From assembly GCA_964035545.1 (NCBI GenBank), contig OZ037765.1, positions 21,575,504 to 21,639,503 on the forward strand: 64,000 bases of DNA. The letters run 5' to 3'. The translations under genes were made by a program, and so were the position numbers. The DNA comes from Bugula neritina. Its lineage: Eukaryota > Animalia > Bryozoa. Positions 1 to 64,000 of this stretch are shown in pieces (within the stretch, counting starts at the first letter, position 1; the number at the start of each line of letters is the position of its first letter). The notes below the pieces were generated by a model. It made no database searches and was not told where the DNA came from. It saw nothing but the letters and a program-made list of their open reading frames with translations.

Positions 1-2195
1 TTTGAGAACAAAGTCTACAATGGCTTTCTTCACAGAAAGTAAATAGTCTTCCTTCATCTCGTCAGAAAGATTCTCAATCGTTTCACCATGACCAGTCTAC
101 AAATAAAGAAATTCCAAATGTACACCTACTTTCTATAGCTTAAAAATCAGAATTTCAACAAAAATTTATAATTATAAAGTAAAAATACTTGTCTAGAATA
201 AAAAAGAAAACTAAAAAGCAACTACATCTCTATTCATTTTACTTACTTTGAGGTCACCAGATATAAGCATAAGAACATTCTCCAGCCAAGAATCTTCCAT
301 GGGTGCAACATGCTCAGTGTCAATGCCATTGTGGATGTAGAAGTAATATCTCTGTAAAATCATCAATTAAAACAAACTATTAAAAATTCAACTCAAAGAA
401 AGTAAAACATAAAACAATAAAAGAAGTAACAGCAGGCATCTTTTCAAATACACTTGTTTTTATTGTTATGAACAAGTAATGTTCACCATAAATCTGTCAA
501 CATTGATATGATTGTCAATGTAGGATAGCCTGTATTGGATGATGGGATGCTAACATTAATGATAGTATACAACAGAGACTCAATAGAACATAACAGCTAG
601 GCATGCAGATAACACTAACAATTCCTGTATTCTTAAACTTTGCCACAAAATAAAAGCTAAGCAAATGGTAAAAAATAAATTAAGATGTTTTGCAGTAAAT
701 GGTATGTACATAAAACCAATAATCTACACACATACTGCATAATATAATCAAAGGTCCTCAGTACAAAAAAACTGTAAATGCTGTGTAGCAGTAGCATATC
801 GAATTGTGGATAAATTTGGCAAAAATTGATCAGGTTTAGTATCATGACCATGTGAAATAAAACAATTGGAATTAAGTGCATAAAATGGCAGATGCTAAAT
901 GTTTTATTACCAAAATGTCTTTTTCAGCGGGTGTGGGCGACCCAGTACTGGAGAGAGGAGGTAACTCTTGTTTCGATCCTGTCCGTGTTGCAGGTGGTTT
1001 TTCATCTTGCCTGGTGTTAACAATAAAAATAAGTGAAACAGGATTTTAACTAAAGTAGAGGTTATTTACGTTAGAAACAAAAAATATAGTTTTTAGCCTT
1101 TTTATATATTTTGCTTATTTAAAACTTGAGCTGAATTGTAAGCAAGCATGAAAGTTTAAAAAAATACTACTAGATTTCATCAATATGACAGAGCTTACAT
1201 TATAATATCTACTAATGCTTTTCTAAAGCTTTCTCTATCTTTCTTCATAGCTTGGGTATTGCTAAGAGCATTTTGAGCTTCTTGTTGCTGCTTTGCTTGC
1301 TCAAATGTCTTAGCTCTACTCTTTTGTTTACTCTTTTTGTCTCCTAAATGTGCAAAAGATAAAATGAAACAATTATATATTTCAAGAACCTTTTAAAGCA
1401 AAAAAATACATCAATTTGTTTATGTAATGTAAATGATAGTGCACAAAAAACATACGTGCAGTGAGCTCCGATATTAAGTCAATACTATTTCGATCATCTG
1501 TAGTATTTGGTGTGTTTGACAACAAGAAATTTGGCTTGTTTTCTTGCCACTGAGGTTTGGAGCGTGTATCTGCAAGAACTGGAAGAAATCTAATGGGATT
1601 GTCAGTATTTTTGCCTTTACTGCTGCCTGCTCGGCGAGGGCTCTATAAAAAATAAACAATAACCTACAGTAAAACTTTTTTCATTAAACAAAAGCAACTA
1701 CAATAAAAATGAAAGCATAACATTAATCAGTTTTTAAAGCAGCTAATCGTAATACTACTAGGTTTGGTAAAAAGTGATTCGAAAACATATTTTTTTAATT
1801 ATAGAATAAAGATAGTAAATTGACACTTTTGAAGTAATTTTGCATTAAATACAAAAAGCTTTCAAAACGATAATGATTATTATGGCGATGATTGTCATTT
1901 GAACTTTTTTATGACTAATCAACACAAACATAGCTCTAATACTTATAGCCTGACAGAGCTTCGTTTTCACCAATTAAAATGTATAATAAAGGTAATTTTA
2001 TTCAAGTGAATTGTTTTGCACCAAAAAAACTAGGAACAACTCCAAGTCAAAGTGACATTTTGAACGCAAAATTTCAATTTAGATCATTATGATCAAGTTC
2101 AACTCGAACTGTGAACGCTTAACATTAACAGCAAGTTAGCTCTTAAGCATAATTTAAAAACAATAATCGTAAAATTTTACCTTAGCCTCCGCCAT
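1..2195 (-). CDS. DNAH7: Axonemal inner-arm dynein heavy chain, DNAH7-like; N-terminal exons only, gene continues left of the window
   Basis: Exons at about 2181-2195 (MAEAK), 1457-1642, 1199-1343, 911-1010, 247-351 and 1-96 have GT-AG ends. They read ...PIRFLPVL...KPQWQ...SPTPAEKDILRYYFYIHNGIDTEHVAPMEDSWLENVL...LSDEMKEDYLLSVKKAIVDFVLK, matching the DNAH7 N-terminus as I recall it. Confidence 0.88.
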
Positions 2196-2304
2196 TACAG
2201 AAGAATAGTATTAAATTTTACATATGCGTCTATATTTCGACTAAGAGCCAACTTTAATCTATTTCATGGTGAAGCATGAAAAGGCACAACTTGTGCAATG
2301 ATTC

Positions 2305-2317
2305 GTTGCTAGGAAGC
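2305..2317. promoter_or_regulatory. RFX X-box-like element upstream of the dynein ATG
   Basis: GTTGCTAGGAAGC resembles the X-box GTTGCYATGGMAAC and lies 110 bp upstream of the start codon of a motile-cilia gene. Confidence 0.55.
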
Positions 2318-2327
2318 ATGAAAGTGA

Positions 2328-2342
2328 TCACTAGAGGGCGCT
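2328..2342 (+). promoter_or_regulatory. CTCF-like core motif
   Basis: TCACTAGAGGGCGCT matches the CCASYAGRKGGCGC core at all but the first base, in otherwise AT-rich intergenic DNA. Confidence 0.5.
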
Positions 2343-2868
2343 TTCAGCGTAGTCGCAATCCGATAGATACGTTGAATTTTCTGCTTAAAAACTGTTAATT
2401 TTGTACAAATAAATAAATGCAAATTTATAAGCTAACTTTTTTTAAAATAACAGCAAAAATGTGAATAACTTTAGTATGTTTTATGAAATCATGCATTTTC
2501 AGGTTCAAGGCAAAACAAAAATATTGGTAAGATAACTTCTTCAACATTGATTCAAATTGTAGTTGCAGCGTATTATGGAGGCTGCAACACGTTGTGTAAT
2601 TTTTAAATCTACTATAGATAAATGGCAACAGAAAAATAACCTCTTGAAACTTTTAAATACTTTAAATGCTTTTTATCACAAAGATCAACATAAAACAAAA
2701 ATGACAAAAAATAGTTCATAAACTCTAATATTTTGAAGTGGAAACATAAAGAAAGATTATGTGAAAAACAAGACCTATATGTTATATATATAATAGTGTC
2801 TATGTTAAAATAAGTGAATTAACGTTTTTAAAATAAAAGCCAGACATAGAATACAAATATATCTCATT

Positions 2869-5800
2869 CTATATAGCAAACAAATTCATAGTTAATAGCT
2901 TAACAGCATTTGATGGGTATATCCCTTCTTTAAATGCAATTCTACCAAAGCACCAACCATCACGGTCTCCTCTGATTTGATAAATAACCTCTCCTAAAAT
3001 AACCAATGTACATAGTTTACTAAACTAAAATAACAATCATTATTAAATCAATTACACACATTATTACAAGTATATGAAAATCAATACCTTTTTTAATATC
3101 TAAATGATTTCTTTGTGTAGCATTGAAGCTAGACACTGCCCTGACATACACATTACTCATGTCATAATGATCCTGATTAACTGAAGGCACATCATCGTCA
3201 TTTGAAGAAGAAGTTACACTTAAAGGAGGCTTCTTAAAAGTAGAGTCAAATGACCTTTTAGGCCGAATGCCCATATGAGCATCTTTAAATTCGCTGTTTC
3301 GAGCTGATGGCCCATTTCTATAACATAGATTAAATGAATTATCAGTACGTCATTTCAAAGATAATCAAAATTGAAATTCTGAAATGTACATATATATTCA
3401 TCTACATAAGAAAGATAAAACCAGAGCTCACAGAGAATAAATAAAATAGATTAAAATGTTGGCGTACTCACAAGCTTTCAGCAAGGGATGGACGTCTAAG
3501 CATAAACTCTTTAGTGGAAACTCTAGCAGTTGAATTAAACTGTTGAGAATCTGACGTGAGATGTTTGAGACGGCTGAATAGAACACCAGGACTTCTTAAC
3601 TGAGATGAGAACAGCCTGCTAGTGGAGGCACCAGATAGAAGCTGTGATCTGATTGGCTCCAAATCAGCATCCTACAGACAGTATAATCAAAGCATGGCTA
3701 TTGTACAGAGACAGTATAACCATTGAAATGCTCCATCAAGATTTGGCACGTGGCAAAGTAGCAGTTTGTGACTGATGATAAACAGTTTTAGCCAAGTGGA
3801 AAAAAAACTTACTTCAAACTTTGGAAAATTCCGAGGCATAGAAGACCCAAATAATTTTGCAAAAGAGTTCAAGTTTTGTTCTGGCTTAGCTACATTGAGA
3901 GGAAATACTGCCTGGCTGTAAATATTGCTTAACCTAAAACAATTGAAAATAAATTGGGATCATTACAAGTAATGAGATCAATAATTATTATAATAATAAA
4001 AAAATACTCAATATACCCAGATGTTTGTGAGCAACAGCTATATGCAACCAAATTGAAGATAAATACATGCTAAGACTCACGGCTCTTTGATGTGGACCTG
4101 TTGATTTACAACCCCAATGTAATCATGAAGACTGTTTAGCAAAGCAGTCAGTCTGTCTGATTCAATTCCTTGGCAGCGATCAAACTCCTCTTTCATACTC
4201 TGCAACACCAAAGCAATTTAAACTCCGTGTAAATGCAGAGCTAAAATTGAATATTAAAGCAGTAAGTGTGCAGCGTGTAGATTATGAAATATTCACCCTT
4301 TTGTAAGTCTCAACAATATTCTCATTGAATGAGCTGAACGCCTTCATGTAATTCAACTTAGCTTGCTCTTTAGCACTGGATAGTGAGTCTCGCTTAGCAT
4401 TGGGTTGGTGTTCAGACACAGCACTCTTCTTTAACTTGCTATTCAGCTGAAGGAAGTTTTTACTCAAATCGAAGTATTTCTACAAATAGTATTGTGAAAC
4501 TAAAGAAAACATAATCCTACAAAACTTTCGTTACCAAAAACAAGTAAAAGAAATGAAGAAAATATTATGCTTCTTTACACAAGTGCTCACATCAGAATGG
4601 TACCTCTTTTTTTAAAAAATGCACCACATATGTAGAAGGTTAAAGAATACATAAAGGGTATCGTTTGAGAATTTGTGCGATTTTTGTGCAATGTAGAATA
4701 TATTTTGATGATACAAAAATGCTATGTAATAGAAGACCTTTGAGCAAACCTCATCCAGTTTCATTAAAAGTGGTAAAATAATGATAAAGTTATTATATGT
4801 GTAAGATTTTGCTTGAGCAGCTTTCTTATGAGAAATGTAGTTTAATACCTGTTGAACTCGAGACTATGAGAATACTAGAATTGCTATTGCTCTTCATACA
4901 TTAAAAGATAGGAGGAATATTGCCAGTCATATACAAAATATGGTGTGAGTAAAGCAAGAATACAAGTGGAACAATACTGAACTAAAACATTAGAGAATTG
5001 GGAAAGTCAGAGTTAGATACATTCAACAATGAAGTAATGATAGCCAAAATCAGTCATCAATACATAATGCATCATTAGATGAAAACAAAAAAACTCGACA
5101 GACAACTGACCAACACCAACTTCAATCGAAACATAAAACAAACAAACCATCAACAAATTTGTTTAGAACTTGATAAGACGACAAAACAAGATACAGTGAA
5201 ACAGAAGCATGTGCCTTTTTCAACTTGTTAAGATGTTCTAGTGCTTTTTTGTAAGGTGCTTGAATAGATCGAAATGTCTCGCGACATTCCTTCACCTCTT
5301 TTAGTTCTTTCTGGAGAGGAACATTGTGGTAATGAGATTTCCTAAACCTATAAAACATGCTCACTAATCATATGAAAATTCAACTAAAATTCCACTGCAA
5401 CAAGTTTGATGAGCGCACAAGAATATGCTTTTTTTCACAAAAAAGCCAATAAAAAAGTTTTAAATGACAGAATAGTGAGAAAAAAGCTACACATTTCAAC
5501 TACACATAATGGTCAAATTTACTAAACTAGAACTAAGAGTGAGTCATGCTTTTCAAGCCTTTGACATGAACAAGTCCTCACTTGTGAATACTCTTTTGAA
5601 TTCCTTCCGAGTGAGTGATTCCAAGACCTGAACTAATCTTAAAATGAATATCTGCTATCTTACGGCCTTCTGTAAGAATACTCTGCCAAATGTCTTCTAT
5701 CTCCCCAAACTCTGGTCCTAAAATTACATGGTAACGCCAGGGAAACTAAAACATGACAAACTCATAAAAATTGAGCCACTTGTCTACATTATTTTTCTTA

Positions 5801-7068
5801 TTTTAGCAAATAGAGTAGAATGAATTTCTGAAGTGTGTGCCACCAAAAGTTATAAAACATAACTAACTTCACTTTAAGTTTAAAATTAAATATAAATTTC
5901 ACACCTATGCCGCAGTGATCCTGTTCAGGAGACAAGTTAAACATAAAACTTCAGGTACAGGACTCTTATTTTAATTGAACTTTATTTCATGTTTAAACTG
6001 ATTGCTATTCAACATAGATATCTGAACTAAAATTATGATTATAACCATTATATTATTTAGTAAATAGCCACTTTGAAAAAGTAATTGTGATAGCAATAAT
6101 ATTGACGAGAATAGATTAAAAACAACTCACAGTTGAAAATTGGTTTGGTTTGACAATAGCAAACTGTAACAATAGTTACTGTTGATAGTTTAATTTTAAT
6201 CAACATGCCAACAATAATAATTAATAACCATAATTATTTGAATGATAACCATTGAGGTTTATTGGTTGAGAATGCAGCTTTTGCTCTTTAGCAATATTAA
6301 CCTATTAGTTGGGAACACAACTGCAGTAGTTTGTGGAACCTGCTTTAATATAAATTCATGCTTAATAAATTTTGTAGACAATTCTGAATCAAAATATTCC
6401 AGCAAAATGCAAACGACTGCAGAATTCACAATTCTATTTATATTTGAAGTTCTTTCCTGCAGATGCGACACTTAAGGTAAACAGTATAAATAGTTAAACA
6501 ACTCAAGTATTTATAAAAAACAATTGTACTCTTGGTGCTAAAAACTAAGTGCATGATCAAAGTAGCCCGTAATCCAAATCTTTTTAATAGTTTTTTTTAA
6601 TATCACAAGCCAGTACAGAGTTTTATATGAAATCACTATGAAGCAATTTCTACAAGCGAAACATTAGGACTATATGAATGAGGTGAACAAAATCAGCATG
6701 ACAGGGCACATATTAAATTATAATCAATATTCTTATTGTGGTACACACCTTGCTTGACTGCAACCGACCACTTTTTATACCAACTTTGAAGTTTATCAGC
6801 ATATCTTCGCTCAATGGCTGCTCGCTCTCCAACCATCAAAAGAAAGTCATCAAGAGATCTGGAATACAAAGTGAGTAAAATAACTTCTAAGTAATAGCAA
6901 TTGTGACAATCTCACAAACCTCCAGAAAAAATTTAAATACCTTTTCCCATTTTCAAGCCTCTTGACTGTAGCATCATATTGACCTTCATCCCAGAATGTT
7001 TTATTTTCAGGAATAGGCAGATACTTGTCGCATGGTATGACAAAATTAAAATAACTCCCACTAGCCAT
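2869..7068 (-). CDS. PACSIN/syndapin-like F-BAR + SH3 protein (divergent), about 10 coding exons
   Basis: N-terminal TFWDEGQYDATVKRLENGK...ERAAIERRYADKLQSW parallels the PACSIN SFWEVGNYKRTVKRIDDG...ERARIEKAYA motif. FGSSMPRNFPKFE ends the F-BAR. The C-terminal SH3 reads VRAVSSF...GEVIYQIRGDRDGWCFGRIAFKEGIYPSNAV, with TAG stop at 2869-2871. Confidence 0.8.
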
Positions 7069-7199
7069 TCGCTTCTCAAGTTATTCTAATAATTTTCTAC
7101 AAAATGCAATATACAAATGTTATTCTGTACAAATTTTAACTAGTTTATTAATCATATTAATGCTCACTTCAGTGGTCAAGTCAAAGTCCACTTCGAACT

Positions 7200-8264
7200 G
7201 TAATTACTAAGTCACAAAATCAGACTTGAGAATTATTATTATAACAATACTATCAATAATAGTATTACTATTACTGTTGAGTGTTGTCTATTACTCAGCA
7301 TTACCAATAGACAACACTCAACAGTAATAGTAATAGTATTAGTGATAGTTATATTTAGAGTTAGTGTTAACGCAAAATAAACTCTAACTATTGTGATAAC
7401 CAATTATTATCTAATATATTTATTAACACTCTAATTACGATTTGCAAGTAGTTCAAATAAGTCTTAAGTTCAAGGGCATTCTAAATGAGTAAGCGAAAAG
7501 AAAAAGCCAGAATCTAGAGGTCTTGAAACTTATCGATATGAACCTGAATATCAATGAGATATGTAAACTTTAAAGCAAAAACCCAAAGCAAATTTGTTTG
7601 TGTGATCATCATAATGATAATTATCATTAAACTTTATGATTAAATATACAGACTGAAACTAAAAAGTAAATTAAAATGAATATGAGTAATTGTAATACTA
7701 ATAACCATTAGCAATAATTTTACTTAAACTAAACCTAATACTTATATTAATGTTATACTTATACTCATACTAATCTCATACTGTTGCATATGCTGTTACT
7801 GTTAATGTTATATAGTTATACTATTACTTAAAGTTAGACTGCAACTGTAAGGCGTAAGCGTATACTATAAGAATATAGTGCACAGTAAGCGATTTAGATT
7901 GTTATGTTTATTGTGATTGTGATAGCAATACTAGCCTTACTACTAGTACTACTACTACTGCTAAGACTACTATTACTACTAGTGCCACTACTAGTAGTAA
8001 TAATATAAAATAAAAATTGCTACTACTACGTCTACTACTAGTACTAGTACTATTAGTAGTACTGGTAGTACTAGATTTAGTAATACTAATAGTAATACTA
8101 ATACTACTAATAGTAATAGTGATAATAATTAAGTTTAAGAATTATTAAAGTATTATTATAAATTACTACAATTATGATTATTTTATTTTCATCATAATCA
8201 TATTCATACTGATAATATAAATATTATTAATACTTCATATAAATTATTAAATAACTATAAGTAT
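7200..8264. repeat. TA-rich cryptic simple-repeat array (TAC/TAA/TAG/TAT triplets); continues at 15759-16010 beyond the retrotransposon
   Basis: Runs such as tactagtactactactactgctaagactactattactact and aatactaatagtaatacta, with many short palindromes. Confidence 0.85.
7263..7335. repeat. Perfect 30-bp inverted repeat with 13-nt spacer
   Basis: tattactattactgttgagtgttgtctatt (7263-7292) is the exact reverse complement of aatagacaacactcaacagtaatagtaata (7306-7335). Confidence 0.95.
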
Positions 8265-8568
8265 TGTTATAATTTTCAGATTAGGGTTGATATGCTATCC
8301 AGAGAGTCTATTTATCTAGTATAGAACTGCACCAGGCTAAGTCGAGTGAACGAGTATATTTTATTCACAACTATACATCATAAAAACACGATACATTATT
8401 TCTAACAAGTTACACATCTAATCTATTTCACACTCTAGCTTCGACTGAGTTAGCAGCGGGAACTACAATTGCTGCTAACTATCAACTACGCTAATTGGCT
8501 ATCCATTGTTCCGGGTCAATTACGCGACCCTACATGTTGTGCTGCTGGTAGTTCCACGAACCACCACA
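8265..8568 (-). repeat. 3' LTR
   Basis: Identical by eye to 15455-15758. Minus-strand AATAAA at 8360-8365. Confidence 0.98.
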
Positions 8569-8579
8569 CCGCCCCCACC
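8569..8579 (-). other. Polypurine tract
   Basis: Minus-strand GGTGGGGGCGG directly abuts the 3' LTR. Confidence 0.85.
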
Positions 8580-8848
8580 AGCAGAAAGCCATCTTTCTGA
8601 TATATATATAAAAAAAACATTCAATAGTAATTGCATACATCAGTGGACAAAAATAATACATAATATACAGGAAGAGACATAATAATACACAGAGTCGTTA
8701 TAACGATCCGTTGCATACAATTGGCCAGCTGTAGATAGACGAGGAATACTAGCTAGCTGTGGTATTAGACAAGGAATAACCTGTCTAGCAGTTAAGCATT
8801 TGCACGAGTTTGGTTCATCACCAAATGTGGAGTATTCTGGGTAGCATA

Positions 8849-9636
8849 CTAGAGTCCTTGTTGGGCACGCCGGTGCTTGGCTTGGCATGTACGCAGTTTC
8901 CGTTTCATACGGCATACGGATCCCTTCAGCTGGAAGAGTCCTGTGGTAGTGTTGAGTAGATCTGGCGCCAGCTGGGTGAACTCTTCTTGTAATCGTAGGA
9001 GGCGTTCTTCTACTGTAGCTAGTCGTACTGGGTCTGGGGACGGTGTCCGTCTGCGGCGTAAGGGTGGACTGGGGGACCTGGTCCGTCTCTTCGCCGGGGT
9101 AGGGGAGATCTCTCCTTCTTCTGGATATGTAGTTTCCTCGGGGGTGTAGGTAATTGGAGGGCGGTCAGACACCAACGGGGATTGTTGGCGGGCGTTGTCT
9201 AACACACGTTGGAACCCCGAGGATAGAACGGCTAGTAGCATGGCCTTCTTTACCAGAGGTCGTATATATGTGAGGAACTCCGGGTACAGCTTGGCGTCGA
9301 CCACATAGTTTTCTCCAGGGAAACAGCCCGCCGCTCTGTGTCTGGTGACGGGGTAGGGGTACACATCATTGTACCCGCAGGGGCAGAAGGTCAGTAGGAG
9401 ATGAGCATTGACGTGTAGTTTAAGGGAGCGGTGAGAGGCGCAATCTTCACCACAGATCTGGCATCTCGTCCGTCCTCTGGACCCCCAGGCTGTTTCTATT
9501 TCTTCTTCGGTTTGTGGAGACACCCACCGCCAACGGCGGCGTAGTGGCTCAGGCCGGTCACCGCTAGCATAGTCCTCCGGATACGGAGCGGGAAGTGTTC
9601 TATCCCGTACCCTGGTTGTAGCGGGTCGAGTGTAAT
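8849..9636 (-). CDS. Retrotransposon ORF3, major exon: C2H2 + C2HC zinc fingers, Arg/Ser-Pro-rich segment, C-terminal coiled coil; not an envelope protein
   Basis: Open frame of about 262 codons with CQICGEDCASHRSLKLHVNAH (C-x2-C-x12-H-x3-H) and CPCGYNDVYPYPVTRHRAAGC. It is preceded by a TACTAAC branch point (9656-9662) and a TTTTTCAG acceptor. Confidence 0.85.
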
Positions 9637-9900
9637 CTGAAAAAGTTTCAACAGTGTTAGTACAGTACACTGCTGTGTTGTCAGCTTGAGCAGCTTGGCA
9701 ACTCCTAATTCAGTTACCTCGTAGAGATTAATGATAGTGAATAGTCAGATAGAACCGTATTGCAATGAGATTATAAAAATCTCTAAGTCAAACTGAGTTC
9801 TTACTACGGTATTTCACTAACCTATCTCCAGCTCGATTGACTCAGTGAGTCGGAGCTGAGCGATGCAATCTAGTTTCGTATTAAGATATAGTTAACTCAC

Positions 9901-9926
9901 CCCACGATCTGTTGTCGTAAGACATA
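9901..9926 (-). CDS. Candidate 26-nt mini-exon supplying the ORF3 start codon (MSYDNRSW)
   Basis: Minus strand reads tttcacatattcag|T ATG TCT TAC GAC AAC AGA TCG TGG G|gtgagt. The phase-1 donor matches the phase-1 acceptor at 9636. Confidence 0.6.
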
Positions 9927-9949
9927 CTGAATATGTGAAATGGTTTGAA

Positions 9950-12900
9950 CTACTGCTTAGAAACACGTCTACTCTTGACTGCATCAGCGTATGAAAAGAT
10001 CGAGCAACGTGGTTGGGGTGCGTGATTAAGACTTTGCGCACCCGGCGGATGAATTTTGTTTCTACTTCCGCCGATACAAAAGTTGATATTTCCGTGGTGT
10101 TGACAACTTCCACATTTGCTCGATTCTTTTCTCGTACGGTTTTCCCCTAGACTTTCATGTGTGCCGCTTTTAACGCAGTCACATACAAAGTCCTTCAAGT
10201 ATGCGGGGGGTTGCCTCGTACGCTGTCCCCTTTCTAGGGGGGGTGACACGCTTGCCGGTTCGTTAGTAGGGGCCTCTAATGGCGTCTCTACTTCACCGTC
10301 AGCAGCCACCTCTTCTTGTTCTCCGGATGGAGCCCCTCCCTCCGTGGGGGTTTGCACTTCCGGAACCGGCTCGGTTTCTGGAAGTGATGGAATTAGACTT
10401 GGCGGTGGCGGACACGCTTCTGTTGACAAAAGCTGCCGCTCCTCTCTCACCAAGTTTTCTTCCCGCGGTATGACCACTTCGTATTCAGGTCCATGCCGCC
10501 GTCGCCCGCGCGTTGTTGTCTGCCTCCTGGGCTCTAACAACGGGGGGGCTTCTCCCACTCCGCCGGGGCTAGCCCAATACGGTTTCAAGCGAGACTCATT
10601 CTGGATAGACACCTGTCCTGAGCGCTCAATCTTGTACGTATGATTGGGCATAGCCTCGACGACCACGTAGGGGCCTACGAACTTAGGCTTCAGCTTATCA
10701 GCCTGTCCGCGGCGCCTACGGTAATTGACCATCCACACCTTATCTCCTCTTTGATAGAGGGGTGGTTCATCGGAATCTTCGTGCCGCACCTTCCACTGCT
10801 GTTGACGCAGTATCTCGTGTGCGGCCTTCATCCGTTCCACTAGTTCACTGGCATACTCGTGGACTGAGTTATCTTGCTCTGGAACGTGATAGGTGAGATG
10901 GTCAGGGACACGAGTCTCTCTCCCGAGCATCAAGAGGTTTGGGGTCTCACCAGTACTGGTGTGTGGGGTGCTACGGTATGCACGCATGACTTGCGGCAAC
11001 ACCGTATCCCATTCCTCTTGACCTCGTCCAAGGAGGAGACTCCGGAGCGCATCACCTAGCATCCGGTTGTTGCGCTCCACCACCCCGTTACCTTGAGGGT
11101 GGTAGGGGGTGGTCCTGCTCTGATTTACTCCCCAGAGGTGGCAAAGGTCGCTCATCAGTTGGGACTGGAATTGAGCGCCTTGATCAGAGTGTATCTGTTC
11201 GGGAAGCCCAAAATAACAGAATACGTGTTGGTCTAGTGCCCTGGCCACTGTTGGGGCTGATGCATCTGGGATAGCCAGAGCATCCGCCCACCTAGTAAAG
11301 TGGTCGGTTAGTACTAGGATCCAATTATTGCCTCTGGGGGTCAGGGGCATGGGTCCGACCAGGTCTACAGCGACTACTTGCCAGGGCCTACCAGCGTATA
11401 GCCTCCGCCGTCCTGCTTCACCAGGGGGGCGGCTATGCTTACTGGCCTGGCAGATCTCACACTGTTTGACTCTGAGCCGGACGTCACGCTCCATCTGCGG
11501 CCAATACCACCGGAGTCGTAATTTGGACATCACTCGCTTGACCCCTGCGTGGGCCTGCTTGTGAGTATCCCAAATCAACTCACGGCGGATGGCTGTGGGG
11601 CAGACTACCCTCTTCCTTTCCGGGTGTCTGCCGCTGGCAGCTAGAGAGATGGTTAGTAACCCATCCTGCCCGATCTGCAGCGAGTCCCAACGCTGACAGT
11701 ATAGCCGGAACTCGGCGCATCCCTGTCTTATGCGTTCCTCGCTGGGTCGTCGCCCTTCCCTTTTGGCTCGGTAGATGTCTGCCACGACTCCAGGCAGCTC
11801 TTCTTGGAGCTTCTTCAGCTCTCGAACATTACCGGCCAGTACAGGGTTGGCGCGGAGGTTTTGTACATCCTCCGGGGACTCATCAACTCTTTGCCTGAGT
11901 TGACCTTGATCCCAGTCAAACGGTGCTCCGTGATGAGCCAGCGTCCCCAACTCGCATCGTGGGGGACCTCCATCCCTCCTCTCGATGTTGAGACACTGTT
12001 TGCAACCTCCGTCAGGTCGGCGACTCATCCCATCCGCATTGCTGTGTCTCTTGCCCGGTCGGTGTTCGATCCGGTACGAGAATTCAGCTAGGATTTCGAG
12101 CCACCGGGCGACCTGACTAGAGGGCTCTGCTCTCCTGCACAACCAGATCAGCGAGGCATGATCCGTACGCAGCCGGAACTTCCTGCCATATAGGTATGGT
12201 CTGGAGTGCTTCACTGACTTGATTACTGCCAGCAGCTCCTTGCGGGTAGTGCAGTAATTTCGTTCAGCGGGAGAGAGAGACTTGCTGTAGTAGGCTACTA
12301 CTACCTCTCGGCCTTCCTGCACTTGCGACAGCACAGCGCCAACATTCTGGTCACTGGCGTCCGTGTCTAGGATGTACTCCAGAGTGGGGTCTGGGTAGGC
12401 CAAGATGGGCGCCGTTAGGAGGCAGCCCTTGAGGCGGTCGAACGCTTCTTGTTCGACTAGAGTCCACTGCCACGTCACTCCCTTTGCGGTAAGCCGGTTT
12501 AACGGCTGGGCTATGCCCGCAAAGTCTGGTATGTATTGCCTGTAATACCCTACCAGCCCCAAGAAAGCCCGGAGTCCGGTCAAGTCTTGAGGGGTGACCC
12601 AGTCTTCTACTGCCCGTACCTTTTCGGGATCCGTTGCCACGCCGTTTCGACCGACAACGTGCCCCAGGTACTTGACCTCCGGCTGCAACAGAGCGCACTT
12701 GGAAGGTTTGAGCTTAAGACCGGCACCTCGGAGTCTCTCGAAAACCTCCTGCAGACGACTGACATGTGTCTCGAAGTCTGGAGAGATTACGATGACATCA
12801 TCGAGGTAGACCAGCAGTGTCTTCCAATGGAGTCCGCTAAGGACTTGTTCCATCAACCTCTGGAAGGTGGCTGGGGCGGAGGTTAACCCGAAGGGCAGCA

Positions 12901-14581
12901 CCTTCCACTTCCACAAACCGTCCCGTGTGATAAACGCCGCTTTCTCCTGGGCGTCGGGACTCAGAGGAACCTGCCAATAGCCGCTTAGCAAGTCTAACGT
13001 ACTGAAGTACTTGCTGCCGGCTAGGGCGTCCAATGACTCGTCAATACGAGGTAGAGGGTAGGCGTCCTGTATGGTTACGCTATTGAGTTTGCGGTAGTCC
13101 ACACAGAACCGCCAACTGCCGTCTTTCTTCCGGACCAGTACGACTGGCGAGCTCCACGCACTATGGGCGGGCTCTATCAGTCCCCGGTCCAGAAGATCCC
13201 GTACTTGTCGGCTAACCTCCTTCTCTTTCTCCGGCCCCAGCCTGCGTGTGGGCTGCCGGACAGGGACTGTCCCTGCAGTCAGCGGTATTTCGTGTCTGAC
13301 AATTCCAGTCAGTCCCACGTCATGCTCTCCGCTGCTGAACACATCACCGTAGTCGCGTAGTAACTTGGCCATAGCCTGGCGCTCTCTGTTACTCGCGCAG
13401 CCGTTACTGGCCGTCTCGTATAACTCCCGGAGATGTGTTGGGACTGCCCCTCGTCCCTGAATAGGGTGTCGAGGGAGTGCCTCTGTCGCATCACCCAGCG
13501 ACGGGCCTACGTCTCCCTCTTGAACAGAGTGAAAACGGCCCAGCATCGACCCAGCCGGGAGCTTGATAGGCTCGGTAAAGGGGTTGACGCACTGCACTAA
13601 GATCTCCCCTTGCTCAGTCAGCTGGTTCAGACTGCTGGCAAGTTGGATCTTTTCGTGCGCGCCTTCAACCACCCCGAGTCCAGAGATCCGGCTACTATTC
13701 ACCCTGCAGTGAATGGTAGCCCGGGAGCGGCCTGGTATGGTACGGTTGCGTACCACTTGCACACCTCCCACTAAAGGGCAGCCGAACTTGTCGACGCAGG
13801 CGAGTTCCCGCCCGGACATCATCATTGCAGATCTGCTAAAATCTATGTGACATCCGTGCCGTTTAAGGAACGGCATCCCGAGGATAGCATCCTCCTTGAG
13901 CTGACTGACGATGAACGTCTCTTGGATCGTTTGATCGCGGACTCGTCCCGTCAGCTCAATTATACCATAGAAGGGAAGGCACGACCCGTCAGCTAGGGTG
14001 CCGTATTCCCCTTCGTATGCTTCCATCTCGCCCCTGACCCTAGCGCTGAGGGTGTCGAAAAGTTGGCGGCTTAAGAGGTTTGTGGTACAGCCCGAATCAA
14101 TGAGAAAAGTAACAGCTTTGCCTTCCAGTTTACCGGGCAAGAAATAGCTGTTCCCATGGGGCTGCACCTGAACTCTCCCTTCAGGCCTTACTCTCGCAGG
14201 GAGTACCTCCCTCGCTTTGGGTCGCGAAGGAGGTCTCTTGGGGCGGTGATGGGTAGGCCTCGGGGGTGCCGAGGCTAGATCCTCAGCTACCTTTGTGTGC
14301 TCCCATCCAGATTCTTGGACTTGCAGCCCTGTGAATCTGTTGTGAAGGGGCATAGAAAAGGCAGCCGCGGGGCGAAGCCCCTTGCTGGTCCGTCGTGGCT
14401 GTTGCCACTGTTGGTTGCCAGTACGCGGTACCCGTCTGGGTGACCTGCGTTTCTTCTTCCCTAGAGGTTTCATCGTCGGCCCGCGGAAGGTGGGAACATC
14501 TGCGGGCCGCGGTAGTTTAACCCCTGATTTAGGAAGGGACAATATCGGCGGAAGTGTCCTTGATTTCCGCACTCCCAGCAA
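9950..14581 (-). CDS. pol: Pol polyprotein (aspartic protease, reverse transcriptase, RNase H, integrase), probably expressed as Gag-Pol by -1 frameshift near 14515
   Basis: Motifs FLIDSGC (PR), WRFCVDYRKLN / LPFGL / YLDD (RT), LDTDAS...ELLAV (RH), H-x3-H...CEIC and VDLVGP...HSDQG...VERNNR (IN). 1543 uninterrupted codons. Confidence 0.98.
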   Translation of the reverse strand: MLGVRKSRTLPPILSLPKSGVKLPRPADVPTFRGPTMKPLGKKKRRSPRRVPRTGNQQWQQPRRTSKGLRPAAAFSMPLHNRFTGLQVQESGWEHTKVAEDLASAPPRPTHHRPKRPPSRPKAREVLPARVRPEGRVQVQPHGNSYFLPGKLEGKAVTFLIDSGCTTNLLSRQLFDTLSARVRGEMEAYEGEYGTLADGSCLPFYGIIELTGRVRDQTIQETFIVSQLKEDAILGMPFLKRHGCHIDFSRSAMMMSGRELACVDKFGCPLVGGVQVVRNRTIPGRSRATIHCRVNSSRISGLGVVEGAHEKIQLASSLNQLTEQGEILVQCVNPFTEPIKLPAGSMLGRFHSVQEGDVGPSLGDATEALPRHPIQGRGAVPTHLRELYETASNGCASNRERQAMAKLLRDYGDVFSSGEHDVGLTGIVRHEIPLTAGTVPVRQPTRRLGPEKEKEVSRQVRDLLDRGLIEPAHSAWSSPVVLVRKKDGSWRFCVDYRKLNSVTIQDAYPLPRIDESLDALAGSKYFSTLDLLSGYWQVPLSPDAQEKAAFITRDGLWKWKVLPFGLTSAPATFQRLMEQVLSGLHWKTLLVYLDDVIVISPDFETHVSRLQEVFERLRGAGLKLKPSKCALLQPEVKYLGHVVGRNGVATDPEKVRAVEDWVTPQDLTGLRAFLGLVGYYRQYIPDFAGIAQPLNRLTAKGVTWQWTLVEQEAFDRLKGCLLTAPILAYPDPTLEYILDTDASDQNVGAVLSQVQEGREVVVAYYSKSLSPAERNYCTTRKELLAVIKSVKHSRPYLYGRKFRLRTDHASLIWLCRRAEPSSQVARWLEILAEFSYRIEHRPGKRHSNADGMSRRPDGGCKQCLNIERRDGGPPRCELGTLAHHGAPFDWDQGQLRQRVDESPEDVQNLRANPVLAGNVRELKKLQEELPGVVADIYRAKREGRRPSEERIRQGCAEFRLYCQRWDSLQIGQDGLLTISLAASGRHPERKRVVCPTAIRRELIWDTHKQAHAGVKRVMSKLRLRWYWPQMERDVRLRVKQCEICQASKHSRPPGEAGRRRLYAGRPWQVVAVDLVGPMPLTPRGNNWILVLTDHFTRWADALAIPDASAPTVARALDQHVFCYFGLPEQIHSDQGAQFQSQLMSDLCHLWGVNQSRTTPYHPQGNGVVERNNRMLGDALRSLLLGRGQEEWDTVLPQVMRAYRSTPHTSTGETPNLLMLGRETRVPDHLTYHVPEQDNSVHEYASELVERMKAAHEILRQQQWKVRHEDSDEPPLYQRGDKVWMVNYRRRRGQADKLKPKFVGPYVVVEAMPNHTYKIERSGQVSIQNESRLKPYWASPGGVGEAPPLLEPRRQTTTRGRRRHGPEYEVVIPREENLVREERQLLSTEACPPPPSLIPSLPETEPVPEVQTPTEGGAPSGEQEEVAADGEVETPLEAPTNEPASVSPPLERGQRTRQPPAYLKDFVCDCVKSGTHESLGENRTRKESSKCGSCQHHGNINFCIGGSRNKIHPPGAQSLNHAPQPRCSIFSYADAVKSRRVSKQ
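14457..14521 (-). other. Predicted -1 ribosomal frameshift signal (G_UUA_AAC plus stem-loop/pseudoknot)
   Basis: Slippery heptamer in the gag frame at 14515-14521, 6-nt spacer, stem GGCCCGC/GCGGGCC, and loop UUCCC complementary to a downstream GGGAA. Pol is in the -1 frame. Confidence 0.8.
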
Positions 14582-15423
14582 AAACTGACTGTTTCTCCCT
14601 GTGGCGGCGCCGATGGCCGCATGGGCTCAGGGGCGGTACTCACTGGGTTTTGTGGTGTCAGTGTTGCTATCAGCTTGGCTAGCATGTCCGTCAGTTGAGT
14701 GACTTTTGATGCCGTCGCCAACTGGGACACGGCAGCCGCGGCGGGGGTTTCCTCCCCTTGTCCCGCGGCCGTGTCTGCGCGGTCTATCTCCACTTGGCGG
14801 GAGCTTCCGCGACTTTTATGCATTTGGTTAGCTAGGAGGTAAGCTTCCCCCTCAGTCAGAGCATCTTCAACGGTGGTGACTCCCCTAGCTAGAAACTGGT
14901 GGTGGAGACCCAGATCGTCGACAGATGCTATGAAAGCGTCGAGGGTGTACCTCTCGCGGTTGACTGGGGGCAAGTCGCTGTACGCGATCTGTGCCAGCTT
15001 CATGACCGCGGCGGCATGCTCCCGCAGCGGGGTGCGGGGATCACGCCGCAACCTCTGTAATCGGGCCCTGGCATCTGTAGCCGAGAGGCCAAAGCGGGCC
15101 CGCAGAGAAGCAAAGATATTATCAATGTCTACGCCCAGCCCATAGGGCTTGGCTTTGTCCATCAATGCCATTCTAAGCTTCAGCAGGGCCACCCTAGGGG
15201 GCCACTGAGCGACGTCCATTACGTCGCTAAACTCTTGAATAAATTGTTCCACCTCCTCTTCACCCGTGAAGGTGGGCGCCTTTAACCTGTAGCGGTCTTC
15301 GGCTAGTTCTCGCGGAACCCTTCGCTCTTCTACTACATGGTTAACAGGCATTGTCTCTACAGCATTGTCTCTACGCTCACCTTCGATTGCCGGTGGTTGA
15401 ATTTCAGCATTGTCAGTCTCCAT
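14470..15423 (-). CDS. gag: Gag (317 aa) with one CCHC zinc knuckle
   Basis: ATG lies just downstream of the PBS. APTFTGEEEVEQFIQEF...W is a capsid-like motif and CWECGNQGHFRRYC is the knuckle. Confidence 0.95.
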   Translation of the reverse strand: METDNAEIQPPAIEGERRDNAVETMPVNHVVEERRVPRELAEDRYRLKAPTFTGEEEVEQFIQEFSDVMDVAQWPPRVALLKLRMALMDKAKPYGLGVDIDNIFASLRARFGLSATDARARLQRLRRDPRTPLREHAAAVMKLAQIAYSDLPPVNRERYTLDAFIASVDDLGLHHQFLARGVTTVEDALTEGEAYLLANQMHKSRGSSRQVEIDRADTAAGQGEETPAAAAVSQLATASKVTQLTDMLAKLIATLTPQNPVSTAPEPMRPSAPPQGETVSFCWECGNQGHFRRYCPFLNQGLNYRGPQMFPPSAGRR

Positions 15424-15435
15424 CTTGGATGCACT

Positions 15436-15453
15436 ATCCCACCGCTGCCACCA
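15436..15453 (-). other. Primer-binding site complementary to the 3' end of tRNA-Leu
   Basis: Minus-strand TGGTGGCAGCGGTGGGAT lies one nt from the 5' LTR. Its complement ATCCCACCGCTGCCA+CCA is the 3' end of animal tRNA-Leu(AAG-type). Confidence 0.88.
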
Positions 15454-15454
15454 C

Positions 15455-15758
15455 TGTTATAATTTTCAGATTAGGGTTGATATGCTATCCAGAGAGTCTA
15501 TTTATCTAGTATAGAACTGCACCAGGCTAAGTCGAGTGAACGAGTATATTTTATTCACAACTATACATCATAAAAACACGATACATTATTTCTAACAAGT
15601 TACACATCTAATCTATTTCACACTCTAGCTTCGACTGAGTTAGCAGCGGGAACTACAATTGCTGCTAACTATCAACTACGCTAATTGGCTATCCATTGTT
15701 CCGGGTCAATTACGCGACCCTACATGTTGTGCTGCTGGTAGTTCCACGAACCACCACA
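15455..15758 (-). repeat. 5' LTR
   Basis: 304-bp copy identical by eye to 8265-8568. Confidence 0.98.
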
Positions 15759-16799
15759 GTATCACTATTACTATAAGTATTACTATTACTATTAGTATTA
15801 GTATTACTATTACTTATAATTTAGTATAAGTATAACATTAACTGTTGAGTATAACTATAAGTATAATAATAATGTTATCATTATGATTAAGTTTAACTAT
15901 AACTTATATTTATAAATATAACTATAAGTCTATAACAGTTATACTATAAGTACTATAAGTATAAGGAGATAATACTTGTATGTGTACTAATATTTCGATT
16001 TGGCTATTGTCATTCAATTAAAAATAGCTCCCATGGTTATCTTGATGATTATGCATTATATTTATTATCATACCATAAGATAAGTGCATAAGTATGAATG
16101 CAGCAGAAGGAGAAGCAAAAACTGACATCATTTAAACTTCGGTGTGCTAAAATATCTCTATTTTTTCTCCCATTATATTTGAGGTTTCAACATAAAAGCT
16201 GCAGCACGGACCTCATTGTGTTAGCGAGTCAAACAAATTTTCTTATGTAATCCTTAACCCATAATCTTATTGAGCATTCTTGACTACAAGACATAATGTA
16301 TTGAAAAATTATATTACCAAAGTCGTAAATAGAGTTTGTACCTCGATCACAGGCTGTACTCCGCGAAAACCGACGTGCAGTAATTCCATCAATGGACGTG
16401 AACGTGGGGTGTTTTGATATTATCATTAGTCACTTAGTGATTATGAAGATAATCACTAACCGCTGAACTGGAGTAAACTGTTTTATTTCAGTGCAGAGAA
16501 CAGGACCAAATCAACATAACATATCATAATGGTTCATTTCAGTTTGCTATTTCAGTATTACTATTTGCCTTGAGTCTTAACAAATAATAATATTGAAATA
16601 ACTTACAGTTACTCTTAGCCCTTAGGCCTGTGAGTGTGGCACTGGCTGAGTGGCTGTGGTCATGGAGTAGCTCTGTAGACGTTGTGAGGTTTTTTAAGTT
16701 TAAGCCTAACAGTAACTTTAAGTGCAAGTTGAAGCCGTGCTCAGCTGATGCTGTAGTGTTACTGTTGCACTTACTTAGTTTATTTGGTAAAATTTGAAA

Positions 16800-17270
16800 G
16801 CTCTATAGTCTATAACTATAAGTATAAGTAGGAGTATAATTTATTTTATTAATTACTAATAATATTTGAGTAATGAGTATAAGTATTACTAAACTATTAC
16901 TATTACTAGTACTGATAAAAAACTTATTATAGGCTTTTTTCTACTTATATTTAATAACTATAAGTTATACTTTAATAATTATATTAAATTCAATATTCAC
17001 CGTATTGTTATCACTTAGCAGTTATCAATTTGCGAGTATCACTATGCCTATGGTATTGAATATCACTATGGTTGTCATTATGGTTTAGATTATGGTTATT
17101 TACAGTTTACTTATAGCTATTTTGATAACTCATTAGGTTTACTTTCAGGTAATTATTATCATTATCATAATACTCATTCTGACCTTAAATTACTATAATC
17201 ATAATTATTTTATTGATTATATTAAAGTTGAATATAGAATAAAATGTATAATAATAGTAACTGTAATGAA
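16800..17270. repeat. TA-rich cryptic simple-repeat array
   Basis: Sequence of the ataactataagtataagt / tattactattactagtact type. Confidence 0.65.
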
Positions 17271-17721
17271 TTAACATCTGGTTAATGACTGTCTGAAAGT
17301 TGCTCAATTTGGATTGCAATTTATCAAAGCACCAATGAATTATTAGAATTTCATTTCAAGCTTGATAACTTATTAGTAGTTGTTATTTATGTTATAGGGA
17401 CCATGACAGAAAGTTAATTGAAATGGCTAGCTAGATTTTGTAAATAGTGATATATGTTGTAATTGTAATATTAGCCCAACTTACCAGGTTCACAATAGAG
17501 TCCTTAGTTCCCAGCTGTTCACATGTGCATTCAGTTCACAGCTAACACAAAGCTACTGTACACCTGTACCAAAAGCTATGATGTCATAACTCTAATCACA
17601 GCAGAACCATAATCTTACAGTAATTTTGGCTTCTTGTTTTTATAATGTATATTCATAATGTTCATTGAGCTAGTAGGGTTTTACTGCTGTAATTGAATAT
17701 GTATACTGTCTATTTTAGACA

Positions 17722-19574
17722 ATGCCATTGACTCTAAATGAACATTATACTGCTTCTGCAGCCTGTTTTATAGGTGGTAAGTAAACTTTAAAAATAGTTC
17801 AAAAATAATATTATATATAATTTACTACTTTCTTCTATTTTAATTGTGGTCATATGTTAAGATAGTTGACATCGGTGAACTACGTGATATTAACTTCTAG
17901 AAGGTTTTTAATAGACTGGCGATTATTGCCAACAGTGCTGTTACTGTGCAATTACATTTTAGGGACATTAAGTGTAGTGACACAACTATGGTTATTGTTT
18001 GACTTCCTGCCAATGCTCAGAGTATCTAAAGGATTGAAATCTCTTCATCAACACTTGACACTGGCAAATCTGTTTGTAGTTATGTTCTTTTTCATGGGAG
18101 CAATATCTCATTTTGAACAAAGGTATATGTTGTACTTGTTATAATTTTTGTATTTCATACATGTGCTTTCATACTTGTATTTGGAGGACCTGACTTAATT
18201 TTTGCACATGCTTATGATGCAAACTCTATCATATGAATGTGATTTAAGCATTGGTCTAATTAAATTATATTGCAGTTGTTCATATTAAATATTTCTCTAT
18301 CTTCCTCTCTATTATAAACTGCTAATTTGAATATCCCACATTTCTCAATTTAGGTACTGTTAATTTCTTATTATGTTGAGCTTTTGAAATATTTATTACA
18401 TTTATAGCGCATTGTAAGCATGTAAAATGATGAATTGTAGATGGATATTTGGTGATACAATGTGCAAGTTTTATGTGTTCTGGTGCAAGTTTACACCTGT
18501 TGCCTCCATGACCCTTCTAGCACTCTGCCTTTATGGTGAATACCATCATGCATTGGACCCATCATTAGGTAGTATCAAGATAATTATATTTAATTTCTCA
18601 AGACTTCGGTAATAAATATAAAACCCGGAATTTTCTTGCCACTACATGATTTATTTTGCTCTAATTCCAACTACAACTTTCAGTGAGTGATTATTTGATG
18701 TATTTAGAGAAGAAGAATGTTAGTTACACTATTCCATTGTGCATGGCGTGGGCATATGGATTGCTTTGGGGAAGTCTTGCTCTTACAGCATCTGAGTAAG
18801 TCTTAGCTTGTTTAGTTCAGATTCTAGTTCTATTGATTTTTATCATCAAAATGAGTAAAACAAGTATGCTTTCGGTTTTATTTTCATTTGAATAATAATA
18901 AAAATAAAAGCAGTAGTATTCTAAATTCTAATGTCGATGGGCGCATTAGTTATCTAGTATGACACCTACTGGTTATCTAGTATGACACCTACTGAAGCCC
19001 TTTGTTGGTTAACAGTTTCAATTTTTTATAGGACTTGGATTTCAGTTTTTTCTGCCCTTCTATTGATTTGATTTTTAGACATCCTGTTCGTTTATCTTCA
19101 GGTATGGTCAAGAGCCTGCAGGGTTTACCTGTACAGTTATCTGGTATAAAGTACAGTCGTTTACAAACTATCTGACAATACTTGGCTTTGGCACACCCTC
19201 ACTTTTAGCATTTTATTATTCATTCAACCTCTGGCATAAAGGATTTCTCATTGACAACCCTATGGCACAGGTAAATATATATTAAGCTTTCGCTTATAAA
19301 ACTAATTTAGGCATCCAGTTTTATAAAATAATTCATTCAGTTATAAACATCTTTATTAATTTGTGTTATGCAGGCAGCTGTTGGTTTGATGATATCTATG
19401 ACTGCCCAGTTTTCTGCTTATGCTGGATGCTATATGGTGGTGTTGGCTGGATACCAGCTTTCCTTATATGCTATTGCTTTTCCTCAAATATGGACTAAGT
19501 CTGTTGGAGTTGTTCATCCTTTTATCTATAGCCATGTGTTTGCTTCTGACAGCACCAACGAGAAGGAGGAATGA
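17722..19574 (+). CDS. Opsin of the retinochrome/RGR/peropsin (photoisomerase-type) group, about 267 aa, 6 coding exons
   Basis: Phase-consistent exons at about 17722-17776, 17963-18122, 18441-18568, 18708-18795, 19102-19270 and 19374-19574. Motifs: RWIFGDTMCK (ECL1), YGQEPAGFTC (ECL2, E181-equivalent), AFPQIWTKSVGVVHPFIY (TM7 retinal Lys). Confidence 0.8.
18949..18994. repeat. 23-bp tandem duplication in an opsin intron
   Basis: gttatctagtatgacacctactg occurs twice in tandem. Confidence 0.95.
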
Positions 19575-20312
19575 CCAATCAAATCAAATTCTGAAACCAC
19601 TTTTTTAATTTTAATTAAAACATACTTTTCAATTATGATCAATATTGATTTCATCATTTTTCAGTCTTTTAAAACATTTGTATGCTGTTTTTTATTGAGG
19701 CTACTTACTTATATTATTTTTTGTTATTGCACTTCATTTCATATGGTACATTTTTATTCCCTGGGGTAAATTGCAATTTAGATTGACACTGATTTGTCAT
19801 TTTATCACTGTATTCTGAAGTTATTGCACGATCAAATATTGCATTGGAAATGAAGTAAATACATTGTATTATATAGAAATTTACTAAAAAATATTTTTAG
19901 GTGTGCACAGGCAACAAAAACAATGAATGCAAAAAGTATTTACTTTGGATAATTGAAGCAAAAATATAAATATATGAATTTTATATGGCACGTAGAAAAT
20001 GTAGAGAATCAGCTAGACATGAGCAGCTAAATTACCTTCGTTCATGCCATGTTTTCACATGGTTACATATCAGTTCTATAATAAACTGTGTATGCACTTA
20101 TTAGCACTGACCAGAATCAACAAAAAAACCTGTATAAATTGATAAGCCCTGAATACATATATAATATTTGAAAACAGCAACAAAAAAGACCAAAACTAGA
20201 ATAATTTTAACTATTGCTAAAGAGCACCTGATATGAATACTAACACGAGATTCACAGGAATTGCTTAGCACAGTAACATATGATCAGTCATTGCAATCTA
20301 ATATATTGCTAC

Positions 20313-23300
20313 TTAATGCACAAAGCCTATTGCAGATAACTGTCGTTGATGCAGATCATTGTAAACCTTCTGTTCAGTTGAGAGATATCTATCCATTTGA
20401 GAGAATGGTTTGGGATCAAGATCAATAATAGTGACATTGCAGTTGAATACTTGACTTTTTCCTGAATCAGTGATTGTAAAGGTGTGCTCAGATGACTCCT
20501 CTCCGGCACCATCTTCCGAGCATTTACTTCCTCGTTGAAATGTTATGAGAATTGAGGCATCTTTTGCAGTACGATAGATTAGATAATTTCGAACCTGCAA
20601 CAATAGTTTCCAACTTTTCACAACAGAAAATTAAATGATCACCAAAACTTTTCAAGGTAATTCCAAATTCTAACTTTAGATTGGGCAAAAGTGTTGTATA
20701 ACCATGAGCAGGGCGCTCAGCAATAAGTTTTAGAGGCAGATTACCACTTTTTTATCATTTAAAAACATTTGTAGTAACAGAAATAAAACATGATAGCAGG
20801 GCATTAAAGGTGTTCCATACAGAAACAATGGAGTAAAGATACTCAATAGCAACACGTTAAGTGCAAATCAACTAGATTTACACGATGCTCTTCAAGACTT
20901 GGTAATTACAGTGATATTCTATTTGGCAGTGACAAAATCACAGCTGATGGTATAGAAACACTATTACATACTTTAATGAAATCTAGCATTACTTCAGCAG
21001 AAACTCCTTGAGGTAGAGTAGGCCTGCAGCCCAACCTCCACAGGCCAGTATCATAAGGTCCATCAATACATAGTTTAGTTTTGATGCTGGGGTCAACAGC
21101 TATGAGTGACTTTAAATTCTTATAAGCCCTACAAGAGAAAGAAAGTTGTTTGTGCAAACAGAACAACGACAAACCTAAACGCCAGTAACATACTTGGAGA
21201 AAACCAAGTTTTTCTGCCAAAGGCATTAATTTTTTGAGTGACATTGCACATATTATAGCTTGATTTTCAATTATGTACTTGTGCCATTGAGTTACTAGTT
21301 ATTGAAACTATCAAGTCTCATGATATAAACTGATCATATTATAAAGCTGTACTCACTGTTGTAGTTCTTCTAGGTTGCCACACCCAAAGGTTTGAGCATT
21401 AGCAAAAGTCTCCAATACACAACCACTTGGAAGATAGGAAGGCTGTTGCCTGTTTAACTTTTCAGTTGGACAAAATAATGTGAAATCAGATTTCTTAGTT
21501 GATTGTCGGCTATGAGTTAGGCAGCTTATCAACAAATTGGTAAGTGTATCCAATCTATAACATTCCAGAAAAACAGTTTATTCTCTTTTTATTGCTAATA
21601 AAACACATCAGTTTTTGAGATTGTTTTCATAGTAAAAAGAGAAAGGCAACATAGAACATGCATTAGACAAAGATGCATTCCGTGTAACAAAAGTCAGTAA
21701 AGTCTGTTAACCTATGCTGGCACTTATATGTAGTATTAAGTTGACTAAAAAGAACAGCTGCCTTTAAGGTAACACACTCACACACACGAATGCTATACAT
21801 CCACATAGAAATGTTGATGGAATTCAGACTTTTAGTTCTGAGACTTACATAGTGCTGTTGGTGCCCTTGGAAAGATGTGAAGCAAAATAAGCCTCTACAT
21901 CCTCAGCAGAGTGCAAGGTAGGGGTGATGTCTGTGCCATCCTGTAGTCATGTTAGTCAAATTATTACATGATTTATGCTCCAAACAATGAACTAAAACTT
22001 CCAGTTGTTGTATAAGCAGCTCGAGATGGGGAGGGGTGAATGAATGCAGTAGTTTGGGTTTTTCGAGCTTGCAGTTGGGGGTTGCAACTGAAACCCCAAT
22101 TCCAAACTTGAGAACCCGGACTACTGCATCCATCCACTCCCAACTCGGAGCTGCTTATAGAACAATCCCAAAGGAGGGTCTCACTAAAAAAGCCACTGTA
22201 ACACACAACATAATACTTTTGACATCGGCTAAGCTTACCTCAAATATCCTGAGTTTGTTGCGAGAGCAGTTGATATCTTCTAACAGCTGTTTTATACATT
22301 TTCTCATTCGGCTTTGGTTTCTAAGCATAAAAGAAGATGATAGGAATATAAATATCATTTGATTGAGATGACAAAAATATTCATGTAACTAATACAACCC
22401 TTCAACAATAAGAACAGTAAACAAATGGAAATGAATGCATGGACTGTACTAATTTGGATTTACAGTAATTTAAAATCCGCAGCACTCCAACTTGGATACA
22501 AATAAATTAATCTTAAGCCAGTGTATTAGACAAATCTCACTCACCCAGAAAACAGCTCCTGAGGGCAGTACCGGCTAAGCCTCTTGTTATTATGCTGAAA
22601 ATCATAAGCCACAGACATTATTATGTAACAAGTTCATTGCACTATCCAACTCAGACAACACACACTCCAAAACCTAGTTACAACCATAGAACTATAACCA
22701 TATAGTTTCAGTTCAGTGGTTACAACTGTCATAAAATAAGGCATCTGATTGTTATATAATAATATTGTTATTAGTGCATCTTATTTTCTGATGCCAAGTG
22801 GTGAATTTCCACTCAGTTGATTTGAAACTCTGATACTGCTAATTTGATAATACTAAATCCTTGAAATTTTTGTTTGATACTAGCTATAGGCAGAGGGGCA
22901 GAGTTACCTCACCTTGTGTAAAAAAGATTTGGTGATGCAATAAAAGCAGTTTCCTCCAGCACTAGTGCATTGTGGTACATCATCACGGCACATATCCTCA
23001 CACAGTATATTGTTGTAGGATCTGGCAACAGAACCAGCCTAGAAACAGTGACACACACTTACAGACTACAGACATTACTGGCTGCACAGGGTGTTAATTA
23101 GAGTGGGAAGACATGTCTAGCACGAATTAATGAATGTTAGTTAGAAATACATGCTGTGCTCAAACATAATATTATAAAGATATCATAATAACCTCAGGTG
23201 ATGGCAATCACTGAAAAAGACAGGTAGTTGAACAGCCTGTGTTCAATTAAAGTCATTTTGTTTTACAGCTTTATTCAATTAGCACAAATATTTCAAAGGC

Positions 23301-26300
23301 TGAAGCTTGATTATACAACTGAGAGTTTTCCACAACTTTCTAATTTGCTGAGAAGTAGTAGCTGTGAAGCCAATCGTATGGTTTAATGAAAGTCAGTGAA
23401 GTAGATTATATGTTAGATTAAGTAAATATCCGAATCCTCTAAAGCAGATAGCAAAGATTAGTGAATCAATAAAGTGAGTTAAACTAACTTTTGGGTACTT
23501 GAGTGTTTGCAGATTGAGTTATAGCCACAGCAAATGAATGGCTAACTAAATCAGGTACAAAAACTTTTCAAGTCAAGTCTAAATCAATCAGTGAATTCAA
23601 TTTGCTCTAGATGATATTCCTATAGCCATTTTCCTGTTAAAGATTTCAAGCTACATACAACCAATCAAACATTTAATGCTATGAGTTTGCTACTAACTAA
23701 CTTATATTCAACATACAACATGTAAAAGCTCCAATAATAAAATAGCATTTTATTTTACCTTCAGTTCAAACATGAATGAGGATATGTTAGAGTTTCTAAG
23801 AGGAGCTGGTAGAAAAGCGTAGTCAGGTATATCCAGAACTGTTGGACAGAGTGATATTGATTTAAACATTCTATTGCCTAAAAATGAGAAACTTTGTAAA
23901 TTCAACTTGATCATGTGTCAGGAGAACAGCTCTGGAAATGCAGATTTTTTACCTACACCCTGTTTGGTTTTAAATATATAAGAAGTTTTTATTATATAAT
24001 AAAGCACCTATAAAAATGCAAGCAAATACATGTAGACATGTGCTTCTAGTCATTAAAAACAAGCAAGTAGTCACAGAGTGTTCTACGATTGAATATTTCA
24101 GAATTTAAAAGCTCTTCAAAATGTATTTTGTTACTTTCCTCCCAATATGATTAAACAAATAGCTAAAATTGAATCGTTATATCTGGTTTCATTTGATTAA
24201 TGAAATTAGAATATCAACAAAGCAAGAATTTTTCAATTCTAGTTAATTTTAACCAACTTTTTCTAAATCATGGATATAAAAATATTAATTAGTAGTGAAT
24301 TGTTTGCAGAGTTTTATCTAAATTTACTAGTTGGTGCCAGCATGCTTACTTATTGATTACTATTCCAGTTGTAGTAAAATATCACACAGGAGCCTTGTTT
24401 CTAGCCACGATGAATTCACAATTATTTCAAATGAACAGTTTGATACATTTACAGCCAATACAAATGAAGAGAACTATATTTTACACCAAAATGAAAGATA
24501 GCTCATGTTTAAAAGTGCATTCTTATTGCAGTAAGCTACATCTTTACAACTCAGTAATACAGGTAACACATTTTGCTAGCATACCAATATGCATAAGTAA
24601 TATACATGAAGGAGCAGGGTAACAGATTTTAGTTGACAATTTTAATAGAAATTTGTAACATGAGAAGTTGTCCACTCATTGAACTAAAACTAAGCAACTT
24701 TTTAGTGGTTTGATTATCAAAAAAGCAACCATTTTCCAAACCTAAATATCAACATAAAAATAAACAGCATTTACATAAACAGCTTAAGGAGCATTTACAT
24801 TTCTGCGCCAAACAGCCACCCACCTGGTCTCTTGCTCTCAATGTCCTGGGCTAGCATTGCTAAAAACTGAGAGTTTATTGATTTCATAACCTAAAATACA
24901 AACATTGTATTAGGCTCACTACAGCTAGTTTGAGGGTTTAGTGCTTTCTATATACAAAAATATAATACATTTATTATCAGCTATGATTCTATATTTTTGT
25001 TGTTTTGAACCTTGACTATAAGTATGACTGGTGTCCTCAATATCTATAATCATATGCATTTAAATCATAATTATTGTTTACAATCTCCAGCAGCCTGCAA
25101 TAAATTACCAAATAATTATAAAAATAATGTTACTGGCTTTATAAACATCACATTATCTTGTCATATACAATATAAGCAAATCGTAAAAAGTCTGTTATCT
25201 AGGCAAATTAGATGATGAAAGAAATTTATAAGTCAATTAGATTGAGTAATCAACTTTTGCTATATTCACCATCAGTGGGATCAGAATTAAAAGCAAGTTA
25301 CAAAAACAGCAATAATATTGTAGCTGCTACAAATAATGAGGTATTTGTCCCCTGATGCTACAGTCACCTAGGGGAGTTTAGAGGCCAGGGGAGCCTGAAG
25401 ACTGAAGGAGTAGTAGGGAGGCCACTGGAGTTCAGGGAACTGGGTGGAATGTAGTGATGAGCTTACCCAGTGGTCCCAGAGTGTAATGGTTGCAAGCCAA
25501 AGGTATCTCAGTGGGGGCAATTATTTTTTAAATACTGCAGTTGTAGATAAGATATTAATTAGCAAGATTAACTTAGAAGTGGTTTCACATTTCGTAAAAT
25601 TCAGTTTGTGAAGAAGTGAGTAGGTAGCTGTAGTCTAACTGTTGAATTATCAGAAAATAAAATATTTGATCTTTTAGGTTTTGTTGCACAATTGCTGCAG
25701 GTTATGGTGTGTGTATATGTAACTGTATATCTATATTTGTTAGCTGCATCAGACTAACCTTTATTTCTATTTTAAACTGTTTCTTGGACTAATGAAGATG
25801 ACTCTATAGCTCAATGCATTATTCATGTAAATAGCTTCGCAAAACCAAAGAGGATAAAATTACCCAAAACTATTTAGCTATGGCATACAATATAATACAT
25901 TATCTCAAAATTTATTTGCCATATCAAATTCAATAGATTCAAAATTGCAGGTATTTTAAAGGGCTAGTTCTCACCAAACTTTGTAGCTATAAAAGTTGTC
26001 CAACTACTAGGATATAAATTTTAAAATCAAGATCCCAAACAGAATTTATAAGCCCGAGATCATAACAACAGATGCTCTTTGGGGTGGTTATGGAGGTCCT
26101 GCCTCAACAAAGAAGTACAGTTGCCCAGCAACCATACAACTTATGCCAACAATCACTAACTGCCAGCCAAAGCTGTCATTCCTTATCAACAGTGGCCAGC
26201 ATTATGAATACTATACAGTTGAATTCCATATTTATGTGAAATTAAACCACAAGCATCCAATGTTGAAAGTACAATATTCATGTTCAGGATGAACCATACC

Positions 26301-28483
26301 AACTCAATCAAAGTTAAATAAAAACATTATGTAAATAATTTAGCCAGAGCATTGAAAGGAAATATTGAATGGAAGTTCTAAAAATAAACTTGAGGCCAAG
26401 TTTTTAATGACATTGCCTGACCTCAGGCAAGATATATAAAGTTACCATTAACCCAACTTTAAATGGGCCAACAAAAATGCTTATACTTTAGTGGGAAAAA
26501 GCAAAAATAACCTCCGTGCAATCAAAACCATTTTTATTATCTGCAACTTCAAGACTTTGCCATTATTGCTGGAAATGCAGTTACCCTTATTTTAATACAC
26601 CACCTAAATCTCCACCAATTATGATCTTATGAACTAGGGCTTGAGGGTCAAAACCCTTTAAACAGTTGTTCAACAGCATTAGATTTCATATCAAGTTCTA
26701 ATATAGGAAGGTATAATTTCACAATTCCCCAATTGCCAACATACTGTATATGCAGGGCAAACTACACCAGTCATACAAGCTGACAGCTACTTCACATATA
26801 TACATACTGGAACTGACATGTAGTCCAAGTATAGTCTGTCCATCACACAGGCATTGTATTGTATCTGCTTAGTATAATGTGCCAATATGTCTTCATTAGT
26901 AACCTGAGAACAGAAAAGCAGAATTAAACTGAGAGTTATCCTCTCAAACTAGAATATTGTTAATTAATGAAGTAGAGTTTACAGTGATTCAAAGCAACTG
27001 TATTATCTTCAATTAGAATGTGTAGGTAGCACCCAGGCACAGACTATTTTCTCAATTAAAAGTTTAGCTAAAAAAATATTAGAATAAATAGTTTGGCCAA
27101 TAGTTGTAAATATTCTTACTATCAGCAGTAATAGTTTACCCAATAAAAAAATCTCAAATTTAGTTAAAGTGGATGCCAGTGTAAAGTATGCTGTTATATT
27201 ACCTTGATACATAATGGGTGAAGATTAGAAAAATGGAAAACTTTACTTTCCCTTCCCAAATATGCTGAATGTATTTATAGTTAACTGCTCTTTACAATCA
27301 GAAAACTAAATCATATGTAAATAAGCTCTTAGTAAGCTGCAACACTTACTGCAGTGCCATTAGCATCATACTTGGTACCAACTTTGAGGACTCTGTACAC
27401 TCTGCCATGCTGCAACATATTCAAACAGGATTAGCTTCAAGTCATCAGCTGATAATACTGACCACAACATTAGTTGTCAACATATTATTGTGGTGACCTC
27501 ATGTCAGAAGAATTTGTTGACAAACAACAGCTTCTAAATAATTATCAAATCTAAAAGCCAATAACTATGCTAAGTTTATAAAACTAACAAAACATATTGA
27601 AAGGTTTTGATAATTAATAAGAAATATCTCTATTATATAGTAGATAGAGTAAAGAATAAACAATGTTACAAAGCATCAATCAACTTTAATACACTCACCA
27701 GCTAAACAGAGTAATGAAATTTGTATAGCAGTTCGTACTTACTTTGGATAATTGTTTTTGACTTATTAAACAATTTTATGTAGATATTCAAATGTCTGCA
27801 GTATGCATAAATATAGTGACTGGTGTGTGGTATGTAGACAAACACAAATCAGGTTATTGTTGAGGTTTTTTTTACTAATAAAACTTATTATATTGATCCT
27901 AGTTTATTTTGAATAATTTGTATCAACTTTACATTACTACAAATATAACATGAATGACACATAGATCTGAGGGAATTGAACAGAAGAGCCGGAGAAACTG
28001 TTCATCAAAGGAGCTGGTCAAGTAAATAATGGCAGTGGCTATAAAGACTTCCGGATTTTAGAGTTTGACAATTTATGGAAGCTGTGCACCATGGACATAA
28101 TGCCAAACTGGTTTCCAACTAGCAACTTCACATAAACTACTGGTGAATGCAGTGGGCTATTAGAGCAAGTAAAAGAGACCTTGAGAAAAAATGGAGGGAT
28201 TGTGGTACCTCCGAGTACCCTAACCCTGACCACTGTTTTAAAGCATTTCTGCCTCTCTGCATTATATTGAATGCCAATAGAAACTGGGGTCAACAATTTG
28301 GCAATGCTTCTGGCGGTAAACCATAACATACTAATATCACATAGTTAGAAATGCAAGCACTATTTTGATATCAGCACATTCAGTATTTTAGACATCAAAA
28401 TGTATTACCTTTTTACTGTAGATAACTACATTGCAATTCCCCTCTGATCTATAACACCAGTCTGAGTATCTAAGACTTTCCAT
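20313..28483 (-). CDS. IPPK: Inositol-pentakisphosphate 2-kinase
   Basis: First coding exon 28409-28483 MESLRYSDWCYRSEGNCNVVIYSKK, then HGRVYRVLK, DIESKRP, FMFELK, SRYCPQELFSGNQSRM, TAKDASILITF and TIIDLDPKP. These are the IP5 2-kinase motifs in the expected order. Confidence 0.85.
22005..22165. mobile_element. MITE-like fold-back element in an IPPK intron
   Basis: Imperfect inverted arms of about 75 bp (tataagcagctc...atgcagtagt...ttgggg versus ccccaa...actactgcat...gagctgcttata). The flanking exons RIFE|DGTD join in phase without it. Confidence 0.75.
25345..25545 (+). repeat. Degenerate copy of the repeat found at 32994-33296
   Basis: Shares gaactgggtggaatgt, ttgcaagcc and gtgggggcaattatttt with the 33-kb copies. 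Confidence 0.7.
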
Positions 28484-29974
28484 TATCAGTTAGTGCTGGA
28501 CATCTGTGTGCATGTGGAATGACTGCAAATAATTGACAATAGAGTGAGAATAAACGGTTAATCACCCGCAACCCCATCAGGACATGGTGAGAAAGATGAG
28601 AAAAACGGGTTGTTCAGAATAAAAGATCTAAGGAGTCTTTGCAACTGAGTGAGTGGGAAAATAATTAACCTCATCCCTCCACTCAAAGACAGGTGAAGAC
28701 AGATTATTAGCCAAAGTAGATTAAATATATTTTTGGGAAAGAAGCATTCAAAAAGAAATTACACATAATACAATAATAAAATGACAAACATAGTTTGTAA
28801 TAAATATTTTTCCGGCAAAAATAATCTATAGGAGATTTAAATATATTTTTGTTAGGTAGCAACATTTTAGCTAGTTTATGACTTCAAAAATATAGCAATA
28901 TGTTTCAGAATCAAGTATAGCATACTTTACCCACCAGCAGCTCACATATAAATTAGCAAAAACAATTATTGTAATTTACTGGTTCACTTACTATTAGCAG
29001 TTGCAAGAAAGCAGTAATAAAAACAGCTAATGATTAATTATTGAAACCGCCTACGCAATATGTGCTTTCACATACAATATGCTGCTTAATCATTTGCACA
29101 TGCTAACAATTAAATACAAATAATTAGCAAATTTTCTCAAACAAAAATAAAACCATTGAAAAGTTTTACTAGAGATTCAAAAATGGGTAACTGTAAACAA
29201 AAACAACATATCTATGGTAGACAGAACAAATTTAAGCCCTATTACTTTACTTTGCTTTTTAATTTGACATGATATTCAAGTATAAGCCCAAAATTTGAAA
29301 AAAGATGCAAAACCAATATTGCAATCAGTTTATTTAATAAAATATTTCACTTTCAACATTAAAACACTCTTTAACTGATGATGGCAAAATTAGTTTTTTA
29401 TGCCATGTTAATTCTACTAACTACAGGCCAAGTGTTATGCTGCAATTTTAAAATAAAAGTAAAACATTCATCATCATACCAGTTGTCAATACAATAATTG
29501 TTTTCATTTTGGTCTGATCATACATTTCCAATACATTACAAACCCAAATTTTATAACTACAATTTCATGAAAATCAGTACTAAATTTCAAAAACATGCAT
29601 ATAACTTTGACATTAGTATAAACTAATTAGGTGATATTATGTAAAACTTGAAACCGTGTGATGCTGAATAGTTGAAAACCAACCAAATAGCTTCATTACT
29701 AATTTGCATTTAAACTGATACCGTGTCATCAGTTATTATTGTAAATACAACTGCAAAATAATATTCAAAAAAGTGTGGTAGACAAAAACCATGATATGAG
29801 TTTAGAAAGCAAAGTTGATGCATATATTGATAATGGATATTATTACTAGGTGCAATTAATAAATCGTATAAAACAATTGACAATTACTTCTTACCTTTTT
29901 ATAAAATTATCAATTTGCCTATGATCATTGTTATTTTACTAATGGGGAAGCTTTTTGGTATGTAATATGTATAA

Positions 29975-30190
29975 ACTCACTCACGCAAGTTTATAGCCGC
30001 TTTCCCTGTGAGAAACCCCTGATGGAAGAGGTTTTTGTTAGAACGGGCTAAAGATTTATTCATATGAGGCACAGGAGCAATTATGACTGGATGCTCTTCC
30101 TAACATCACCAATGGTCTTTGTCGGGGTTCGAACCAATGACTTCGTTTTCACAAAGCAAATGATTTAACCCCTAGACCATGGCTGCTCCC
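29975..30190 (-). mobile_element. tRNA-derived SINE
   Basis: Minus strand has an A-box (TGGTCTAGGGG), a B-box (GGTTCGAACC), a central GGAAGAGCATCC segment and a (GAGT)n tail. A related copy lies at 41510-41670. Confidence 0.7.
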
Positions 30191-30419
30191 TCATTTTGGT
30201 ATGTATAACATTTCTGTAAATTAAAGTTCAAGCATAACTTAAAGTACTTAGCCCTATAGCAAACCATGAAAAATTCAGCTAATTAGAAAATTGTATCTTG
30301 TAATATTGTCCTTGGGCAAAAGCATTCTTTTGAAAGAATTATGAATGAGCTGAAAATGCTTCTTCATTTTTGACTTAGAGGTTTTGACTACTGTTGCAAT
30401 TATAGCTTTCAATGCCAAA

Positions 30420-31780
30420 CAAAAGTATTAGAATACTCATTATAATTATAATGATAACCTTGACTGCTATGACTATTTCAACTATAATTATTATTAGACG
30501 ATTGCTGAGAAACACTGCTTTTATTAATATTACATATATATTACAGATTTTTATTAATATAACTAAGGATAGATATTGAAAAACACATTTTATAACGTAT
30601 TGAGCTTTAGTACACTGTAAGTGTAATAAAATTAAATATATTCAGACATATTGATAAATTTAAGGTAACATGTATTTTATAAACTTCCTAGTTATTCTGT
30701 TACAGCTAAGAATCAAATCAGTATCTTCACTCATAGTCATAGTCATACGGCTTACTTTAGTGTCATAGAGATACCTGTACTAATACTAATACTAATAGGG
30801 GCACTTATACCTACGGTGGTGAATTTATTATAATCAATATTAGTGAATATACTTATACTAATACTTATAGTTATAGTCAGAGTGAATAATTGACTCAGGT
30901 ATTGATTTTAACACTGATTTGCCTGCAGGCTATGAGAAATAGTAATAATAATACTAATGTCTAATAGTAATACTAATAGTAATAAACTAATACTAACAGT
31001 GAGAAATACTAATAGTCATACTCATACTCATAGACCATAGTAAATGTAATACTTATAGTTATACTTATAATAAGATTTAGAGTTAGTCTTATAGTTTAAG
31101 TTAGAACTTCAACTTGAACGTATAAGTTAGAAAGTTAAACAATAATATAAGACTAAGTAAACTTATAGTTATAGTATTAGTTATACAGTAGTTGTTATAC
31201 TTCTACGAATACTAATAGAAGTTATAACAAATCTAATTTAATTAAAATTAAACTTAATCTAATACTTATAGTTATACTTATACTTATAGTTATACTTAAT
31301 CTTATAGTTATAGTTTTATTTTAAAAACTACAATATTGATATAAAATTAAATATTATTATTATTATTATTAATATTAATACTATTACTATTAGTATTACT
31401 ATTACTCAGTATGAGTATTACTATTACTTAGTATTACTATTAGTATTAGTATTAGTATTAGTATTAATATTTAAATAATAAAATTATACTTGAAGTTAAT
31501 AATAATATAATAAATATAATCAACTTCCAGTCCAAGTATTCATTATGATTATCATATTCATATTCAACTTTATTGATATTCATATTGATATTGATATTCA
31601 TATTGTGGTTCGAACTATACTAATACAGTAATACGTAATACTAATAAGTAATACTAATAGTAATACTGAAAGTGAATACAGGAATCCATCCTCATTTTAT
31701 TTTCAAATTAAAAGATTATGTACATTTTCTAATATCAATACTAATAGTAATATTACCGCCAATACTAAGAGTGGAAAGCT
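30420..31780. repeat. TA-rich cryptic simple-repeat array
   Basis: Runs of (acttat/agttat)n, (attagt)n, (actaat)n and (agtcat)n. Confidence 0.85.
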
Positions 31781-32000
31781 TACTAGAAATCTTAGCTGAG
31801 AGTCATCACAAAGTCAGACTGATTACGAAACCGAATAGCAGGAAAAATAGAAAAAAAAATCGGCTTTTTCTATTCTGGTAATAATTAATTTACCTTCAAA
31901 ACCAAATACGTATAGCCTAAGCCACTATTCAAATGTTCGAAAAAAGACCGTTTACAAACGACAATTCACAAGCTGTAAAATGTTCAATGGATGCTTGTAA

Positions 32001-32011
32001 TAATTAGGTCA
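32001..32011 (+). promoter_or_regulatory. RORE/Rev-RE-type nuclear receptor monomer site
   Basis: TAATTAGGTCA fits WAWNTRGGTCA. A second site GAAATAGGTCA lies at 32180-32190. Confidence 0.55.
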
Positions 32012-32018
32012 TTTAAAA

Positions 32019-35000
32019 ATGGATTCTGCTAACGAAGAAGAAACTCAACCAAATCCTCATTCTGGTAAGATTAATTGGCAGTTTTCATTTTGAAATATCG
32101 ATTTACGTTTCACACCAAACATTTGATTGCAAAACAGTATCATACTCTAATTTCAGGGTAAATTAAAATACCCAATGCTGAAATAGGTCAATGGCGACCT
32201 GAAAGATTATTTTGTATGTCAAGCAATGACACCAAAACTCAAATTTGTCAATGCTATGGGGTTAGTAGCATCTACTGCTCACCGTATGATTGACAAGTAT
32301 AAATGGCAGTTTTAGTACTAATTGTAGTTTTAGCGTTGCCCAAGTAATAATAATAATAATTTTTTGACTTAAACTTGAAGTAGTTGAACATCAACATGAA
32401 TACTGAAAGTGAATAGTCATACTCATAGTCATAGTCATAGTGATAGTCATAGTGAACTTGCACTTGCAGTCTTCAAGTTGATGTTCAACTAGTACTACTA
32501 GGACTTCAACTATTGACAGTGACTATTACTATTACTATTAGTACTAGTATTAGTTGAAGGCATCCGTGTTCTTGTTGTTATCACTATGCTATTCTTATTC
32601 TAATACTTGTATTCGCACTTATACTTATACTTATAGTTATAGTAATACTATAGCTATAGTAATACTAATAGTTATATTCATATTGATTATTCTCATTTAT
32701 AGTAATTCTTATTTACATTATGATTACTTATTAGTATTACTATTAACGTATTAGTGTTACTACTAGTACTAGTAATGCTTATACTTATTGCATTTCGGAA
32801 TTGCCCGTTTACTGTTTAGGCCATTAATAAAAATAATGAGTATGACTATGACTAACTCCAAGTATAATGCTTAAAAGAGCAGTAATTGGAGTCTTGTAAT
32901 AATATTTGTATTAAAAATTAAAGAATAAATTTACTATTCATAATTTTTTCAGTCCTATTATAATTATATAATATCATTATGTTCTATGCAACTGTTGGTT
33001 GGCATCCTGCGTAATTGTTTAGCGTGCCTGCTTGCCAGCCAGAGGTCTGGTTCGAATTCCGGTGGGGGCAATTATTTTACAAGCTATTTCGGCTTTGTCT
33101 TGTGGAAGTACTCTCAGGGAGTTGACTGGCGAGTTGAGCCCATAAACTGACAGAGTACGTGGGGGCCAGTGCAGTTCTGGAGAGAACTGGGTGGAATGTT
33201 GTTTGGTATCCCAAAGCCCCTGTAGCGTAATTGGTTAGTGCACCTGCTTGCAAGCCGGAGGTCTGTGATTCGAATCCCAGTAGGGGCAATTATTTTACAG
33301 CAACTGATCAACCTATTCTTTTGAATTGTCATAAAATGCCTGAACTTGTTGTTTATATTTTCGTTAGAGTCCCAGGTTCTCGATGGAGATAATGAGCAAA
33401 TTACGTTTGTTGAAGCATCTGTCGCACCCAGCAATGTAGACCTGACTACAAATTTCCTTCAAGTCACCAGAGCCACCATCTCTGAAACTATTGCTGGAGA
33501 GGATGGAACTTCAACAAATGTTCAGGAGATCATACCATCAGCCAACAGTTTATCTCCGACAGTTACTATAACTGAACACACATTCACTTCAAATAATGTT
33601 CTGGGGGTAGAGCCGTCTACAGTTCAGTCAGAAGAACGATGCTTGGTCTGTAGTGATAAGGCTTCCGGTCTCCATTATGGTGTTCTAGCTTGTGAAGGGT
33701 GCAAGGTGTGGACAAAATTTGAATATCAAATTTTCAGTTCATGTTATCTATGAAAATTGATTTGTTTAAGTCTCATAATAAGAGCATTAGGTATATTTGC
33801 CCTATCCAAGTTATGTGCACACCAACAATTTTGAGTCATCTTTTTTATTTAGGGTTTCTTCCGACGAGCCTTGCAAGACATTGGAGACCCGTCTAGGCGG
33901 AGATGTTATTACAATAAAAATTGTGAAATCACCATTTCTAGCAGAAACAGGTGCCAGTTTTGTCGACTTCAGAAATGCTTAGCTCTTGGCATGTCCAGAG
34001 GAGGTAAATTTACACTTCCATCAGAATCTATTCAGTTGACTTCAAATGAACCAGATTTTAGATATAAAATTGTACTATTGTATATTCTGATTGTAGCTGC
34101 CAAGCTGGGACGGAGATCAAGGAAAATGAAGGCTACGATAGCAGATGCTTGTAAGTCTATAGAAGATACACAAACTGCCCAAGCATTACACGGGTTACTC
34201 AGTTTGAAAGCAGAAAACCATGGGGGTGTCATAACTTTCACTCCTACAACAGCATCAGTGGATGTTAGTTCGTTCCCTGCAACCCAGACGTCTAATGTAT
34301 CGTTAGATATGGGTGACATTACATTTTCTTCCCTTGCACACTCTACTAGTCTACCAACTACTAGTCAAACTGACACTTTGTCTGCTTCTAAAGTAACCAG
34401 TCTGTCTTTACCCGCTGCCAGTACTTCAGTGGCTACCGGCTCTGCAGACGATGACGATGACGATCAACAAGTTGGACAAGAAAACCCATCAGATTCTGAT
34501 GTTTTCAAACACATGATGGACAGACTGGCTCAAGCTCGAGTCTGTAACAGTGAAGTGTTCAATGTAAGTTGTTGATTTTATCACAAATTAAAGTATCTAG
34601 ACGGGGTGCCTTAAACTTTTGCTGTTTCATATAGCTTAGTTTGTGAAGTACGTACTGCTTGCTGCAAAAACAATCTCTCATAGGCCTCTGCTAGATGTCA
34701 ATTTTGACTGAAGAAAAAGATTCACTCTTGAAATTTATTTAAGTAATTGATGTGCAACAGAAATTTTCTTCAAGTTTTTTATCATTTCTGCTAGATCTTT
34801 GTAAGTTTAACAGATCATGCTTGTTAGCTCGAATGAATATCTTTCTAGTGGCGATACTTAAAATTGACTAGCATCATTTTTACTGGATAGTTGCAACACA
34901 CTGTACTTTTAGAATTGAAAAATAATAGCAAGTAGTAATTAGAAGTTATTGATAATTTTGAAAACGAGCACAAAGTTTTAGAAACTAGAATAATAGTTAG

Positions 35001-37288
35001 ACCAGTTATAGCGAGAGGTTAAGTCGGATAGTTGTTGGAAGAAGGAAAATTCAAAAGTGCTTAAAAATTTGTTGATGAATAATTTTGTTCCTAAATTCAG
35101 TTTTAACTTTCATATTACGGTACTTTTGGAAAGGTTGTGTGAATTCATTTTATTAGCATTTAATATATTTTTATGGTGATGTTGTACACTGTTACATAGA
35201 GGAATCGTAACCGCCTGAAAAACTCGGAACAGAAGAAAAATAAAATGACACAGAGACAAGCAGATACTATTAGTTTGCTCAAGATATCGCACTTGGCGGG
35301 TATTGAGGGTGCGTCTGGCTCTGGAACCAAATTCCTGATTGTCAACTCGAACAAACTGCCTTTGAACCAACAGGTATGTTGGTGTGTTGTGGAATCAATA
35401 AACTCATATTTCGAAAACAATAGTACTCAACTAAGCAATAAACTGATGTTCTACGGTTAATATTCCGCTAACCTCCATGTTTAAAAAGATCAAGCCTCTG
35501 TGCTTTATACTGACAAAAGTCAACTTAGTTTTTTCAGGTTTAGTCGTCAATGGTTGACATCTAAATTTCTAAAGAAATGACAAAGCTGATGTGACTGTAT
35601 TAAAAGTGCTCACTCACTAGCTATATGTATGTTTTAGCTTTGGTAGATTGAATGCTGTTTTTCCTTGGGTTACCAATGTGCAGTAGTGTTGATTGTATGT
35701 TATGTGTTTTAGACGTACATCACAACACCTTCCGGTGAAGTTATTGACATGTCAAATGTGCAGATTATCAATGCTACTGCTGCTACTCCTATCAGAGTTT
35801 CAAACTCATCATCTAATAAAATAATAATACCTAATTCGGGCATGTCTAGTGGCACGTCTAACTCTATACTCATACACGGTGCTGCCTCAGCCACTGAGAA
35901 GTTAGCACCTTCAGCTGACAGCTCACTGAATGCTGGGGAACACGCAATCTACAGAAGCCCCTTGAAGAAGCGACCTTATAGAGAACCAGATCTTATAGAA
36001 GATGGACACATGAAGAGAGTCCATCTTGATGACAATGACGTTGTATTGGAACAGCACCAGGTGGTGCTGGTAGATAGTGGTGAGCAGCACGCTACGGATG
36101 TGCAAGCTGTTAACATGGCCGACGTGGCTACTACTGTGTACGATGCCTATATAGACACAGTTCAGTTCACATTCAACAACACTATGACTATGCGACAGAA
36201 TATAACTGAAAAGTTAGTATGTCCGACTTCGTCGACTCATCTCCCTGATCATCTGGCGGCAGCATGCTGGAAGGCATACGAAACTCGGTCTAATGAAGCC
36301 ATCACTGATGTCGTGAATTTTGCTAAGCGAATTCCGGGTTTTCCAGCTCTAGAAACCGATGATCAGATTATTCTTATCAAAGGAGGCTCATTTGAGGTTA
36401 GTTTCTACTCTTCATGATGTTTAATCTAATCACTATTTAAAACATTGGTCTGCTATGTATCATCAAGTCTGGAATTGTAGCTTATTTTTTACTCTTACTA
36501 GTCTGTACCCTTTAATAAGCAATTTCACTTCAGTAAGGTGCATATGGATGTCTGTTTAATGTTGTCACCCTTTAAAATATGTATATTGTATCTGCTATTT
36601 TATTACAGGTGGCCTGTGTGATGCAGGCCTCATTTGTTGATTCTGACAGAGAAATCATGCTACTGAGTGGTATAGATGCTGCGTACACCAAACAGCAACT
36701 ACGCAACAGTTTTCTGATGGGCGCTACTTTTGTTGATCTGCTGTTCAATTTTGCTTCTCGGTTCAGCAGTTTTCACTTGACGGACGTAGAGACAGCTCTG
36801 TTCTGTGCGCTGATGCTGATTCGCCCTGGTAAGCATCCTATTTCTCTGTAATTTGTGAGCCGTGCTGGGCATTGTCTATAAGTTATTCTAACTATAGAAA
36901 TGAGTTTTTTTATAAATTTAAATGATGTTTAAATTGTTTTGATGCTATATTAAAACTAAAAATCTTCACCTTGTTATGAGACACCCATTTACTAATTCTA
37001 ATGGTACAATTGTACATTTTTCAAAGAAATGAAGTTGTGCTTTCAGATAGAGGTGGGTTGACCAACAGGGAGAAAGTGAACAAACTGCAAGAGATACTTA
37101 TACAGGCTTTACAGAACCAAATTGACATTAACCACAGATCTGAATCAGGGTTGTTTCCTAAAGTACTAATGATGGTGTCTAATCTTCGAGAATTAAATGG
37201 TGAACAACGTAGAATGCTAAATAATTTAAAAGGTCAGATAGAATTTTCTGAAGGACTTCTGGCTGAGATATTTGATTTGGCAGATTAA
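32019..37288 (+). CDS. Nuclear receptor, subfamily 1 (NR1CDEF/E75/ROR-related orphan), 8 coding exons
   Basis: Exons 32019-32064, 33368-33705, 33853-34003, 34097-34563, 35200-35373, 35713-36396, 36609-36828 and 37047-37288. DBD: [27 protein letters not shown]...[22 protein letters not shown] signature: [22 protein letters not shown]-terminus: LLAEIFD. Confidence 0.93.
32290..32980. repeat. TA-rich cryptic simple-repeat array in receptor intron 1, including an imperfect inverted repeat (32381-32413 / 32459-32491)
   Basis: Runs of (agtcat)n, (acttat)n and tagtactagta. tagttgaacatcaacatgaatactg pairs with cagtcttcaagttgatgttcaacta. Confidence 0.85.
32994..33296 (+). repeat. Repeat carrying two tandem tRNA-like modules (about 33006-33070 degenerate; 33216-33288 near-complete cloverleaf), each followed by attatttt
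   Basis: GCCCCTG...TAGGGGCA acceptor stem, D-arm TAGCGTAATTGGTTAGTGC, CCTGC-TTGCAA-GCCGG arm with a 6-nt loop, and T-loop TTCGAATC. Confidence 0.7.
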
Positions 37289-37656
37289 GTGGCCTCATTT
37301 AACTCATTACTATTACCTGGCGACAATCATTAATCTATTGTACCTCCTTTTCAGTAACTAAGCTGCCATTAGTATAGTTGGAAGTTTGTAACTTTATAAA
37401 AGTTTTTTTTCTATTATTTTTACTTTGAATGATTTGTAGCATTTCCACACTATAATTGTTAAAAATTTGAAATTGTCATTTAATTTGATGTATGTAATAT
37501 ACTATTTATTTTGTAAAAAAATATATTTTGTATAAAAATACAACAGACATAAACTATATGTATGTACATGAATTGAATATTTGTGATATATACATCTAAT
37601 GTGATATGAATAATTATCACAATTAAATATTACACATTTACAACTTCAAATTGCAT

Positions 37657-61596
<23,940 letters not shown>

Positions 61597-62304
61597 TTTC
61601 ACAGTTGCTGGTTAATCATTGCCACTAATAATCCTTAAAGTATAAAACAGCAAACAAAGTAGTAGAGTGGTACAGAAGGTTCGATTAGAATGGTGGTTGA
61701 GGCGTGAGTGAATAAGAAACAATACAGCATTGGAATATGTCCACATACCATGAAACCACGACCCATGAAAAATACCATAGCAACGGTTTAATAGCACAGA
61801 AATAAACGGATTTGAAGCAAACAGTAATTAATCATCCCACACTCAGTCTGATGTGCCGTATTAAGCGCATAGAATGATTACCACGCTGATCTGTACAGTT
61901 GGTGGATACATGTTTCAAGAAATTAACTAAAAGTAGTTATATTGTGACTAGAAATTTATTTCGATTACTCATTAATCCAACAAAAAACACTTCCACATAT
62001 CAAAAGCTGTTCTGATACACATCTGGCAAAACTATCCAAATATGTATTTGCCATAGAATAAACTGACATTATGATAATCTGTACAGTCTAGATAAGACAC
62101 TAGATAGATAAGACAACAAAGTTAGAAAAAATATAGAAAATTTTGTCAACTTCAATTTGCAAATTGCAAAAAAACAATAATGTTTCTGATACATTGAAAA
62201 AATTACAAAGTGTATAAGTTAAATTGAGTAAGCATATAAAATTATAGAGAGAAATATATGTAACTGAGCCAAGCACATCCTGACACGTCTCCTTCTCACA
62301 TTGG

Positions 62305-64000
62305 CTATGATGTTTTTAACTTACTCAGCTTGATAAGCATTTTTGGTGACCTAAAGTTTACAAAAAACATGCTTATTTCATTAAATAAGATCATGATTGA
62401 AGTGGCTTCAACAATTTGGTTCAAAATCAAATCTCACAAACTAAACTATTATTCAATTAAAACTCAGGCAAAAATATTACATTCGATTAACAGAAGCATG
62501 GAATGTTTCATTAGGAATTAATTTAAATTCCTACCAGTATTTAAAGCAGTTGTGGCCAATAAACCTAACTAGTCTAACAAGCATAGAATGTTTCTTATAA
62601 TCTTAATAACAACACAGGTTTAATATTCAGAAATACACACTTCATAGGCAAGCAGGCAAAAATTAATAAAAATAGACAGCCCATACAATCAATAGTAATT
62701 TTTTTCTGATATTCTAACAATTTACCTATAAATGTATATTAATTTTGCAAACAGCTCCTCTTCTAACATAAGGTGACCATTTTCTCGAACAAAGTACAAG
62801 TCTTTAGCTATTCTAAAAATTCTATCGACATTTGGAAGCTGATCGAACATGACGGTGTACGAGCCACCGCTAGTGAGAGTACGCACAAACTGGCCAATCA
62901 CAAACACCATACCAATGTACAGACCGATTATCCTAAAAATATCAAATAAAACCGAGTTATAGCACAGCGGCATGACTAGTGTATGCAATGAATGGACACA
63001 GTAATACGATACATATAGTATCATTATGTGCCACCATAGTAATAGAATATCAATAGATATCACAGATTAGTAATAATATTAGTCATAGAATAAGTAACAG
63101 TAACAGCTGTAGCAGAACAAGCATTTACTAGTAACCTATTGCAAGGCAATTAATATCAAAACAATTTGAAGTGAGCTTGAGGTTAGGCTAAACAAAAATT
63201 CCTTGTAGCAAAACAGCAAATTTAGACAGCTAGACAAATTTGTATTATGGTGAACTAAGGAACATTGCGTTCAGGAAACATTTTTTTTAGCAATTTTGTA
63301 TAGTGCGTTTTGATATAATATAATCAGAGTGTCCACATATACAAGAAAAAATTACGAACCCACTACTAGTAATAGTAGTAGTAATAAAATCAGAAAAAGT
63401 ACTTTCAATAGCAGCTATGGTGACATAGTAATTAAGAGATGATTGTTTAGGTATTGTCTTACCCTGGGCCTGTAATAAAAGCAACTGCATCAGGAGCAAC
63501 TCTGTCATTAAATGTGACAAAGAAGAGCGTTGAAGAATTTGTAATATTTTCTGAGCAGGAACTGACAAAAGACAGAGTGCAGTTTGATAGCTCTTCAACC
63601 GACCAATATTCAGTTTTCTGTAGCTTCAGTTCCAGTCCTATACCATTTAGTGGCTTCATGCCTAAAGTTTAGCAACATGAACTATATATATTGCATAACA
63701 TGTGATTTAATTAAAATGCTTCAAAATATATGTCCTTCAAAAGAAAGTGATACTTCCACTTAACATATTGCTCCATGACAAAATGATGGATAGGAGGATA
63801 GGAAGCCCACTGCCTTCCTTTTACATGAAATAAATGTTGGGCTGATCTGTGTTATATAACAGCTGGGACCATGCAAATTGTTGACTGGAGTCCAAACCTA
63901 ATTATAATGTGTATGTTAATGACAAATACCTAAATTTTGGTCCTGAATGTCACAAGGGTTACACTGAATGGAATCCACAGCGGTTGGTTGGCCAGTAGAA
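62305..64000 (-). CDS. Piezo: Piezo mechanosensitive channel, last four exons; gene begins right of the window
   Basis: VTFNDRVAP...GIIGLYIGMVFVIGQFVR...MFDQLPNVDRIFRIAKDLYFVRE...LEEELFAKLIYIYRSPKMLIK is the Piezo inner helix and C-terminal domain. TAG stop at 62305-62307. Confidence 0.95.

Follow-up and report, generated by a model that had tools for sequence, protein, structure and literature searches.

Retrotransposons without an env gene are usually treated as gag-pol elements only. A Ty3/Gypsy element of the bryozoan Bugula neritina, found in a window of 64,000 nt (assembly GCA_964035545.1, contig OZ037765.1, positions 21,575,504 to 21,639,503), carries a third open reading frame (ORF3) in the env position, which raises the question of how this frame is expressed and what its product does for the element. 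The original prediction described ORF3 as a zinc-finger accessory gene encoding a nuclear regulator. Coordinates below are those of the window.

The element is intact, 7.5 kb long, and lies on the minus strand of an animal genome. Its pol order (PR-RT-RNase H-integrase), direct TG...CA LTRs, target-site duplication, primer-binding site, polypurine tract and CCHC gag are those of Ty3/Gypsy (Metaviridae) elements. The insertion is very recent and intact, with 0 mismatches between its LTRs. The following parts were recognized:

15759-15762 and 8261-8264, flanking the LTRs: target-site duplication GTAT, 4 nt
15455..15758, minus strand: 5′ LTR, 304 nt, TG...CA, 0 mismatches to the 3′ LTR
15436..15453, minus strand: primer-binding site (TGG...), by sequence, presumably of the tRNA-Leu type
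14470..15423, minus strand: gag, 317 aa, with a CCHC knuckle near the C-terminal end (zf-CCHC E 0.15)
9950..14626, minus strand: pol frame without a stop, PR-RT-RNase H-integrase
8569..8579, minus strand: G-rich polypurine tract, by sequence
8265..8568, minus strand: 3′ LTR, 304 nt, TG...CA

Gag had 129 homologues at E ≤ 1e-20. Contigs from run X2 (6081 contigs) covered all 30 bins of the element, including ORF3, in every identity class, so many diverged copies exist. The gag stop overlaps a pol-frame ATG (ATGA, 14473-14470, minus strand), and a frameshift-like run, GGGGTTAAAC, lies near the gag end (14524-14515, minus strand); Pol could come from a −1 frameshift or from stop-restart. One homologue, P0077, is probably an internally deleted copy: its 404 aa join a Gag that shares 87% identity with that of the window to an RNase H region. 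The element is embedded in an AT-rich TAG/TAA-type simple-repeat tract (7900-8140, 15760-15900), comparable tracts recur at 31-33 kb (30900-32800), and an inverted repeat (44 nt, 95%) lies at 7249-7349. Host-gene exons at 3000-7080 (minus strand), presumably of the F-BAR/PACSIN type, start ~1.2 kb downstream from the 3′ LTR and run in the same orientation as the element; exons of a nuclear hormone receptor gene, with zf-C4 and ligand-binding domains, are at 33325-36417 (plus strand). The host genes near the element are split by introns.

ORF3 is a 286-codon stop-to-stop frame (9709-8849, minus strand) in the same sense as gag and pol, flanked by the pol stop (9950) and the polypurine tract, as had been predicted; in the other five frames over 8569-9949, the longest open stretch was 47-174 codons. 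The predicted extent from 9670 did not hold, as the codon there is GTG, which is not a eukaryotic start, and no ATG precedes the fingers. In-frame ATGs occur only at 9241 and 8908, both downstream of both fingers, and homology to other proteins starts at 9636, for which reasons 9709-9637 was assigned to a predicted intron. The finger motifs C-x2-C-x12-H-x3-H and C-x-C-x12-H-x4-C, the basic segment KRRTRSPSPPLRRRRTPSP and the heptad C-terminus of the original prediction were all present in the translation, arranged as follows:

8849..9636, minus strand: ORF3 main exon; the predicted spliced product has 276 aa
9182..9565, minus strand: predicted folded two-zinc domain of 128 residues, comprising a Trp helix, finger 1, finger 2, a VD strand and three helices
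9401..9463, minus strand: finger 1, C-x2-C-x12-H-x3-H, ligands kept in 88, 94, 92 and 93 of 95 sequences
9323..9385, minus strand: finger 2, C-x-C-x12-H-x4-C (x3 to x8 in relatives), with the ligands retained in 94, 93, 87 and 66 of 95 sequences
9035..9091, minus strand: basic Ser/Thr-Pro tract, subfamily-specific, within a variable Pro-rich linker
8864..9022, minus strand: coiled coil of six heptads that continues as a basic helical tail, with conserved a/d positions

The Ser/Thr-Pro tract cannot bear the weight that had been placed on it as an RS/SP region: its columns were filled in only 3 of 53 aligned sequences (the window's own, P0003 and P0006). Identification of the product as an SR/RS-domain protein was rejected given this narrow distribution, a single RS dipeptide in the linker and no RRM match in ORF3. 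Neither a signal peptide nor a membrane anchor was detected by hydropathy in the window's protein, as predicted. The best 19-residue hydropathy of the window protein was 1.24 and the mean of the leader −0.74 (hydropathy only); values above 1.6 occurred in 5 of the 53 sequences, all in a lysine-containing helix of the folded domain.

With no usable ATG of its own, ORF3 probably draws its start from gag. The predicted message is built from these parts:

15381..15423, minus strand: predicted coding exon 1, 43 nt from the gag ATG (14 codons plus 1 base)
15375..15383, minus strand: predicted splice donor AAG/GTGAGC, first intron base 15380, phase 1
9637..9662, minus strand: predicted branch point TACTAAC (9662-9656), followed by the predicted acceptor TTTTTCAG, which would end the intron at 9637

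The predicted intron is 5.7 kb and contains nearly all of gag-pol. The donor had the top score among 432 GT sites in the element. The acceptor is the first AG, 19 nt past TACTAAC, and is in frame with the donor, the exon resuming with AT at 9636. On a crude pyrimidine-based score, 9637 fell outside the top 15 of 594 AG sites; the acceptor is supported by its branch motif, its phase and the homologous proteins, not by the pyrimidine score. The branch-point motif sits where loop meets stem in a predicted hairpin of 9 bp (9649-9675), which could weaken the acceptor and leave part of the RNA unspliced. A second-best donor-like site, GGG/GTGAGT, lies at 9900 (minus strand) between the pol stop and the acceptor, and its use could excise 264 nt from the 3′ portion of the long RNA.

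The predicted joint was matched by one protein, P0023 (one of 65, on a 5320-nt contig, with the junction read at the amino-acid level), whose N-terminal 14 residues are identical to the N-terminus of the Gag homologue P0127 and are followed by ORF3 from the acceptor residue. Its leader was matched at 11 or more of 14 positions by 22 of 120 Gag homologues. P0023 may represent a transcript, a re-integrated spliced copy or a chance deletion, the last being unlikely since a deletion would need to strike both sites in frame. In murine leukemia virus (MLV), as described in the accessible part of PMC10496198, the SD′ RNA (SDARE), which specifies the accessory regulator P50, arises by splicing and can in turn be copied like a retroelement, and by analogy SDARE-like copying is a possible origin of the P0023 contig; P50 differs, according to the same text, in being gammaretroviral and built from Gag and integrase parts, with no separate zinc-finger ORF.

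Both predicted splice sites have matching signatures in other homologues. Among the 120 Gag homologues listed, 40 have a full leader, and 39 of these have [EKR]-[GS]-E at the donor, while leader lengths and sequences vary. Gly or Ser at this position fits a splice donor, because a GT at codon positions 2-3 (GGT or AGT) permits both; Asp was found there in P0187, one of the 40, and in P0078, outside the 40. At the acceptor, 13 ORF3 homologues extend upstream of the junction, and the preceding residue is Ser in 10 and Leu in 1, consistent with an acceptor since TCAG or TTAG would encode them; the remaining two are P0023 and one distant protein. In run X1 (a metatranscriptome, share 0.19), no contig spanned either splice site, and joint 15381/9636 was not among the 15 listed of 105 joints in run X2. 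The splice is strongly inferred from P0023 and the conserved site signatures, and the ORF3 product likely comes from a message joining gag codons 1-14 to the exon behind pol. Splicing from within gag does not by itself imply an export factor; env genes are also spliced (PMC12992720, accessible text).

Searching 5.8 billion proteins yielded 65 matches to ORF3, the window's own included; the 64 others were 46-88% identical. Both zinc sites were kept in these 64 and in about 70 distant homologues. In 53 aligned rows, the coil and the basic tail had pairwise identities of 0.82 and 0.76, the two fingers 0.71 and 0.65, and the linker 0.34, the coiled coil and Arg/Lys helical tail being the most conserved part, and 12 of 13 heptad a/d positions were hydrophobic in at least 96% of rows. 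Sister families showed only an indirect link to gag: of ORF3 matches on contigs of at least 5900 nt, 3 of 12 had a Gag match on a contig of equal length, a significant excess (null 0.06, with the cut chosen post hoc); in these three pairs, identity to the window's proteins was 55-57% for ORF3 and 59-66% for Gag. Over all matches there were 4 such pairs against a null mean of 1.35 and maximum of 4, which is not significant. Among the 40 differences shown of 577 in run X2, all 3 in ORF3 and 18 of 29 in pol were synonymous, too few for a rate. Alignment of ORF3 with metagenome contigs confirmed none of 314 pattern matches, alignment with viral contigs gave no related locus, an integrase query and an integrase DNA pattern for related loci gave no match, and a search for ORF3 within longer fusion proteins gave none, which is weak evidence. 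The homologues support ORF3 as an accessory gene conserved in a Gypsy family rather than a single capture event. Its conservation in 64 close homologues and its lack of envelope features agree with the predicted non-envelope accessory gene.

The fingers themselves were not free-standing; the motifs are present, but both lie within one folded domain of ~128 residues, modeled with pLDDT 94.2 and pTM 0.87 (95 sequences). The full-length model was less certain (pLDDT 61 overall), with a single helix at residues 209-261, so that the product is predicted to combine a compact two-zinc fold with a long C-terminal helix. Pfam gave only sub-threshold C2H2 matches, in at most 9 of the 95 members, Foldseek found no match at E ≤ 0.001 in PDB or BFVD, and the best VIA-align Z was 3.8. 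In the ESM Atlas, the domain fell in unnamed clusters at 0.95-0.96 that carry no taxa, and the full protein was under 0.9. The modeled domain is without a Pfam family or clear fold match, which does not in itself prove a new fold. Finger 1 is a beta-beta-alpha finger with four conserved ligands (Pfam match below cut-off), and its helix carries Ser/Thr and three basic positions in most of the 95 sequences. A classical C2H2 array was considered and rejected: the five-residue aromatic linker is not of the TGEKP type, the second site is C-x-C...H...C, and both sites belong to one 128-residue domain.

Searching 1.84 billion representatives with a profile yielded 131 matches. The distant members share the zinc domain at 18-40% identity, with the two-finger pattern in 60 of 72, and many repeat the layout of domain, Pro/basic linker and C-terminal coil; of those with a long tail, 26 of 34 have a basic patch and 13 of 34 have heptads, on a crude score with no null. 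Among 30 proteins looked up, the only species names were those of Watersipora subatra and Bugula neritina gene models. These models (P0206/P0315, P0255, P0319 and P0320) carry the domain, which is duplicated in two of them, and the locus tags of the two Bugula models are neighbors. They may be host-kept copies, the source of a capture or mis-annotated elements; in a quick domain tree, 47 of 86 inner branches were open, and host-to-element and element-to-host transfer were not separable.

Small regulators made from spliced messages are familiar from retroviruses, in HIV Rev, HTLV Rex, HERV-K Rec and foamy-virus Tas. Rev-type proteins have an Arg-rich helix and oligomerize, and they are not known to have a zinc-finger pair. 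The assumption that third ORFs are normally env was overstated, since non-env ORF3s are known, among them CERV of Cer1 (PMC10309623) and GDSL, DEDDy and coiled-coil proteins of bdelloid rotifers (PMC5408684), to judge from the accessible text of both papers. Extra ORFs in the env slot are also described in the accessible text on plants (PMC7264820), rotifers (PMC5408684) and nematodes. Like ORF3, the bdelloid ORF3s are family-specific and include coiled-coil types; they are, however, GDSL esterases, DEDDy exonucleases and transmembrane or coiled-coil proteins, and the word "zinc" is absent from the main text (PMC5408684). "Zinc finger" is likewise absent from the accessible text of a survey of metazoan env-carrying elements (PMC13524379), and PMC12801592 gave nothing further. 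The closest counterpart in kind that we found is CERV of Cer1, a Ty3/Gypsy element of C. elegans, which is required for export of genomic RNA (PMC10309623, accessible text). Both are non-env ORFs placed after pol and before the 3′ LTR that share the Gag N-terminus through splicing (here deduced from P0023), and both have a Cys-rich finger, a leucine zipper or coiled coil, a basic signal and a Ser-Pro site. As described there, CERV has 517 aa and 5 exons, with domains H, M and a GTPase-like G and perhaps a C4 finger, whereas the ORF3 product would have 276 aa, 2 predicted exons, a C2H2 plus C2HC domain and a C-terminal coil; the comparison was made with CERV's description. No GTPase-like domain was present in the ORF3 models, and neither a sequence link nor a fold link to CERV was seen in this comparison.

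We are far more confident that the product is some kind of non-envelope regulator under selection than of either of two specific roles, in RNA export or in transcription. The anatomy fits the predicted nuclear, nucleic-acid-binding regulator; the specific role is a proposal. Our first choice, held with somewhat less than even confidence, is a nuclear CERV/Rev-like regulator of the element's unspliced RNA. The element must export an RNA that holds a long intron with strong sites, and its fully spliced RNA would encode a protein that combines a zinc module with a coil and an Arg-rich helix; the need for export, this anatomy and the CERV precedent together led to the proposal. The ORF3 protein would self-associate, bind the element's own RNA in the nucleus and help unspliced genomic RNA to escape splicing or leave the nucleus. 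Nuclear location, oligomerization, binding to its own RNA and the export role are proposed by analogy only.

RNA folding was compared with dinucleotide shuffles. The predicted intron (9637-15380) had a mean z of −2.44 (56 windows) and was better folded over most of its length, against −0.83 (11 windows) for the ORF3 exon, 3′ UTR and LTR (8265-9636); the difference was significant in non-overlapping windows (Mann-Whitney p 0.005 and 0.011), with codon effects uncontrolled. The pol-ORF3 spacer had a z of −3.0, no more structured than much of gag-pol. No single response element stood out in the intron in folding windows, and Rfam gave no match. A leucine-rich export-signal pattern occurred in 36 of 53 rows, compared with 55% of shuffles, its common match lying inside finger 1, so a conserved export-signal motif was not supported in these rows. 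Neither an export signal nor a response element was found for ORF3, an apparent difference from the Rev-type proteins. These negative results and the lack of a homology link to CERV count against the export reading, as does the fact that the only structural echoes of the ORF3 domain are DNA-binding C2H2 pairs.

Those echoes are among the grounds for a somewhat less favored reading that follows close behind, in which ORF3 would be a dimeric, DNA-binding protein that transactivates the element's own LTR or protects it from silencing, in the manner of foamy-virus Tas or MLV P50. Model residues 25-83 superposed weakly on the tandem DNA-binding pairs of Kaiso (Z 3.6, rmsd 3.0 over 57) and SALL4 (Z 3.4), and profiles matched HIC2, SALL3, TZAP and ZBTB20 (E 9e-6 to 7e-5); a Z under 4, however, indicates only the common finger fold, and here the fingers are packed in a larger domain without a TGEKP-type linker. 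The kept basic helix of finger 1, the coiled coil and the basic tail would suit such a factor, as would the precedent of P50, an accessory protein made by splicing, which transregulates its promoter (PMC10496198, accessible text). Against it, no acidic activation domain is conserved, and no repeated or palindromic site stands out in the LTR, which has only short repeats in two copies and a single inverted pair of 10 nt.

We consider it unlikely that ORF3, instead of reading a specific sequence, counters host silencing or RNA processing by contacting proteins (piRNA, chromatin or splicing factors). Zinc modules and coiled coils commonly serve as interaction surfaces, the linker varies fast (identity 0.34), and the gene models of two bryozoans with one or two domain copies suggest that hosts may use or mimic the domain; yet the high conservation of domain and coil is unlike an arms-race interface.

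Still less probable is a particle or transfer protein replacing env, such as a structural coil or Gag partner. ORF3 occupies the env position and has the Gag leader in common with Gag and a long coiled coil, and in the Drosophila idefix subclade of errantiviruses the env, also a third ORF, is expressed from a subgenomic RNA spliced from within gag (PMC12992720, accessible text), as predicted here. Errantivirus Env-F, however, has a signal peptide, furin site, fusion peptide and membrane anchor according to that text, whereas ORF3 has neither signal peptide nor anchor; zinc fingers with a basic helix and the lack of a match among viral models also speak against this role. A captured host exon carried without benefit is very improbable: related domains do occur in annotated bryozoan gene models, but the frames are open at 46-88% identity in many subfamilies, with identity close to Gag's, conservation of ligands and heptads is patterned, splice signatures are kept, and 3 of 3 listed X2 differences in ORF3 are synonymous (a tiny sample).

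The kind of gene has precedent in Cer1 CERV, and the domain family itself was not found in print in literature searches, in line with the original prediction, which recognized no described family with this ORF; Repbase, Dfam, GyDB, subscription papers or supplements may hold a description. Tentatively, the unnamed two-zinc family may mark an overlooked, broad class of "complex" invertebrate Gypsy elements that encode, on a spliced message, a Rev-like export switch of their own, independent of CERV and of Rev/Rex, with re-integrated spliced copies and host-kept copies in bryozoans; we regard so wide a reading as doubtful. For ORF3s in the env slot, position alone is no ground for annotation as env. 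CERV is the closest studied accessory export factor that we found in a Gypsy element. With a second, unrelated family, for which there are a confident domain model, an intact parent element and exact predicted splice sites, repeated Rev- or Tas-like self-regulation in these elements becomes testable.

Follow-up and report, generated by a model that had tools for sequence, protein, structure and literature searches.

A zinc-finger third gene in a bryozoan Ty3/gypsy retrotransposon likely acquires its start codon through splicing

The window (the entire 64,000-nt stretch of DNA that we analysed) contains an intact, young Ty3/gypsy (Metaviridae) LTR retrotransposon. Its third gene, ORF3, is conserved and has no start codon of its own. 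ORF3 likely acquires a start codon through splicing, either from the start of gag or from a mini-exon just upstream. We think it probable that this non-envelope gene is expressed by way of the splice from gag codons 1-14, and it is predicted to encode a dimerising zinc-finger protein that is likely nuclear. Specifically, the LTR transcript would be spliced so that gag codons 1-14 are joined to the ORF3 exon, and the predicted protein would act on DNA or RNA of the element itself. Another form would begin at an ATG behind pol and then be spliced at 9901>9636. The 5' end of that second RNA would arise from a promoter within the pol tail or through leaky scanning, which we consider likelier than efficient double splicing as in HTLV tax.

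The element

The element is on the minus strand of the window, as are all of the features described below. Its LTRs (5' LTR, 15455..15758; 3' LTR, 8265..8568) are direct repeats of 304 nt with TG...CA ends and are identical at 304 of 304 positions. They are flanked by a 4-nt target duplication, ATAC (15759-15762 and 8261-8264). We call the element young because its 304-nt LTRs are identical (and the target duplication is present). The 5' LTR has AATAAA at 15555, and a G-rich tract precedes the 3' LTR. The primer-binding site (15436..15453), which we take to be of the tRNA-Leu type, directly adjoins the 5' LTR. So the LTR ends, the target duplication, and the primer-binding site are all as expected for Ty3/gypsy elements, and so is the order of gag and then pol, with protease, reverse transcriptase, RNase H, and integrase in that order within pol (Pfam).

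gag (14470..15423) encodes 317 amino acids with one CCHC knuckle and had 129 homologues in our protein search. The pol reading frame (9950..14626, stop to stop) ends in an SH3-like C-terminus. Because pol is in the -1 frame and a hairpin follows the motif G TTA AAC, we predict a gag-pol -1 frameshift site at 14478..14521 (the hairpin is GC-rich, at -15.9 kcal/mol).

We found no second copy of the element within the 64,000-nt window, no match to gag in prokaryote genomes, and no confirmed match in alignments of ORF3 to metagenome and viral contigs. The primer-binding site pattern had no matches in viral contigs, and none of its 13 metagenome loci were related to the element (tblastn). A 174-codon frame that overlaps ORF3 (8640-9164) had no match in Pfam.

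ORF3 and its protein

The ORF3 coding exon (8849..9636) has 261 codons after a split Asp codon and ends with TAG at 8851-8849. It lies behind pol, at the usual position of a virus envelope gene. Its first in-frame methionine is residue 132 of 261. The earlier note considered ORF3 to be a real gene, and our results agree: ORF3 has 71 close homologues; the homology starts at the acceptor (9636); the zinc ligands (85-98% conserved) and the heptads are maintained across the family; and 5 of the 6 listed variants among copies in the sequencing run X2 are synonymous. Another 20 close homologues read through the acceptor, and all of them have S, L, or V followed by D or G, which is compatible with an AG. 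In 13 of these 20, an in-frame methionine lies three codons upstream of the Asp, and a borrowed ATG might therefore be unnecessary in that subfamily.

The core domain of ORF3 (9182..9556) combines a C2H2 finger (C58, C61, H74, and H78; C-x2-C-x12-H-x3-H) with a CxC...H...C unit (C84, C86, H99, and C104), wrapped in helices. AlphaFold2 predicts a confident two-finger fold for this core (pLDDT 94, pTM 0.86). The fold for the whole of ORF3 is of low confidence (pLDDT 59.5) and had no match in Foldseek. The core had no match in PDB or BFVD at E <= 0.001 and none at Z >= 5, which does not by itself make the fold new. The family profile matches SALL3 (E = 3e-6), and the protein from the window on its own falls below Pfam's cut-off. 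The finger pair aligns to its structural neighbours over about 50 residues, at Z of only 3.0-3.6; DNA-binding C2H2 arrays predominate among these neighbours. In the ESM Atlas, all leads were below 0.9, and most of them were C2H2 clusters. Towards the C-terminus is a predicted coiled coil of seven heptads that ends in a basic tail (8873..9022), with hydrophobic residues at almost all of the a and d positions; the predicted helix (residues 202-260) is conserved in the family. The copy in the window also has a basic stretch rich in SP and RS. This domain anatomy suggests that ORF3 binds zinc, is located in the nucleus, and has a regulatory role.

We also considered whether ORF3 might be an envelope protein, and we rejected this on the basis of hydropathy. 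The highest hydropathy over 19 residues is 1.24, with no transmembrane stretch; of 40 close homologues, a single one has a value as high as 1.9. In a comparison aimed at homology or fold similarity to viral fusion proteins, ORF3 (261 amino acids with a zinc-finger core) had no match of any kind in Pfam, PDB, or BFVD at E <= 0.001.

The two-finger core is shared with proteins of bryozoan hosts (P0215 is 33% identical, E = 1e-26). These relatives include XP_067940964.1 and XP_067944745.1 from Watersipora and KAF6040923.1 from Bugula, which are annotated but uncharacterised gene models. Some of the host relatives have two copies of the finger domain and a C-terminal helix that resembles a coiled coil.

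Splice sites and start exons

Every motif, phase, and length in the earlier note is present exactly where it was placed on the minus strand. The coding part of exon A (15381..15423) begins at the gag ATG (15423) and comprises gag codons 1-14 plus 1 nt. The exon's donor, donor A (GAAG|GTGAGC, with the GT at 15380-15379), follows 43 coding nucleotides, in phase 1. The ORF3 acceptor (TTTTTCAG|AT, with the AG at 9638-9637) follows a T-tract and the branch motif TACTAAC (9662-9656), and the exon begins at 9636. Mini-exon B (9901..9926, 26 nt) has an ATG at 9925, which is 24 nt past the stop of pol and in pol's frame, and it contributes 8 codons plus 1 nt. Its donor, donor B (TGGG|GTGAGT, with the GT at 9900-9899), is also in phase 1. 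The mini-exon's acceptor (AG at 9928-9927) is less certain than the other sites. The joined products would have 276 amino acids via the gag donor or 270 via the mini-exon.

For scoring the sites, we used a donor matrix and, for acceptors, an ad hoc score. By these scores, donors A and B rank first and second among the element's 430 GT sites; of its 284 YAG sites, the ORF3 acceptor ranks first and the mini-exon's acceptor ranks 21st. TACTAAC occurs four times in the element. When the 347-nt spacer was resampled 20,000 times with a Markov model, 0.09% of the resamples had TACTAAC with a T-tract and a YAG acceptor, and 5.4% had a phase-1 mini-exon with an ATG; both patterns were defined after the sequence had been seen. 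Intron B (9637..9900, 264 nt) is non-coding but conserved: at the DNA level, it is homologous to the read-through that lies upstream in P0025, P0029, and P0048 (z of 16-21). It has a hairpin at about 9828-9857. Pairing of donor B back to this hairpin is absent from the minimum-energy folds.

Comparison to related proteins indicates that the predicted splice from gag to ORF3 (15381>9636), which the earlier note proposed, is well supported. Its GT-AG sites are matched in phase and are conserved in relatives. Furthermore, a database protein from a sister subfamily, P0024, consists of 14 Gag residues and then ORF3, from the predicted Asp at the acceptor. These 14 residues are all identical to the start of Gag from a relative, P0127. 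Among 171 scored homologues of ORF3, P0024 is the only one with the joined form (it scores 73, versus 35 for the next). A caveat is that P0024, a single protein sequence encoded on one 5,320-nt contig, may reflect a deletion at an AG microhomology or a chimeric assembly. The donor codons are also conserved: in 53 gag leaders (of 10 or 14 codons), the residues E-G-E, whose codons spell a donor of the GAAG|GTGAG type, are present in 49, 45, and 51 cases. These are the best-kept columns of the leader, and the flanking columns are 30-55% conserved, except for two at 75-79%. We infer that the copy in the window is spliced in this way.

The mini-exon route stands in part. Its ATG, a 25-nt length, and a phase-1 donor seem to recur in the sister subfamily, where pol tails read through them. 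(Throughout the sister groups, all conservation is derived from protein sequences, not DNA, and the sequences are kin rather than independent events.) Of 19 long sister pol tails, 17 end exactly at the expected donor B, in R/G/K-stop, and are compatible with an ATG at residues 22-23. The other two are frameshifted and have Met plus 7 residues and then G-K or S-K. The offset of the ATG in the pol tails is 64 nt in the sister subfamily and 66 nt in the window. The GTG-Ser with which P0025 starts is placed no more than 2 nt from donor B, and 2 of the 3 listed copy variants in the mini-exon are synonymous. Given the conservation of its ATG, length, and donor, the 9901>9636 splice is likely, and so a second form of ORF3 likely starts at this conserved ATG behind pol. 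None of the 171 homologues of ORF3 is a protein joined to the mini-exon. The part of the earlier proposal that was not established is the splice into the mini-exon (15381>9926).

No junction was seen in the sequencing reads. From the RNA run X1 (share 0.18), 17 contigs lie over the element, and none lie over 9570-9975 or span either splice site; the sites are without cover, so this run is uninformative. In the DNA-like run X2, there is no junction among the 15 of 23 joints listed. None of the 15 copy variants listed affects the splice dinucleotides, the branch motif, or the ATG, and one diverged copy (2 contigs) has lost the GT of donor B.

Alternative explanations and known systems

In HTLV, the regulatory genes Tax and Rex adjoin the 3' LTR and are expressed from spliced RNAs, and the ATG of tax is supplied by an exon in the middle of the transcript. 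By analogy, the earlier note had one LTR transcript giving rise to singly spliced (15381>9636) and doubly spliced (15381>9926 and 9901>9636) mRNAs, both for ORF3. The mini-exon does have a YAG acceptor, which is unchanged among X2 copies at a frequency of at least 2%, as well as a conserved donor, length, and ATG, with A at -3. But the doubly spliced RNA is the weak link, and we consider this scheme rather unlikely. Since 43 + 26 = 69 nt, the gag AUG would be out of frame with ORF3 and would open an overlapping upstream ORF of 69 amino acids. This AUG is in a stronger context (A at -3 and G at +4), so with donor A, the mini-exon's AUG is not the first usable one, and no good donor precedes the gag AUG (the best scores 1.7, versus 6.4). 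The corresponding acceptor in the sister subfamily seems to decode as GAG, not YAG (as deduced from two reading frames), and there is no branch-like motif 12-45 nt upstream of the mini-exon. The out-of-frame gag AUG and the non-canonical-looking sister acceptor make an internal promoter a live alternative. The same frame arithmetic, together with the conserved intron and its hairpin, could instead mean that the mini-exon is a switch: its inclusion in the gag-donor RNA would shift the frame and turn ORF3 off or reduce it to a leaky-scanned level. This is improbable, as an exon acting purely as a poison exon would require neither an ATG that is conserved and in phase with ORF3 nor a preponderance of synonymous changes in the mini-exon's frame.

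As for the function of ORF3, it might be a cofactor for particles or RNA packaging (an oligomeric RNA chaperone or a Rev-like exporter) instead of a regulator of transcription. The coiled coil with its basic tail, the SP/RS-rich stretch, and the N-terminus shared with Gag would fit, but the structures nearest to the finger pair are for the most part DNA-binding C2H2 arrays (although weak, with Z of 3.6 at best), and the host relatives, with doubled finger domains and in some cases a C-terminal coiled-coil-like helix, resemble nuclear factors. We regard this role as doubtful. The idea that ORF3 is an unexpressed passenger, a captured fragment of a host gene with coincidental splice motifs, is largely refuted and very improbable. 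The frequency of the mini-exon pattern in resampled spacers and the lack of an RNA junction speak for it, but the conservation of the zinc ligands and heptads throughout the family, P0024, the synonymous bias, and the top-ranked sites argue against it. Our preferred explanation remains the predicted zinc-finger protein, most likely expressed via the gag donor. Only tentatively, we suggest that a lineage of animal Ty3/gypsy elements is "complex" in the manner of foamy viruses and HTLV: it would have captured an undescribed zinc-finger/coiled-coil regulator that controls transcription of the element itself or opposes silencing by the host. This regulator would have two isoforms that differ at the N-terminus, each made from its own conserved start exon, one through the LTR/gag leader and the other through an internal promoter behind pol.

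We found no published report of an animal gypsy element whose ORF3 encodes zinc fingers, although supplements or Repbase-type annotations may hold one; terms for it are absent from the available portions of PMC13524379, PMC8220671, PMC8556966, PMC12440569, and 10.1101/2025.03.14.642691. In animal LTR retrotransposons, a third ORF is usually assumed to be env or goes unnoticed, and because its ATG is on another exon, ORF3 would be called from the wrong internal start. Here we give exact junctions for a conserved accessory gene that is not env, and we define an unannotated two-zinc-finger domain that ORF3 shares with host genes of bryozoans (in Watersipora and Bugula, the core is the same, but the proteins are host gene models). 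This suggests that complex retroviruses are not alone in having accessory genes of a regulator type with alternative start exons.

The splicing strategy itself is already known from errantiviruses and from avian env. According to the accessible text of PMC12992720, errantiviruses are also Ty3/gypsy elements with a third ORF behind pol that obtains its start from an upstream exon: in the idefix subclade, env-F is spliced from within gag, whereas ZAM and Beagle use a short peptide exon for this. Their cargo is a membrane fusion protein instead of a zinc-finger protein, and each subclade is reported to have one upstream exon, with the short exon before gag, whereas this element has two conserved exons with ATGs, one of them behind pol. 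In avian leukosis virus, a retrovirus, a donor inside gag gives env the first six residues of Gag, as described in the available part of PMC8220723; here the shared residues number 14 (10 are expected in one group of relatives). The viral leader feeds a signal peptide, while the leader of the joined ORF3 product is acidic (as judged by eye) and ORF3 has no hydrophobic segment. Bdelloid LTR retrotransposons are also animal elements with non-envelope ORF3s (GDSL, DEDDy, coiled-coil, or TM), for which expression by way of spliced messages is described as typical, but the words "zinc" and "finger" are absent from the accessible text of that paper (PMC5408684), whose accessible passages deal with subjects other than junctions. 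In the plant and fungal elements Grande (gene23) and Boty, pol and the 3' LTR are separated by an additional, conserved gene, whose product is nuclear and is proposed to be akin to a retroviral accessory factor; in Grande, this gene has a promoter of its own (PMC7264820, in part). Unlike ORF3, these genes are antisense, and they are from other kingdoms. Foamy viruses and HTLV are complex retroviruses, and we found no link in sequence or fold between them and ORF3. In foamy viruses, the regulatory genes Tas and Bet adjoin the 3' LTR and are expressed via spliced RNAs and an internal promoter (PMC13220597, available portion), and by analogy, that promoter could be a model for the 5' end of the mini-exon form of ORF3.

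The element and its third open reading frame

The element is a Ty3/gypsy LTR retrotransposon of 7,494 nt on the minus strand (15758-8265), GC-rich and set in AT-rich animal DNA. Its LTRs are identical (304/304) and an ATAC target duplication flanks it, so the insertion is young. gag encodes 317 amino acids, and pol, which overlaps gag in the -1 frame, has the PR, RT, RH, and IN domains in Ty3/gypsy order (Pfam). At 14478-14521 (minus strand), G TTA AAC is followed by a GC-rich hairpin, which is likely the gag-pol -1 frameshift signal. Behind pol, a spacer of about 310 nt leads to ORF3, which is on the same strand and extends to 8849. (The last part of ORF3 and the 3' UTR behind it are also covered by a 174-codon frame with no Pfam match, 8640-9164 on the minus strand.) A host gene for a nuclear hormone receptor has exons in the same window (33325-36417, plus strand; zf-C4 and ligand-binding domain, by Pfam). 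On the minus strand, at 60664-61611, the window also holds a frame of 315 codons that has no Pfam match and starts like a signal peptide; this is probably a single large exon from a gene for a secreted or surface protein. An inverted repeat in AT-rich DNA at 7249-7349, near-perfect over 44 nt and with a loop of 13 nt, is possibly a small foldback element.

ORF3 is a real gene, as the earlier note had argued. A search gave 72 matches, including the window's own copy, at 46-88% identity, and the homologues form 102 representatives at 50% clustering. Similarity begins at the Asp whose codon is split by the acceptor. In X2, a DNA-like run that shows variants among element copies, 5 of the 6 ORF3 changes among the 40 variants listed (of 205) are synonymous. 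Besides the window and the database protein P0024, 20 close sequences span the acceptor (22 in all), with S-D in 15, S-G in 2, L-D in 2, and V-G in 1; all are AG-compatible, which is a weak test alone, and the lone V-G is probably a misalignment.

Hydropathy gave no transmembrane segment in ORF3. Eight Cys/His ligands, 85-98% conserved, make up a C2H2 finger and a CxC...H...C unit. The 134-residue core has a confidently predicted fold (pLDDT 94) that resembles solved C2H2 arrays weakly and in the finger pair only (Z up to 3.6); after it, a coiled coil of seven heptads is predicted, and then a basic tail. We predict that ORF3 binds zinc, dimerises, is nuclear, and has a regulatory role, with regulation at the DNA level ranking somewhat above a role on RNA or in the particle. 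Among ten distant clusters looked up, three were named, and these are all gene models from bryozoans, annotated as uncharacterised or C2H2-type. Three database proteins (P0215, P0303, and P0246) carry the finger domain in two copies; two of them are bryozoan host gene models, and two have a C-terminal coiled-coil-like helix. These are possible sources or domesticated descendants of ORF3.

A probable leader from gag

The first Met of ORF3 is residue 132 of 261. Re-checking the sequence placed the splice sites, phases, and product lengths exactly where the earlier note had them. Donor A (gag codon 14, exon end 15381) and donor B (at the end of the 9901-9926 mini-exon) rank first and second among 430 GT sites, by a donor matrix; by an ad hoc acceptor score, the ORF3 acceptor (exon start 9636) ranks first and the mini-exon acceptor 21st among 284 YAG sites. 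In 20,000 trials with resampled spacers, the acceptor pattern arose 0.09% of the time, against 5.4% for a phase-1 ATG mini-exon; both patterns were defined post hoc, with the sequence already known.

The direct junction, 15381>9636, is well supported by a joined protein and by conservation at the donor. The first 14 residues of P0024, from another subfamily, match the Gag start of the database protein P0127 without a difference, and P0024 then runs straight into ORF3 at the Asp; the codon count and the join point match what had been predicted. P0024 is the sole joined case in 171 ORF3 homologues (score 73; the runner-up scores 35) and comes from a single 5,320-nt contig. Its simplest reading would be a spliced RNA that was retrotransposed or assembled. 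Among the 120 gag homologues listed, 53 have a recognisable Met-started leader. When these are anchored by position, the E-G-E columns are kept in 49, 45, and 51 of the 53, and the columns beside them are mostly 30-55% conserved. (The site falls at codon 14 in one gag group and at codon 10 in another.) Against this route, 13 of 20 read-through homologues have an in-frame Met three codons ahead of the Asp, which could be a local start in that subfamily; it is absent from the window and from seven others.

The mini-exon and its upstream end

The extreme C-terminus of pol (9960-10010, minus strand) carries a conserved F-S-Y-A-D-A-V-K-x-R-R motif beyond a long variable linker. Of 106 pol-tail homologues, 47 reach this motif; 28 of these stop early, like the window, and are uninformative on the mini-exon, and 19 extend at least 24 residues beyond it. 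In 17 of the 19, the tail ends at residue 30, an R, G, or K, with the stop codon next. This implies a G-T-R-A donor exactly 25 nt past residues 22-23, a pair compatible with an ATG. The two others carry a frameshift and show Met and seven more residues, followed by G-K or S-K. In the sister tails the ATG is 64 nt downstream of the motif's Tyr codon, versus 66 nt in the window. In these tails (the database protein P0312 and 16 others), the pol stop codon apparently lies within donor B, and the mini-exon apparently overlaps the pol C-terminus in a different frame.

The database protein P0025 spans the entire intron by read-through and is homologous to intron B (9637-9900; z 19.8, from a comparison with 60 shuffles). 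Extrapolation puts the GTG-Ser start of P0025 at 9898, which is 2 nt off donor B. The 15 X2 substitutions listed over 406 nt comprise 11 intron changes, 3 mini-exon changes, of which 2 are synonymous, and 1 ORF3 change; none touches the splice dinucleotides, the branch, or the ATG. Donor B is lost in one diverged copy, represented by 2 contigs. Among the ORF3 homologues, none was a protein joined to the mini-exon. Intron B also contains a nested hairpin (9828-9857, minus strand) with an AP-1-like TGAGTCA, in a region conserved in a distant relative's read-through; it may serve in splicing or as a promoter element.

With its ATG, spacing, and donor recurring in sister tails, the start exon is real. 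Its proposed connection to donor A by a double splice (15381>9926, 9901>9636) fares less well. Donor A plus the mini-exon would put 69 nt ahead of the ORF3 acceptor, and the gag AUG, which has a strong context, would then read a 69-aa frame overlapping ORF3. Since the gag AUG is out of frame, ORF3 would need leaky scanning. No strong donor upstream of the gag AUG was found in the element, and in the sister subfamily the bases preceding the ATG decode as GAG (inferred from proteins). Because of these three observations, we favour an internal start, and we consider it unlikely that a productive double splice yields ORF3. That the mini-exon is instead a switch-off exon seems more improbable still. 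The RNA sequencing run X1 is without cover at the splice sites. Our tentative preference, over both alternatives, is that transcription for the mini-exon route would start at a candidate internal promoter in the pol tail.

Comparison with other elements

For animal gypsy elements, our literature search listed no paper on a zinc-finger ORF3 and none on two conserved start exons. HTLV tax, to which the mini-exon had been likened, takes its ATG from a small middle exon. Earlier papers describe non-env ORF3s in bdelloids (PMC5408684) and plants (PMC7264820), as well as short peptide exons for the env of ZAM and Beagle (PMC12992720). Both idefix-subclade env (PMC12992720) and avian env (PMC8220723) borrow their start from gag, a trait shared with the proposed gag-derived start of ORF3. 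For the candidate start in the pol tail, the parallel is the foamy viruses, in which an internal promoter drives Tas and Bet (PMC13220597).
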